From IMG/VR virus record IMGVR_UViG_2565956713_000001: a stretch of 64,000 nt of DNA. One strand, written 5' to 3'. The stretch is from a virus. Lineage: Duplodnaviria > Heunggongvirae > Uroviricota > Caudoviricetes. The position numbers were made by a program, and so were the translations under genes. Every line of letters begins with the position of its first letter. The stretch's first letter is position 1. The notes below the pieces were generated by a model. The model was not told the origin of the DNA, ran no database searches, and saw only the letters and a list, made by a program, of their open reading frames with translations. Positions 1 to 64,000 of this stretch are shown here, piece after piece.

Positions 1-13251: not shown

Positions 13252-13497
13252 TTGGCAGAACGTGTTGATGATGCAGAGCTGAGCATGAATCAATTAGAAG
13301 CTCTCAAAGACATGGCCATCGATAACATCAGAAAGCAGGCACAGGTCGTGAGCCAGGTATTTACAGGGAAGTGTCGTTACTGCAATGAACCGATCGAATC
13401 AGGCATCTATTGTGACGCTGAGTGTGCGCAATGGCACAGGGAAGAGCAGGCCGCAAAACAGCGTAAATATGGCATGCGACCGGCAGGATTTGACTGA
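13252..13497 (+). CDS. DksA/TraR-type C4 zinc-finger protein
   Basis: CRYCNEPIE...CDAEC four-cysteine motif near the C-terminus of an 81-aa protein. Confidence 0.5.
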   Translation: MAERVDDAELSMNQLEALKDMAIDNIRKQAQVVSQVFTGKCRYCNEPIESGIYCDAECAQWHREEQAAKQRKYGMRPAGFD

Positions 13498-13499
13498 TT

Positions 13500-14078
13500 A
13501 TGTTGCGCTTTACTGAGGAAGAGTTTCAGGCTTTTAGTGAGCGTCGAAATAAGGGGCGGTCCAGGCCAAAAACCAAAAAGGATCCATTCTTATCGCTTGC
13601 GCCGGTAAAAGAAGTTTCTCCACATGCGAAGGCACTTGCAGCACTGGCAAAGAACCCAGACCTGCGCGACGGAAATTGCGAGCACTTCGAGCAGGTTTTC
13701 ATTTTTGATTACTTCGAACGCAAGCACCCTGACATCTATGAGCTGTTGCATGCAACGCCTAACGGAGGGAAACGTTCAAAAGCAACCGCCGGGAAAATGA
13801 AGGCTGAAGGGCAGAAAAAAGGTTATCCGGACATGAGTCTCGATAAAGCATGCGGTATTTATCACGGCATGCGAATTGAGCTTAAAGAACCAAATGGTAA
13901 AGCCCCGACGAAAGAGCAGATCGCCTGGATGCGCAGGCTTAGAGAGGAAGGTTACTACGTCGTTCTTGCGTATGGTGCAGAACAAGCGATAACCGCCATC
14001 CTGGAATACATGAGCCTTAAAAAGGGTGAGGCTATTGAGCATGTATTGAACGGTGACAAGTGGTTGTACGCTACGTGA
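13500..14078 (+). CDS. VRR-NUC domain nuclease (PD-(D/E)xK fold)
   Basis: GYPDMSL...GMRIELK pattern typical of VRR-NUC; basic N-terminus. Confidence 0.55.
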   Translation: MLRFTEEEFQAFSERRNKGRSRPKTKKDPFLSLAPVKEVSPHAKALAALAKNPDLRDGNCEHFEQVFIFDYFERKHPDIYELLHATPNGGKRSKATAGKMKAEGQKKGYPDMSLDKACGIYHGMRIELKEPNGKAPTKEQIAWMRRLREEGYYVVLAYGAEQAITAILEYMSLKKGEAIEHVLNGDKWLYAT

Positions 14079-14083
14079 AATAA

Positions 14084-14100
14084 TAAATTAATTAGTGCAT
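14084..14100 (-). promoter_or_regulatory. Weak C1 operator-like site
   Basis: AATAAATTAATTAGTGCAT resembles the reverse-complemented operator with one indel. Confidence 0.3.
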
Positions 14101-14242
14101 ATGTGTATCTTTGATACAGCGCACATTAACATCGGGAGAATAATCGTGTCATCCAAGGCTAATTATGAATCGCTGGCATCGATCATGCCGCGTAATGAAC
14201 AGGAAGCAGATGCTGTAGTGGACCCGGTAATCGCTGAAATGA

Positions 14243-14905
14243 ATGCTCGCCTGGAGGCTGAATTTGCAGCTGAGAATGAACATACCACCCAGGGCGACTA
14301 GGACTGTTTTTTGTGTCGGTAGCGGTCCGTCACTCACTCGTGAGGACTGTGCTGCTATAGAAAAAACTGGCTGTTCAATCATCGCGGTTAACAATTCCTG
14401 GCAGATGTTCGATGACATTTATGCCTTATACGCCGGTGATTTGTCATGGTGGAAGCAATACGGATCCACCATACCGGGAGGGAAATTCCGCAAAGTGACA
14501 GCCAACCTGGCGGCGGCGAAATCATTTTCGTTGGAGTACAGGCGATATTGTGGACCGGCGGAAGGGGTAAATAGCGGCGCGCAGGCTATCAGTCTGGCTG
14601 CTGAATCAGGGGCTGAAGTAGTTGTATTAGTCGGCTATGACTGTTCTCTGCAAAACGGCCTTCATTGGCATGGCGCGCACCCTCAAGCCCTACGGAATCC
14701 AACGCAGGTGTCTATTTCAAAATGGCAACAGCAGTTCCTGGATACCCGCAAAAAACACGCAGATTTACATATTTTGAATGCAAGTAGGAGCAGTGCAATT
14801 CAATGTTTCCCAAGAATAAATTTAGAGGCAGTGATCGCGTTATTATCGTCGGCAGTGGCCCAAGCGCCGCAAACTTTGTTGCGCCGCGCGGAGTGCCGAT
14901 TATAG
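14243..14905 (+). CDS. Hypothetical protein with GSGPS motif (DUF115/MptE-like fold suspected); paralog of the next gene
   Basis: VGSGPSLT, AVNNS, VVLVGYD motifs shared with the following ORF; true start may be the internal ATG near 14276. Confidence 0.4.
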   Translation: MLAWRLNLQLRMNIPPRATRTVFCVGSGPSLTREDCAAIEKTGCSIIAVNNSWQMFDDIYALYAGDLSWWKQYGSTIPGGKFRKVTANLAAAKSFSLEYRRYCGPAEGVNSGAQAISLAAESGAEVVVLVGYDCSLQNGLHWHGAHPQALRNPTQVSISKWQQQFLDTRKKHADLHILNASRSSAIQCFPRINLEAVIALLSSAVAQAPQTLLRRAECRL

Positions 14906-15429
14906 CGGTCAATGGGGCCATCGACTGGCTGAACCGCGCTTCTTATTTTTTCACACTTGATCCATCGCCAGACAATATGCGGCGCGTTGGTCGTGGCCGC
15001 CGTCGCCGTGGTGTTTGTTATTGCATGGCACTACCCGATGTTAAAGAACGTGAAGTCAGAGACGGCGTTCTGTGCTTCCGTCGTGTGGCTGAACGTGGCA
15101 TGGAGCCAAAAAATACGAATTCTCCCGAGTGGTGGGCGTGGCGCTGGTCCGCACATTTCGGACTTTGCGAAGATGAGAATGAAATTGCCAGCGGCAATAG
15201 TGCATATGGTGCTCTGAACCTGGCTTTCCATATCGGATTCAAACATGTCGCCCTGGTGGGCGTTGACGCTACACAAGAACCACGCGTTCACTCCGGCGGC
15301 ACGCCAAAAAATCTAAGTCACCTGCCTTTGTTATTCCAGTCTGCGCGTGAACGGATTGACGTTGTTTCATGCGGGAAAATGGGAGGTATTCCGCAGATGA
15401 CTCTTAAAGAATGGCTGAAGAATACATGA
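14803..15429 (+). CDS. Hypothetical protein with GSGPS motif, paralog of the preceding gene
   Basis: [23 protein letters not shown] motifs mirror the upstream ORF. Confidence 0.4.
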
Positions 15430-16103
15430 TGGCACCCACAATTTATCACCGTATCGACGGTACCAAATACAGGAATGTCTGGGTTGTTGGTGATCTGCAT
15501 GGTTGCTACACCAGACTGATGTCCGAACTCCATCGTGTGGATTTTGACCCGGCGCAGGATTTACTGATATCGGTCGGCGACCTTATCGATCGCGGTACTG
15601 AAAATGTCGAATGTCTGGAACTATTGCAGATGCCCTGGTTCAGGGCAGTGATGGGGAACCATGAGCGGCTGATGATTGATGCGTTAAGTCCAGATGGCAA
15701 CGTGAATAACTGGCTAATGAATGGCGGACAATGGTTCTTCATGCTGGACACTGATCAGGAAATATTAGCCTGGACGCTGGTGGAGCTGGTAAAGCGTCTG
15801 CCCTATATCATTGAGTTGAACACCGGGCAAGAAACTATCGTTATAGCCCATGCCGACTATCCGGATAATGAATACCAATTCGGTAAGGAGGTACCGCTTT
15901 TCAACGTTGTCTGGGCGCGCGAGCGTATCAGTGATTCGATGGATGATATTGGTGGCGAAATTTCGGGCGCAGATCGTTTTATCTTTGGTCACACTCCGGT
16001 GAAAAGCCCGAAGACATTCTGGAATCAGCAGTATATCGACACTGGTGCCGTATTTTGCGGAAACCTGACATTGATGAAAGTGAAAGGTGATGGTGCAGCA
16101 TGA
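15411..16103 (+). CDS. pap: Ser/Thr metallophosphatase (lambda PPase-like; P1 Pap)
   Basis: GDLHG, GDLIDRG and GNHE metallophosphoesterase motifs. Confidence 0.75.
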
Positions 16104-16801
16104 AGATTGCTTTAGTTCTTCGCTCTGGTGGTGACTATAACGCTTCCGATGTGCAGTGGCTGGTTAATCAACTGCCAAAAGACTATGAAATTATTTGCCT
16201 GACAGACCTGAAGTGTTTACATGTACCTGGCGTCAAAGTTATCCCATTGATCAACCAGTGGCAAAAGTGCCGTGGCTGGTGGGCGAAAATCGAGTTGTTC
16301 CGACCGGATATAACCGATGATCTGTTCTATCTGGATTTGGACACGGTTATTGCCGGTGATATACGCCCAATCCTAGAGCATCCACCAACCAGCTTCACCA
16401 TGCTTAGGGATTTTTACCATCCACAATATCGTGGCAGCGGTGCCCTGTGGATACCAAATAGTGTTAAAGCGCATATCTGGAGTTCATTCTGGCAAGATCC
16501 GGAAGGTTGGATTTCTCGTTGTGTCACTACTGAGTGCTGGGGTGACCAGGGGTTCTTACGAAAGGTTATGGGCGATGATACACCAGCATTTCAGGATCTG
16601 TATCCAGGATGGTTTGTAAGTTACAAGGCCGATGTTGTGGAACCTGGTTCAAAATATGCGAGCGCGCGTTACTCCAGGGGGAATGGGGCATTACCAAAAG
16701 ACTGCCGAATAATCTTTTTCCACGGCAAACCGCGACCTCGCGAAGTGTCAGAGGATTGGCTTCCCCTTATCAGCTCATTTTTTGAGCGAGAATCAGAATA
16801 A
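16100..16801 (+). CDS. Hypothetical protein, possible nucleotide-sugar transferase (DxD-like YLDLDTV)
   Basis: 233-aa ORF overlapping the pap stop; DLD motif in a GT-A-like context. Confidence 0.4.
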
Positions 16802-16802
16802 T

Positions 16803-16819
16803 ATTGCTCTAATAATTCC
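16803..16819 (+). promoter_or_regulatory. C1 operator (ATTGCTCTAATAATTCC)
   Basis: 14/17 consensus match immediately after the stop codon. Confidence 0.55.
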
Positions 16820-16827
16820 ATATTTTT

Positions 16828-16857
16828 AAAACGTGATGTACACTCATCACGTTTTTT
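16828..16857 (+). terminator. Rho-independent terminator, flanked by inverted C1 operators
   Basis: 11-bp stem AAAACGTGATG/CATCACGTTTT with 6-nt loop followed by a T6 run. Confidence 0.6.
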
Positions 16858-16868
16858 ATTAGAGCAAT
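16852..16868 (-). promoter_or_regulatory. C1 operator (ATTGCTCTAATAAAAAA on minus strand)
   Basis: 13/17 consensus match in inverted orientation to the 16803 operator. Confidence 0.5.
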
Positions 16869-16882
16869 CTACAAGGTGCACT

Positions 16883-17101
16883 ATGTGGCCATTCCGACGG
16901 AAATATCACTACTGGCTGATCGCCTTTGTTACGCCGACCGGCGGTATCAGGCATGTCATCACCAGGTATCGCAACAAGAGACTCACCTTAGCCAGAATTT
17001 TACAGGCTGCCATAGGTGAGGGACTGGATACAAATTGCGTAGTCCTTCCTCCTTCATACTTAGGAAAAATGACCGAAGCACAAGCTAATACGGAACTTTG
17101 A
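16883..17101 (+). CDS. Hypothetical small protein
   Basis: 72-aa ORF between operator pair and the next gene. Confidence 0.35.
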   Translation: MWPFRRKYHYWLIAFVTPTGGIRHVITRYRNKRLTLARILQAAIGEGLDTNCVVLPPSYLGKMTEAQANTEL

Positions 17102-17102
17102 A

Positions 17103-18365
17103 ATGATCACTTCAGCACAAAACCAATCAATCGAAAATGTATCTATCCCTGACGTCCTGAATGCCGGTATCCCGGCCATTATCCAGAACATCCGGGCCGC
17201 GCAACGCCGCGTTAGTTGTGATGACCTCACAGCGCGTTTTTTTGATAATGCGGTTCAGTCAGCGGAGATGCTTCACGCACAGCTTATTGATGTTTATAAC
17301 GCAGAAGCTGATAGCCATAACTCCCTGGTAGATGCAGCTGAAAATATGCAGTTGGATCTCGGTCTGAAGGGTAAAGAAATTGAAGAGCTTCAGCTACAAA
17401 TTGAACATTTGAAACGCCAGCAACAGGACGCGATCGACGATGCGACGCATGACGCCAACCAGCGTGCTGATAATGCCGAACGTATAAGCATTGAGCTGGA
17501 AACAAAACTCAATGAAATGACCGCGATGGTTGAACTGCGGAACTCACAGATTTCAACGCTAAAATCTCAATATAAAGAGATCATGAAACTTGATCCTTTT
17601 AACCTTGAGAAACGCTATAACAAAGCTAAAAGCGAGCGACAGGAACTGCGTAAGCAGGTCGCCGACCTTAACCAACAGCTCAAAAAAACTATTAAAGATG
17701 CAAGCGAAGCGCGCGTGGCATTTGCTAATAAAAAAGCAGAGGTTACCGCGCTGGTTAATGAGAATGCCAAATTTGCGACGCTCAAGAAGGAAATGTATGG
17801 CATTACTGAGCGCCGTTTCCCTGCAAGCAAACTTCATCCGACGTTAGGGCAAATCTCCTTCTTCCCGCGCCTCCTGGCTTATGGGATCTCATCGCCTAAA
17901 GAGTTCAATAACGAGCGTCCTTATATCGTTTCTAAGCTGGACTTTGCTTATCAGTTCTGCTGCGACATGGGCTATGCCATTGATATCCGGATCAACGAAT
18001 GGTTGATGCCAAACTTCCAGCCGTTGGCCATTTTCCGCGAGTTCCAGCCGGAAGGTTGGGTAGAGTTCTTCCATGAATTGATCTGTAAAGAGATGGAAAG
18101 CCGCCGCCCGGAACTGGTCCGTCGAGTTGAGTGGGCGCAAGAGGTTATGTTGGCAGAGGCAGAGCTGCCGTTCGAACCGGAATTTATTGATGATCTGGCA
18201 GCTAAAGGGCTGCATACCCTGTTTGATGTGGTTACCCGCCGTCATGAGCAGTTGGTTGTCGAATTGGGTTTAGAGGAAACAGCGGCAAGAAGACTTCTCG
18301 ATGTTTGCTATGCACGTAGCGATGCATGGGAAAAAGAGAACGGCGGCACTATTTACGTTCGCTGA
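17103..18365 (+). CDS. Hypothetical protein with long central coiled coil
   Basis: 420-aa ORF; heptad-rich Q/E/K/L central region. Confidence 0.45.
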   Translation: MITSAQNQSIENVSIPDVLNAGIPAIIQNIRAAQRRVSCDDLTARFFDNAVQSAEMLHAQLIDVYNAEADSHNSLVDAAENMQLDLGLKGKEIEELQLQIEHLKRQQQDAIDDATHDANQRADNAERISIELETKLNEMTAMVELRNSQISTLKSQYKEIMKLDPFNLEKRYNKAKSERQELRKQVADLNQQLKKTIKDASEARVAFANKKAEVTALVNENAKFATLKKEMYGITERRFPASKLHPTLGQISFFPRLLAYGISSPKEFNNERPYIVSKLDFAYQFCCDMGYAIDIRINEWLMPNFQPLAIFREFQPEGWVEFFHELICKEMESRRPELVRRVEWAQEVMLAEAELPFEPEFIDDLAAKGLHTLFDVVTRRHEQLVVELGLEETAARRLLDVCYARSDAWEKENGGTIYVR

Positions 18366-18384
18366 TAGTTACAGTGTCACTTTT

Positions 18385-18420
18385 AATGCTGGTGGAGTGC
18401 GTCCCACCAGCATTTTTTTC
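18385..18420 (+). terminator. Rho-independent terminator whose stem carries Chi (GCTGGTGG) in both orientations
   Basis: AATGCTGGTGG-AGTGCGTC-CCACCAGCATT hairpin followed by a T6 run. Confidence 0.65.
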
Positions 18421-18438
18421 GTCCAATGAGGAGGGCAT

Positions 18439-18945
18439 TTGAGTATTTTCAATAAACACGCACACCAGGAACGTCCGTATATCGTCATAGTAGATATTGA
18501 TGGGACGATATCGGAGGCAACGGAAGACAGACTGCATTTGCTTCCGCCACCAGGTAAAGGTGCATTAACAAAGGACTGGAACGAGTTTAATCTCGCCTGT
18601 GACACCGATACTCCCATCACTCCAGTTATTGATATGGTGCGCCAGTTATTTAACGTTTACACGGTCTGGTTTGTAACCGGGCGCTGTGAGATCGCAAGGG
18701 ATAAAACACGAGCTTGGCTGCGGAAGTACGTAACAAACGGGGCTGAGCCTTTGCTATCTATGCGTCCTGCCACCGATGACAGAAATGACGGCCCAGCAAA
18801 GATTGATCTCCTGAAGAAAATTGGTCTAAATAAAATTGCGTTCGCGCTGGAAGATAAGATTGAAGTGGCGCGTGTTTTCAGGAGTCACGGCGTACTTACG
18901 TTAATGGTCAGGGAGTATGAAAACGCGCTTCTCCATCAACAATAA
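18439..18945 (+). CDS. HAD-superfamily phosphatase-like protein
   Basis: N-terminal IVDIDGT motif (HAD motif I) in a 168-aa protein. Confidence 0.5.
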   Translation: MSIFNKHAHQERPYIVIVDIDGTISEATEDRLHLLPPPGKGALTKDWNEFNLACDTDTPITPVIDMVRQLFNVYTVWFVTGRCEIARDKTRAWLRKYVTNGAEPLLSMRPATDDRNDGPAKIDLLKKIGLNKIAFALEDKIEVARVFRSHGVLTLMVREYENALLHQQ

Positions 18946-18961
18946 TTGCTCTAATAAATCT
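18945..18961 (+). promoter_or_regulatory. C1 operator (ATTGCTCTAATAAATCT)
   Basis: 16/17 consensus match overlapping the upstream stop codon. Confidence 0.65.
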
Positions 18962-19139
18962 TGATTTTTAAAACAGAGAAAGTGAAAATAAAAACATGCC
19001 GTAAGGCGCGGCATGTATCCAATCAATCACAGGAGCTGAAAATATGAACACGGCATTCAAAATCATTATGGCCGCGATCTATTTCTGGCTGTTCTCTATC
19101 ACTTTTGGCGGCATCGTCGCGCATGGGTAAGGGGGATGC

Positions 19140-19865
19140 ATGAAAGGCGAAGTGAAAGAGCGCGGCATGATTTTCAACGATGAGATGGTCCGAGCCATCC
19201 TCGAAGGAAGGAAAACGCAGACGCGGCGGATAATGAAAAATCAGCCTGCGGAAGTTGGTCCAGAAGCACCAGTGATGGTTAGGGAAATTGGTGCAGGTTT
19301 TCAGTGGTACGGGGCTGATGGTGTAAGCAGTGTTTTCAATTGCCCCTTTGGTATCGTCGGCGATCGAATTTGGGTTCGTGAAACATGGGCGATATTAGGC
19401 AATGAAGATGGTTGCAGTGTGGACTGGAACGACAACCTTTGTCGTGGCGATGAGAAGAACGCAGCAAGGATTTATCGGGCCAGTTGTGAGCAAAAGCCTG
19501 GTGATTACGGTTTATGGTCGATACCCGATGATGCCGACTGGAAACCTCACACTGTGAATGAAAAGTTTGATGGTGGGTGGCGTCCATCAATTCACATGCC
19601 GCGATGGGCATCACGCATCCTGTTGGAAATTACCAACGTGCGCGTTGAGCGGTTGAACGATATCAGCGAATGCGATGCAAGGGATGAGGGCGTTCCGCCT
19701 GCTGGAAGTTTGCTTCCTGATCACCCGGGAACATTCCTTACTCCCAAGGGGGATTTCGCAATGGCCAAGGTTGCGTTCCAGCGCCTGTGGGAATCCATCT
19801 ACGGCGAAGAAAGCTGGAGTGCTAATCCCTGGGTTTGGGTAATCGAGTTTGAGCGTATTCAGTAG
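19140..19865 (+). CDS. Hypothetical protein (ASCH/PUA-like N-terminus suspected)
   Basis: N-terminal MIFNDEMVRAILEGRKTQTRR pattern recalled from phage ASCH-like proteins; not verified. Confidence 0.4.
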   Translation: MKGEVKERGMIFNDEMVRAILEGRKTQTRRIMKNQPAEVGPEAPVMVREIGAGFQWYGADGVSSVFNCPFGIVGDRIWVRETWAILGNEDGCSVDWNDNLCRGDEKNAARIYRASCEQKPGDYGLWSIPDDADWKPHTVNEKFDGGWRPSIHMPRWASRILLEITNVRVERLNDISECDARDEGVPPAGSLLPDHPGTFLTPKGDFAMAKVAFQRLWESIYGEESWSANPWVWVIEFERIQ

Positions 19866-19874
19866 GGCGAGCGT

Positions 19875-20096
19875 ATGCAATCAGTTATTTGTGAGGAAGT
19901 CGGCCTGAATAAAGCATCCCCAGCAGAGTTAAGAGCAAGTCTCGAAATGGCGCATAGCCTTGCTCAAATTGGTGTCAGGTTTGTACCAATTCCAGTTGAA
20001 ACAGATGAAGAATTTCACAGGTTAGCGGCATCGGCAGCACAAAAGCTGGAAATCATGGCAGCGAAAGTAGAGAAAGCTGAAGGAGCGACAAAATGA
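19875..20096 (+). CDS. Hypothetical small protein
   Basis: 73-aa ORF, tightly packed same-strand array. Confidence 0.35.
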   Translation: MQSVICEEVGLNKASPAELRASLEMAHSLAQIGVRFVPIPVETDEEFHRLAASAAQKLEIMAAKVEKAEGATK

Positions 20097-20308
20097 GCAA
20101 GCCAACCGACGAAGAAATAGTTCGGGTGTTGGAAGAACACGGGCGCTGTATGACTTACGTCGTGACCAACTGGCTTAGGGATAAATATCGCACACTCAAA
20201 ACGGCATACGTTTTGCGTCGTCTAAAGAAACTGGAGTTCGACGGGAAAGTAAAGCGCGTTAACAGTTCTTATATAAGACAAATTTGCTGGGAGGCATCCA
20301 GTGAGTAA
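20093..20308 (+). CDS. Hypothetical small protein
   Basis: 71-aa ORF overlapping upstream stop. Confidence 0.35.
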   Translation: MSKPTDEEIVRVLEEHGRCMTYVVTNWLRDKYRTLKTAYVLRRLKKLEFDGKVKRVNSSYIRQICWEASSE

Positions 20309-20945
20309 CCGTTTTTACATGATGTGCTTGCGTGAAACTGTGGGTAATAACGCCTCATTCCATTGCCATAACGGCAATGGTTACAGTTCTGATATCGATC
20401 GCGCTCATGTTTACACGCAGGAAGAAGCCCAAAAAGCCTGGAATTGTGGTCGAGATATCGATCAGCCTGTTTGCGCTGATAGCGTGGATGCAATGGCTGT
20501 GTGGCACGTTGATTGCCAGTACATCCCTACAGAAAGCCTGATTGAGTCAGATTGCACTGCGTATGTGGCCTACAAAAAAGGTAGCTGGAACGGCAACGAT
20601 GTTTACTGGCTTCAACACGGTGGATTGCCAACAGATGACTTCAGTAAAGCGACCATCTTTAGCGTCGCCAACAAAAACGAACCAGGAATAGTTTGGTTGC
20701 CATTTTCCATTGCTGATGCAGCAAAGCGTCGGACGTTCAATATCAATAACTTTAACCGCAGAACAATGGTTCAGGGCGCAGGTTTGGTCATGCCTGACTG
20801 GTTGGAAGAGCAGAACAGAAGAAAGAAGTCGCGAAGCGGGAAGGTGCGTTGGAATTGTCCGCATTGCGGAAAAATAACCTGGCAGTACAGCCCATATGAT
20901 TTTGAAGGCTGTAGTGATTACAACTGTGAAGGATGGCGAGAATGA
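20301..20945 (+). CDS. Hypothetical protein with C-terminal Cys cluster (CPHCG...C...C)
   Basis: 214-aa ORF, overlapping neighbours. Confidence 0.4.
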   Translation: MSNRFYMMCLRETVGNNASFHCHNGNGYSSDIDRAHVYTQEEAQKAWNCGRDIDQPVCADSVDAMAVWHVDCQYIPTESLIESDCTAYVAYKKGSWNGNDVYWLQHGGLPTDDFSKATIFSVANKNEPGIVWLPFSIADAAKRRTFNINNFNRRTMVQGAGLVMPDWLEEQNRRKKSRSGKVRWNCPHCGKITWQYSPYDFEGCSDYNCEGWRE

Positions 20946-21640
20946 CAATTAACTATCAGGTACTGCGTGAGGCGGCAGAAAAGGCAACACCAGACGAATG
21001 GGTCGCATTTATTTCGACGGATACTGGTACTTATGCGGTGCACACGCCCGGTGATGAACGATGTGAAGACGTTATCAAATGGACCGGCTTTGATGGACAG
21101 AAAAATGCAGAGAACAACGCTCGTCATGTTGCCGCGTTCAACCCAAAGGTTGCACTGGAGCTGCTTGGTGAAATTAAGTGCCTGGAGGACACAAAAATTG
21201 ATGCTATGTGTCGAATTGCAGAGCTTGAGACTAATCTCGCGGCGCTGGTGGCAGAGAACGCCGGGCTGAAACACGCAATGGCCGTAACTCTTGAGCATGT
21301 GTCGGTCACGGATGCAGGGCAGACCGGAGTTGCTGCAATGATTATCAACGATGCCCTGCACCACAGCGAAACTCCAGCTACCGATGCTTTTCTGGCTGAA
21401 ATTCGTGCGGAAGCACGCAACGAGGGGATTAACTATACCGCCAGCCGTCTTGCTGCTGCGTTCAATCACGGATTTATCAATAAGTCTTTGCGTGAAGTTT
21501 TCGACGTTACACGCATGATTTTGTCAGCGAAAGAAGAGTTGGCTAATGAAGCGCATCCGATTGATGGCCTGTCTGGTGAATATGCGGAGAAATCCCTTGA
21601 AGAATGGGCGGAACAGATTCGCAAAGGAAGCAGCCAGTGA
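20933..21640 (+). CDS. Ea22-like protein (paralog family member)
   Basis: N-terminal INYQVLREAAEKA and internal PATDAFLAEIRAEA motifs shared with the 21924 and 22634 ORFs. Confidence 0.5.
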   Translation: MARMTINYQVLREAAEKATPDEWVAFISTDTGTYAVHTPGDERCEDVIKWTGFDGQKNAENNARHVAAFNPKVALELLGEIKCLEDTKIDAMCRIAELETNLAALVAENAGLKHAMAVTLEHVSVTDAGQTGVAAMIINDALHHSETPATDAFLAEIRAEARNEGINYTASRLAAAFNHGFINKSLREVFDVTRMILSAKEELANEAHPIDGLSGEYAEKSLEEWAEQIRKGSSQ

Positions 21641-21927
21641 ATATCGACACGACAATAACGATCGATACGCTCCTAAATACCGGTCTGGCACTTCTCGGTT
21701 GGCTTTACATCATGTCCCGTACATGGCGATGGCTGGGTTCCATTTTCCTAAAACAGTGGAAAAAACGGCGCAAACAGGAACTACGCCAGAAGGCATTAGA
21801 AGCGTTCTATGACGCATTTGAGCTTAGCCGCATTGAACCAGGTACAACAGCCAGGATAGCGACAAAAGGCGACCTGATGATAGTGATGTTCCGACAGGAG
21901 AGAGCAGAGAAAGGGGAATCAGCATGA
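21604..21927 (+). CDS. Small membrane protein (likely starting at an internal ATG)
   Basis: Hydrophobic segment LALLGWLYIMS; overlaps the upstream ORF end. Confidence 0.35.
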   Translation: MGGTDSQRKQPVNIDTTITIDTLLNTGLALLGWLYIMSRTWRWLGSIFLKQWKKRRKQELRQKALEAFYDAFELSRIEPGTTARIATKGDLMIVMFRQERAEKGESA

Positions 21928-22637
21928 AATTTTCCAAATTTTCTGAGTTGGTGAATCGTATTTTGTCCAACAACCACAGCCATCGTCGCGATATGGATGT
22001 AACAATCGTTGTTCATTCGCCTGGCAGCATTGGTTCAACACCTTCAGTTGAGGTTCAGTCAATTCACGCTGGTTTTGATTGGGATTCCGGGAAAGTGCTT
22101 ATTTTCCCATCACAGCCACTGACCACGCTAACACCAGAACAGATTACTGATATCACTGATAGTGTGCGCAAAGGTCAGTCTTGGCACGCATATCAGGAAT
22201 ACAAGAAGCATCAAGAGCAGTTGGAAAAATTGTCGATTGAACTGGAGGCCGCAAAACAGCGCATTGCAGAGCTGGATGGTAATCGCACGGCGCTGGCAGT
22301 GGAGAATGCCTCAATGAAGCTGTTTATCAGGGGCTGTTGCTACGTGTTTGATGGCCAGCAGGATGAAATATCTGATGCGTATATCTGCGCAACAGACGGA
22401 GGGATGCCGCAAATTCCAGCCACCGACGCTTTCCTGGCTGAAGTTCGGGCGCAGGGGGTGGATGCTGCTATAGAAGCTGCAAAAAATCTGGTGGCCCAAG
22501 AATATGAGTATAAGGATTTCAAAGCGGCGCAGAGTGATTGCTGTATGCACCCTGGTTCAGACCTGGTAGGGAAGGTTGAAATGACTGAGTGGTTAGTTGA
22601 CTTTGCTGCCCAGCTTCGCAAAGGAGGCAACCAGTGA
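21924..22637 (+). CDS. Ea22-like protein (paralog family member)
   Basis: PATDAFLAEVRAQGV and C-terminal LRKGGNQ shared with the 20933 ORF. Confidence 0.5.
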   Translation: MKFSKFSELVNRILSNNHSHRRDMDVTIVVHSPGSIGSTPSVEVQSIHAGFDWDSGKVLIFPSQPLTTLTPEQITDITDSVRKGQSWHAYQEYKKHQEQLEKLSIELEAAKQRIAELDGNRTALAVENASMKLFIRGCCYVFDGQQDEISDAYICATDGGMPQIPATDAFLAEVRAQGVDAAIEAAKNLVAQEYEYKDFKAAQSDCCMHPGSDLVGKVEMTEWLVDFAAQLRKGGNQ

Positions 22638-23122
22638 GCGAAATTAATTACCAGGCACTGCGTGAGGCGGCGGAACGTGCAATTCCAGCAATGGAACGCC
22701 TGTTAATGTTGCCAGTTGATGATGATTTGTTAAGTGAACAGGAACTTAAAGATTACGGTGTGGATATTGATGCGCTCAACGCCTTCAAATTTCTGGCCGG
22801 ACCAGAAACCGTGCTGGCACTACTGGATGAACGGGAAAGAAACCAGCAATACATCAAATCCCGCGACCAGGAGAACGAGGATATTGCGCTAACGGTAGGG
22901 AAGTTGCGCGTTGAGCTTGAGGCAGAAAAACAGCGGGCAAAGGATCTGTTTATGGAAAATGCTCGGCTTAAGTCAGGTATAGCCGGTCTGATACACCTCG
23001 GTATTCGATATGCAGATGTTGATGTCATGAAAATTGCTGGAGATGCCCAGCTTTCTACCCCATGCACTGACAGCATCATAAACAGCATTGCAACAGGCAT
23101 TCGCATCAACGGAGGTGAGTAG
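22634..23122 (+). CDS. Ea22-like protein
   Basis: MSEINYQALREAAE... and LLDERERNQQYIKSRDQENEDIALTVGKLRVELE match the lambda Ea22 signature as recalled. Confidence 0.6.
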   Translation: MSEINYQALREAAERAIPAMERLLMLPVDDDLLSEQELKDYGVDIDALNAFKFLAGPETVLALLDERERNQQYIKSRDQENEDIALTVGKLRVELEAEKQRAKDLFMENARLKSGIAGLIHLGIRYADVDVMKIAGDAQLSTPCTDSIINSIATGIRINGGE

Positions 23123-23467
23123 TGCGTGTGGCATGTATTGGCTTGTTACCGTACCCGACTCGTTTTTGGGCTTCTGCGCTAATTGCAAAGCCACAGGTCC
23201 TGATGGCTGACAACATCACCCCAGCACCAAAGCGCCGCCATACCGGTATTGCAGCGGCACGACGAGCAGCAAAGAGACGCAGGAGAGCAAAGCGATGAAA
23301 AACCGTAAGGCAAAACGACTTTTTTTACAGCGACCTGTGCGTGTGGTGGAGCTGGTTATTAGCAACCATAAGATAGCGGTACTCCATCCATTTGGTCAGG
23401 TGGCTTTTGCCGCAAAGCGTAAGCCTACTGCGTCACAGAACAGGCGGAAGAAAGGGTACGCAGTAAG

Positions 23468-23656
23468 ATGAAAAACCGTAAAGCAAAGATTCTGTTAGTT
23501 CGTAGAAACGCTCCTGGCGTCTGGCAGTGGGTGAGACTCAGCAACCGACGGATGGGGTTGATGAAATATTACGGGATGATGGATTGTGTTTTTTGCAAAA
23601 AGCCCAGCGCGGCGCAAAACCGCTGGAAAAACCACTTGCGCACTAAAGGAGAGTGA
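23468..23656 (+). CDS. Small basic protein, second of two tandem MKNRKAK paralogs
   Basis: 62-aa ORF; a 58-codon paralog starting MKNRKAK lies immediately upstream (about 23296-23472). Confidence 0.35.
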   Translation: MKNRKAKILLVRRNAPGVWQWVRLSNRRMGLMKYYGMMDCVFCKKPSAAQNRWKNHLRTKGE

Positions 23657-23657
23657 T

Positions 23658-23879
23658 ATGGCTAACTCATTACTTGAAACCTGTAACAACTGGCAGATTC
23701 AGAGGGCGGAGATTTTATCTCGAAATCCAGATATGGCAATGACAATTGATAACCTGGATACGCTAATTGAACGAACCGTGCGTTCTGCAATTGATATCGC
23801 ACATCGAGTGGATTGGGATTTCAGAGAAGCGGAGCGACTTGCTAAAGAGCAGGCGAAAGCTGCGGGCAAAGGAGAGTGA
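23658..23879 (+). CDS. Hypothetical small protein
   Basis: 73-aa ORF from internal ATG of the track ORF 23586-23879. Confidence 0.35.
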   Translation: MANSLLETCNNWQIQRAEILSRNPDMAMTIDNLDTLIERTVRSAIDIAHRVDWDFREAERLAKEQAKAAGKGE

Positions 23880-24100
23880 TGTGCCAACATTATTCAGAAA
23901 AGAATATCCGCGAAGAAGCCGAATAACAGAATTTCTGTTTCTCATTCTGTTTATCGTGTTGATGATACCGATATCCCCGTTAATTCTGGTATGGGGAATC
24001 GGGAAAATAATTGAGCCAGTTATTGAATTGTATAACGACGTGGTATGGGCGTCGTTCAACACATTGCACAACAAAATCAACCCATATAAGGAAAGCTGAT

Positions 24101-24337
24101 ATGGCAACTTTGACAAAAGAAGAGCGTTTTACCAAAAAACAAATCGCCGAGGCAAAAATCCTCGATAACAACGGAACCTACTTTATCAACGGCTCCATCC
24201 TTCCTGTTTATATCAATGAAGATGGAGACACTTACCTTATTGAAGAGTACGAAAAAGGCGAGCCGAGCGAACACCTCATTAAAGATTTGTTCGCGGATGG
24301 CGTTCTTGTTGCGGTTAATCCAATCGGATACAACTGA
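24101..24337 (+). CDS. Hypothetical small protein
   Basis: 78-aa ORF from ATG at 24101. Confidence 0.35.
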   Translation: MATLTKEERFTKKQIAEAKILDNNGTYFINGSILPVYINEDGDTYLIEEYEKGEPSEHLIKDLFADGVLVAVNPIGYN

Positions 24338-24347
24338 GGCATAATTT

Positions 24348-25028
24348 ATGACCACTTTAACCGACAAAGAACTGATTAAAGAAATCAAAGAGCGTATCAG
24401 CAGCCTGGACGTGCGAGACAATATTGAGCGACGGTCGTATGAAATTGCTCTGGCATCGCTGGAAGCAGAACCAATTGCTTATATTTTCAAACATCCGGCC
24501 GGGAAATTATTCTGGGCTTTAACGGATGAAAGCAATAAAGAGCAAGTGGACGTTATTCCTGTTTATGCTGCCGCGCTTGCGTCGGTTGTGCCGGATAATG
24601 CATCAGAGCCTCTTGCTTATGCTTACAAAGAGCTTACGCCTGAGATTATGCGCAACCATTTAGCTGTATTCGAGCGATATGGAATAGCCCCAAACGATAG
24701 CTCTACCACAATTCAGGCACTGCGAATCGCGCTGGATGGCATAGAGCGGAGCGACGCCATGCTTCATGGTGCCAAACCTGTAAGCCAGACTTACAAGTTG
24801 AACAAGCTGTCGGGCAACTATCCGGTAATTCCGGATAGTTGGATAAGCTGTAGTGAGCGAATGCCCCCTCAAGATGATTGGATTTTAATTTATTCAAAGC
24901 ACGGCGAGTATATGGCAGGACAGGTACAAGGGGAATACGTGGAGTTGAGCGACGGCACTTTATCGTGGTTAGGGAACGCCTTGTTCTGGATGCCGCTACC
25001 GGAACCGCCGCAGGAGGTGAATCAATGA
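24348..25028 (+). CDS. Hypothetical protein with DUF551-like C-terminus
   Basis: C-terminal SERMPPQDDWILIY...GEYVEL pattern; shares GNYP(V/D)IPDS motif with the 26179 ORF. Confidence 0.45.
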   Translation: MTTLTDKELIKEIKERISSLDVRDNIERRSYEIALASLEAEPIAYIFKHPAGKLFWALTDESNKEQVDVIPVYAAALASVVPDNASEPLAYAYKELTPEIMRNHLAVFERYGIAPNDSSTTIQALRIALDGIERSDAMLHGAKPVSQTYKLNKLSGNYPVIPDSWISCSERMPPQDDWILIYSKHGEYMAGQVQGEYVELSDGTLSWLGNALFWMPLPEPPQEVNQ

Positions 25029-25092
25029 GCTGGCCTGAAGCATTCACCACGGTAGGAATTGTGATGGCGGCAGCACTGGGTTTGTATTCAAT

Positions 25093-25344
25093 TTGTCGCT
25101 GGTGGTAACGATGGGAAAAATAACTTTTGTAGTCGAATTTGAGGATGGCAAAGAGCCACCTGTTAGCGCCAATCTTGATGTTGCTGGTGGCAGGCTTGTT
25201 TCGGTTCTATTTGGTGACTACCGAGATGACTTCTTCCAACCAGAAGAAGTTGATGTAGTGCGAGAGGCATTAAACGAGTTAAGTGTTGATAACGATGATG
25301 CTCATGCGGAAATCATCCAAAAAATGGAACTGCTAACTCACTAA
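25093..25344 (+). CDS. Hypothetical acidic small protein
   Basis: 83-aa ORF. Confidence 0.35.
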   Translation: MSLVVTMGKITFVVEFEDGKEPPVSANLDVAGGRLVSVLFGDYRDDFFQPEEVDVVREALNELSVDNDDAHAEIIQKMELLTH

Positions 25345-25426
25345 ATTATCAATTATGGTGCTATCACCTACGACACCGAGAGAAAATTTATAATGTCAAA
25401 AGTAAATGTTTTGATTTTTTCAGCAA

Positions 25427-25816
25427 TTGTTGGCTTTGGTTTTACTGCCGGAGTGCAGATTTATATTACGTGGGAAAAAATCATCAACTACGCATGGAGT
25501 TGTTTTATTAAGTGAGGTAAGTATGTGGAGAGGTAATAGTCATGGCAAAAGCCAGATGATACTTACCGAATATCAGTTTGACCATAAAACCAATAAATCA
25601 CGTTCAGTATATTTGCTTCGGCACAATAGCCGCGTAAGGAATACCGTGCTGGAGCAAAATCTGACTGTTGAAATAGATAATTACGGGGGCTTCAAGCCAA
25701 CAATTTCGCTTGATGATTTTCCTCGTGGTTTAAGCGAAAGAGAAGCAATGCTGAAATTAGCAGAATGGCTACAAAGATTAAGCATTGCTATTGAAGATAA
25801 CTGGTCTGAACCTTAA
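25427..25816 (+). CDS. Hypothetical protein (start uncertain)
   Basis: 129-aa ORF in AT-rich stretch; internal ATG near 25524 also possible. Confidence 0.3.
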   Translation: MLALVLLPECRFILRGKKSSTTHGVVLLSEVSMWRGNSHGKSQMILTEYQFDHKTNKSRSVYLLRHNSRVRNTVLEQNLTVEIDNYGGFKPTISLDDFPRGLSEREAMLKLAEWLQRLSIAIEDNWSEP

Positions 25817-25822
25817 ATTTAT

Positions 25823-26197
25823 ATGATGACACTAAAACATTTTCTTGACCGCCCATTATGGGCGGCAGCCGCAGGCTATGACTTTAATTATATGGATTGC
25901 ATGTCTTATACCGCCAATGCATACGACTATTCCTTCAGTCTGCTGCTTAATTCTTTAAGAATATTGCCGCAAACAGAAGTTGGAGAGCTTCATTTATGGC
26001 TATTGGGCTTTATCGCGGCTGGAGTTGGTATTGCTGTATGGCCTTTTATTTTCTGGCTGGTGGCTGTTGTAGTGTGGTTTAAGTGCAAGACGTACCGGAG
26101 AAAGTATTTCTTAGGTGATGGAATGACTGATATTGCCAAAATGAACATTGAAAAATGGACTAAGGAATGTGAAAAGAAATGGCGCAAAAAGAAATGA
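25823..26197 (+). CDS. Membrane protein (hypothetical)
   Basis: Two hydrophobic helices (LWLLGFIAAGVGIAVWPFIFWLVAVVVW). Confidence 0.4.
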   Translation: MMTLKHFLDRPLWAAAAGYDFNYMDCMSYTANAYDYSFSLLLNSLRILPQTEVGELHLWLLGFIAAGVGIAVWPFIFWLVAVVVWFKCKTYRRKYFLGDGMTDIAKMNIEKWTKECEKKWRKKK

Positions 26198-27111
26198 CCA
26201 GAATCACTGAAGAGCGTATATCAGAGATTATTTCCCGTATCGAAATGTATGGTCACGGTGCTGGATATACGGCAGATGAAGTATTGGCACTTGCCCAAAT
26301 GGCTTTGGCGGCTTGCAAAGATGATAAAAAAATGAAGTTTATCGACTTGTTAGTGAAGGAACTGCCTAAGTGCGGCGGGTGGCCTGATGGAATGAGTTAT
26401 TGTTACCTACCCAGTGTCAATTTAATGGCACCATGCGCGACTTTTGCTTTTGGCTCAGACCACAAAAAAGACACTTTCTTTGGGCGCAATTTTTGTTGTG
26501 AGATTGAGCTTCCAATTGGTGACCTTGATAGCGATGAATACCAGTCAGTTGTCACTCGCGAACAATACGAATCAGCTCTCATAGCGTCGCAGAAAGTCGA
26601 GTTCAATGGTGATGAACTTGAAAGTAAGACTTACAGGTTGGATTTTGGGCAATGGCTGGAACAGCAACGCGGGAAAATCGATGTGGACTGTGGTTGTGTG
26701 TCCACTGAAACATTCATGCACTGGCTGCGGGTAGCTTACGAGGCTGGCAACTATCCGGATATTCCGGATAGTTCGGTGCCAGCACCAGGAAAGGGCGTCA
26801 CCGGTGAACGTATCCGAATTAAGCCGCATGTTTATCGCGAACTGGTTAACCGTCTCCACGATACAGCGATCAAGTGTGCTGGCACCCAGCAATTACGAGA
26901 AAGAATTAGCCGTGTTTTGGGCGACGTTATTACACCAGATCATCATAAACAAGCCGAGAAAAGTGGCCTGGAAAGGTGTCACCTTGAGGCGGCATTAAAC
27001 ATTAAGCCGGGGCATACGCTTGGCATTATTGATGCACTATTGGTTCATAAGATGGCCAGGGCTTTATTGCCGCTGGTGGATGCTGGCGATACAAGCGAGG
27101 GTGAAGTATGA
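26179..27111 (+). CDS. Hypothetical protein
   Basis: 310-aa ORF; GNYPDIPDS motif shared with the 24348 ORF. Confidence 0.4.
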   Translation: MAQKEMTRITEERISEIISRIEMYGHGAGYTADEVLALAQMALAACKDDKKMKFIDLLVKELPKCGGWPDGMSYCYLPSVNLMAPCATFAFGSDHKKDTFFGRNFCCEIELPIGDLDSDEYQSVVTREQYESALIASQKVEFNGDELESKTYRLDFGQWLEQQRGKIDVDCGCVSTETFMHWLRVAYEAGNYPDIPDSSVPAPGKGVTGERIRIKPHVYRELVNRLHDTAIKCAGTQQLRERISRVLGDVITPDHHKQAEKSGLERCHLEAALNIKPGHTLGIIDALLVHKMARALLPLVDAGDTSEGEV

Positions 27112-27470
27112 GAGTTGCAGATCACATCAAACACCTTGAAAGAATTATCGAAAACGGTGAACTCTTAAGAGATCAGATGAGACGCACGGCAGAAGTCAGA
27201 GAGGCGATAATCCGCAGTCAGGCTGGTAAATTAAAGCAATTATCAGAGATTAACGCGCTATACAAGAACAGACGTAACCGGGCGGCGCTGCGGCTTCAGA
27301 AAGCACGTAATGAAATTAAATTGGTGGAGGCAAAACTGAAAAAACAGATTCAGCGTTACGATCAGCAAGATGCTTTTTATGCCGCCATCAAGGCGGCTGC
27401 TAATGAAATAGGCATCTGGAAGTTGCTGGTGGAGAAAGCAAAGACGAAGTTAAATGCCAACGAAAGCTGA
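27108..27470 (+). CDS. Hypothetical coiled-coil protein
   Basis: 120-aa ORF overlapping upstream stop, heptad-rich. Confidence 0.4.
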   Translation: MRVADHIKHLERIIENGELLRDQMRRTAEVREAIIRSQAGKLKQLSEINALYKNRRNRAALRLQKARNEIKLVEAKLKKQIQRYDQQDAFYAAIKAAANEIGIWKLLVEKAKTKLNANES

Positions 27471-27544
27471 ACTACAGGTACCCACCAGCACATACAGAAA
27501 ATGATTGTTTCCACATCAAGGAGATTTTAATGTTTCACTGAACA

Positions 27545-27682
27545 TTAAGTAAGCCAGTGCATAATTCCATTTTTTACTGACCTTAAAAGCAAAATCAAAA
27601 CGATGATGAGGATGATCGCCAGAATCTGGCTAATAACAGGCGCATCTAAAAATGCACTCAGGAACTGAAAAAAAGCAGTCAT
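27545..27682 (-). CDS. Candidate 45-aa hydrophobic peptide (below the ORF-track size cutoff)
   Basis: ATG...TAA ORF encoding MTAFFQFLSAFLDAPVISQILAIILIIVLILLL... in an otherwise non-coding AT-rich 640-bp gap; weak RBS. Confidence 0.25.
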   Translation of the reverse strand: MTAFFQFLSAFLDAPVISQILAIILIIVLILLLRSVKNGIMHWLT

Positions 27683-28131
27683 TAAGGTGGTTCCTTGTCA
27701 AATGTAAAGGAGCACTTGCTCACGTTGACGTAGAAACCCAACCCCTATATAGTTGGATTCGGTGAAAGAAAGTCGTTAACGTGAGCTTACGGCACATGTT
27801 TTCGGAACAACATCAGGGAACGGCTAATTCCTTGATGCGGATGGGGTCTGTAATGCAGACCCTATCTATTAACGTCATGATTGCATCTCAAATTTTCTCC
27901 TTATCTTCATTAATCAAAATTCATTTCATTTGTGAAACATCACAATATTTAGAAAATGGCCCTCTTGCAAGTGCATAACTTTGTGGATAAATCAGGAAGA
28001 AAAAAGTTGATTCTGCGCACGGCAAGGCAGATAAGCTGTGCACAAAAATCAATGGGAAAAGAAAAAAAATTAAAAGTTACTTTGCTGGTTAAATAATAGT
28101 CGTTACGCAATTGTTCTGGATGGGATTTGAT

Positions 28132-28383
28132 ATGCACGATTGGAATATTGCAGCTAAAAGTCAGGAAGAACGGGATAAGGTTAACGTTGATCTGGCTGCC
28201 AGCGGTGTGGCGTACAAAGAGCGATTGAACATACCTGTCATAGCTGAACAGGTAGCCCGCGAGCAACCAGAGAATCTGCGCACCTATTTCATGGAACGGT
28301 TACGGCACTATCGGCAGTTAAGCCTCCAGTTGCCAAAAGGGAGCGATCCGGTGTATCAGAACGAGGATGCACCAAAAAAATAA
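28132..28383 (+). CDS. hot: Homolog of DNA polymerase III theta subunit (P1 Hot)
   Basis: [36 protein letters not shown] closely matches E. coli HolE; ATG at 28132 chosen (track used an upstream TTG). Confidence 0.75.
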
Positions 28384-28468
28384 CGGCAAGATGGGGGAGA
28401 AATGTGATTAGCCCCCAGCGTGGCGCGCCTACAAACCCCGCTTTCACAAACTATGCCTTTTCAATGTA

Positions 28469-28488
28469 TACTGTATGAATAAACAGTA
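28469..28488 (+). promoter_or_regulatory. LexA (SOS) box upstream of humD
   Basis: TACTGTATGAATAAACAGTA matches the CTGT-N8-ACAG consensus, 19 bp upstream of the humD start. Confidence 0.75.
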
Positions 28489-28506
28489 TCATTGAGGTAA
28501 AACGCT

Positions 28507-28896
28507 ATGGGCTTCCCTTCTCCTGCGGCGGATTATGTTGAAAGCCGAATTTCTCTTGATCAGCAGATAATTAGACATCCTTCAGCGACCTACTTCATGC
28601 GGGCAGCTGATAGCCATCACCGTGAGGGAATATTGCAGGGTGCTTTGCTGGTGGTTGATTCCTCGCTTACTCCGGTTGATGGTTCTCTGCTTGTGTGCGC
28701 TATGGAGGGTGAATATCGCATAAAGAGATACAGGAAGTATCCGCGCCAGCACCTGGAGGATTTAAGCACCGGGAAGAAAGAGGCGTTACCAGTAGATGAC
28801 GATGGATACACGGGCAGTAATGCTGTTTTTGGTGTGATCACTCATGTCATCAATGATGCCCGAAGTGGGGAATTTGATGATTGTCCGGTTATTTAA
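28507..28896 (+). CDS. humD: UmuD-like SOS mutagenesis protein (P1 HumD)
   Basis: S24 peptidase-like fold; LexA box immediately upstream. Confidence 0.8.
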   Translation: MGFPSPAADYVESRISLDQQIIRHPSATYFMRAADSHHREGILQGALLVVDSSLTPVDGSLLVCAMEGEYRIKRYRKYPRQHLEDLSTGKKEALPVDDDGYTGSNAVFGVITHVINDARSGEFDDCPVI

Positions 28897-28968
28897 GCTG
28901 CAAAGTGCTGGTGCTTTATGCCTGTGAAGTTTATAATTGTGTACACATAACGAGTACACGAGGTGTTT

Positions 28969-29190
28969 ATGCAATCCATTAACTTCCGTACCGCGCGTGG
29001 CAACCTTTCTGAAGTGCTCAACAATGTTGAAGCCGGGGAAGAGGTTGAAATCACCCGCAGAGGCCGTGAGCCAGCAGTAATTGTCAGCAAGGCTACTTTC
29101 GAAGCCTACAAAAAAGCGGCGCTGGATGCTGAATTTGCATCCCTGTTTGACACCCTGGACTCCACCAACAAGGAACTGGTTAACCGATAA
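28969..29190 (+). CDS. phd: Phd antitoxin (prevent host death)
   Basis: 73-aa protein [39 protein letters not shown]... matches P1 Phd; stop overlaps the doc start. Confidence 0.9.
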
Positions 29191-29570
29191 TGAGGCATAT
29201 ATCACCGGAAGAACTTATTGCGCTTCATGATGCGAATATAAGCCGCTACGGCGGCCTGCCGGGAATGTCTGATCCGGGTAGGGCAGAGGCCATTATCGGG
29301 AGAGTTCAGGCCAGAGTTGCCTACGAAGAGATCACCGACCTTTTCGAAGTCTCCGCCACCTACCTGGTGGCTACAGCGAGAGGGCATATATTCAATGATG
29401 CCAATAAGCGTACCGCGCTAAACAGTGCGCTGCTATTTCTACGCCGTAACGGGGTGCAGGTATTTGATTCACCTGAACTGGCAGACCTTACTGTAGGCGC
29501 TGCGACTGGCGAGATATCTGTATCTTCTGTCGCCGACACGTTACGTAGATTGTATGGTTCTGCGGAGTAG
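29190..29570 (+). CDS. doc: Doc toxin (Fic-fold kinase, death on curing)
   Basis: 126-aa protein with Fic-like [11 protein letters not shown] motif, translationally coupled to phd. Confidence 0.9.
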
Positions 29571-29574
29571 ATTA

Positions 29575-29754
29575 ATGGCACGCAAATACAACAAATTGTC
29601 CCGTGAAGCGTTAAAGATGCTTCTTGATGGCGTGAGTCGCCGCAAGGTAAAGCAATACCTGGTTGGTAAGCAAATTGGAGTCAGGACCGCTATTGCTGTG
29701 TTATGCCGTCAGGAAATGGTTGTGCTTAAACAGAGAATGCCGGGCAGCAGATAA
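29575..29754 (+). CDS. Small basic protein downstream of doc (pdcB position)
   Basis: 59-aa ORF from internal ATG of the track ORF. Confidence 0.35.
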   Translation: MARKYNKLSREALKMLLDGVSRRKVKQYLVGKQIGVRTAIAVLCRQEMVVLKQRMPGSR

Positions 29755-29781
29755 AGCCCAATCAGTGATTAAAGGTGTGAT

Positions 29782-30825
29782 GTGAAAGCCGTAATTACTC
29801 CCTTTGTACAGAAAGAGCTTGGCCTCGCCACGTTCAAAGTGGATCAGGAGGTCAGAAAGCTGGTGGAGGCTGGCCGTAAATTTATTATGGAGCCGGTGCC
29901 GCGTGAGTTAATCGAGCACATGGAAGACGGCCTCGTTGTTACCGAGCAAACCATGGCAACAAATGAGGCGTTGCAGCCGTTTTTTAACAGCGATGAACTG
30001 TTTCGCCGTATTGGTGGAATTGACGCGCTGGTGGCGTGGTTGCGTAGGAAAGAGGGTCAATGCCAGGCCGCAGATCGTAGTTGGTGTGACAACCATATTG
30101 TCCACGCTGAACGAGACAATAGCGCGGTGTTGTTGTGCTGGCATCACGATAACCATTACCGGATGCGTGGTTTTAATGAGCTGAAAGAAACGCTGCACAA
30201 TAATCGCGTTAACTGGATACTGGATGTCGCCCGTCAGGAAATGGGCCTTTCAAATAGCCATGATTTAAGTATTCAGGAGCTGTGCTGGTGGGCTTTCATG
30301 CGCAACATGATGCACCTGATGCCGGAAGAAGTCTGCCGCATATCAATAAATAAGATGAAGGCTACTCCGCAGGATAGCGGACCTCTGAAAGAGGCGGATA
30401 TTCGCCCGTATGACGATCGCGCTACAGCATATGTTCAGATGATGGAAGAACGCGCCGCGCCGATGCGTGCAAAAGTATGCCCTGTGGATGTTGACGCCGA
30501 CCCTGGCATGGCGCATTTCAAAATACCAAAACTTCAATCGCTAAAATTGCCCGAGTACATGGATTTTGTGGCTTCCCGTCCATGCTGTGGCTGTGGAGCT
30601 GCGGGAGCTGGCGCTCACATTACGCCTTATATCGTTCGTCATAGTCGATTATGCGCGCATGACATTTATGCTGTTCCTCTGTGCCAGTCATGCCAGCGTG
30701 ATATTGAGCGTGACCGCGATAATTGGGAGAAGACGCACGGTAGGCTGGCGATGCATCAACGATTGTTCTTTGATTACGCGCTTGGAGTCGGCGCTATCAC
30801 AAGTCATTCGTCGAGCGTTAGATAA
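29782..30825 (+). CDS. Hypothetical Cys/His-rich protein
   Basis: 347-aa ORF with CCGCG...C...CQSCQ cluster near the C-terminus. Confidence 0.45.
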
Positions 30826-30826
30826 A

Positions 30827-30843
30827 ATTGCTCTAATGTATTG
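30827..30843 (+). promoter_or_regulatory. C1 operator-like site upstream of the lpa-like gene
   Basis: ATTGCTCTAATGTATTG, 14/17 consensus match. Confidence 0.5.
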
Positions 30844-30913
30844 CTATTTCTTTAATCGAGGGTATTATATTCGACGTTGATTAGTTGACATGGGCTAATC
30901 AGTAGGTGACAGG

Positions 30914-31366
30914 ATGTTACTTAACTGGCAGGGACGCCACTTCATGGAAATAAATCACTCACGAATAACATCGTACGAGATTGCGGATTACATGATCCGC
31001 ACTAAATCTCTTCTATCAGCGAAAGATCTCGCAGCAATTCTTGAAAAGGAATACCCGCATCTGGATGTCGATAAGCGCGATGTTTATCTGCGCTTAAAGG
31101 CTATCGCTGTGTCTAAGTATTCGTCTGTTTTGATTGATGACAGTACACGCCCACGTAGATTTCAGATCCACTCTCTGAATCCTGAATTCTTTCGCCGCAG
31201 CCGCGCTCCGCGCCGGTTTGATGAAAAACTCCAGAACGAACTCTATATGACGCAGGACGAAAAGGAACGCCGGGAGCACCAGCCTTGGGTGATGGCGCGT
31301 CAACTTTTCAATAAGGTGGTCCGTCAGCACCGTCATTACGGTAATGCCACATCCGCACGTATCTGA
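30914..31366 (+). CDS. lpa: Late promoter activator-like protein (Lpa position; start uncertain)
   Basis: 150-aa ORF preceded by a C1 operator and followed by pacA, matching P1 gene order; no independent motif evidence. Confidence 0.45.
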   Translation: MLLNWQGRHFMEINHSRITSYEIADYMIRTKSLLSAKDLAAILEKEYPHLDVDKRDVYLRLKAIAVSKYSSVLIDDSTRPRRFQIHSLNPEFFRRSRAPRRFDEKLQNELYMTQDEKERREHQPWVMARQLFNKVVRQHRHYGNATSARI

Positions 31367-31452
31367 TTGATTGCTTGCCCGTTCCGGGCCTTTTGACATG
31401 TGACTTTCGTTACCCTCGCGTCAAAAAGAGTTTTATACGAAAGGAAGCATAA

Positions 31453-32646
31453 GTGACCTGGGACGATCACAAGAAGAATTTTGCTCGCCTGGCGCGAGAT
31501 GGTGGTTACACCATCGCACAATATGCCGCCGAGTTTAATCTCAACCCAAACACCGCACGTCGTTATCTCCGTGCATTCAAAGAAGACACCGGAACAGCGG
31601 ACAGCCGTAAGCCAAATAAGCCTGTCAGAAAACCACTAAAAAGCATGATCATTGATCACGCTAATGATCAACGTGCAGGTGATCACATTGTGGCTGAAAT
31701 GGCTGAAAAACAAAGAGTTAATGCTGTTGTCAGTGCCGCAGTCGAGAACGCGAAGCGCCAGAATAAGCGCATAAATGATCGTTCTGATGATCATGACGTG
31801 ATCACCCGCGCCCACCGGACCTTACGTGATCGCCTGGAACGCGACACCCTGGATGATGATGGTGAACGCTTTGAATTCGAAGCTGGCGATTACCTGATAG
31901 ATAACGTTGAAGCGCGGAAGGCCGCGCGCGCTATGTTGCGTCGGTCCGGGGCCGATGTTCTGGAAACCACTCTTCTGGAAAAGTCTCTTTCTCATCTCCT
32001 TATGCTGGAGAACGCCAGGGATACGTGTATTCGCCTGGTGCAGGAAATGCGCGATCAGCAAAAAGACGATGATGAAGGTACTCCGCCTGAATACCGTATC
32101 GCGAGCATGCTAAACAGCTGTTCCGCGCAGATAAGCAGCCTGATCAACACCATTTACAGCATCCGGAATAACTATCGAAAAGAAAGCCGGGAGGCGGAAA
32201 AGCACGCTTTGTCTATGGGGCAAGCTGGCATTGTTAAGCTGGCATACGAACGAAAGCGTGAAAATAACTGGTCAGTGCTGGAAGCAGCTGAATTCATCGA
32301 GGCGCATGGCGGGAAAGTGCCGCCCCTGATGCTGGAGCAAATCAAAGCCGATCTGCGTGCTCCTAAGACCAATACCGATGATGAGGAAAGGCAAACAGCC
32401 GTCGGTGGCCCTTCTCTTGAAGATCTGGACAAAGTTGCGCGAGAACGGGCCGCCAACCGCCGCGCCGATGCCGCATTGTGGATTGAGCAGCGTAGGGAAG
32501 AAATCGCCGATATCGTTGATACAGGCGGTTATGGAGATGTTGATACTGAAGGTGTATCAAACGACCCATGGCTGGAACAAGACCTGGACGAAGACGAGGA
32601 GGAAGACGAAGAAGTTACCCGCAAGCTATACGGGGATGATGATTAA
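31453..32646 (+). CDS. pacA: Terminase small/pacase subunit PacA
   Basis: 397-aa ORF (GTG start with AAGGAAG RBS) containing the pac site; acidic C-terminus. Confidence 0.85.
31646..31804 (+). other. pac: pac packaging site: seven TGATC(A/G) hexamers (four left, three right) with Dam GATC sites
   Basis: TGATCA at 31646, 31653, 31665, 31680 and TGATCG/TGATCA at 31776, 31788, 31799, about 160 bp, inside pacA. Confidence 0.8.
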
Positions 32647-34130
32647 TGGCCAGAAGTTGCGTAACGGATCCACGTTGGCGCGAGCTGGTGGCGCTATATC
32701 GTTATGACTGGATTGCGGCCGCTGATGTTTTGTTCGGCAAAACACCTACCTGGCAGCAGGATCTGATTATTGAGTCTGTGCAGGAACAGGGTAGCAAGAC
32801 ATCTGTTTCGTCTGGTCACGGTACCGGGAAATCAGACATGACTTCTATCATGATCATGTTGTTCATAATCATGTATCCAGGTGCCCGTGCCATTATCGTT
32901 GCGAACAAAATTCAGCAGGTAATGACCGGTATATTCAAGTACATCAAGATAAACTGGGCTACTGCCACCAGCCGTTTCCCATGGCTTGCTGATTATTTTG
33001 TTCTGACAGAAACCGCTTTCTATGAGGTTACTGGTAAAGGTGTATGGACTGTAGTACCGAAGGGCTTTCGTCTGGGAAGTGAAGAAGCTCTCGCCGGTGA
33101 ACACGCAGATCATCTTCTGTATATTATCGATGAAGCCTCCGGTGTCAGTGATAGAGCTTTCGGTATCATCACCGGTGCTCTTACCGGACAGGATAACCGC
33201 ATCTTATTACTGTCACAGCCTACACGCCCAAGCGGCTATTTCTACGATACTCACCATAAACTGGCCAAGCGTCCTGGTAACCCTGATGGCGTTTATACGG
33301 CGATCACGCTTAACAGTGAGGAATCACCGCTGGTAACGCCAGCATTTATCAAAATGAAGCTGGCGGAGTACGGCGGGCGTGATAACCCTATGTACATGAT
33401 TAAGGTACGCGGACTATTCCCTAAATCACAGGATGGCTTCCTTCTTGGACGTGATGAGGTTGAACGTGCGACGCGGCGGAAAGTCAAGATTGCCAAAGGA
33501 TGGGGCTGGCTTGCATGTGTGGACGTTGCTGGTGGTACGGGACGGGATAAGTCCGTTATCAATATCATGATGGTGTCCGGCCAGAGAAATAAACGCCGTG
33601 TAATCAACTATCGAATGCTGGAATACACAGACGTTACAGAAACGCAGCTTGCCGCCAAAATTTTCGCAGAATGTAATCCTGAGCGATTCCCAAATATCAC
33701 CATAGCGATAGACGGCGATGGGCTGGGTAAAGCAACGGCGGATCTGATGTACGAGTATTATGGTATTACCGTACAGCGTATACGCTGGGGTAAAAAGATG
33801 CATAGCCGTGAAGATAAGAGCCTGTACTTTGATAAACGTGCTTATGCCAACGTTCAAGCCGCAGAGGCCGTAAAATCTGGTCGTATGAGACTGGATAAGG
33901 GTAATGAAACTATTGAGGAAGCGTCGAAAATCCCTGTAGGGATTAACTCCGCAGGTCAATGGAAGGTGATGAGTAAGGAGGATATGAAGAAAAAACTCAA
34001 CCTGCATTCACCAGACCATTGGGATACATATTGTTTCGCTATGCTGGCGGATTATGTTCCCCAGGATGAAGTGCTTAGCGTCGAAGACGAAGCGCAGGTT
34101 GATGAAGCTCTGGCATGGCTTAATGAGTAA
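32646..34130 (+). CDS. pacB: Terminase large/pacase subunit PacB
   Basis: 494-aa ORF overlapping the pacA stop; Walker A-like GHGTGKS. Confidence 0.85.
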
Positions 34131-34133
34131 AAT

Positions 34134-34150
34134 CTTGCTCTAATAAATTG
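34134..34150 (+). promoter_or_regulatory. C1 operator-like site upstream of the icd/ant-like module
   Basis: CTTGCTCTAATAAATTG, 15/17 consensus match directly after the pacB stop. Confidence 0.55.
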
Positions 34151-34280
34151 TGTTTTTTGACTGCCGATGTTACATTGAACCTGACCTCTTGCGCCTTGAG
34201 GCATTTTCGGTTTATGCTTATCAGGCACCTCATTAAAACGGGTGCCGGGATTGGCCTCCCGCTTAAGTCTAAGGCGATAC

Positions 34281-34304
34281 AGACGCCGCTCGCGTCTTTT
34301 TTTT
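34281..34304 (+). terminator. Rho-independent terminator, possible 3' end of a C4-like small RNA
   Basis: AGACGC-CGCTC-GCGTCT hairpin followed by a T8 run, between the operator and the icd-like RBS. Confidence 0.55.
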
Positions 34305-34469
34305 GTATCGGCGTACACGCACACCTCTACAATGGTGGGCTGTATGGGGCTACCTTCGGGTAGGCTGGTTACCTTGGACGCCAGTAAGGCCAACTCCGTA
34401 CAGTCCACCGCCAGCAAGATTGGTCTCTTCTGCGGTGGTTACATACCAACGTCTAAGGAGGCTGCCAAT

Positions 34470-34691
34470 ATGGCTACTATCCCTACCCCAACTCATCCTG
34501 TATTTATCTGGCGCTTTTACTCCTGCCAAAAACGTCACTATCACTTCGTTATTGCACCGACAGAAGATGAGGCCCGCTCTCAGCTTCCTGACGCCCCATG
34601 TATTTTCTCTGCCCGTTTTTCCACTGATTCACGCAATTCTCTCAGTTACTGGTGCCTCCCTGTTAACGCTTCTGCTCAGGAGGGACTATGA
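34470..34691 (+). CDS. icd: Icd-like small protein (73 codons), translationally coupled to the antirepressor
   Basis: Strong RBS AAGGAGG 9 nt upstream; stop TGA overlaps the ant ATG (ATGA); size and coupling match the P1 icd-ant arrangement. Confidence 0.6.
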   Translation: MATIPTPTHPVFIWRFYSCQKRHYHFVIAPTEDEARSQLPDAPCIFSARFSTDSRNSLSYWCLPVNASAQEGL

Positions 34692-35803
34692 GAACATCGT
34701 TAGTTACCCGTGAAGAGATGATCGAGGCAATTGAACAGCACACTGCCTGTATCAGTACCAGGGATATACCAGGCGTTATTGCCAACTACTTCATGATCAC
34801 CAAACAACTTTACCGGAGAAAGGACAAGAACGCTGTTCACCGTATCCTGCTGTCTGATATCCGTGAATACCTGCTCGAACAGGGGCATCTGAATTACGCA
34901 ACCGTCGCAGCCGAAACACGCAAGGAGGCACACAGAATGAAAGCTACTAACGTTAAATCTGAAAAAATTAATACACCTTTAGTTCAGGAATCAGAACTGG
35001 TGGTTGTTCAAAGTCAGCCGGATGAAATTCCCGTTCTAGAGTGGCAGGGAGTGCGTGTAGTGACAACTAAGATCCTTGCTAAGGGGTATGGGACAGATGC
35101 GGATAACATCAAGAAGAACTTTTCCCGTAATGCTGAACGTTTTTGTGAAGGTAAGCATTTCTATAAAGTTATTGGAGATGATTTGAACAATTTGCGGGTG
35201 ACTTTAAGTAACTCACAAAATCCTATCTCTCCTAAAGCCCGCTCACTCATCCTCTGGACGGAACGCGGCGCAGCCCGCCACGCTAAAATGCTCGAAACCG
35301 ATCAGGCATGGGCATTCTTTGAAAAACTGGAAGACAGCTACTTCCGGCAAAAAGAACAGCAACCGGTTGCAATCCCCCAGACGCTTCCAGAAGCTCTGCG
35401 CCTGGCTGCCGAACTGGCTGAACAAAAGCAGCTTCTGGAACAGAAAGCCCACCAGCTAAATCAGCAGCTGGTGGCCGCCGCTCCTAAAGTCGATTTTGCC
35501 GACCGGGTATCAGTAGCTAAAGGGATCCTGATTGGGAATTTTGCAAAGGTCGTTGGACTTAAACAAAATGCGCTGTTTGCCTGGTTACGGGAGAACGGCA
35601 TCCTGATAGCGTCCGGTGGACGTAAAAATGTGCCGTTCCAGCAGTACATCAACGCGGGGTATTTCACGGTGAAAGAAGTGGTGCTGGATGATGAAGATGG
35701 CTACCAGATACGGTTGACGCCTCAATTAACGGGTAAAGGCCAGCAGTGGTTGACGCGTAAACTGCTCGATGCTGGCTTGTTAAAACCGGTGGCGGCTGAA
35801 TAA
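34688..35803 (+). CDS. ant: Antirepressor (Bro-N/ORF6N N-terminal domain plus KilAC C-terminal domain)
   Basis: 371 aa; Bro-N-like KILAKGYGTDADNIKKNFSRNAERFCEGKHFYKV; KilAC-like C-terminus; in-frame Met84 could give a shorter Ant2-like product. Confidence 0.75.
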   Translation: MRTSLVTREEMIEAIEQHTACISTRDIPGVIANYFMITKQLYRRKDKNAVHRILLSDIREYLLEQGHLNYATVAAETRKEAHRMKATNVKSEKINTPLVQESELVVVQSQPDEIPVLEWQGVRVVTTKILAKGYGTDADNIKKNFSRNAERFCEGKHFYKVIGDDLNNLRVTLSNSQNPISPKARSLILWTERGAARHAKMLETDQAWAFFEKLEDSYFRQKEQQPVAIPQTLPEALRLAAELAEQKQLLEQKAHQLNQQLVAAAPKVDFADRVSVAKGILIGNFAKVVGLKQNALFAWLRENGILIASGGRKNVPFQQYINAGYFTVKEVVLDDEDGYQIRLTPQLTGKGQQWLTRKLLDAGLLKPVAAE

Positions 35804-35835
35804 TGGAAGAATGCCCGGTTGATGCCGGGCATAAT

Positions 35836-36687
35836 TTATTGCGCGCTTTCGGGGTTGTCGTTTACTGGCTGCCCCTTCTTGGTTTTACGGCTGCGCGTAA
35901 CTGATGCGGCTGACTTAACCTTTTTCTCTTCGCGAGTGATGGCAATTTGTTTTTTTACATTTTCAATATCTGCCAGGCGATATATTTTTGCTTGCGGCCA
36001 GCGGTCGCAGATGATCGGTTCTATGGAGTCATAAAGGCTAAATTTTGCTTTCTCGAATTCACCGTTGATGATGATTCCATCACGGAGAGTTTCATCGCAG
36101 ATAAACACACCACACAGCGGCACATGGTAACTAACTGATTTACCATCATTGTAGTTAGGGCTACTGGAAATGTAATGGACGCGCAACATTGTTTCGCTAA
36201 AGCCGTGTACACGCATACGGAATTTTTCATCCTCCGGGTACTGCTTCATTAGCTCTTTTGTTGCTTCCAGGTTCTCTATGTATTTCGCACTGTGCTCATT
36301 GATCCCCGCGCTTTTTTGGATGCGAATGTCCTTATCAATCAGATGAATAATGCGGCCAGCGGTCATGTTGACGCTGTTCACAGCTTCTGTCTGATAAGTT
36401 GTAACCTTACGCACACCGCGAAGGATGTTAGGCACTGGATATAAAATAGTCTTTGGGATATTGAGGTCTGGGTACTGTTCCAGTTCCCGCGCCATTAAAG
36501 TCCATTTATCAATTTCAGCCTGAATGCTGTCAGTTTCTTTGAACGGTAGAACGACAACCGGGCGTACAGGACGACCGTCGCTGGCTGTATCAACGTGTTG
36601 GGCGCGTGCAACAGCTTTTTTTAGAAAGAGATCCCTGAAGCTGACGAACTCCTGGTACAGTTGTTCGCCGTAGACATAATTTATCAT
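35836..36687 (-). CDS. c1: C1 repressor of lysis/lysogeny
   Basis: 283-aa protein matching recalled P1 C1 size, position near loxP, and coi upstream. Confidence 0.9.
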   Translation of the reverse strand: MINYVYGEQLYQEFVSFRDLFLKKAVARAQHVDTASDGRPVRPVVVLPFKETDSIQAEIDKWTLMARELEQYPDLNIPKTILYPVPNILRGVRKVTTYQTEAVNSVNMTAGRIIHLIDKDIRIQKSAGINEHSAKYIENLEATKELMKQYPEDEKFRMRVHGFSETMLRVHYISSSPNYNDGKSVSYHVPLCGVFICDETLRDGIIINGEFEKAKFSLYDSIEPIICDRWPQAKIYRLADIENVKKQIAITREEKKVKSAASVTRSRKTKKGQPVNDNPESAQ

Positions 36688-36782
36688 TGATCCTCCTCCA
36701 GAATTGACATGGCCAACAACTCACAGCGGATTACACTGGGAGTTGTTGGCCACCATTATAGAAGGATCCAACGAAAATAATA

Positions 36783-36800
36783 GATTTATTAGTGCATTTA
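36783..36800 (-). promoter_or_regulatory. C1 operator-like site between c1 and coi (Op99-type cluster)
   Basis: AAATGCACTAATAAATC on minus strand. Confidence 0.5.
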
Positions 36801-37007
36801 TTGTGAGTCTGGCTGGTTAGTGGCCATGAGATATTCGATTGTGTCAGTGAGATCATCCAGGTCGTCTTGGGTGATGCGGTACTCCTGATTGGATATCTTT
36901 GAGTAGTGTTCAGCAATGGCGCGGGCAGCGTCGGTTTCGGCAGGGTCTACAGATAAAGCGTTAGAGCAATGTCTAACGTCGTCGATGGTTGGTTGAATGA
37001 AAGCCAT
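36798..37007 (-). CDS. coi: Coi, C1 inactivator
   Basis: 69-aa acidic ORF immediately upstream of c1 on the same strand. Confidence 0.8.
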   Translation of the reverse strand: MAFIQPTIDDVRHCSNALSVDPAETDAARAIAEHYSKISNQEYRITQDDLDDLTDTIEYLMATNQPDSQ

Positions 37008-37245
37008 AATTATGCCTCACTGTATTGACAACACAGAGCCTGAAGCTCTGACCTACTGTTTCACCCATGATCCATGCTGGGGTAATCTAACAACATTGCG
37101 CTGTGTGTAAGATGAGCAATGCATAGCTGTAATGCCGTTGTATAAGGTTTCCCTGTTTGCTCATTTCCTTCTGAGCCGCTCTACAACGCTGAAGACACAT
37201 TAAATAGTGAATCCAAAGTCGTATTACGAAACGGCGGCAAAACTA

Positions 37246-37262
37246 TAATTTATTAGAGCAAT
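37246..37262 (-). promoter_or_regulatory. C1 operator (ATTGCTCTAATAAATTA on minus strand)
   Basis: 16/17 consensus match upstream of the coi/c1 operon. Confidence 0.65.
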
Positions 37263-37327
37263 TGTCAAACAACTATGAAAAACAATCCAGTTTTTGGCTG
37301 GTGGAGTGGATTTTTCTCTCAAAATTT

Positions 37328-37344
37328 ATTGCACTAATAATTCT
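37328..37344 (+). promoter_or_regulatory. C1 operator (ATTGCACTAATAATTCT)
   Basis: 14/17 consensus match 44 bp before loxP. Confidence 0.55.
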
Positions 37345-37387
37345 TGATTTTTATGCGCAGCTGGAAGTAAACTCCTCTTCAGACCTA

Positions 37388-37421
37388 ATAACTTCGTATA
37401 GCATACATTATACGAAGTTAT
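37388..37421 (+). other. loxP: loxP recombination site
   Basis: Exact ATAACTTCGTATA-GCATACAT-TATACGAAGTTAT: 13-bp inverted repeats around the 8-bp spacer. Confidence 0.97.
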
Positions 37422-37610
37422 CTTAAGGGTTATTGAATATGATCAATTTACCTGTAAATCCATACAGTTCAATACCTTATCAGGTCAAATAGTGATCACT
37501 TGATCATTTGATCAAGGTTGCGCTACGTAAAATCTGCGAAATGTTGGCAGTGTTAGTGCTCCAGATTTCGCGTAGCGCACTTAGCACCACCAATCAATCA
37601 GAGGTGAAAA

Positions 37611-37832
37611 ATGGGATATTCAGCTGCTAAAGTGTCCACTCATCTTGAGCTTGAGAAAAACCGTGGTTACTGGCGGGCAAAAGGGTTTGATCGTGATAGT
37701 TGTCAACTGTCATTATCGCGCGGTGAAGAGAAAATAGAACGCACGCGCGGTCGCTGGCGTTTCTATGACGAGAACCATAAACAGGTAAAGGCAGAGCCGA
37801 TCCTGTACACTTTACTTAAAACCATTATCTGA
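37611..37832 (+). CDS. cra: Small protein upstream of cre (cra position)
   Basis: 73-aa ORF immediately preceding cre on the same strand. Confidence 0.45.
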   Translation: MGYSAAKVSTHLELEKNRGYWRAKGFDRDSCQLSLSRGEEKIERTRGRWRFYDENHKQVKAEPILYTLLKTII

Positions 37833-37839
37833 GTGTTAA

Positions 37840-38871
37840 ATGTCCAATTTACTGACCGTACACCAAAATTTGCCTGCATTACCGGTCGATGCAACGAGTG
37901 ATGAGGTTCGCAAGAACCTGATGGACATGTTCAGGGATCGCCAGGCGTTTTCTGAGCATACCTGGAAAATGCTTCTGTCCGTTTGCCGGTCGTGGGCGGC
38001 ATGGTGCAAGTTGAATAACCGGAAATGGTTTCCCGCAGAACCTGAAGATGTTCGCGATTATCTTCTATATCTTCAGGCGCGCGGTCTGGCAGTAAAAACT
38101 ATCCAGCAACATTTGGGCCAGCTAAACATGCTTCATCGTCGGTCCGGGCTGCCACGACCAAGTGACAGCAATGCTGTTTCACTGGTTATGCGGCGGATTC
38201 GAAAAGAAAACGTTGATGCCGGTGAACGTGCAAAACAGGCATTGGCGTTCGAACGCACTGATTTCGACCAGGTTCGTTCACTCATGGAAAATAGCGATCG
38301 CTGCCAGGATATACGGAATCTGGCATTTCTGGGGATTGCTTATAACACCCTGTTACGTATAGCCGAAATTGCCAGGATCAGGGTTAAAGATATCTCACGT
38401 ACTGACGGTGGGAGAATGTTAATCCATATTGGCAGAACGAAAACGCTGGTTAGCACCGCAGGTGTAGAGAAGGCACTTAGCCTGGGGGTAACTAAACTGG
38501 TCGAGCGATGGATTTCTGTCTCTGGTGTGGCTGATGATCCGAATAACTACCTGTTTTGCCGTGTCAGAAAAAATGGTGTTGCCGCGCCATCTGCCACCAG
38601 CCAGCTATCAACTCGCGCTCTGGAAGGGATTTTTGAAGCAACTCATCGATTGATTTACGGCGCTAAGGATGACTCTGGGCAGAGATACCTGGCCTGGTCT
38701 GGACACAGTGCCCGTGTCGGAGCCGCGCGAGATATGGCCCGCGCCGGAGTTTCAATACCGGAGATCATGCAAGCTGGTGGCTGGACCAACGTAAATATTG
38801 TCATGAACTATATCCGTAACCTGGATAGTGAAACAGGGGCAATGGTGCGCCTGCTGGAAGATGGCGATTAG
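37840..38871 (+). CDS. cre: Cre site-specific tyrosine recombinase
   Basis: 343-aa protein beginning MSNLLTVHQNLPALPVDATSDEVRKNLMDMFRDRQAFSEHTWKMLLSVCRSWAAWCKL... matching the Cre sequence as recalled; loxP 420 bp upstream. Confidence 0.98.
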   Translation: MSNLLTVHQNLPALPVDATSDEVRKNLMDMFRDRQAFSEHTWKMLLSVCRSWAAWCKLNNRKWFPAEPEDVRDYLLYLQARGLAVKTIQQHLGQLNMLHRRSGLPRPSDSNAVSLVMRRIRKENVDAGERAKQALAFERTDFDQVRSLMENSDRCQDIRNLAFLGIAYNTLLRIAEIARIRVKDISRTDGGRMLIHIGRTKTLVSTAGVEKALSLGVTKLVERWISVSGVADDPNNYLFCRVRKNGVAAPSATSQLSTRALEGIFEATHRLIYGAKDDSGQRYLAWSGHSARVGAARDMARAGVSIPEIMQAGGWTNVNIVMNYIRNLDSETGAMVRLLEDGD

Positions 38872-38888
38872 CCATTAACGCGTAAATG

Positions 38889-38905
38889 ATTGCTCTAATT
38901 CTTTG
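38889..38905 (+). promoter_or_regulatory. C1 operator-like site upstream of c8
   Basis: ATTGCTCTAATTCTTTG, 13/17 consensus match. Confidence 0.5.
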
Positions 38906-38921
38906 ATATTTATGGTGACAT

Positions 38922-39233
38922 ATGAGAAAGGATTTCAACATCGACGGAAAATATGTAGTGCTGTCTGTAAGCACTAATATTCAGTCGCCAGCCGTCATTG
39001 TCACTGTAAAGCTGAGCGATAGAATGCCTGATATTGATTCAATATCCGTTGCGTTCCCTGTCAAAAGTATGCGTGGTGCTGAACATTTCGTGATGAATGC
39101 CACCGAGGAAGAAGCACGGCGCGGTTTTGCTAAAGTGATGTCTGAGTTTGGCGAATTTTTGGGGCACGTTGACAAAGCCCTCTCAATCAGTTCAGCAAGG
39201 TCCAAAGCGTTAACAGCTTCCATGATGAAATAA
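38922..39233 (+). CDS. c8: Small protein between cre and ref (c8 position)
   Basis: 103-aa ORF; assignment by position in the P1 gene order only. Confidence 0.5.
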   Translation: MRKDFNIDGKYVVLSVSTNIQSPAVIVTVKLSDRMPDIDSISVAFPVKSMRGAEHFVMNATEEEARRGFAKVMSEFGEFLGHVDKALSISSARSKALTASMMK

Positions 39234-39364
39234 AAAAAGCCTGGCAAGGAGCCAGGCTGCACAAAAGAGCGGGTTTGTATTCCGCATCCAATCAATCAAG
39301 AAGGAGTATAGCACACAGGTACTGAAGTGAAAAAATGTGATTCGCGAGAAACAAAATATCTACC

Positions 39365-39394
39365 ATTGCTCTAATTGATTGCTATAATTGAGCC
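39365..39394 (+). promoter_or_regulatory. Two overlapping C1 operators upstream of ref (Op2a/b-type)
   Basis: ATTGCTCTAATTGATTG (39365-39381) and ATTGCTATAATTGAGCC (39378-39394). Confidence 0.6.
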
Positions 39395-39480
39395 GCAGTT
39401 TTTGTCAACTACGAAGACGTTGCCATTACTTCACTCCTTGACATCATAGGCGGCCATTAGGCCGCCTTTTTTTTGACCAT

Positions 39481-40041
39481 ATGAAAACAATCGAACAAAA
39501 AATTGAACAGTGCCGCAAGTGGCAGAAGGCAGCCAGAGAACGAGCGATCGCTCGGCAACGGGAGAAGTTGGCTGATCCGGTCTGGCGAGAATCTCAATAT
39601 CAGAAAATGCGGGATACTATCGATCGCCGTATCGCTAAACAGAAAGAGCGCCCACCAGCCAGCAAAACGCGGAAAAGCGCGGTAAAAATAAAATCTCGTG
39701 GCTTGAAGGGGAGAACACCAACGGCGGAGGAACGGCGCATCGCCAATGCTCTTGGCACTCTCCCCTGCATTGCCTGCTATATGCATGGAGTAATATCTAA
39801 TGAGGTGTCTCTGCACCATATCGCCGGTCGTACCGCGCCGGGTTGTCATAAAAAGCAATTGCCACTTTGTAGATGGCACCACCAGCATGCAGCACCGGCT
39901 GAAGTAAGAGCAAAATACCCCTGGCTGGTCCCTGTTCATGCCGATGGTGTGGTTGGAGGCAAGAAAGAATTCACCCTGCTGAACAAGTCAGAGATGGAGT
40001 TACTGGCTGACGCCTATGAGATGGCAAACATCATGCACTAA
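39481..40041 (+). CDS. ref: Ref, RecA-dependent HNH endonuclease (recombination enhancement function)
   Basis: 186-aa protein with basic N-terminus and Cys/His-rich HNH-like C-terminus; C1 operators upstream. Confidence 0.75.
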   Translation: MKTIEQKIEQCRKWQKAARERAIARQREKLADPVWRESQYQKMRDTIDRRIAKQKERPPASKTRKSAVKIKSRGLKGRTPTAEERRIANALGTLPCIACYMHGVISNEVSLHHIAGRTAPGCHKKQLPLCRWHHQHAAPAEVRAKYPWLVPVHADGVVGGKKEFTLLNKSEMELLADAYEMANIMH

Positions 40042-40230
40042 TAAATATATTATTTTTAATGATAAATGATTGACAACTGACAAGTGACTTCAGTCAGAAT
40101 CATCACATGCCCGGTACGGATGGATCCCTTTTCAAATATTCCATGGACGGCACAGTCTGAGTACCGGGCGCTACCTTCAGTTGTATTGCTAAGCCGCCGC
40201 TGGTGGCTTTTCTTTTTTGTAGGGGGCGCT

Positions 40231-40872
40231 ATGGATAAGAAAATATGCGTTGTTTCGATGAGCGTCGGCAAACCGGCGTCAATGACTGCTGCATGGATCA
40301 ATAACGAGCTGATAATGGCTGAGCGGACCAGCTACCCTGAACGCCGCCGCGATATGGAACTCCAGCTGCTGCGCGAATTGCGAGAAAAAGAGGAAAAGGG
40401 TTTTATCGTGCTGGTGGAAGAGGAAAACAGCTTTATTACTGGTCGAGTTGGCCAGCGTGTAAGGTTGCGCGATCCCTTCATGAACGGCAGGCCGGTACTG
40501 ATTGAAGCAATGCAGATTTACAAGGAGCTGGAACGCCAGAAAGCAATCAAGTTACCGCGCAAGGAATCCGGCAAATACATTCTCCACCAAAGCATCTTCG
40601 ATTCCGAACACGATAAAAAAGGCGATGAATTTTTCAACATCAACTGGAGCGAAATAACGACAGAGCATGTTCTGACGTTACTATGTTGCTTTGCGACGGA
40701 ATACAACAACGTTGCCAGCGCCGACTACATCAGGGCAATGGCTGGAGAAGTTGAGGCCCGCCAAGAACCATCGTTACTAAGTCCACTGATTAACATAATT
40801 CTGGGCACCCAGATACTGGAACAAAAAAAAGTGCCGAAAGGGGTATTAACAGGCAAGCATAATTATTTTTAA
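40231..40872 (+). CDS. mat: Hypothetical protein at the P1 mat position
   Basis: 213-aa ORF from ATG at 40231 (track ORF starts further upstream); assignment by synteny after ref. Confidence 0.45.
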   Translation: MDKKICVVSMSVGKPASMTAAWINNELIMAERTSYPERRRDMELQLLRELREKEEKGFIVLVEEENSFITGRVGQRVRLRDPFMNGRPVLIEAMQIYKELERQKAIKLPRKESGKYILHQSIFDSEHDKKGDEFFNINWSEITTEHVLTLLCCFATEYNNVASADYIRAMAGEVEARQEPSLLSPLINIILGTQILEQKKVPKGVLTGKHNYF

Positions 40873-40965
40873 CAATTACATACAGTAATTTTGTGGTTAC
40901 ATTCTCCATTGATTTTCTAACCGCTTTATCATTAGATGTAACAGCATGTAAATCATTTAAAATGG

Positions 40966-42102
40966 ATGAAAGCAATGGGGAATGAAGTTTATCAAAGTCA
41001 AAAATGCAAGTTGAAATATTCAAAATCTCAAATTGATAGGGCTGCTCAATTGATAAGGCACGGGTGTAGTGACGAAGAAAGGCAGCAATCTATTGAAATG
41101 ATACAAAATTTCCGTGAGCTGCATCTTTATCCATTAATGCTCATGAAAAATCATTTAGCAAGAGCAGCTGCTAAGGTTGACAAGGACAAAAAGATTCTCG
41201 TTGCAAGAAGACTTAAGCGACTTTCTACCATAATAGATAAACTAGAGCGTCCTAGTCTTGATGGAGGCAGAACTAGCAATGCAATTAAATTAACACGGAT
41301 GCAGGACGTTGGCGGATGTAGGGCCATTGTCAGAAACTTAGACCAGTTGATACAGCTAAAGGAACGTCTTTTAAAAAGCAAATCTGTTCATAGGATTGTT
41401 AAAGAGTATGATTATCTTACTCCCAAAGACAGCGGCTATAGTGGAATCCACCTTGCATACAGTTGCTTCGATCAGAAAGAGGATCAATATCCGTGGCGAA
41501 AAACAAAGATTGAGATACAGTTAAGAACTCAATTGCAGCATGCTTGGGCTACTAGCCTTGAAATAATTGATACCCTTGAAGGTATCAAGCTGAAAACTTC
41601 AAGTGAAGGGCATCCAGAATGGAGACGATTTTTCTATCTAGCCGGATGTCTTGTAGCGCACGACGAAAAAGCCTGCACTCTTGATGAGCTAGTTGTATCT
41701 CAGTATGAAGGCGAGCTTAAAGAGCTGGAACGGACTTTATCTGTACGGAGGAAACTAAGCACATACACCATCGCCTTAAATTTAACTTCTGACGCGAATT
41801 TGATTAAGAAGTTGCCAAAAAATCATAAGGGGCATTACTTAGTAACAATGAGAAATGCAGAAAACAAGCCCAATACAAAAAACAAAAAAATGTTCCTAGT
41901 GTCTGTTCGCGCATTTAAAACAAAAGAAGCAGATGAAGCCCTTGAGGCCTTAAATAAAGACGATTCTAATCCTAATGTATTGATATCTGTTCTCGTTGCT
42001 ACAGATAACATTAAGTCACTAAAAAAAGCCTACCCCAACTATTTTGGCTCAACAAACCAGTTTACAAAATTCTTAGATAAGCATCTTCGTAACGAAGGAT
42101 AG
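40966..42102 (+). CDS. capRel: Fused toxin-antitoxin small alarmone synthetase (toxSAS, CapRel-type): RelA/SpoT nucleotidyltransferase domain plus Cys-free C-terminal pseudo-zinc-finger domain
   Basis: RelA/SpoT synthetase motifs TRMQDVGGCRAIV, GYSGIHLAY, EIQLRTQLQHAWA; about 110-aa C-terminal extension without cysteines; visibly AT-rich relative to flanks. Confidence 0.8.
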   Translation: MKAMGNEVYQSQKCKLKYSKSQIDRAAQLIRHGCSDEERQQSIEMIQNFRELHLYPLMLMKNHLARAAAKVDKDKKILVARRLKRLSTIIDKLERPSLDGGRTSNAIKLTRMQDVGGCRAIVRNLDQLIQLKERLLKSKSVHRIVKEYDYLTPKDSGYSGIHLAYSCFDQKEDQYPWRKTKIEIQLRTQLQHAWATSLEIIDTLEGIKLKTSSEGHPEWRRFFYLAGCLVAHDEKACTLDELVVSQYEGELKELERTLSVRRKLSTYTIALNLTSDANLIKKLPKNHKGHYLVTMRNAENKPNTKNKKMFLVSVRAFKTKEADEALEALNKDDSNPNVLISVLVATDNIKSLKKAYPNYFGSTNQFTKFLDKHLRNEG

Positions 42103-42110
42103 TTGCTTAA

Positions 42111-42135
42111 TTTTGCCCGGTAATTCCGGGCAAAA
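42111..42135. repeat. Perfect 10-bp inverted repeat (TTTTGCCCGG-TAATT-CCGGGCAAAA) at the capRel/lxc junction
   Basis: Palindrome between convergent genes; U-run precedes rather than follows the stem, so not a canonical intrinsic terminator. Confidence 0.6.
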
Positions 42136-42138
42136 TTG

Positions 42139-42387
42139 TCAATCTGCATTCAGGAGCAATGCGTTATCTATGATGATCTGCTCCCATTCTTCGAATGCCC
42201 GATCGCGGACGCCCTGGGGAACACTGTTAGTTTTGAAATCGACCACCGTCCGCCATTTCCCGTCCGGGCGGTACATGCGCAGAGCTTTACTTCCCCCTTC
42301 CCTGCGCACCTCAACGTTATGCTTATCAGCAAACTCTTGTAATGCTCGTAGCGTCCCATGCTTTACTGTGTAGTATCGCTTTTTCAA
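42139..42387 (-). CDS. lxc: Lxc/Bof-like C1 co-repressor (ImmT)
   Basis: 82-aa basic ORF downstream of ulx and darB on the minus strand, matching P1 gene order and recalled Bof size. Confidence 0.55.
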   Translation of the reverse strand: MKKRYYTVKHGTLRALQEFADKHNVEVRREGGSKALRMYRPDGKWRTVVDFKTNSVPQGVRDRAFEEWEQIIIDNALLLNAD

Positions 42388-42824
42388 GTTTTCTCTCCAG
42401 CCTGTGCCAAGGCTTCAACTTCCAAATCGTAAGACTCAAACTCATAGTCCTGGTCGTCAACTTCTTCAGGCACTGGCAGTAAATGCCAGGCTGAGTATAT
42501 CTGACCATTATCAAAACGCTCCTGGCTGTAGAGCGTCGCGGCTATGAGTGTTAGCGCCGGGCGGTCATAACGGTAAATTTTGCGAACGTCACGGTCAACG
42601 AGACGACCGAAATTACCATAACCGCGCTCCAGTAATAATTTTTTAATTTCCGGCCAGTATGGACCATAGCTGCGGTACAGGCGGGGATTTTTCAGTAATC
42701 GCCCGCGTAGCCCTGACAGGAAGAAATCAACGTATTCGTCTTCTGTCTTTCCTAACAACGCTGTACGGAGTACCGCCTCAAGATATGTTTTATTCGGTTT
42801 TATTGTATCAGATAGTGTGGCCAT
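42384..42824 (-). CDS. ulx: Ulx-position protein (hypothetical)
   Basis: 146-aa ORF between darB and lxc, overlapping the lxc start. Confidence 0.45.
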   Translation of the reverse strand: MATLSDTIKPNKTYLEAVLRTALLGKTEDEYVDFFLSGLRGRLLKNPRLYRSYGPYWPEIKKLLLERGYGNFGRLVDRDVRKIYRYDRPALTLIAATLYSQERFDNGQIYSAWHLLPVPEEVDDQDYEFESYDLEVEALAQAGEKT

Positions 42825-42857
42825 ATTATGCGACGCCCGGCGAACCGGGCGCTCCTG

Positions 42858-45800
42858 TTATGCGTATTGTTGGATGACGGCCAGAACGTCCGCCACGTTG
42901 TGTTTTGTCTCGATAATCCACCAGTTACCTGGGAAGTCGCTGTTCTTCGCCTTCGCTGGCAACCAGCGAGCGCCGAATTTCGCCTTGATTGCGTCTTTCG
43001 CACGGAAAAGAACCCCTTTCATGCCGGAGGCTTCCTGAAGCCCAAATACCTCGCCAGCGGCGAATTTTGGTGCGTACATCATCTTCAGGTCGGCGGTGGA
43101 TACGCGATAATTCAGACCAAGAGACTGAGCTATGCTGGTGGCATCACCCTGTATTGATGATAACTCTTCTTGTTTCTCGTTTCTGGCGGCAATTTCTTCC
43201 TCCGTGATGTTGCCAAGGGCCAGGTTTATCCGATCAGCGTCTGCCTGTTTCTCTTCATCGGTGCGCCCGGCAAGTACCGTGTTAATTCTGTGCAATATCT
43301 CCACATGATTCTTGCGCATGCTGAGCAATTCCGGCGTAACCTCGTTAAGGTCCACCAGCCCAAGGATGGCAAGGTCGGTAAACATTGATACCAGGTTGTA
43401 GGTCATGCGATAGCTGAGTTGCCCATAGGCTGATGGCAACTGCACCGCATCCATTTGATAGGCATCCATAAATTTAGAGCCGTCGTTTACGACATCCGCA
43501 ATTGCCGGTGTGATTTTCCCTGTGGTGGCGGCCTCCCTGATTGCTGTTACCCACGATTGAGTCAGCGCGGCGACTGCATGATTCAGATTGGCTTTCCGTT
43601 CTGCTGCAATGCGCGCGCTTGCTGCGTCCATTGTCTGCTTGATCTCGTCTTTATTGCTGTAAATGCCAATGGTGCCAAACTGTGCTGTGGTGATCTCATA
43701 ATCTGACGCCCGGAACTCATTGGTACCGAAAATGGCATTGGTGACTTCAAGTTCAGAATCCCCGTTACGAGTAGCCCCCTGGCTTGTTTTTTCCGGCATT
43801 CTGGCGATCGCATCCGCTATTTTCTCCTGAATTGCTTCAGGGGATAGCGTATCTCCGTATGACGCGATTACATCGCCATAATTGGAGCCAAACAGTTCAA
43901 CCAGGAATGTTTCTGCCGAACGGATCTGGCGGTTATTCCCTTCCGACATCATACCAAGCACCCATTTTGCAATTGACGACTTCAGCGCGCTGTCACGGCG
44001 ATCCGGGTAAACCGCATGCTTCAGTGGGTCCGTATAGGTACCAACAAAATCAATGCTATAGCCTGACTCTGTAGTCTGAACGCCGTATGAGTCAGTGATT
44101 TTGATCATGCCGCGCTGCTGGAAACGGTAGAAATCGTCACAGGAAACGATGTCGTTAATCCCGGCGATGGAGACGCCACCACTGATTTTCTGCATAACAG
44201 CATCTTCATCGGGAGTTACATCAACCTGTTTATCCAGCGTCTTCACATCCCAGTTACCCGATTTGGTGCCTTTGAAGGTAAAGATGATCTCCACGTCTGC
44301 GCGCTGGCTGTCGAAGTCCAGCGACTTAATGCGAACGATATCACCGGCACAATCATAGTATTGGCCTACACGCCATGAGCGATCGCCGATAACAAGGAAC
44401 TCATTCGCATGGTTAACCAGATCAGGATCAACATCCAGAATGCCTTTATTTATTGCATCCTCCACCAGCGGGCGCAGGCGTTTGATATCCGTCGCGGCCT
44501 TCTGAGTACGGTTCAATAATTTCTCATAGCGGGAGATGGCCTGAGAGATATTAGCCTTGCGCTGAATGGCGCTTTTCAACGACGCGCGATACTGTGCTAA
44601 CAACATACGGTCTGTGTGATGGACGCTACCCCAGCGGGCTTTCCAGTCTGCGTTATCAGCTGCTTTGGCCATTACCGCCTGTTTGAATTTGGCGACGTCG
44701 GCGGTGGTCTTTTCAAGTTCCGCTTTGCTTCGCTCCAATTCAGCGGTAAGTACCTCCACATCCTCACCAGCTGCGTGCTGCGCCTTGATGTAGTTCTGAA
44801 GGTCGATAGTAGCCTGTTCTTTCTGGCGAGCGCGTTTCGCAGCTTTCGCCTTATCCATTTGAACCTGCATCATTGCCAGACGTTCGCCGTCATCCTTCGC
44901 GGTATACATCTGCATTTCGATCATATCGTTGGCGTCGGCGTTCTCCATTTCTGACTTATCTGAACGGAGGATATCGGAGATCCAGCCTGCTTTACGCTTC
45001 AGCGTCTTCAGTCGGTATTCATCGAAAGACCCCTTGCCGCAGTAGTAGTGAACGCGAACGCTTGCACGGTTGGAGCCAACTCGGGCACCGCGACCGTTTC
45101 GTTGCGCAATACTGGCTGGAGTCCATGGCAACGTCAGATGATGGATGTCAGTCGTTCCTCGATGCAGGTTGATACCCACCTCTGCCTTTTTGTTGCAGAT
45201 GATGATCGGAGTCCGGCCCTCCTGGAAGTCGGCTGCAATCTTTTCCAGACCGCCCAACGACATTTCATTTTGCTGCGCGATATAGGCGTCATACAGAGCC
45301 ATTTGCTCGTTGTATTTCGCTATCTGTGCATCTGTTGGTTCATCCGGTAACTCTTTCGGCGGTTTAACCGCTTTCAGTTTCTTACCGGTTTTACCTGCCT
45401 CGGCAACCGTCTGAGCATTCAGTATCCCCACCTTTGAAGGTTCAAGGTTAAGAGCATTGCAGATAATGCGCTTGAGCTTCTGGTGCTGCGTTTTTTCATC
45501 GGTGAAGATGATTTGCTTACCTTCCGGGAAAAACTCCTTCAGCGTGGCAATCAGCTTCGCGTATTTGGGCGTAACGGGGTGAGTTACGGTCTGTTCGTCA
45601 ATGCCAAACCTGGCCAGGCGCTTATTCACTTCCTGCTCGAACGCTTCCGGAACCTGCAACTGAATAAACTCGCCCTTATCTATCAGGGAGTATTGCGATT
45701 GCTGCGTGATTGAATCATCACTGTCGTCGTCTTCGCTGGTGGCTTGTTTAGGCAAACTGTCCGCCAGCTGCTGCACCGCATCGGCGTACTCCGGCAGGAA

Positions 45801-48800
45801 ACGATAGGTGATCCGGCGATAGTACAGGTCCATGTCAGTACATACGCGGTCCATATCCCTGATTATTGAGAAGATCGGACGGGCTTTCTCGTGCTCAATC
45901 ACGCCGTCTTCATTGACCGAGGTCGTTACGCCATTGTTGGCTTTGGCCGCCGCTTCCGCCTGCTGACGCAATTCTTCATACGCCGCCAGTTGTTCTTCAG
46001 TAAGTGGTGCATCCTGCTGGTGTTCGTCCAGCTCCGGGATCTCCACGGTATCCTTAACGTCTTCCGCCGTTTTAAGCGTTACCCAGCGATGGAATATACC
46101 GCGCAGCGCATCAAGGTTTTCAAAGCCCACCAGCGCCATTTTTTCTTCAACTTCACCGCTAATTTTCTGTACCGTTTCCAGCCTGGTCTTGCCGAAGAAT
46201 TTAACGAAGTCATCAGGACCGTAGATCCCCATGTTCTGCCAGTATTCCTTCGGCAGAACATGAGAAAGCATGTTGTATGCATCGATCGGGGTGTTAACGA
46301 CTGGCGTTGCAGTCAGGAGAACCGGCCCGCGCCCACCATTCTTTTTCATCAGGTACGCGTTTTTAATTGCCATATCTCGCGCCGATTGCGCCACCGCGCT
46401 GGTGGGCAGATAGGCCAGTTGTGACGCTTCGCGACCATTTTTATAGCTATTGCGGTAGTTGTGACCTTCGTCAGCGATCACACTATCGAAGCCCATATCC
46501 TCAAAGTACGGATACTTCTCTGCTTTTTCGGTGCCGGTATCTGAATACTCCGACAATACCCGGCGACGCGCGGCCTCTTTGCGGTGGGAGTCGGAGTCCA
46601 TTGCGCTGGCTACGCGTCCGGCGGCAACGAAGTCATAAAGCATATCCTGTGCATGCTCATCTACGGTGTCATCACGTAGCGGAATGCGGGCGTATTGTTC
46701 TTTGGTAAACACGACTGCACGGTAATTTGAGTGCGGGATCGCGTTCATCCGCGCCGTGATAGTGGCTTCATCTGCCAGCTTAAGAGCATCGCGCATAACT
46801 GGAGTGCCATCAGTACCAAGAACAGGTTTACCGTTCTCATCGAGCACCTGCACCTGGCGAATCTGATCGCCATCCATCAGCACATCAAGACCGACGAACA
46901 GGTAGTTACTGAATGCCTCTTCACTCAGGAATTCTTTTGCTTCGTAATACCAGTTTTCCAGCACTGATTTAGGCACTACATACGCAGTACGGGTGGAGCG
47001 ACCGTTCTCATAGTTGAACGCCTCAAGCGCCAGCGCGGTCGTGGTTTTACCCAGCCCGGTGCCGAAGCCCAGGATGCCGCGCCCATCTTCGGACAGTCGG
47101 CGCACCTCGCTATTCTGGTAATCAAATGGCTGGCGCTTACCGCTTAATCCCTTCAACCCAAGCGGATCGCCAGAGTGTTCATACGGGATATTGCTATTGA
47201 ACACATCGTTGTATTTGGCAACCAGCTCATCGTAGCGATCGTGCGTCTTGATCCACTTATTGAACTGGTCCTCAAGCAGTGCCATCTGCTCGCGGTAGCC
47301 GTTCGCCGTCGCGCTATCTTTGCCACCGATACGCGCACCATTGAGATACTTTTCCAGCTGTGCCGGGAACCCGGTCGCATTTTCACCTGATTTACGGTCC
47401 CACTCGTAGCGAATCTCACCTGTTTCTTTATCCTTGCGCTGGACGACACCGTATCGGTGCCCGACGAACAGACCATCACCACCGTGATAGGTGTCAGAAA
47501 CCATTTCGTCGCCTTCCAGCTGCACTGACTGCACATAGCGCAGATCCGGATAGCCGTTTTCCTGCAAAAATTCCAGAATGACGGAACGGTCGAACCAACG
47601 GCTATTGAGCTTAAACCGGATATTCTCTGCTGGCGTCTTGATGCGCTTCTCTTCGATAGCTGCCAGCTGATTAAGGACGTTGTTCTTTACTGGACCGTCG
47701 GGGAGTGTGGCGAGGAATTCCTGTTTTGGAGCCACTATCTCGTTAATGTCGCCGCTGGTGGCGCGGGCGAACGGAACAATCCCGCCATACGGTGAAACCG
47801 CAATACCAGGGGTGCTGGCCAATAAATTAAGCAACTCTTCATCACTGGCTGGCAGTTCGCCGGTAAACGCAAGGCGGAAATCATCGAGCTGGATTGGATC
47901 GCGGGTGAGATCGCTATAGAGATAACGCAGGGTGTCCTGATAGCTGGTGGAGTCATAACTTGCGCTGGAATCATGCGTAACCAGCTTCCCTGTCAGCTCG
48001 TCAGAAATAGTGCCATCCAGCTTAATTGCACCACGGAAAGCAAACCAGGCGCGCGCACCGCTCCCCGACAATTTCGCTATCGGACCGCGACCGGGGTTAC
48101 CAAAACGGTCAATCTCTGCCTGCAAACGGGATACCAGAGAAAGGCGCTGCTGTTCGATTTGTTCAGCACTATGCCCGGCAGCCTTCATGTCCTGATATTC
48201 AATTAACATCCGGCCAATCATCGCCCCGCGATACAAGCGTTCACGGTATTTTTCAGGCTGGCTGTTAATCCAGTCCACCAGCTGCACCATATCGTCGCTG
48301 ATTGATGTGGTGTACTTATCGCGGACATTTGCCATCTGGGTAAATGTCATGCCGAGACGGCCTTCTGTTGTAGTCAGGTTACGCTGAAGAGCCTCCCAGC
48401 TATCCGCGCCATAACTGGCAGCATCGATCTTAAGTTCCTTCCCGGCATCAGCTTCAATCCAGCGACCACCAGCATATTTTTGCCATACGCCATTAATCAG
48501 GCGCATTTCCCCTTCACCAACAACGTCTGCGGTCGGTGACGGTTCAGCCATATCGAGCAAAGACCAGTCGATACGGCTTTCGAAACGATGAATCAGCTTC
48601 GCTTTAAGAGCCTGGTTATCAATCTGACCGTCGGCACGAACCTCAATACGCCCCTGGAAGCCCTTTTCCTGGGTGCCATGAACAAACCGGCGGCCGTCCT
48701 TTTCAAACCACTTGCCAGAAATAAACGTTGGCCAAAGCACATTTGCCGATTCGAGAGTGCTTTCATCCACCAGGGGGATTTTCTCAGCCATCTCTGCCGG

Positions 48801-49625
48801 ATGTTTGCGCATCAGCACCACATCAACAACTGTACTGGTCCCGTTTGCGTCAAAAGTACCGGTAGGCAAGCGGTGGGCACCAAGAAATTCAGCTTTCCGT
48901 GATAGGCGCAGGCGTAACCGCTTCATGTTTGAACCTGAAACAATGGACGGCGGCACAATCACGCACATGAATCCGCCTGGCTTTATCTTGTCCAGCATGC
49001 GGAGCATGAAGTAAGAACCCATGTCCGTTTCTTCTGCGTAAGGCTTATCGATGTTGCGTGTGTTATCACGACCACCGAACGGAACGTTACCCACAACATG
49101 GTCGAATGAATCGTTAGGCGTGCTTACAGCCAGTTGTTCGAACGGAGAAATCTGTACGCTGTCTTCCGGGTGCAACAGCTGGTTTATACGACCGGAAACA
49201 CTGCTGATCTCAGTCGCGGTCATCACCGTACCAACCGGTTTTGTCTCATTAAAAACGCCGGTTCCCGCCGATGGTTCCAGAGTGTTACCTACGTCCGCGC
49301 CGTAGAGCTTCATGATCTCCCAGACACCTTCAGCGATCGGCTTTGGTGTGTAATATTCGGAGACGGACCCGCCAATGCCGCCTTCACCGGTGTACCCAGC
49401 CAGGATCTGGCGCTGTTCATCTGTCAGTGTCGCGCCGTCCACCAGCGAATTAAGCAAATCTATCGCCTTCTGATTCGCCTCACGGCGCAGTCGGTCATAG
49501 CTTTTGCCTTCCACCTTTTCCACGCCGTATTTAATCGGCGCTCGGTGAGATGTTATTGCCCTAATGTATTTCAATATTTCGCTGACACTTGAACAGCGAA
49601 ACACCCCCATAGATAGCTTGTTCAT
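42858..49625 (-). CDS. darB: DarB antirestriction protein: N-terminal N6-adenine methyltransferase domain fused to SF2 helicase domain
   Basis: 2255 aa; MTase motifs EPSAGTGVF and NVPFGG; helicase motifs GTGLGKTTTA (I), VIADEGHNYRN (II), LTATPVVN (III), QRNGRGARVG (VI). Confidence 0.85.
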   Translation of the reverse strand: MNKLSMGVFRCSSVSEILKYIRAITSHRAPIKYGVEKVEGKSYDRLRREANQKAIDLLNSLVDGATLTDEQRQILAGYTGEGGIGGSVSEYYTPKPIAEGVWEIMKLYGADVGNTLEPSAGTGVFNETKPVGTVMTATEISSVSGRINQLLHPEDSVQISPFEQLAVSTPNDSFDHVVGNVPFGGRDNTRNIDKPYAEETDMGSYFMLRMLDKIKPGGFMCVIVPPSIVSGSNMKRLRLRLSRKAEFLGAHRLPTGTFDANGTSTVVDVVLMRKHPAEMAEKIPLVDESTLESANVLWPTFISGKWFEKDGRRFVHGTQEKGFQGRIEVRADGQIDNQALKAKLIHRFESRIDWSLLDMAEPSPTADVVGEGEMRLINGVWQKYAGGRWIEADAGKELKIDAASYGADSWEALQRNLTTTEGRLGMTFTQMANVRDKYTTSISDDMVQLVDWINSQPEKYRERLYRGAMIGRMLIEYQDMKAAGHSAEQIEQQRLSLVSRLQAEIDRFGNPGRGPIAKLSGSGARAWFAFRGAIKLDGTISDELTGKLVTHDSSASYDSTSYQDTLRYLYSDLTRDPIQLDDFRLAFTGELPASDEELLNLLASTPGIAVSPYGGIVPFARATSGDINEIVAPKQEFLATLPDGPVKNNVLNQLAAIEEKRIKTPAENIRFKLNSRWFDRSVILEFLQENGYPDLRYVQSVQLEGDEMVSDTYHGGDGLFVGHRYGVVQRKDKETGEIRYEWDRKSGENATGFPAQLEKYLNGARIGGKDSATANGYREQMALLEDQFNKWIKTHDRYDELVAKYNDVFNSNIPYEHSGDPLGLKGLSGKRQPFDYQNSEVRRLSEDGRGILGFGTGLGKTTTALALEAFNYENGRSTRTAYVVPKSVLENWYYEAKEFLSEEAFSNYLFVGLDVLMDGDQIRQVQVLDENGKPVLGTDGTPVMRDALKLADEATITARMNAIPHSNYRAVVFTKEQYARIPLRDDTVDEHAQDMLYDFVAAGRVASAMDSDSHRKEAARRRVLSEYSDTGTEKAEKYPYFEDMGFDSVIADEGHNYRNSYKNGREASQLAYLPTSAVAQSARDMAIKNAYLMKKNGGRGPVLLTATPVVNTPIDAYNMLSHVLPKEYWQNMGIYGPDDFVKFFGKTRLETVQKISGEVEEKMALVGFENLDALRGIFHRWVTLKTAEDVKDTVEIPELDEHQQDAPLTEEQLAAYEELRQQAEAAAKANNGVTTSVNEDGVIEHEKARPIFSIIRDMDRVCTDMDLYYRRITYRFLPEYADAVQQLADSLPKQATSEDDDSDDSITQQSQYSLIDKGEFIQLQVPEAFEQEVNKRLARFGIDEQTVTHPVTPKYAKLIATLKEFFPEGKQIIFTDEKTQHQKLKRIICNALNLEPSKVGILNAQTVAEAGKTGKKLKAVKPPKELPDEPTDAQIAKYNEQMALYDAYIAQQNEMSLGGLEKIAADFQEGRTPIIICNKKAEVGINLHRGTTDIHHLTLPWTPASIAQRNGRGARVGSNRASVRVHYYCGKGSFDEYRLKTLKRKAGWISDILRSDKSEMENADANDMIEMQMYTAKDDGERLAMMQVQMDKAKAAKRARQKEQATIDLQNYIKAQHAAGEDVEVLTAELERSKAELEKTTADVAKFKQAVMAKAADNADWKARWGSVHHTDRMLLAQYRASLKSAIQRKANISQAISRYEKLLNRTQKAATDIKRLRPLVEDAINKGILDVDPDLVNHANEFLVIGDRSWRVGQYYDCAGDIVRIKSLDFDSQRADVEIIFTFKGTKSGNWDVKTLDKQVDVTPDEDAVMQKISGGVSIAGINDIVSCDDFYRFQQRGMIKITDSYGVQTTESGYSIDFVGTYTDPLKHAVYPDRRDSALKSSIAKWVLGMMSEGNNRQIRSAETFLVELFGSNYGDVIASYGDTLSPEAIQEKIADAIARMPEKTSQGATRNGDSELEVTNAIFGTNEFRASDYEITTAQFGTIGIYSNKDEIKQTMDAASARIAAERKANLNHAVAALTQSWVTAIREAATTGKITPAIADVVNDGSKFMDAYQMDAVQLPSAYGQLSYRMTYNLVSMFTDLAILGLVDLNEVTPELLSMRKNHVEILHRINTVLAGRTDEEKQADADRINLALGNITEEEIAARNEKQEELSSIQGDATSIAQSLGLNYRVSTADLKMMYAPKFAAGEVFGLQEASGMKGVLFRAKDAIKAKFGARWLPAKAKNSDFPGNWWIIETKHNVADVLAVIQQYA

Positions 49626-49692
49626 TGGTAATCCTTAACAAGTGACTAGTGTTAAATTTCCGTTCAAACACGATGCGAATTATTCTAATTAA

Positions 49693-52423
<2,731 letters not shown>

Positions 52424-52436
52424 CCACCAAAAATAA

Positions 52437-52462
52437 CCCCGGCAGCTGCCGGGGTTCTCGTT
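52437..52462 (+). terminator. Rho-independent terminator after pro
   Basis: CCCCGGCAGCTGCCGGGG palindromic hairpin followed by TTCTCGTT. Confidence 0.55.
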
Positions 52463-52467
52463 AACTA

Positions 52468-52728
52468 TTATCGCCTTCGCCTGCGTGCCATATATTTGCG
52501 CACCGCGCGGCGTGGACAATCTGAAGCGGTTTCTTTCTGCTGCATCAATCTCGCAGCCATGCTCAAAAATGTCAGGCACAGCCGAAGCCCGGCATACAAT
52601 AGCGGTTCCAGTGGCCACGTCTCATTGAGCACATATACCGCCATGAAAATCGAGTCAAAAACTATCGCCGCCAGCGATAACTTCATTGTCGAAAGTCGGC
52701 GGAGCTGCCGGAGTTTATTCATTGACAA
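52468..52728 (-). CDS. Small membrane protein downstream of lyz (possibly lysis-associated)
   Basis: 86-aa ORF with one hydrophobic helix and Arg-rich C-terminus, overlapping the lyz stop. Confidence 0.3.
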   Translation of the reverse strand: MSMNKLRQLRRLSTMKLSLAAIVFDSIFMAVYVLNETWPLEPLLYAGLRLCLTFLSMAARLMQQKETASDCPRRAVRKYMARRRRR

Positions 52729-53314
52729 GCCCCGTCAGGCAAAGCTGGCGTTCTTTTTCACGGCGAATCTTTAAACCTCGCAGGGGCACGCCGTTACTGT
52801 TCACGAAATCAGGGAGATGGTTACACATATTCACCCATTCCCCTTTCTGCGCCCACTTGTGGATGGACGTTTCTACTCGCATGCCTCGCGCTTTGCTGTA
52901 GTAGGTCCGTAAGCTATTGCATCCCATATTGAATGCCGCGCTTGTCATTGCACTGAAGGCATTATCGGGCATGTCTTTGCCCCGGAAGTGCTGATTAATA
53001 CAGCGTTCAGCGATCAGGATATTCTTTTCCCAATCAGCGGCGATTTGCTGGTCGGTTTTTCGCACACCCGGCGTTACCCCGTGTGTATTACCGATCCCGT
53101 CAGTCCATATCCCCGCCGGGCACATGTATGGATCACGTCGGCAACCTTCAGCGTTACCAATCAGCTCAAGCCCCGCCTGGTTGGTTCGCACATTGCCATT
53201 ACCCATCACGATGGTAATCATCACCGCGATAGCGCAAATTGCACCGCCTCCTGCGGCTGTTTTTCCCTTCATAAAGACCTCATAAGCGAATTTTTTACGC
53301 TCCAGGACAAACAC
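52715..53314 (-). CDS. lyz: SAR endolysin, T4-lysozyme-like (P1 Lyz)
   Basis: N-terminal signal-anchor-release segment GGGAICAIAVMITIVMG followed by lysozyme catalytic region (E...D...T spacing). Confidence 0.8.
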   Translation of the reverse strand: MFVLERKKFAYEVFMKGKTAAGGGAICAIAVMITIVMGNGNVRTNQAGLELIGNAEGCRRDPYMCPAGIWTDGIGNTHGVTPGVRKTDQQIAADWEKNILIAERCINQHFRGKDMPDNAFSAMTSAAFNMGCNSLRTYYSKARGMRVETSIHKWAQKGEWVNMCNHLPDFVNSNGVPLRGLKIRREKERQLCLTGLVNE

Positions 53315-53405
53315 TCATTCACAGCCAATACCGACTGACTCGATCCCTTTAGAAGGCACAGGATAATGCAAATCACTTGTTAGCCATGTTTCAAAGATAT
53401 ACATT

Positions 53406-53422
53406 ATTGCTCTAATTAATTT
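53406..53422 (+). promoter_or_regulatory. C1 operator upstream of ssb
   Basis: ATTGCTCTAATTAATTT, 16/17 consensus match 20 bp before the ssb start. Confidence 0.65.
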
Positions 53423-53441
53423 ATTTTATTAGGTAAGAAAA

Positions 53442-53930
53442 GTGGCACAACGCGGTGTAAACAAAGTCATCCTGATTGGTACCCTGGGGCAAGACCCGGA
53501 GATCAGGTATATACCAAATGGCGGCGCAGTCGGAAGACTCAGCATCGCAACGAATGAATCATGGCGCGATAAGCAAACGGGCCAACAGAAAGAGCAAACA
53601 GAATGGCATAAAGTCGTTTTGTTCGGAAAACTTGCTGAAATTGCGAGTGAGTATTTACGAAAAGGTTCTCAGGTCTACATCGAAGGGAAACTTAAAACCC
53701 GTAAGTGGACTGATGACGCCGGTGTAGAACGTTACACGACGGAAATTATCGTCAGCCAGGGCGGCACCATGCAAATGATCGGCACTCGCCGCGACGATTC
53801 ACAGTCCTCAAATGGCTGGGGGCAGTCAAACCAACCTCAAAACCACCAGCAATACAGCGGTGGCGGCAAACCTCAGAGCAGCGCCAATAACGAACCTCCA
53901 ATGGACTTTGACGACGATATTCCGTTTTGA
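53442..53930 (+). CDS. ssb: Single-stranded DNA-binding protein
   Basis: OB-fold N-terminus, Gly/Gln-rich linker, acidic tail ending DFDDDIPF. Confidence 0.9.
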
Positions 53931-54127
53931 ATGTGTAAAAAACGACTGAAAGAAAAGCGGTGGTCCAGACGCCGACAAAAGCACGAACTCGCAAACAAAC
54001 GCCAAAGTTGGCAATGGCACACGCTTTTCACGAAAAGAACACCCCGAGATATTGCGTTCGCTGGTGGGAAAACATTCCTGACCCACCTGAAGGCGCAATA
54101 CATCAGGTTTTAAGCAGAGGAAAGACT

Positions 54128-54805
54128 ATGAATAACATGACAACGAAAGAGCTTTTGACGGCACTTCCAAAATACAAAAGCCATAAAACAGTTCGCGCCT
54201 CAAAAATCAAAGATATCGAAATTATCGCCCTAATGGATGTGGTCCTTTTTTGCAACATCGAAGTCGTTGAGCCAGAAGGGGTAAAAGTCCATGTTGATAA
54301 AATATTTTTGCAAAAACACCGACCAGAAATTGGCGGATATCTGGTCGCTTATGAGGACGGATCTCTGTCCTATTCACCAGAAAAAACATTTGAAGAAGGC
54401 TTTAGTCGGACTAACGACTTCTTCGAAAATGGGGTATCGCTCAGCATTGAAGGTCACAATGGGGTGACATTCATTACAGCCAGGGACGTAACTATTTCTG
54501 CTGGCGGTATCGCTACTCTACAAGAAGAAATCGACCTTGAAGCAGCCGACTTTTCTGACGCGCTGATGTGGCTGAAGGATGGCAAGAAAGTTGCTCGACG
54601 CGGGTGGAACGGCGAAAACCAATTCTGCTGGCTGGTTCCTGAAGGACAGTACCCGGCACGAATGGAAGCCATTAAGGGATATTTCCCCGGCGACCTCGTT
54701 CCGTATGGTGCTTATTTCGCCTTAAAAAATGCACAAGGTGTAGTTGTTCCGTGGGTTCCTTCTGTAGGCGACTTACTGGCATGTGACTGGTTTGTAGTGG
54801 AGTGA
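54128..54805 (+). CDS. Hypothetical protein with conserved C-terminal W..PS..DLLA.DW motif
   Basis: ATG at 54128 with GAGGAAAG RBS (track ORF starts upstream at 53960). Confidence 0.45.
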   Translation: MNNMTTKELLTALPKYKSHKTVRASKIKDIEIIALMDVVLFCNIEVVEPEGVKVHVDKIFLQKHRPEIGGYLVAYEDGSLSYSPEKTFEEGFSRTNDFFENGVSLSIEGHNGVTFITARDVTISAGGIATLQEEIDLEAADFSDALMWLKDGKKVARRGWNGENQFCWLVPEGQYPARMEAIKGYFPGDLVPYGAYFALKNAQGVVVPWVPSVGDLLACDWFVVE

Positions 54806-54811
54806 TTTAAC

Positions 54812-55594
54812 GTGGAAAATACTAAAGCAATTCAATACCGCCTGCGTAATGGCCAGAGTGTCGAAGTGACCATCAATAATGATGGAGTACCTGGCGAAAA
54901 GGTTTCTATCTCTGATCTGGCTATCGAAAAAACCATCATGTGCCACCTTGGCTTTACTGAAGAAGTGAGCAAAAAGCATGGTGTAGCAATCTGGAGCGCA
55001 ATGGATACTGGTATGCGCAAATTCATTACTGCTCGTACCCCAGGGATGACCATGATGGACCTCATGCAGATTGCGCCGCTGTTTGAATGTGAGCCTTTAG
55101 ATGTATTCAGCAATCCAGCTATCTGCCAGCAGTTATATGGTGAGATGAAACTCGCGGTTACCCCCATTGTGCTGCATGAAGGATCGCTTACTGGCGTGTG
55201 GAAAGTGGAGCGTATTTCAAGCTACATGCCTTTCCATGTCAACGGCGTAATCACTGGTGAAAATCAACCTGTTTCCGTTATAAAGTCAGACCTCAAGCGC
55301 GCAATTCTTGAAGCAAGTTGTCGAGTTGTCGGCCTGGGCAAACAGTCTTATGTTTCCTTCCCGGCTGGCCCTGAAGGCCAGGCAGAAATTCTGATTATGG
55401 ATGCCGATCTGCTATGGCAAATACAGTTTCTGATTGGCAAAAGCATCATCCGCGCTGAAGAACTCGATCAGTACATTACCTGCACGATGACGGATGAAGT
55501 CAAAAGTGTAGCTATAGCCAATGCCCGGAACCTATGTCGTGCTGCATTAACAGAATTGCAAGAAAACACCACGGAAGAAGTGGAAAGCGATTAA
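54812..55594 (+). CDS. Hypothetical protein
   Basis: 260-aa ORF (GTG start) followed by a bidirectional terminator. Confidence 0.4.
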   Translation: MENTKAIQYRLRNGQSVEVTINNDGVPGEKVSISDLAIEKTIMCHLGFTEEVSKKHGVAIWSAMDTGMRKFITARTPGMTMMDLMQIAPLFECEPLDVFSNPAICQQLYGEMKLAVTPIVLHEGSLTGVWKVERISSYMPFHVNGVITGENQPVSVIKSDLKRAILEASCRVVGLGKQSYVSFPAGPEGQAEILIMDADLLWQIQFLIGKSIIRAEELDQYITCTMTDEVKSVAIANARNLCRAALTELQENTTEEVESD

Positions 55595-55624
55595 AAAAAA
55601 TCCCGCCGATTGGCGGGATTTTTT
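55593..55624. terminator. Bidirectional Rho-independent terminator between convergent genes
   Basis: A8 run, ATCCCGCC-GATT-GGCGGGAT hairpin, T6 run. Confidence 0.7.
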
Positions 55625-55941
55625 CAATATACGATCTGGTCTACATGATCCCCAAAATCATCGTCGTCATCGTCGTCGTCCTCATCGCCACCCTCTACTG
55701 CTGGCCAATCAACAAACCAGCCAGCGTAAAGATGCAGCGTTCGGAGAACATCACTTGCGGGAGCATCAAGGGTGTTAACGAATCCCATATAGCTATTGGG
55801 ATTTGCCCCAGCTATGGCTTCAGCGATCATGTCCTCGGTAATGTCACCGGAGATAATGCTTAAACGCCCGGAAACTTCTTCATTATCATCAAATTCGATA
55901 ATGGCATCTCCGCCTAATGGCGCTGCGATTTTAATCTGCAT
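55624..55941 (-). CDS. Acidic small protein at the 3' end of the darA operon
   Basis: 105-aa ORF with poly-Asp tract (EDDDDDDDD). Confidence 0.4.
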   Translation of the reverse strand: MQIKIAAPLGGDAIIEFDDNEEVSGRLSIISGDITEDMIAEAIAGANPNSYMGFVNTLDAPASDVLRTLHLYAGWFVDWPAVEGGDEDDDDDDDDFGDHVDQIVY

Positions 55942-58918
55942 TATTTAGCTCCTTTGCCACACCTAATAACAGTTCCAGCAATCCGTCACCATTCATCAGT
56001 GATGCGGCAGCGGCCTCTTTGTCATGATACAACTGAAGAGCCATAGAGAATACTTCCGTTGCTGACGTTTTGGAAATAGTCGGTGATTTCTGCCGAATTT
56101 TCCCGGTGTTACTTACTGAGGCTGGCGGATATACCTTCGCCATATAAATATTACTCAATCGAGATCTGAAGCACCATTCAGGCTTGCCACGCCCACCGAT
56201 ATTGACGAAAGATGGCTTATCCCCTTCAACATTGGCCTTCAGGAATGACCGGGCTTTCTCTAACAAACCAGGGTTACTGTACTCAAGATGATGACCCAGC
56301 TCGTGCCACAGTGCACTTGCATTTTCATCGTTCAAATTGACAGCAACAAAACCATTAAGATTTGCATATGCCCTTCCCTGGTGGTGAACTACCTTTGATA
56401 AGGTCGATATTTTCCCGCCGGTCAGGCGATAAATATCAGCAAGTTCCTTGCGCAGGTCTATCCCACCATTCTGTCCAGCGCGGACTTCTTCCACTTCTTC
56501 TGTGATAAAAGAGTCGGCCCACTCAAGAGCTTTTTCTTCAGATACGGATGAGTTTGCGATCGCACTGTTCATGGCAGATAACACTTTCTCGTGGACCGAA
56601 CCCATACTTTGCTGATTCATTTGCCAGCGTGTCTGCGGGTTATATGAGAATCGCTTAAGTAGTTGGTCAAGCTGCTCAAGTTCTTCTTCACTGACATACT
56701 TTTTAGCCTCACCAATAATGCCAGGGAGAATATTGCCGTTAGGATTAAACGCTCGCGAAAGGAAGAGTTTCAGCGCCCCCATGCCCTCCGATGCTTCAAT
56801 ATCACCAATAACCCAGTTAACAATGGCCGCACTCTTCGGATTAGCATCCGCCAACGCTCTGGCTACGATTTGCAGGGACGATACGACCTCACGCTGCATA
56901 TCAGTCCTGATCTCATCAATAAACTCTGGCGTTATGCCGTGCTCTTTAAGGATATCCCGGCCTTCCGCCGTTACCCCATCGATATCACCGACATATTTAT
57001 TAACACGACTTTGCAATGCCTTAAATGCCTTCAGAATTCCACGGGCATCATCCGCTTTACTAACGGCCTTCCTGAATGCTGGCAAGAAGTCTGAGTTAAC
57101 CTCATTTTGTTGATCGGCCCACTGAATGGAGGCTTCTTTCATCTCGTCCAGAGTCAGATCACCCAACGCGCTATGGTCTGTGAATATGAGCGACAACCTC
57201 TGAACCATTTCTGCCAATGGTGATGCCGAATGCGCCGCGCTAAGGAATGCTTTCACCCTGGTTGGGCGAATGGAAAACCAGTCAATAGCTGGTGGCATAT
57301 CTCCGTTTTTTATCGCCTGCGCTATCTCGTCAAAGCCATCGCGCCCAAGGGAGGATGCGTGATTTAACAAGCCGCGAAGTAACGAATTGCTGATACCGAA
57401 TAATCGGCACCATTTTTTCACGTCGGCAACAGGCATTCGAACAAAATGCGCAAGCACTTGTACAAGCTGTTCATCCTGGGGATCTTTACGGGAAAGCAGC
57501 CTGATCAGATGAATAATGTCTTTGATGCCGGATGCTCGATGTAATAGCAAACTGGTATATGGAGCAACACCGTTGTAACTACCGCCGGAAGCTGACTCGA
57601 AAAGACCGCCGGATATCCCTTGCATACCTTCGTTTTCCAGTTCCTGAGATACCTGGCGAAGGATATCCTGTAACGACACATCGCCGCCGCCAAACATATC
57701 CTCGAGCGCCTGGCCCTGGTGCTGTAACTCATCATTGATACGTTGAGCCATCAATTTAAAGGCGGTGGCCATACGCTTCGCGCTACGGTTATTCGCGACG
57801 ATGAACAACGCGAGAGCTTTCACTTCCGGGGCTGTTTCGCTGAACATATCCCCCTGAGCAATAACATCGGTAATATGTTGGCCTGACTCCTTCGATTGCC
57901 TTACCAGGTCTACCGCATCTTTCAATGCCGCCAGCGCCTTTTTATCGAGGCTATCCGCTGTCTCAATGCCATCAACAATAGTTGTCACAGCCTGCTTGTG
58001 CGCTTCTCCTGATAAAGCCTGCATCTGGACAAAATCATTGGCTGCCGCATTAAGCGCCGTCAGAACATTACGCATATCCGGATCAGGTTCTTCTGCAACC
58101 ATCCTTACCAGGCGCGCATCCTTATATGCCTTGGCAAAGATCGCGTTTTGTATACGGTCTACAAGTTGCCGTGTTGGTCGCCCATCTTCAGTTACAAGGC
58201 CAGCCGCCTGTGTGGCACCAACTTGCGTCATAAATCCGCGAATAAACGCGTCATTACTGCGGCTAAGCAGATCTCCGCTTTCTGACGGGTTAAAAAGCGC
58301 CATCATCGCCGGTGTTATGCTGTCGGCATCAACAAAAGCTTTTTCACTGGCTGCCATTTCCTGAAGATCAGAAATATTTGAGTCCTTGGCAAACTGAACG
58401 CGGTCAACCTTAGTTAACCGGCGGCGCACCAGTACCGGAGCCGTCATTGATTCAACCTTTTCAGGTCGTATGCCGAATTCGGTCGCATGATCAATCAGGT
58501 ACTCACGATACCGATCCGCATTGCCGTCCTGATAGGCTTTGATGATCCCCATGGTCCGTCCATTACCTGACTCAACGGCATTGTCCTCACCAATTATCGG
58601 CGCACCATGGCTGGATAAACCGGAATCAGTAAGCTGAGCTGGCCGCAAATCTTTGGATATCTGGTTAACCTGAAGAAGGCTGGATGCGCGGGTCCGGTCG
58701 CGCGGCTGAAGTTCCTGGGGATAGTCAGGATTAATTTTCCCATCCAGAGTATTGGATACCAAAAGAGCTGAGGCATCGACGATATCAAACGCTGTTTTTA
58801 CCTCGTCTCCCTTCGCTGTCACCACATACGAAACCCGCCCATAATCGGGCAGGTTCTTTAGCAGCTCGATCAGCGTTTCTATGCTGGTGGCCATTACCAC
58901 CTGATCGCTTAAGCTCAT
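55931..58918 (-). CDS. ddrB: DdrB-like head internal protein of the darA operon; contains an HExxH motif
   Basis: 995-aa ORF downstream of ddrA/darA; WHELGHHLE near the C-terminus. Confidence 0.55.
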   Translation of the reverse strand: MSLSDQVVMATSIETLIELLKNLPDYGRVSYVVTAKGDEVKTAFDIVDASALLVSNTLDGKINPDYPQELQPRDRTRASSLLQVNQISKDLRPAQLTDSGLSSHGAPIIGEDNAVESGNGRTMGIIKAYQDGNADRYREYLIDHATEFGIRPEKVESMTAPVLVRRRLTKVDRVQFAKDSNISDLQEMAASEKAFVDADSITPAMMALFNPSESGDLLSRSNDAFIRGFMTQVGATQAAGLVTEDGRPTRQLVDRIQNAIFAKAYKDARLVRMVAEEPDPDMRNVLTALNAAANDFVQMQALSGEAHKQAVTTIVDGIETADSLDKKALAALKDAVDLVRQSKESGQHITDVIAQGDMFSETAPEVKALALFIVANNRSAKRMATAFKLMAQRINDELQHQGQALEDMFGGGDVSLQDILRQVSQELENEGMQGISGGLFESASGGSYNGVAPYTSLLLHRASGIKDIIHLIRLLSRKDPQDEQLVQVLAHFVRMPVADVKKWCRLFGISNSLLRGLLNHASSLGRDGFDEIAQAIKNGDMPPAIDWFSIRPTRVKAFLSAAHSASPLAEMVQRLSLIFTDHSALGDLTLDEMKEASIQWADQQNEVNSDFLPAFRKAVSKADDARGILKAFKALQSRVNKYVGDIDGVTAEGRDILKEHGITPEFIDEIRTDMQREVVSSLQIVARALADANPKSAAIVNWVIGDIEASEGMGALKLFLSRAFNPNGNILPGIIGEAKKYVSEEELEQLDQLLKRFSYNPQTRWQMNQQSMGSVHEKVLSAMNSAIANSSVSEEKALEWADSFITEEVEEVRAGQNGGIDLRKELADIYRLTGGKISTLSKVVHHQGRAYANLNGFVAVNLNDENASALWHELGHHLEYSNPGLLEKARSFLKANVEGDKPSFVNIGGRGKPEWCFRSRLSNIYMAKVYPPASVSNTGKIRQKSPTISKTSATEVFSMALQLYHDKEAAAASLMNGDGLLELLLGVAKELNNAD

Positions 58919-58930
58919 CCCTGTTACGCC

Positions 58931-59296
58931 TTATGCTGCCTCTTTAATGTTGGCGGCTATCCATGCCGCCGTGTGCTGTTTAACCTGGTCCAGGTCGATG
59001 TATGTGCCAACATATTGACTCAAATCCTGCAAGGTACCGATAAATGCATCGGTGCTCTGATCGACGAATTTATCAGCCAGGAAATCAGCAACCAGTTTTG
59101 GCACACCATCATGTACCGAAGGTTGTTTTTCCTCGCCACTACCGCCGCCGGACGCGCCGTACCCCATCTGTTGCATGATCTGGTCAATTTCATCGCTGAT
59201 ATCCAGCAACTCCATGCCACTCGCGGTAGCCGCTTTGGACATCAGAGCATCCAACTTATCGCTGAGATCCATTAACTCAATAGCTGATAGTGTCAT
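58931..59296 (-). CDS. ddrA: DdrA-like protein
   Basis: 121-aa ORF between darA and ddrB, overlapping the darA stop. Confidence 0.5.
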   Translation of the reverse strand: MTLSAIELMDLSDKLDALMSKAATASGMELLDISDEIDQIMQQMGYGASGGGSGEEKQPSVHDGVPKLVADFLADKFVDQSTDAFIGTLQDLSQYVGTYIDLDQVKQHTAAWIAANIKEAA

Positions 59297-61212
59297 GCCG
59301 CTACCCCCGCTTTCTGGATTGCTACCAGCAGATCAGCCAGGTGGCGAGCAGCGCCATTAACCAGCTCTTCGTTTTCCTCAAAACGTCCGGCAGCCTGAAG
59401 GGCTGCAATCGCTTCCCGGACATTGCCCCGGGTGTTACGGATCTCCGCCATGTCAGTGCTTTGCATATCCATCACGTTATTGAGATATTCAATGGCTTTA
59501 TTAGCCTCTGCATCTGCTTCGCTAACCGTTTCATCAGGCTGTGCCGGGGCCGGTTCTGGCTGAGTAATCTCACCGACTTCGGCCTGCAATGCATTGATCA
59601 TGCTCTGCACCATTTTCTCGGTGCCAGCGCCCCCAGGAAACGCAATATTGGGGAAAGTTTTTTGAAACTGAGTTTTCAGCATTACGCGGAACTCGTCTGG
59701 TGAGCTGGTGGCCAGCTCCAGAGCTTTTTGTGCATATTTGCCAAACGGACCATTAGTAAGTGTCTTCGCCAGGAAATCGAAAGAATCCTCGCGAGGCAAT
59801 AACTTCAGGTCGTACTCACTCATTTGCTGATCAGAAAGCGGGGTATCGTAAGTAGCAATGCCGTAGCGTGCATATTCATAATACGGGTCACCTTCATCAG
59901 GGCGCGGCAGAATTGCTTTGTTACCTTCAGGTATTGCGCCAGGGGCCGCCGGACGCATTTGCAGGGCATATCGATATGCACCTACAGAGACTTCTGGTTC
60001 AGGCGAAGAGCTACCGGTATCCTCCGCTGGTTCAGGTTCGACGTTTTCCGGTTTATGTTCTTCTGGTTGGACCAGGTATTCCGATACATTACCCGCTTTA
60101 TAGGCTTTAAACAGCTTGCCGATCGCATCTGCCATGTCCACACCCTGTATGGATTTAGCCTTGATCATGTATACGCTGCCATCCGGATCGGTTAACTGGA
60201 TATACCCTTCGCCGTCCCCAATGAATTGCTTCATTGATGCACCATTACTGAGCGTCGCTTCCCCGTCCATATGCATACGATTTTTGATACTGGCAAGGCG
60301 ATCCGTCAGCGCGCGAGAGTGCCCACCAGTCATCCCCGCAGGGGCAATGGTATCGCGCCCACCAGTGCGATTGAGCCGATCAATCTCCCCCTGCAAACGC
60401 TCATTCTCTTCATAAAGAGAATCCGCTTCCGATGCAACAGCGTTAATTTTCTGCTCCAGATCTGCCTTCTGCCCTTCTACCGCTGCCACCTGATCCGCGA
60501 GGTCGCTCATGGCGTCCTCTTTCTGGTCACTGTCAGCCTGTAGTTGGGTTATTTCATCAACAAGGGCTTTTTTCTTCTTCTGCGCACGCTGGAATTTTGC
60601 CGAGTTTTTCTCTGCAAGGTTGGCAAGTTTCATGGTGACCTGCGCCAGCGTCATATCACGTCCACTCATCGGAGCAACGGTGTGAGTAACGTCTTTTTTA
60701 TTCAGTAAGAACTGGAAAGCAACCAGCGTATCGCTATTGGTGATCCGGTTTTCCGCTGTCGGGCTATGAAACAGAATGCTGATAGTCTGACCATCACTGA
60801 GCGGAATAATGGCTGGCAGGACCGGCAGCCCGTTAACGTTACGTGCCCGGCCAATTTCAGCCCCGCCGATCGCGCGTGCACCGTTCTGGGCCACATCCCC
60901 CGTTTTATCACTCCCCGCAGAGATTCCGGTACCATTCAGCTTCTGGTTCAATGCCCGGACAAATGCCTGCATGGTCCGGTGTAACTGCAAACGAGTAGAA
61001 CTAATCGCCTCCAGTAAATCCGTAGCACACCAGTGGATTGGCGTGTCATAGAAGAACGTAGCCTCGATTTCCTCCAGGGTGTTGGATTCCGTCATCAGAT
61101 AGCGGTCCTCACCGGCCATTAATGCGCGATATTCATCATCAGTCACTGGCGGGGGAAGCACGTCAAGCCCAGGCTTGATCGTCACCCCTTTATTGATATT
61201 GAACTGTTCCAT
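59293..61212 (-). CDS. darA: DarA antirestriction/head internal protein
   Basis: 639-aa ORF matching recalled P1 DarA size; shares KNSAKFQ segment with the upstream Hdf-like gene. Confidence 0.65.
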   Translation of the reverse strand: MEQFNINKGVTIKPGLDVLPPPVTDDEYRALMAGEDRYLMTESNTLEEIEATFFYDTPIHWCATDLLEAISSTRLQLHRTMQAFVRALNQKLNGTGISAGSDKTGDVAQNGARAIGGAEIGRARNVNGLPVLPAIIPLSDGQTISILFHSPTAENRITNSDTLVAFQFLLNKKDVTHTVAPMSGRDMTLAQVTMKLANLAEKNSAKFQRAQKKKKALVDEITQLQADSDQKEDAMSDLADQVAAVEGQKADLEQKINAVASEADSLYEENERLQGEIDRLNRTGGRDTIAPAGMTGGHSRALTDRLASIKNRMHMDGEATLSNGASMKQFIGDGEGYIQLTDPDGSVYMIKAKSIQGVDMADAIGKLFKAYKAGNVSEYLVQPEEHKPENVEPEPAEDTGSSSPEPEVSVGAYRYALQMRPAAPGAIPEGNKAILPRPDEGDPYYEYARYGIATYDTPLSDQQMSEYDLKLLPREDSFDFLAKTLTNGPFGKYAQKALELATSSPDEFRVMLKTQFQKTFPNIAFPGGAGTEKMVQSMINALQAEVGEITQPEPAPAQPDETVSEADAEANKAIEYLNNVMDMQSTDMAEIRNTRGNVREAIAALQAAGRFEENEELVNGAARHLADLLVAIQKAGVAA

Positions 61213-61213
61213 G

Positions 61214-61825
61214 TTAATTTCCTGCTTTCAGTTGCTTAAGACGGCGTTTGAGTTCGCCATTTCGGGCCTTTTCGTTATTGAGTCGGCCTGTCTCCTTATC
61301 CAGCTTCGCCCGCAAATCAGTGATCTGCTGTTGATTGAAAGACACCGAGTTCTGCGCTGATTTATAAGCGGCAACCACCTGAGCATTCCGCTGTTTTGCC
61401 TCTTGCAGGCGCTGAAAGTTGGATTTTACTGCCGGTTTCTTGTCTACCGGATTGGCAACACGTTTCGCTTTGGCGATCAGTGATTTCTGGAATTTTGCGG
61501 AGTTTTTGCGGGCCGCTTGCCCCATGACGGTACCAAGCGTCTTGATATCCGGCGACTGAGCGTTAGGAATAGCTTTTCCATTCAGCCTCACAGACGATAT
61601 ATCGCCAGTATCGTTTACCTGTATGGCAAGAATTTGTCCGTCGTTAAGAACCAGCTTTGCGGTTTTAACTTTAACGCCATCTTTCGTTGTTGCGCGGTTG
61701 CTGGAGTCAACCTCAATTACCGTAACACCGGTTTTATTGATCGCCGCGATAAGGGATTTCAGCCCCTTTTCATTAACCTGGTCAAAATCGACCGTTGCAT
61801 ACTTATTTTTCGTCATCTGACACAT
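61214..61825 (-). CDS. hdf: Hdf (homolog of DarA fragment)
   Basis: 203-aa ORF with ARKNSAKFQKS segment resembling DarA AEKNSAKFQRA; directly upstream of darA. Confidence 0.5.
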   Translation of the reverse strand: MCQMTKNKYATVDFDQVNEKGLKSLIAAINKTGVTVIEVDSSNRATTKDGVKVKTAKLVLNDGQILAIQVNDTGDISSVRLNGKAIPNAQSPDIKTLGTVMGQAARKNSAKFQKSLIAKAKRVANPVDKKPAVKSNFQRLQEAKQRNAQVVAAYKSAQNSVSFNQQQITDLRAKLDKETGRLNNEKARNGELKRRLKQLKAGN

Positions 61826-62246
61826 CCTGTGCGAGATTTATTACGTAACTTCTGCGGATTTGCTGAGTAACAGGGAAAATCCGATACAACGGGTTAATGA
61901 ACGAGTCGCCATGCGTAACCATGACGTTGAAATGCCACAGTCGCTCTCCTTTACCCATATATTCAGTGGGTATGTACAACCATTCACTGTTTTCGCCCTG
62001 TTCAGCCGACGTCAAACAACGTTGTTCGCCTTCAATCACTGTCGTCGGCTTCTGAACATCGCGGATCCAATATCTGACCGTTGCGCCGCGCAAAAACGGG
62101 AATTTAGACCGGTATTTGAACGGCACCCGGATGAAACCCGGTTTAATTTCCACATCACCAAGTTCTAAATGCGTGATGTCCTTGCGTTTTAGCAAATAGC
62201 GATCGGCTAAGGCTAACGCAAGAACGCATACACCCCAGCCAATCAT
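61803..62246 (-). CDS. lydB: LydB-like holin antagonist
   Basis: 147-aa ORF immediately downstream of the holin-like gene, overlapping stop/start. Confidence 0.45.
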   Translation of the reverse strand: MIGWGVCVLALALADRYLLKRKDITHLELGDVEIKPGFIRVPFKYRSKFPFLRGATVRYWIRDVQKPTTVIEGEQRCLTSAEQGENSEWLYIPTEYMGKGERLWHFNVMVTHGDSFINPLYRIFPVTQQIRRSYVINLAQDVSDDEK

Positions 62247-62572
62247 TTCCCGCCTCCCTTTTTCACCAAACTTGTAAGAACATTCAGAATGCTATCGATA
62301 TTCACTCGTTTCATCCCTGAAATCACCTCATGACCGTTATTGCTGGCTATCGTTACCATTAAGTACGTAATTGATAACTCCCAGCCCTCGTGTTGCCCCA
62401 ATAGGTACGCCACCGCGCCAGCTGTCACTGCAACAAAGATCTCCGTAACCAATCCCAACAAATTGCCAGACTGGCGACCGTCTCGGACATCCATCAGGAA
62501 CGTGCCTATCCCACCAATTACTGAAAGCAGGAGCGCAATAGCAACTGGAGCTAATTCCTGTGTGTCAAGCAC
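62243..62572 (-). CDS. lydA: LydA-like holin
   Basis: 109-aa protein with hydrophobic transmembrane segments and charged C-terminus (KKGGGK). Confidence 0.55.
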   Translation of the reverse strand: MLDTQELAPVAIALLLSVIGGIGTFLMDVRDGRQSGNLLGLVTEIFVAVTAGAVAYLLGQHEGWELSITYLMVTIASNNGHEVISGMKRVNIDSILNVLTSLVKKGGGK

Positions 62573-62646
62573 AAGTTCCCTCCTACGTTGTCAGGAGGTA
62601 ATGGTATGCAAAGTAACTTCTCAACCGGTTATGTTGCATAAGAGAC

Positions 62647-62910
62647 TTACCTATTCAACCGACTTTTGGAACCTTCAATAATAAGCCTGCTATTGGCGCT
62701 GAAAATAAGAACCATGCAGCTCTGAAGGCTTTCATTCATATCCTTATATTCCGCGAGATACATGCCAATAAAGCCAGCAAGTACGGCGGAAATACATTCG
62801 TCCAGCAATTTCTTGCATGAAGACTCGTAACGGTTTTCACATAGCCCACTCAAATACGAATACACCCCACCAAGAAGGGATAACATCACGATATGTACAT
62901 AAAATGTCAT
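62647..62910 (-). CDS. Small membrane protein upstream of lydA (holin-like)
   Basis: 87-aa ORF with N-terminal hydrophobic helix. Confidence 0.35.
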   Translation of the reverse strand: MTFYVHIVMLSLLGGVYSYLSGLCENRYESSCKKLLDECISAVLAGFIGMYLAEYKDMNESLQSCMVLIFSANSRLIIEGSKSRLNR

Positions 62911-63037
62911 TTTTTACCTATACAACAGTAAGTTGAACAACATTTGAGAACGGTATGCACTTTGTGATTTCCACACACACTGGTTTTGTTAATTAAAACC
63001 TGTGGCTTGCAATAAATAACGATAGTGGGCAAAAAAT

Positions 63038-63253
63038 ATGCTAATAGGCTATGTACGCATATAGACAAATGAACAAAACACAGCTATGCAGTGAAAAGCA
63101 CTTGAAAGCGCAGGATGTGAGCTAATTTTTGCGAATAAGGCGAGCAGCAAAAAGGCTGGGCACCCTGGGTTAAAAAAGGTTCTGCGTATGCTTTCCAGAG
63201 GTGATACCCTAGTCTCGGACTAGGGACAACATTTCGAGAACAGTTTTCATTAG
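63038..63253 (+). pseudogene. Degenerate 5' fragment of a cin-like serine invertase gene, inverted relative to intact cin
   Basis: Frame translates MLIGYVRI*TNEQNTAMQ*KALESAGCELIF...RGDTLV with in-frame stops, collinear with the intact Cin N-terminus MLIGYVRVSTNDQNTELQRNALECAGCELIF; DNA shares the block GCGCAGGATGTGA. Confidence 0.6.
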
Positions 63254-63345
63254 CGGTCAGCAGGCGCTAGATACATCGAATTGATGTGCCGCGCGATAAA
63301 TGTACCTATTCTATCATGATAAATTACACCGACGCGGCATTAGAA

Positions 63346-63918
63346 TTACAGCTCAGATTGAGTTTGGCGCTTCTCTACAGGATGATAACGATAAATCGTC
63401 GATACACCGATATCGTAAATAATTGCCAACTGTTTCCTGCTGTAGCCATTTTCGATCAACCTCGCTATTTGCTCATGTTGTTCTTTTGTCAACTTCGGGC
63501 GACGTCCGCCAATGCGTCCCTGTTCGCGTGCAGCTGCCAGTCCGGCCAGTGTTCTCTCAACAATTAATTCACGTTCCATTTCTGCTAAAGCACCCATGAC
63601 ATGAAAAAAGAAACGCCCCATGGGTGTTGATGTGTCAATACTGTCTGTCAGACTACGGAAATTAACACCTTTTTCCCGCAACTCCTCTATAAGCGTGATA
63701 AGGTGTTTCATACTTCTGCCCAGTCTGTCCAGCTTCCAGACAACCAGCGTATCTCCTTCTGATAGCGTTCTGAGCAGTTTTTTCAATCCCGGTCTGGCTG
63801 ATTTCGTTCCGCTGATTTTATCTTCAAAAATCAGTTCACATCCTGCGCACTCCAGCGCGTTACGCTGCAATTCTGTATTCTGGTCATTTGTTGATACGCG
63901 GACATAGCCAATAAGCAT
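63346..63918 (-). CDS. cin: Cin serine DNA invertase (Hin/Gin family)
   Basis: N-terminal catalytic-serine segment GYVRVSTNDQN, resolvase core, C-terminal helix-turn-helix; cix-like site just upstream. Confidence 0.85.
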   Translation of the reverse strand: MLIGYVRVSTNDQNTELQRNALECAGCELIFEDKISGTKSARPGLKKLLRTLSEGDTLVVWKLDRLGRSMKHLITLIEELREKGVNFRSLTDSIDTSTPMGRFFFHVMGALAEMERELIVERTLAGLAAAREQGRIGGRRPKLTKEQHEQIARLIENGYSRKQLAIIYDIGVSTIYRYHPVEKRQTQSEL

Positions 63919-63973
63919 GATGGATCCCCTGAATAAAAACCGGGGATGATGCCAGTTAGCCGTAATCTCTGCA

Positions 63974-63999
63974 TTTTCTTAAACGTTGGTTTGGGAGAA
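63974..63999. other. Candidate cix crossover site (26 bp, Hin/Gin-type dyad) upstream of cin
   Basis: TTTTCTTAAACG-TT-GGTTTGGGAGAA; right half matches hixL right half GGTTTTTGATAA at 9/12; position fits the boundary of the invertible C segment. Confidence 0.45.
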
Positions 64000-64000
64000 G

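Follow-up and report, generated by a model that had tools for sequence, protein, structure and literature searches.

What is an antirepressor cassette doing beside the repressor gene c1 of a P1-like phage-plasmid, and how would it be controlled? We analysed a 64,000-nucleotide stretch of viral DNA, called the window here, in which about 1.7 kb between pacB and c1 (34131-35835) holds, in order, a C1 operator, a leader RNA, the antisense RNA gene C4, icd and ant. The original prediction, made from the letters of this DNA, had proposed a c4-icd-ant module of the immI type, controlled by a C1 operator, and our comparisons support this. The segment is very probably a complete and intact extra cassette of the immI type, which most likely works as immI does in P1.

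Place of the cassette next to c1

In P1 the canonical locus lies between sim and kilA-repL, whereas the cassette described here lies between pacB and c1 (Table 1). Comparison with the pacB-c1 interval of reference P1, suggested along with the prediction, found no identical module there; the gap in reference P1 is only 24 bp, so the module is an insertion, and the cassette takes the place of the spacer. It had also been noticed that no kilA or repL follows ant, and indeed c1 comes next, on the opposite strand. The ant and c1 genes converge on a hairpin that is probably a terminator common to both, and cassettes at other sites are closed by this same hairpin. At the five sites examined, it is short terminator-containing spacers that the cassettes replace, and no terminal repeats or target duplications were found at the cassette ends.

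Whether the module was relocated or additional had been left undecided. Judged on close relatives it is additional, the window itself not including the canonical immI position: plasmid pD72-mcr1, 99.9% identical over the module, also has a canonical icd-ant-kilA-repL locus with a different specificity and thus carries both. Five records match the module at 99.7-99.9% identity, the full module is present in about 268 PLSDB plasmids, and ~45% of the P1-like plasmids in PLSDB carry this cassette. The arrangement is common, and it is already annotated and noted in print: in RefSeq the insertion appears as an Icd-like protein with a KilAC antirepressor, and Venturini et al. 2019 (PMC6906374) mention it. 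RNA genes are annotated in none of the inspected records of the insertion, and in some of them a 39-codon 'ash family' reading frame, which is spurious, is called over C4. For the window, the main result is an annotation correction, as the inspected records lack both RNAs, C4 and the IsrK-type leader, as well as the ant2 start.

Table 1. Features of the pacB-c1 cassette and its border with c1, in window coordinates.
Feature	Position	Strand	Evidence or remark
C1 operator CTTGCTCTAATAAATTG	34134..34150	+	2 end mismatches to P1 consensus ATTGCTCTAATAAATTT; aligns with annotated P1 Oc4
Candidate C1-controlled promoter, -35 TTGTGT, 17 nt, -10 TACATT	34148..34176	+	alignment to annotated P1 promoter only
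Candidate C1-independent promoter, -35 TTGCGC, 18 nt, -10 TATGCT	34189..34218	+	aligns with TTGACA-N18-TATATT upstream of Gifsy-1 isrK
Alternative candidate promoter TTGAGG-N17-TATCAG	34196-34224	+	aligns with P1 P1c4
Leader RNA, IsrK / c4-a1b1 type	34225..34304	+	Rfam isrK RF01394; three-hairpin fold; terminator scan
a1	34251-34257	+	in hairpin loop of leader
b1	34267-34274	+	in leader
Intrinsic terminator	34281-34304	+	stem 34281-34297 plus T-run (scan)
C4 antisense RNA gene	34328..34415	+	Rfam C4 RF01695, 75.9 bits, E 4.7e-13 for whole window; aligns with annotated P1 c4
b' CCUUGGAC	34372-34379	+	10-nt loop of C4
a' AGGCCAA	34387-34393	+	single-stranded joint of C4
C4 target region	34420..34461	+	positions match annotated P1 a2/b2
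a2 TTGGTCT	34420-34426	+	a2:a' 7/7 pairs, one G.U
b2 GTCTAAGG	34451-34458	+	b2:b' 8/8 pairs, one G.U
icd Shine-Dalgarno AAGGAGG	34455-34461	+	overlapped by b2
icd, 73 codons	34470..34691	+	NCBIfam phage_ICD_like 49.8 bits; PHROG 1426 match
ant1, 371 codons	34688..35803	+	Pfam domains; PHROG 63 match over full length
ant2-type nested in-frame start, Met84 (candidate)	34937..35803	+	AAGGAGG at 34922-34928 precedes
G+C-rich hairpin between convergent ant and c1	35811..35832		terminator scan
c1 repressor	35836..36687	-	281/283 identical to P1 C1.100 (99%)

Operator, leader RNA and C4

The C1 operator-like site that had been predicted at the head of the module corresponds to P1 Oc4/Op51; the window holds 14 such sites with three or fewer mismatches, this one included. 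The operator is monovalent, as in the P1 locus, in contrast to the palindromic double operator of cassettes at other extra sites. A consensus promoter scan of 34050-35900 found none in the leader and placed both main candidates below threshold, so the promoters are proposed from alignment with P1 and Gifsy-1 only. The C1-controlled candidate is the counterpart of P1 P2c4/P51a, and its -35 shares 3 nt with the operator, as it does in P1; from the C1-independent candidate, the leader would begin near 34225.

The leader belongs to the IsrK type. Its match to the Rfam isrK model (34225-34302) scores 60.8 bits, above the gathering score of 50, whereas the c4-a1b1 model (RF03163), with which P1-type leaders score 51-57 bits, gives it only 20.5 bits (E 0.006; gathering score 46.7). 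The intrinsic terminator expected at its end was recovered by the scan. Its a1 and b1 are same-sense copies of the C4 targets a2 and b2; the segment 34160-34304 is the sense leader and not the antisense RNA it had been taken for. The prediction was right in placing a C4-like antisense RNA ahead of icd and ant, but the real gene lies further downstream, within 165 bp (34305-34469) that a layout running straight from terminator to reading frame had passed over. The C4 fold (-41.6 kcal/mol, z -3.5) leaves both b' and a' unpaired, and the mature RNA is predicted to span about 34334-34409.

In the earlier reading, segment 34160-34304 is itself the C4-like RNA, and ATTGGCCTCC masks the icd/ant ribosome binding site by pairing with GGAGG-CTG-CCAAT. 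The sequences it was built on are all present, namely ATTGGCCTCC (34250-34259), GGAGGCTGCCAAT (34457-34469) and the direct copies of GTCTAAGG at 34267 and 34451; the complementarity also exists in the window (5 + 5 bp with a 3-nt bulge), and the segment, ending as it does in a terminator, is probably a discrete small RNA. We nevertheless consider this reading very improbable, with the full-length C4 match lying elsewhere and the segment matching the IsrK / a1b1 leader families. The duplex of ATTGGCCTCC with the ribosome binding region (-22.9 kcal/mol) is no better than chance, shuffled sequences giving -20.1 +/- 3.0 kcal/mol and 73 of 500 doing equally well, nor is it conserved: in other haplotypes the binding region is constant while a1 becomes TTGAGAC or TTGGAAC, leaving two of five pairs with GGAGG, and leaders of the window type also occur with CCATT replacing CCAAT. 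Across haplotypes a1 changes in step with a' and a2, not with the ribosome binding region, and the leader copy of GTCTAAGG cannot pair with b2 because it is a same-sense copy of it.

The assignment of C4 at 34328-34415 was examined across an allele set of 79 loci (61 parsed distinct sequences). These hold 11 a/b combinations, and in all 11 a' is fully paired by a1 as well as by a2, and b' likewise by b1 and by b2; the a and b alleles assort independently. Gifsy-1, the Stx2a phage P13374 and P7 contribute more alleles obeying the same pairing rule. Seven a alleles and ten b alleles were found, all in matched triplets. Together they form a clean series of natural compensatory mutations for an antisense RNA. 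The specificity of the window cassette (a TTGGCCT, b GTCTAAGG) is unlike every other allele seen, that of the closest relative's canonical immI among them, and has one G.U wobble in a2:a' and one in b:b', where the 10 other combinations have none; repression by its C4 may therefore be weaker. Specificity was judged throughout by the in-register pairing table and not by duplex energies, which favour the cognate pair across types but discriminate poorly because the calculation ignores intramolecular structure.

The reading frames, the probable target of Ant and the proposed mechanism

The 73-codon reading frame predicted behind an AAGGAGG ribosome binding site is conserved, belongs to the Icd-like family and is identical to P1 Icd at 53 of 73 positions; icd is under purifying selection (pN/pS 0.22; range 0.05-0.25). 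Its stop overlaps the ATG of the 371-codon antirepressor gene as ATGA (34688-34691), just as had been read from the sequence. That antirepressor had been called Bro-N/KilAC, and of this the KilAC part stands; at E <= 0.01 Pfam gives no Bro-N but only ORF6N (aa 116-201) and ANT/KilAC (PF03374, aa 259-360, 109.5 bits). Ant1 is 55% identical to P1 Ant1 overall. Its N-terminus is P1-like and its C-terminus ~93% identical, whereas its centre, the ORF6N domain, is unrelated to P1 Ant, which has no ORF6N, and is 53% identical to the N-terminal domain of Gifsy-1 AnrP. Met84 is the codon of the annotated P1 ant2 start (RKEAHRM) and would serve as a second translation start here.

C1 likely binds the cassette operator and is also the likely target of Ant. 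One could instead suppose that regulation is as proposed but that Ant acts on a different repressor from P1 C1, for example one belonging to a resident lambdoid prophage (Gifsy- or Stx-type); the cassette would then be a device for cross-talk or competition. The AnrP-like centre of Ant speaks for this. So does the leader/C4 scaffold, which is nearer to Stx2a phages (~79.5-79.9%), the RCS47-type cassette that occupies the same P1 site reaching 74%, and one report describes Gifsy antirepressors acting on the repressors of other prophages (PMC3121763). We think it unlikely, however: Ant resembles its P1 counterpart in the Ant1-specific N-terminus and in the KilAC C-terminus, and the cassette keeps a C1 operator and adjoins c1. 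Moreover, the same ORF6N-type Ant is found behind P1-type leaders at other sites, and the P1-type Ant is found between pacB and c1 at two loci (L006, L038). Since each type occurs with the leaders and sites of the other, the two are arguably interchangeable, and such swapping of central domains between cassette sites and leader types is what would be expected if both did the same job. That the plasmid carries the cassette along as an inactive remnant is scarcely credible, even with weak promoters and wobbles in the C4-target pairs of the window allele, when all reading frames of the cassette are intact, icd is held by selection, the RNA elements (C4, isrK) score well above Rfam thresholds, and the exact allele set recurs at 27 loci, besides the many PLSDB plasmids with the full module.

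On the preferred reading, of a functional immI-type cassette acting on C1, the parts would work together as follows. C1 on its operator would shut the overlapping promoter, while the weaker C1-independent promoter would start the leader; the terminator would stop most transcripts, yielding an IsrK-like RNA of ~80 nt with a1 and b1. C4 sits on read-through transcripts, from which it would be cut out as a stable RNA of ~76 nt, and with a strong terminator upstream of C4 its supply would depend on read-through. Processing by RNase P and Rho polarity reportedly operate in P1, and both may do so here. On the mRNA, b2 would be bound by the b' loop of C4 and a2 by its single-stranded a'. Because b2 overlaps the icd Shine-Dalgarno, icd would then go untranslated, and neither Ant1 nor Ant2 would be made since ant1 starts in the icd stop and would need icd translation. 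Where C4 is absent or outcompeted, Icd, with its block of cell division, and Ant1/Ant2 would be made, and Ant would then inactivate C1. Such derepression might follow entry into a cell without C4 of the window's type, or titration of C4 by the leader, as by IsrK in Gifsy-1. Conversely, a resident C4 would silence in trans the same type of cassette on an incoming phage.

Related cassettes and a possible repertoire in P1-like phage-plasmids

The cassette resembles P1/P7 immI in how all annotated elements are ordered, oriented and spaced (Oc4, P2c4, P1c4, a1, b1, c4, a2, b2, icd, ant1, ant2, the counterparts of P2c4 and P1c4 being candidate promoters), in a C4 of the same Rfam family, in a 73-codon icd with the ATGA overlap, in an ant2 start at Met84 and in homologous Ant N- and C-termini. 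Its a/b complementarity follows the logic that separates P1 from P7, though with an allele of its own carrying G.U wobbles. RCS47, pTZ20_1P, vB_EcoM-673R5, JL22 and many P1-like plasmids have the same gene content at the same site; RCS47 is 92% identical to the window overall but only 74% over leader and C4, and its specificity differs (a TTGAGAC, b GTCAAAGG).

Outside P1-like elements, the closest DNA relatives of 34226-34480 (79-80% identity) are Stx2a phages (P13374, TL-2011c, Ss-VASD and others), where a leader-C4 cassette lies upstream of a Rha-type regulator. Their C4 stems are identical to those of the window and their downstream gene opens with the same five codons (MATIP), but the specificity is another (a TTGCTAC, b AATCAAGG), there is no icd, and the downstream product is a Rha-family regulator of ~261 aa. 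The isrK-orf45-anrP locus of Salmonella Gifsy-1 likewise has an IsrK-family leader with the same three hairpins and terminator; there, the Rfam c4-a1b1 match overlaps isrK, a C4 gene lies inside 'orf45', and the a/b set is matched. Unlike the window, Gifsy-1 has no icd, the anrP start aligning with the icd start, and no C1 operator; its context is lambdoid, adjoining the Q antiterminator, and AnrP lacks both the KilAC domain and the Ant1 N-terminus. Experiments in Gifsy-1 found that the terminated leader acts in trans, activating the downstream antirepressor, and that translation of the antirepressor is coupled to an upstream reading frame, in a paper that makes no mention of C4, P1 or icd (PMC4825925). 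The likenesses show Salmonella IsrK, the P1 a1b1 leader and the cassette of Stx phages to be a single portable RNA switch set before different antirepressors.

In P1-like phage-plasmids, cassettes occupy five or more fixed intergenic sites. It is quite possible, if somewhat short of an even chance, that these elements gather immI cassettes as a repertoire, each with its own C4/target 'lock and key', the pacB-c1 cassette being one slot of a combinatorial RNA-based immunity. We found no description of such a repertoire in P1-like plasmids in the searchable literature. If it holds, a resident would silence the antirepressors of a wider range of related phages, and a phage would gain an extra antirepressor that residents of another type do not silence. 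Heteroimmunity patterns among P1-like plasmids would then be explained, and, because these plasmids now carry mcr-1, blaCTX-M and blaSHV, the multi-cassette reading would also bear on plasmid coexistence and displacement.

As a separate observation, the Escherichia albertii plasmid p06-3542 carries five cassettes, no two of which share an a/b combination or a b allele.

The pacB–c1 insertion and its counterpart in P1

The window is a P1-like phage-plasmid that carries coi and encodes a C1 protein identical to P1 C1.100 at 281 of 283 positions. In reference P1 the convergent pacB and c1 genes lie 24 bp apart, whereas here about 1.7 kb takes the place of the spacer. This module is real, intact and of a well-understood kind. 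Alignment to the annotated P1 immI region gave a counterpart for every element in the same order, comprising operator Oc4, candidate counterparts of the P2c4 promoter that overlaps it and of the P1c4 promoter, then a1, b1, c4, a2 and b2, followed by icd (73 codons in both), ant1, which overlaps icd by ATGA as in P1, and ant2, which starts at Met84 behind its own AAGGAGG, again as in P1.

All sequence features of the original prediction were found where it had placed them, including a C1 operator that departs from the P1 C1 consensus at two terminal positions, an AAGGAGG upstream of the 73-codon ORF, a 371-codon ORF starting within the stop codon of the small one, and two short motifs. It was also correct that the module is of immI type and extra, and mistaken on which RNA is antisense and on the protein domain.

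Features of the pacB–c1 region and of related loci (window positions unless another record is named)
Feature	Position	Strand	Detail
tRNA genes	3429-3501, 3507-3579, 5583-5655		whole-window Rfam scan
Empty cassette sites	~8300-8358, 39472-40033, 52419-52475		second is the ref gene region
pacA	31453-32646
pacB	32646-34130
Module	34131-35835		in place of spacer
C1 operator	34134-34150		CTTGCTCTAATAAATTG
IsrK match	34225-34302		Rfam, full-length
a1	34251-34257		pairs with a'
b1	34267-34274		pairs with b'
Terminator stem	34281-34297		then T-run
C4 RNA	34328-34415		Rfam, full-length
b'	34372-34379		CCUUGGAC; in 10-nt loop of C4 fold
a'	34387-34393		AGGCCAA; in single-stranded joint of C4 fold
a2	34420-34426		pairs with a'
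b2	34451-34458		pairs with b'; overlaps icd Shine-Dalgarno
icd	34470-34691		73 codons
ant	34688-35803		371 codons
c1	35836-36687	minus
cre	37840-38871
Gifsy-1 C4 (L085)	34131-34214	minus	in orf45; Rfam
Stx2a phage P13374 leader-C4 (L089)	1800-2052
Stx2a phage Ss-VASD leader-C4 (L090)
p06-3542 C4 genes (L087)	342-427, 28487-28572
p06-3542 C4 genes (L088)	7201-7286, 14990-15075, 21454-21541

The antisense RNA and its targets

The segment 34160-34304 had been proposed as a C4-like antisense RNA occluding the icd ribosome-binding region, and the 165 bp separating the terminator from the small ORF had been overlooked. It is there that Rfam places C4 (75.9 bits, gathering score 45, E 4.7e-13), and the proposed segment holds an IsrK match (60.8 bits, gathering score 50) whose 3' end lies in the terminator. 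Folded alone, C4 takes the shape of its family (-41.6 kcal/mol, z -3.5). As a1 and b1 pair with a' and b' of C4, the upstream segment is a sense leader carrying duplicate targets. The direct copy of GTCTAAGG corresponds to b1/b2. The pairing originally proposed fails on comparison, the ribosome-binding region being nearly invariant while a1 varies with a' and a2; other haplotypes retain only two of the five pairs with GGAGG, and the energy of the duplex is ordinary (73 of 500 shuffles were equally good).

An Icd protein scan of viral contigs yielded 79 loci, the upstream regions of which, together with those of P1, RCS47 and pD72-mcr1, gave 61 parsed distinct sequences representing 11 a/b allele combinations. 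In 11 of 11, every base of a1 and a2 can pair with a' and every base of b1 and b2 with b', the a and b alleles assorting independently; only the window's allele (27 loci) includes G.U wobbles. Further alleles from P7, Gifsy-1 and P13374 follow the same rule. Three linked sites have thus undergone compensatory change, a pattern that linkage by itself does not create.

The cassette most likely operates like P1 immI: C4 would prevent icd from being translated and thereby keep Ant from being made, and the IsrK-like leader may titrate C4. In the predicted minimum-energy fold of the read-through RNA, a1-a' and b1-b' are paired in cis, resembling the inactive structure described for Gifsy-1. Our analysis demonstrates the anatomy, the family matches and the covariation; from these we infer promoters, RNA processing, translational coupling and the Ant target.

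Icd matches the NCBIfam Icd-like family and shares 53 of 73 residues with P1 Icd (pN/pS 0.05-0.25 across comparisons). In the larger protein, Pfam gives ORF6N and ANT/KilAC instead of the predicted Bro-N. Ant is a mosaic, with residues 1-83 similar to the P1 Ant1-specific N-terminus, a KilAC part nearly identical to that of P1, and an ORF6N centre that P1 Ant lacks and that shares 53% identity with AnrP, the antirepressor of Gifsy-1. Ant of the ORF6N type and Ant of the P1 type are both found downstream of each kind of leader, and at several sites, which favours, but does not prove, a shared target, C1.

Relatives of the leader

In the Salmonella prophage Gifsy-1, Rfam places c4-a1b1 overlapping isrK, then a C4 gene within the published orf45 of isrK-orf45-anrP. 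The a/b elements match (TTGGCGT/ACGCCAA, TCACCG/CGGTGA), and the anrP start aligns with that of icd. There, the short RNA that stops at the terminator was shown to act in trans, activating the read-through mRNA, and a processed RNA of ~80 nt, STnc1160, was found (PMC4825925); STnc1160 is probably C4. That study mentions neither C4 nor P1, and IsrK and C4 are handled as unrelated RNAs both there and in a 2025 review. The C4 and c4-a1b1 motifs go back to Weinberg et al. 2010 (PMC2864571), who defined them.

Outside P1-like elements, the nearest copy of 34226-34480 belongs to Stx2a phages, where it precedes a Rha-type regulator that shares its first five codons (MATIP) with the window's icd. This leader-C4 scaffold is present at 79-80% identity in the Stx2a phage of the O104:H4 outbreak as well as in many further Stx phages, with its own a/b specificity. 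IsrK-type leader cassettes also stand at the canonical position, with kilA and repL next, in two contigs (L033, L042); leader types are therefore not bound to one site.

Additional copies and a possible cassette repertoire

Over the module, pD72-mcr1 and four other plasmids share 99.9% identity with the window. Since pD72-mcr1 also has a canonical icd-ant-kilA-repL locus, whose own C4 differs in specificity (a TTAGCAG, b ACTTACG), the module is additional, as judged from this relative, the canonical position lying beyond the window's reach. The arrangement is common and already annotated. Among the roughly 570-616 plasmids in PLSDB that have this pacB, 268 contain at least 80% of the module, and RCS47, vB_EcoM-673R5 and JL22 carry it at the same site; icd homologues were found at 1014 places in 675 records. 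Venturini et al. 2019 (PMC6906374) mention that pacB and c1 are separated by an insertion of ant with two short hypothetical orfs, resembling RCS47 in this, and our literature search found no paper dissecting the RNA parts of this insertion.

The part deserving follow-up is the multi-cassette repertoire. immI-type cassettes of ~1.7 kb occur at four or more other intergenic sites in P1-like genomes. Three of these are empty in the window, where ref occupies one and the other two contain nothing more than a short terminator hairpin; related contigs carry a cassette at the counterparts (L083/L084, L073/L076/L077/L080, L072). The cassettes there begin with a double C1 operator that forms a palindrome, and neither terminal repeats nor duplications of the target were found. 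The 95.7-kb P1-like plasmid p06-3542 of E. albertii (NZ_CP034163.1) has five C4 genes in five cassettes: after ban, at the canonical position (P7-type), after lyz, on the mat/ref side of cre, and at pacB-c1. Their five a/b combinations all differ, as do their five b alleles.

In vB_EcoM-673R5 (L002, 4762-5585) c1, pacA and ant are fragmented, suggesting frameshift errors in the deposited record. In IMGVR_UViG_2609459791_000005 (L058) the pacB coding sequence is fused straight to the b2/Shine-Dalgarno region, leaving out the remainder of pacB, operator, leader and C4; either icd-ant is unregulated in this variant or the join is an artefact of assembly. RefSeq has a 39-codon 'ash family protein' overlapping C4 of the p06-3542 pacB-c1 cassette (L088, 21418-21537), probably a miscalled ORF on top of an RNA gene.

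Follow-up and report, generated by a model that had tools for sequence, protein, structure and literature searches.

A close described relative of the gene analysed here is CapRel of the Salmonella phage SJ46 (PDB 7ZTB, 9ERV), a fused protein whose toxin pyrophosphorylates tRNA (PMC9712102) and which is triggered either by a phage major capsid protein or by the Bas11 protein Gp54 (Zhang et al. 2022, 2024, 2026; PMC9712102, PMC11578894, PMC13423816). Residues 1-272 of this prototype make up the toxic construct, and swapping residues 270-339 alters phage specificity (Zhang et al., PMC9712102). A second allele of the same fused family, CapRel-Ebc of Enterobacter chengduensis, is 70% identical to the SJ46 protein (PMC9712102), and its sensor domain can recognise non-capsid triggers, even a complex of a phage protein with host FtsZ (PMC13423816). 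CapRel has been reported to rank with the most frequent defence systems in P1-like phage-plasmids of E. coli (bioRxiv 10.1101/2025.09.12.675607). The interval between mat and lxc in these elements was named RD-1 and described as a low-GC hotspot in which res/mod gets replaced (Venturini et al. 2019, PMC6906374), and its variable synteny, bounded by the same two genes, was also shown by Lai & Cooper (2024, PMC10865808). The latter study described an RD-1 gene, relAP1, in the P1-like element of E. coli M114.

Here we compare with these systems a locus in a 64,000-nucleotide stretch of DNA from a Caudoviricetes virus (hereafter the window). The gene between mat and lxc very probably encodes a CapRel-family fused toxin-antitoxin with a putative role in defence, an allele 74% identical to CapRel-SJ46 that forms a single-gene cassette in the mat-lxc slot (RD-1) of a P1-like phage-plasmid. 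The family, its prototype in the same slot, the hotspot and the exact gene are all already known. By its sequence, the window gene is identical to relAP1 of Lai & Cooper (mBio 2024, PMC10865808): plasmid p1gmyPossum of E. coli M114 encodes the identical protein WP_000526244.1 between mat and lxc, with 100% identical cassette DNA and the same flanks, so that the two differ in interpretation alone. The cassette of pTZ20_1P is likewise 100% identical to that of the window, and its gene is the one listed in RD-1 as a 'putative phosphokinase' (PMC6906374). The initial annotation rightly took the family to be published, but this particular protein, too, has been described, in the relAP1 and RD-1 reports. 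What remains of value is that the CapRel and relAP1 literatures have not yet been joined: the word CapRel is absent from the paper of Lai & Cooper (PMC10865808), and we found no paper naming both relAP1 and CapRel in the literature searched.

The longest ORF between mat and lxc in the ORF list of the window spans positions 40966..42102 on the plus strand and comprises 378 codons, as had been annotated, but RefSeq and the crystallised SJ46 protein begin at the second in-frame ATG at 40975, which yields 375 aa plus stop (40975..42102, WP_000526244.1); the sequence is compatible with either start. With 38.7% GC, the gene is AT-rich next to the 5 kb to its left (46%) and right (52%). It lies on the opposite strand, as originally described, relative to lxc, ulx, darB and the res/mod genes of P1, but on the same strand as mat. 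The cassette measures 1.27 kb and holds this single gene; other ORFs in the list are short and overlap capRel, and SJ46 is laid out likewise. The N-terminal toxSYNTH (toxin) region (40975..41781, plus strand, residues 1-269) contains R79, R116, the G-loop tyrosine Y155 (41437-41439) and the catalytic strand KTK-I-EIQLRT with I179 (41509-41511). The C-terminal antitoxin/sensor region (41782..42099, plus strand, residues 270-375) consists of anchors and a cysteine-free pseudo-zinc-finger domain, and includes the YXXY motif Y353-P-N-Y356 (42031-42042). The RelA/SpoT motifs reported initially (DVGGCR, GYSGIH and EIQLRTQLQHAWA) were all located in the protein, and the claimed absence of cysteines from the C-terminal domain extends over the last 141 residues.

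Profile and structure searches bear out the assignment to the CapRel type. Similarity to RelA/SpoT synthetases is far above chance (Pfam RelA_SpoT, PF04607, 3e-12, aa 82-196 of the 378-aa form), PDC-S33, a candidate family of PADLOC, matches the whole protein length (6.7e-86), and a PDB search returned an end-to-end alignment to CapRel-SJ46 (7ZTB, 9ERV) with an E value of 5e-185. Global pairwise alignment gave 73.7% identity over the whole length, with 77% for SJ46 residues 1-272, 64% for residues 273-373 and 63% for residues 270-339. Of 18 experimentally probed SJ46 residues that we checked, 17 are the same in the window protein (A77, R79, R116, Y155, L270, N275, L276, K278, L280, L307, K316, V338, L339, A341, A351, Y352 and Y355, SJ46 numbering), the exception being R314, which is replaced by lysine. 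The features thereby kept are the ATP-stacking arginines, the G-loop tyrosine, the YXXY autoinhibition motif and the interface residues. Across 40 homologues, K178, E180, Q182, R184 and T185 are invariant, and mean column entropy is 0.97 in the N-terminal region, 2.14 in residues 270-340 and 0.47 in the YXXY block; a conserved toxin joined to a hypervariable sensor is a pattern already published for the CapRel family. Among PDB entries, an AlphaFold2 model (pLDDT 83.3) most resembles 9ERV and 7ZTB (E about 1e-39, TM 0.68-0.75), with an rmsd of 9-10 Å to the crystal structures over the full length. A RelA/SpoT synthetase domain and a C-terminal antitoxin region with YXXY thus lie on one polypeptide, and the locus has no separate antitoxin gene; every sequence-testable feature of fused CapRel proteins is present.

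The reading offered by Lai & Cooper is that RelAP1 is an unregulated small alarmone synthetase, raising basal (p)ppGpp and sensitising the cell to mild stress. It draws on the RelA/SpoT synthetase domain and agrees with weak similarity to RelP, RelQ and YjbM, and the authors, who recognised no regulatory domain, proposed raised basal ppGpp (PMC10865808). However, the similarity to housekeeping enzymes is confined to the domain level. After CapRel-SJ46, the next PDB matches are RelP and RelQ at 2e-8 and cover the catalytic core only, and the YjbM model NF053588 of NCBIfam, with its cutoff at 320 bits, gives a score of 35.5, below what defines a housekeeping synthetase. RelP, RelQ and YjbM are single-domain proteins of about 200 aa, whereas the window protein has an additional 100-aa C-terminal domain, which is homologous to the antitoxin/sensor of CapRel-SJ46 and carries the YXXY motif; the SJ46 toxin, moreover, modifies tRNA (PMC9712102). 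An unregulated synthetase would also be expected to be costly by itself, but relAP1 alone imposed no fitness cost at attTn7 in REL606 (PMC10865808). We therefore consider an unregulated synthetase improbable.

The published genetics fit better with an auto-inhibited protein. The gene relAP1 was necessary and sufficient for a fitness cost of ~10% of blaTEM-116*(Q274R); CTX-M-15 and SHV-12 were not costly in M114. Lines that lost the P1 element or acquired the substitution I179S compensated the cost, which a null relAP1 allele also abolished (PMC10865808). Since relAP1 is costless alone, costly together with one specific protein, and relieved of its cost by a mutation in the catalytic strand, these results match an auto-inhibited, trigger-dependent toxin. 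By homology to the prototype, for which Zhang et al. describe a closed state, a specific protein would bind the C-terminal sensor and keep the enzyme open, and the open toxin would pyrophosphorylate tRNA 3' ends, halting translation and aborting the infection. For the window allele, we infer tRNA pyrophosphorylation, an anti-phage role and the bla cost as partial toxin activation from this analogy.

A CapRel identity suggests, tentatively and at somewhat less than an even chance, that the antagonism between relAP1 and blaTEM-116*(Q274R) is a form of innate-immune 'autoimmunity', in which the beta-lactamase, or a cell state it causes, partly triggers the CapRel sensor. The beta-lactamase, or the state it creates, would bind or perturb the C-terminal sensor of the window allele; this perturbation would partly open the toxin, and low-level tRNA pyrophosphorylation would then account for the growth cost of about 10%. 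Given the sensing of a phage-protein/FtsZ complex by CapRel-Ebc, indirect triggering is one possible route to this cost. If so, a non-phage protein would trigger a capsid-type sensor, and the defence cargo of phage-plasmids would directly shape which resistance genes a strain can carry cheaply. The relAP1 experiments were read without the CapRel identity, that is, without the prediction of an auto-inhibited, trigger-activated tRNA toxin, and the relAP1-bla pair lends itself readily to testing the specificity of CapRel sensors.

The two P1-like CapRel alleles share family, length and two-domain fused architecture, as well as catalytic, autoinhibition and hinge residues. Being a P1-like phage-plasmid too, SJ46 has its CapRel gene in the same slot and orientation (mat and capRel in one direction, lxc and then ulx and darB convergent to them), preceded by a homologous AT-rich region. 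Nevertheless, 26% of the residues differ between the two proteins, and 36% do so in the C-terminal sensor, the determinant of phage specificity, where R314 is replaced. Because of this divergence of the sensor region, the SJ46 triggers are not transferable to the window allele, and no phage data for the latter were found in the literature searched. At the nucleotide level, the cassettes are about 70% identical, whereas the flanks reach 95-100%. Between the two alleles pN is 0.17, and synonymous sites are saturated (pS 0.85; range 0.80-0.98), which precluded a dN/dS ratio and, with it, a test of whether the sensor is under positive selection. The saturated synonymous sites, the low pN and the near-identical flanks together indicate two old, selectively maintained alleles that have been exchanged into near-identical backbones, which is what cassette exchange via flanking homology would give.

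On both sides of the gene, the expected P1 backbone was found in P1 order, with cre, c8, ref and mat to the left and lxc, ulx and darB to the right. The stop codon of mat occupies 40870-40872 and that of lxc, on the minus strand, 42139-42141. Homology to reference P1 stops at 40817 and resumes at 42141 in a match to the lxc gene of P7; the exchanged segment therefore takes in the last ~18 codons of mat (40818..40872, plus strand, the last 18 codons plus stop, past the final base homologous to reference P1). The window matches SJ46 at 95-100% identity as far as about 40770, where identity drops to about 80%; values of 50-85% follow across the 3' end of mat, the junction and capRel, and 98-100% is regained at the lxc stop. 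The C-terminal 36-aa tail of Mat (40762-40872) differs between cargo classes across the loci compared (L001-L087) and is almost class-specific. The window tail is nearly identical to that of one class with GNAT cargo, and the tail associated with the SJ46 allele resembles those at empty sites. These class-specific tails indicate that the left recombination junction lies inside mat and that the Mat C-terminus moves with the cassette. The replacement begins inside mat and not at its stop codon, where the initially proposed 93-bp junction starts.

The AT-rich upstream junction (40873..40974, plus strand), of which the first 93 bp have 29% GC, is homologous but diverged in SJ46 and presumably provides capRel with a promoter and ribosome-binding site of its own. 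A simple promoter and terminator scan of 40700-42450 found no sigma-70 consensus in the 93-bp junction; its sole sigma-70 match, at 40790-40817, lies within mat. A relAP1 clone with just 134 bp of upstream sequence was active at attTn7 in REL606 (PMC10865808). On the right, between the capRel and lxc stop codons, a perfect inverted repeat (AATTTTGCCCGG-TAATT-CCGGGCAAAATT, 42109..42137) has arms of 12 nt (42109-42120 and 42126-42137), not the 10 bp first reported, around a 5-nt loop, and is separated from the lxc stop by a single base. The scan found no T-run after the stem on either strand, so that the repeat does not qualify as a canonical intrinsic terminator. In every slot variant, the empty one among them, a separate short GC-rich hairpin adjoins the lxc stop (for example, at ~1975-2010 in L003 and ~4600-4625 in L001, and also in L004 and L005), and the window stem (GCCCGG/CCGGGCAAAA) is similar to that at the empty RCS47 site. 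The lxc gene (42139..42387, minus strand) is the right conserved anchor of the hotspot and remains alignable and conserved to within a few bases of its stop in all aligned variants.

Reference P1 (NC_005856) does not carry capRel at this position but has the EcoP1I res/mod genes between mat and lxc. Thus, a type III R-M system of 5.2 kb (6.4 kb with IS5) on the other strand stands where the window has a 1.3-kb single gene predicted to be an abortive-infection module. The initial annotation had described the replaced block as res/mod/IS1, of which res/mod is correct; the insertion sequence in the slot of NC_005856 is an IS5 within mod, and the IS1 of P1 marks the other hotspot, RD-2 (PMC6906374). 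To survey the slot, 80 P1-like IMG/VR contigs were fetched via Lxc, the mat-lxc interval was measured, and the cargo was typed by Pfam and PADLOC; locus counts pool the IMG/VR contigs, reference phage loci and the window. Among the 80 contigs and reference phages, the slot was either empty or held one of about 11 kinds of cargo, which fall into 14 sequence classes, in keeping with the exchangeable defence cassette site proposed earlier. Nine loci are empty and have a 39-bp spacer with a hairpin. The remaining loci encode a SIR2_2/PDC-S25 protein (n = 12), a DUF2971/PDC-S31 protein (n = 10), GNAT acetyltransferases of two classes (n = 9), type III R-M (n = 9), a PIN_12 protein (n = 7), the SJ46 CapRel allele (n = 7, including SJ46), the window CapRel allele (n = 3, plus the window), EAL plus an AraC-type regulator (n = 5), an antirepressor + HTH + JukA block (n = 4), a YaaC plus deoxyribosyltransferase-like pair (n = 3), or a 132-aa lipoprotein-like ORF (n = 2). 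Several of these cargoes are known or candidate defence genes (type III R-M, SIR2-like, JukA and PDC-S31-type). The window gene has the properties of RD-1 cargo: it lies between mat and lxc, its GC content is below that of the backbone, and related elements have other genes in its place.

A few of the other cargoes merit mention in their own right. The SIR2-like cargo is the commonest in the IMG/VR sample and has 338 aa in 11 loci (L009, L014 etc.) and 435 aa in one (L016); the shorter form may be truncated or a separate allele. In three loci (L029, L043 and L076), a cargo of 1.8 kb comprises a YaaC-like gene (Pfam 5.9e-46) followed by a nucleoside 2-deoxyribosyltransferase-like gene that is below the Pfam cutoff. 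PADLOC matched neither, and located as they are in a defence hotspot, they possibly represent an uncharacterised defence pair. The record OP279344.1 (L006, 'P1 isolate del res del mod') has a slot occupied by an EAL-domain gene and a regulator of the AraC type; this cargo, at first sight an engineered marker, clusters with the natural EAL+AraC cargo of IMG/VR contigs and is also found in phage Ro157c2YLVW.

As a toxin-antitoxin gene on a low-copy plasmid prophage, capRel could also be thought of mainly as a plasmid-addiction module that stabilises the P1 prophage by post-segregational killing rather than as a phage defence gene. Yet with toxin and antitoxin on one polypeptide, the toxin cannot be released in the classical manner, by unequal decay of the two once the plasmid is lost, and the element already has phd/doc. 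Loss of P1 is also evidently tolerated, since six of nine evolved M114 lines lost the whole element (PMC10865808), and the other cargo of the slot is largely of the defence type. An addiction role is thus very improbable, even more so than an unregulated synthetase, and we retain the reading as a putative defence cassette.

Of the CapRel alleles in complete E. coli genomes, that of the window is the most frequent: its protein, WP_000526244.1, is found at 99-100% identity in 83 of 5426 such genomes, about six times as many as the studied SJ46 allele (14 of 5426). Plasmids account for 83 of its 87 places in these genomes, and the chromosomal matches are IS-truncated remnants. The cassette is also found at at least 99% identity in 52 PLSDB plasmids and in phage vB_EcoM-673R5; a megablast search of phages returned only one record with the window allele, SJ46 being found just by tblastn or with a longer query. 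Literature searches for WP_000526244 and for PDC-S33 gave no matches. Among the remnants, the chromosome of E. coli AHM9C68I (L088, 4986-5450) retains the last ~450 bp of the window allele together with lxc and ulx, truncated by ISKpn26 and lying amid IS26, IS3 and IS1, and a few plasmid copies are 5'-truncated (e.g. NZ_AP025216.1). Although such IS-truncated copies in a few records might suggest a decaying or inactive passenger, the window gene is almost certainly not one, as its ORF is intact with all catalytic and autoinhibition residues, non-synonymous divergence is low and synonymous sites are saturated, 83 genomes hold 99-100% identical copies, and the genetic phenotype needs the wild-type allele (PMC10865808), so that the relAP1 genetics refute this view in practice.

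The window also has cargo at the RD-2 position, where P1 carries its IS1. Between ssb and the ddrB-side genes (53960-55594), we found two ORFs: one, of 260 aa, had no match in a Pfam search, and the other, of 281 aa, has a C-terminal Tad2-like anti-Thoeris domain (Pfam PF11195, 2.4e-22).

Follow-up and report, generated by a model that had tools for sequence, protein, structure and literature searches.

A psi cin remnant beside a Min-type DNA invertase gene: very probably the 5′ stub of a P1-type cin left by cassette replacement

A 177-bp segment next to the tail-fibre invertase gene of a P1-like element is very probably psi cin, a non-functional 5′ stub of a P1-type cin gene that was left behind by cassette replacement. 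The segment occupies positions 63038-63214 on the + strand of a 64,000-nucleotide stretch of viral DNA (IMG/VR record IMGVR_UViG_2565956713_000001), the whole of which is referred to below as the window. It lies between a lydC-like holin gene on its left and an intact DNA invertase gene, read from the opposite strand, on its right. The features of this region are as follows.

62647-62910, − strand: lydC-like holin gene, which flanks the stub on the left as it does cin in P1, recognized from its open reading frame, from LydC in near-identical records and from Pfam Phage_holin_3_3
62911-63037, no strand: intergenic region between lydC and psi cin, homologous to the P1 cin promoter region and about 84% identical to P1 31545-31659
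63038-63214, + strand: very probably psi cin, codons 1-59 of a P1-type cin with two stops and eight missense changes
63060-63074, + strand: predicted former Fis site I, now TATAGACAAATGAAC (TATCAACAAATGAAC in P1)
63092-63094, + strand: second in-frame stop, TGA at codon 19 (CGA, Arg19, in P1 cin)
63108-63122, + strand: predicted Fis site II, GCGCAGGATGTGAGC, identical to P1 cin and containing the shared block GCGCAGGATGTGA
63207-63225, no strand: perfect 8-bp palindrome, CCCTAGTC-tcg-GACTAGGG, at the end of the cin homology
63215-63277, no strand: spacer, of which 63227-63277 is about 80% shared with a D6-type locus (L003)
63278-63345, − strand: 3′ flank native to the Min-type gene, which contains a long imperfect hairpin and, at 63340-63326, a weak site resembling a terminator
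63346-63918, − strand: intact Min-type (Din family) DNA invertase gene, 190 amino acids, with Pfam Resolvase and HTH_7 domains
63974-63999, no strand: Din-type crossover site of 26 bp, TTTTCTTAAACG TT GGTTTGGGAGAA, compared with P1 cixL and Mu gix

The reading frame of the stub begins at 63038 on the + strand (ATG CTA ATA GGC TAT GTA CGC ATA TAG ...) and translates as MLIGYVRI*TNEQNTAMQ*KALESAGCELIFANKASSKKAGHPGLKKVLRMLSRGDTLV. Residues 1-59 of Cin correspond to 63038-63214 in tblastn comparisons, which give E = 8e-31 and 83% identity for P1 Cin, and 68% identity for the neighbouring intact invertase. At the DNA level, the stub is identical to nucleotides 1-177 of P1 cin at 158 of 177 positions (89.3%). 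A megablast search of the region against phage records matches P1 with E = 1e-88, a value that excludes chance resemblance. An initial annotation of this DNA, which had likewise judged the similarity to an invertase gene too great to be accidental, had placed the start at 63038, in agreement with both the sequence and its translation. It had, however, extended the homology to 63253 (about 65 codons, about 215 bp), whereas the alignment ends at 63214 (59 codons, 177 bp). Neither shuffle-controlled local alignment nor tblastn detects similarity to any invertase 3′ of 63214, and thus the claimed end overshoots by about 40 bp. Of the several in-frame stops that had been counted, two lie within the homology, TAG at 63062-63064 (codon 9) and TGA at codon 19, whereas the third sits in non-homologous DNA. 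The Pfam Resolvase profile is represented in the stub by its positions 2-68 of 145 only, and HTH_7 is absent.

The homology to P1 continues upstream of the ATG. Specifically, window positions 62924-63214 align with P1 31545-31836 at 254 of 292 positions with one gap, and this P1 interval comprises the annotated cin promoter region and cin codons 1-59, beside lydC. The 114 bp upstream of the stub therefore share its homology to P1, and the orientation of the stub relative to lydC is that of cin in P1. Given 89% identity to P1 cin together with the shared upstream region and the orientation at lydC, sequence comparison identifies the stub as the positional orthologue of P1 cin, and not as a duplicate of its neighbour. 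The earlier proposal that the segment is a remnant of an ancestral invertase gene from a past recombination event is supported. The stub resembles the cin genes of P1, P7 and D6 in its position and orientation at lydC, in its upstream region, and in its DNA over codons 1-59. Unlike P1 cin, it ends after codon 59, contains two stops, has lost the Ser9 codon, carries a mutated site I, and has no cixL downstream.

The degree of relatedness to P1 shifts sharply along 62063-63214, from 99.8% in lydB and lydA to 83-89% in lydC and the stub. The latter two constitute an old diverged patch within an otherwise P1-identical stretch.

The persistence of the cin promoter region (62924-63037) raises the question of whether the remnant is kept for a regulatory role, either in divergent control of lydC or through a transcript from the old cin promoter that would run antisense to the 3′ end of the invertase gene. 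In favor of such a role, a terminator scan yields no strong terminator on the + strand from the stub to the invertase gene (the only hairpins are weak and on the − strand), and the stub is kept in at least 148 plasmids. However, we consider this explanation very unlikely. The promoter annotated for cin is a predicted one taken from the P1 GenBank record. The counterpart of its −35 element in the window is TTTCCA (62968-62973), and that of its −10 element is TAAAAC (62994-62999), which has lost the final T of the P1 version, TAAAAT. The spacer between the two is one nucleotide shorter than in P1, and a promoter scan of the + strand of the lydC-psi cin region finds no sigma-70-like site. The sole match in an Rfam scan of 62500-64000 is a chance snoRNA (E = 0.65), and RNA folding is unremarkable on both strands (z = −1.8 each). 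A search for a C1 operator in the intergenic region, prompted by the annotation of P7, finds no site with five or fewer mismatches. Moreover, the stubs of other lineages end at different codons (59, 74 and 102), which means that neither the length nor the 3′ boundary is constant.

The differences between the stub and P1 cin are distributed as might be expected for a gene released from selection. The 19 substitutions fall at codon positions 1, 2 and 3 in the ratio 5/4/10 (9 of 19 at positions 1 and 2), and 10 of the 16 changed codons alter the amino acid, including the two that have become stops. Comparisons between functional genes instead give 4/0/10 for P1 versus P7 cin, and 1/0/16 for P1 versus D6 cin (1 of 17 at positions 1 and 2). 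This pattern indicates relaxed constraint, which followed an earlier period of divergence while the allele still worked. Among close relatives the stub has two variable sites in 177, which is not above its flanks, although this sample of 12 loci is too shallow to speak to neutrality. The uninterrupted open reading frame, complete catalytic domain, C-terminal helix-turn-helix and Ser9 codon of a functional serine recombinase are all lacking. Two stops, the loss of the Ser9 codon, and the absence of the entire DNA-binding domain and of over half of the catalytic domain leave the stub unable to make a recombinase.

The intact gene on the other side of the stub had been taken for cin and placed about 100 bp away. 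Its stop codon (63346) in fact lies 131 bp from the end of the stub, and its product is a Min-type paralogue with 76% amino acid identity to P1 Cin that is encoded in the opposite, Mu-like orientation. Its 5′ end faces the crossover site, the end of which lies 56 bp before the invertase ATG, and its reading direction is away from the invertible segment, as for gin beside the G segment of Mu. In P1, by comparison, it is the 3′ end of cin that abuts cixL. The arrangement differs from that of Mu in that Mu has no invertase pseudogene downstream of gin. The window ends in or right after the crossover site, and the invertible tail-fibre region thus falls outside it.

The features of a Din-family invertase system, namely its protein domains, an internal enhancer, a crossover site and evidence of activity, can all be recognized in the sequence for 63346-63918, whose own enhancer comprises predicted Fis sites at 63882-63896 and 63834-63848 (nt 23 and nt 71 of the gene). 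We compared this gene at 12 loci, the window with L002 and L006-L015, all of which encode the identical invertase except for the frameshifted L002; the identical protein is found on 579 contigs. The 28 variable nucleotide columns are all synonymous and are clustered in blocks, which indicates that the invertase alleles are a mosaic under strong purifying selection, with recombination as the probable source of the mosaic. Furthermore, the tail-fibre C-terminal segments that adjoin the invertase gene differ among ten loci. Variation that is only synonymous and the presence of different adjoining segments in different isolates identify the neighbour, at the level of sequence, as the functional invertase of a multi-segment system.

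Several different segment arrangements occur beside the invertase gene in related loci. In L002 (phage vB_EcoM-813R1, ON470617.2), a one-nucleotide deletion at the equivalent of window position 63604 splits the invertase gene, which accounts for the two open reading frames named 'Hin1' and 'Hin2' in that record. This split represents either a sequencing error or an inactivated invertase.

The P1-like plasmid p15B reportedly carries a "psi cin", a truncated 5′ part of cin beside min. According to the P1 GenBank record, P1 31570-31832 and nt 7147-7408 of p15B (X62121) are 89% identical with one gap, and a separate note in that record matches the cin enhancer region to p15B nt 6463-6533, in min. 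When p15B coordinates are converted to the window via one anchor, the corresponding window segments reproduce most of these values against P1: 89.4% with one gap for the stub segment (noted as 89%, one gap), 83.3% for the lydC segment (noted as 84%), and 99.8% for lydA/lydB (noted as 99%). The spacing of 945 bp from the stub to the invertase enhancer that follows from the p15B coordinates is likewise reproduced. For the min enhancer segment, identity to P1 is 78.9% in the window versus the 83% noted for p15B, and therefore the min allele of the window is not identical to that of p15B. This mismatch fits the synonymous mosaicism of min alleles described above.

Thus the window and p15B share a truncated 5′ invertase part that is highly similar to P1 cin (158 of 177 nucleotides here) and an adjoining min gene at the recorded p15B coordinates, in the geometry quoted in the P1 record, whereas they differ somewhat in the enhancer segment of min. 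On the strength of the cross-references in the P1 record and of the reported description of psi cin, the stub at 63038-63214 is very probably the psi cin of p15B (X62121). If so, the feature is already known as the psi cin of p15B-type P1-like plasmids. A full-text literature search for "psi cin" returned no match. The existence of the p15B study is confirmed through a paper that cites it (Sandmeier, Iida, Huebner, Hiestand-Nauer and Arber, 1991, Nucleic Acids Res 19:5831, PMID 1945872). A 2019 survey of P1-like plasmids (PMC6906374) describes, in the passages retrieved by term search, one element with a reverse-oriented Min-like invertase at 98.5% to p15B Min, and those passages contain no mention of the stub.

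The 5′ coding regions of these invertase genes also permit an evaluation of whether the stub retains an enhancer. We aligned seven invertase 5′ ends and scanned them with the classical degenerate Fis consensus, (G/T)NNYRNN(A/T)NNYRNN(C/A), which is weak when used alone, with about seven matches per kb per strand. All five intact genes (the cin genes of P1, P7 and D6, the min gene of the window, and Mu gin) show the consensus twice, at nt 23-37 and at nt 71-85, and the centres of the two sites are 48 bp from each other; in P1 cin the enhancer is embedded at nt 19-90. The stub matches at nt 71-85 only. The failure at nt 23-37 is due to a CA to AG change at the conserved −4/−3 (Y-R) positions of predicted site I, and the same two substitutions turn the catalytic Ser9 codon from TCA to TAG. 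The argument for enhancer loss draws on positional conservation in five working genes combined with loss in the stub.

A search for paired Fis sites had been proposed by the initial annotation. The exact DNA block that it had noticed in both copies, GCGCAGGATGTGA, is indeed present in the stub and in the intact gene, and corresponds to the core of Fis site II; the 48-bp spacing is likewise kept, but site I is lost. Of the two sites that make up a Din-family recombinational enhancer (sis), only the second matches, and the retention of an enhancer-like Fis function that had been suggested is unlikely and not supported. It is highly improbable, in our estimation, that the stub still serves the neighbouring invertase as a second, Fis-dependent recombinational enhancer. 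Its predicted site II is the same as in P1 cin, no indels interrupt the spacing of the sites, and it resides in cis at about 0.9 kb from the crossover site. Nevertheless, site I departs from a consensus that all five intact genes meet at that location, and the intact gene has a complete enhancer of its own, as judged by predicted Fis sites. In addition, the psi cin enhancer of p15B is said to have been inactive in the 1991 study, and to have been activated by two nucleotide substitutions. The difference of exactly two bases in site I is consistent with that reported experiment.

The notion that part of the adjacent intact gene was duplicated in inverted orientation to give the stub can be dismissed almost entirely. 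In its favor, the first codons and the block GCGCAGGATGTGA are common to two sequences that lie on opposite strands 131 bp apart. However, the identity between them amounts to only 119 of 177 nucleotides (67.2%), no more than that of any two Din paralogues (71.8% for P1 cin versus the neighbour over the same stretch), whereas the 89% match to P1 cin runs on into a cin promoter region that is absent from the neighbour. These identities and the upstream homology together refute a duplication.

The last eight cin-derived bases (63207-63214) form the left arm, CCCTAGTC, of a perfect palindrome; after the intervening tcg, the right arm, GACTAGGG (63218-63225), is its exact reverse complement. There are 34 perfect 8-bp hairpins of this kind in the 64-kb window, so the probability of a chance coincidence with the breakpoint is about 0.006. 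Base 63219 is polymorphic (A/G) in related loci, and hence 7 of the 12 loci compared match at only 7/8 positions of the palindrome. A deletion in a longer stub, accompanied by fold-back templated filler, is a plausible but unproven origin for the 59-codon version. Palindromic filler also offers a better explanation for an apparent match between "SD*GQ" and "DRLGR" past 63214. A candidate quasi-cix site at the breakpoint was rejected, as its resemblance by eye extends only to the level of a half-site.

Beyond the spacer, 63278-63345 is 86% identical to the 3′ flank of a min-like gene that resides in a chromosomal prophage beside hycI and has no psi cin next to it (E. coli 2014C-3075 chromosome, L004 1501-1582). 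This flank, together with its long imperfect hairpin (63288-63338), travels with min-like genes in chromosomal prophages, and it marks how far to the right the imported cassette extends on this side.

What is directly observed, namely the homology, the location and orientation of the stub, its pattern of decay and the lost Fis-site consensus, would be accounted for by a replacement scenario. An ancestor would have had the P1 layout, in which lydC is followed by a rightward-reading cin, cixL and the C segment. Everything rightwards from a point inside cin would then have been replaced by an incoming cassette that carried a Min-type Din-family invertase gene, in the opposite, Mu-like orientation, along with a multi-site invertible tail-fibre region. 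After this replacement, the stub would have decayed without selection, still located by lydC and behind the promoter region of cin.

The stub is not confined to the window. In PLSDB, where the search gives 431 hits, about 148 plasmids carry it at ≥95% identity, and about 275 further plasmids have an intact cin of the P1 type at 80-90%; among intact alleles the nearest is 90.1% identical to the stub. The junction together with the spacer is present in 172 of 5426 complete E. coli genomes, in most cases on a plasmid.

Other P1/D6-like elements carry cin stubs that are likewise 5′ remnants of cin, marking the left border of a tail-fibre and invertase module that was replaced or deleted, but that differ from the stub of the window in their breakpoints (aa 102 and aa 74) and lesions. 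The D6-type element NZ_CP086503.1 (L003 2188-2483) has a longer stub, derived from D6 cin, that covers Cin aa 1-102 with indels and is labelled by PGAP as a frameshifted, incomplete recombinase pseudogene. It adjoins the same spacer and invertase as in the window, and keeps both predicted Fis sites with a 2-bp deletion between them. In the P1-type elements NZ_CP034959.1 (L019, 2104-2304) and CP099043.1 (L020, approximately 2091-2295), a stub of aa 1-74 keeps both predicted Fis sites and is fused to what remains of a tail-fibre-assembly gene. The PLSDB gene table, which omits pseudogenes, lists no invertase gene beside these last two stubs.

In all three of these elements the 5′ part of the stub hardly differs from the intact cin carried by the corresponding backbone, with identity dropping sharply towards the 3′ end. 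In CP099043.1, for example, the match to P1 is 98 of 100 positions upstream and 60 of 60 over nt 1-60, and only 37 of 60 over nt 121-180. Such gradients suggest later homologous exchange, in which crossovers may have occurred inside the stub. The combination of a near-identical 5′ part and a decayed 3′ part in two of the stubs further suggests a left homology arm for the swapping of invertase and tail-fibre cassettes. In both lineages in which an active min adjoins, the predicted stub enhancer is broken by different lesions, a possible sign that a second enhancer in cis is selected against. Finally, with breakpoints at Cin aa 59, 74 and 102, it is conceivable, if rather doubtful, that the 5′ end of cin is a recurrent recombination boundary in P1/D6-like phage-plasmids and that these stubs are more than one-off debris.

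What is new here is only mildly so, and consists of the recurrent stubs with differing breakpoints, the identity gradients, and the palindrome at the breakpoint. The stub matters little beyond correct annotation. The p15B-type stub is left unannotated by current automatic annotation, and the intact neighbour, which is a Min-type paralogue oriented as in Mu, could be mislabelled as cin. Present in about 148 PLSDB plasmids, the stub can conveniently serve to mark the lineage of p15B-type elements. More broadly, the stub is best regarded as a molecular fossil, which very probably records that the host-range (tail-fibre and invertase) module of P1-like elements has been exchanged as a cassette, with one breakpoint inside cin.
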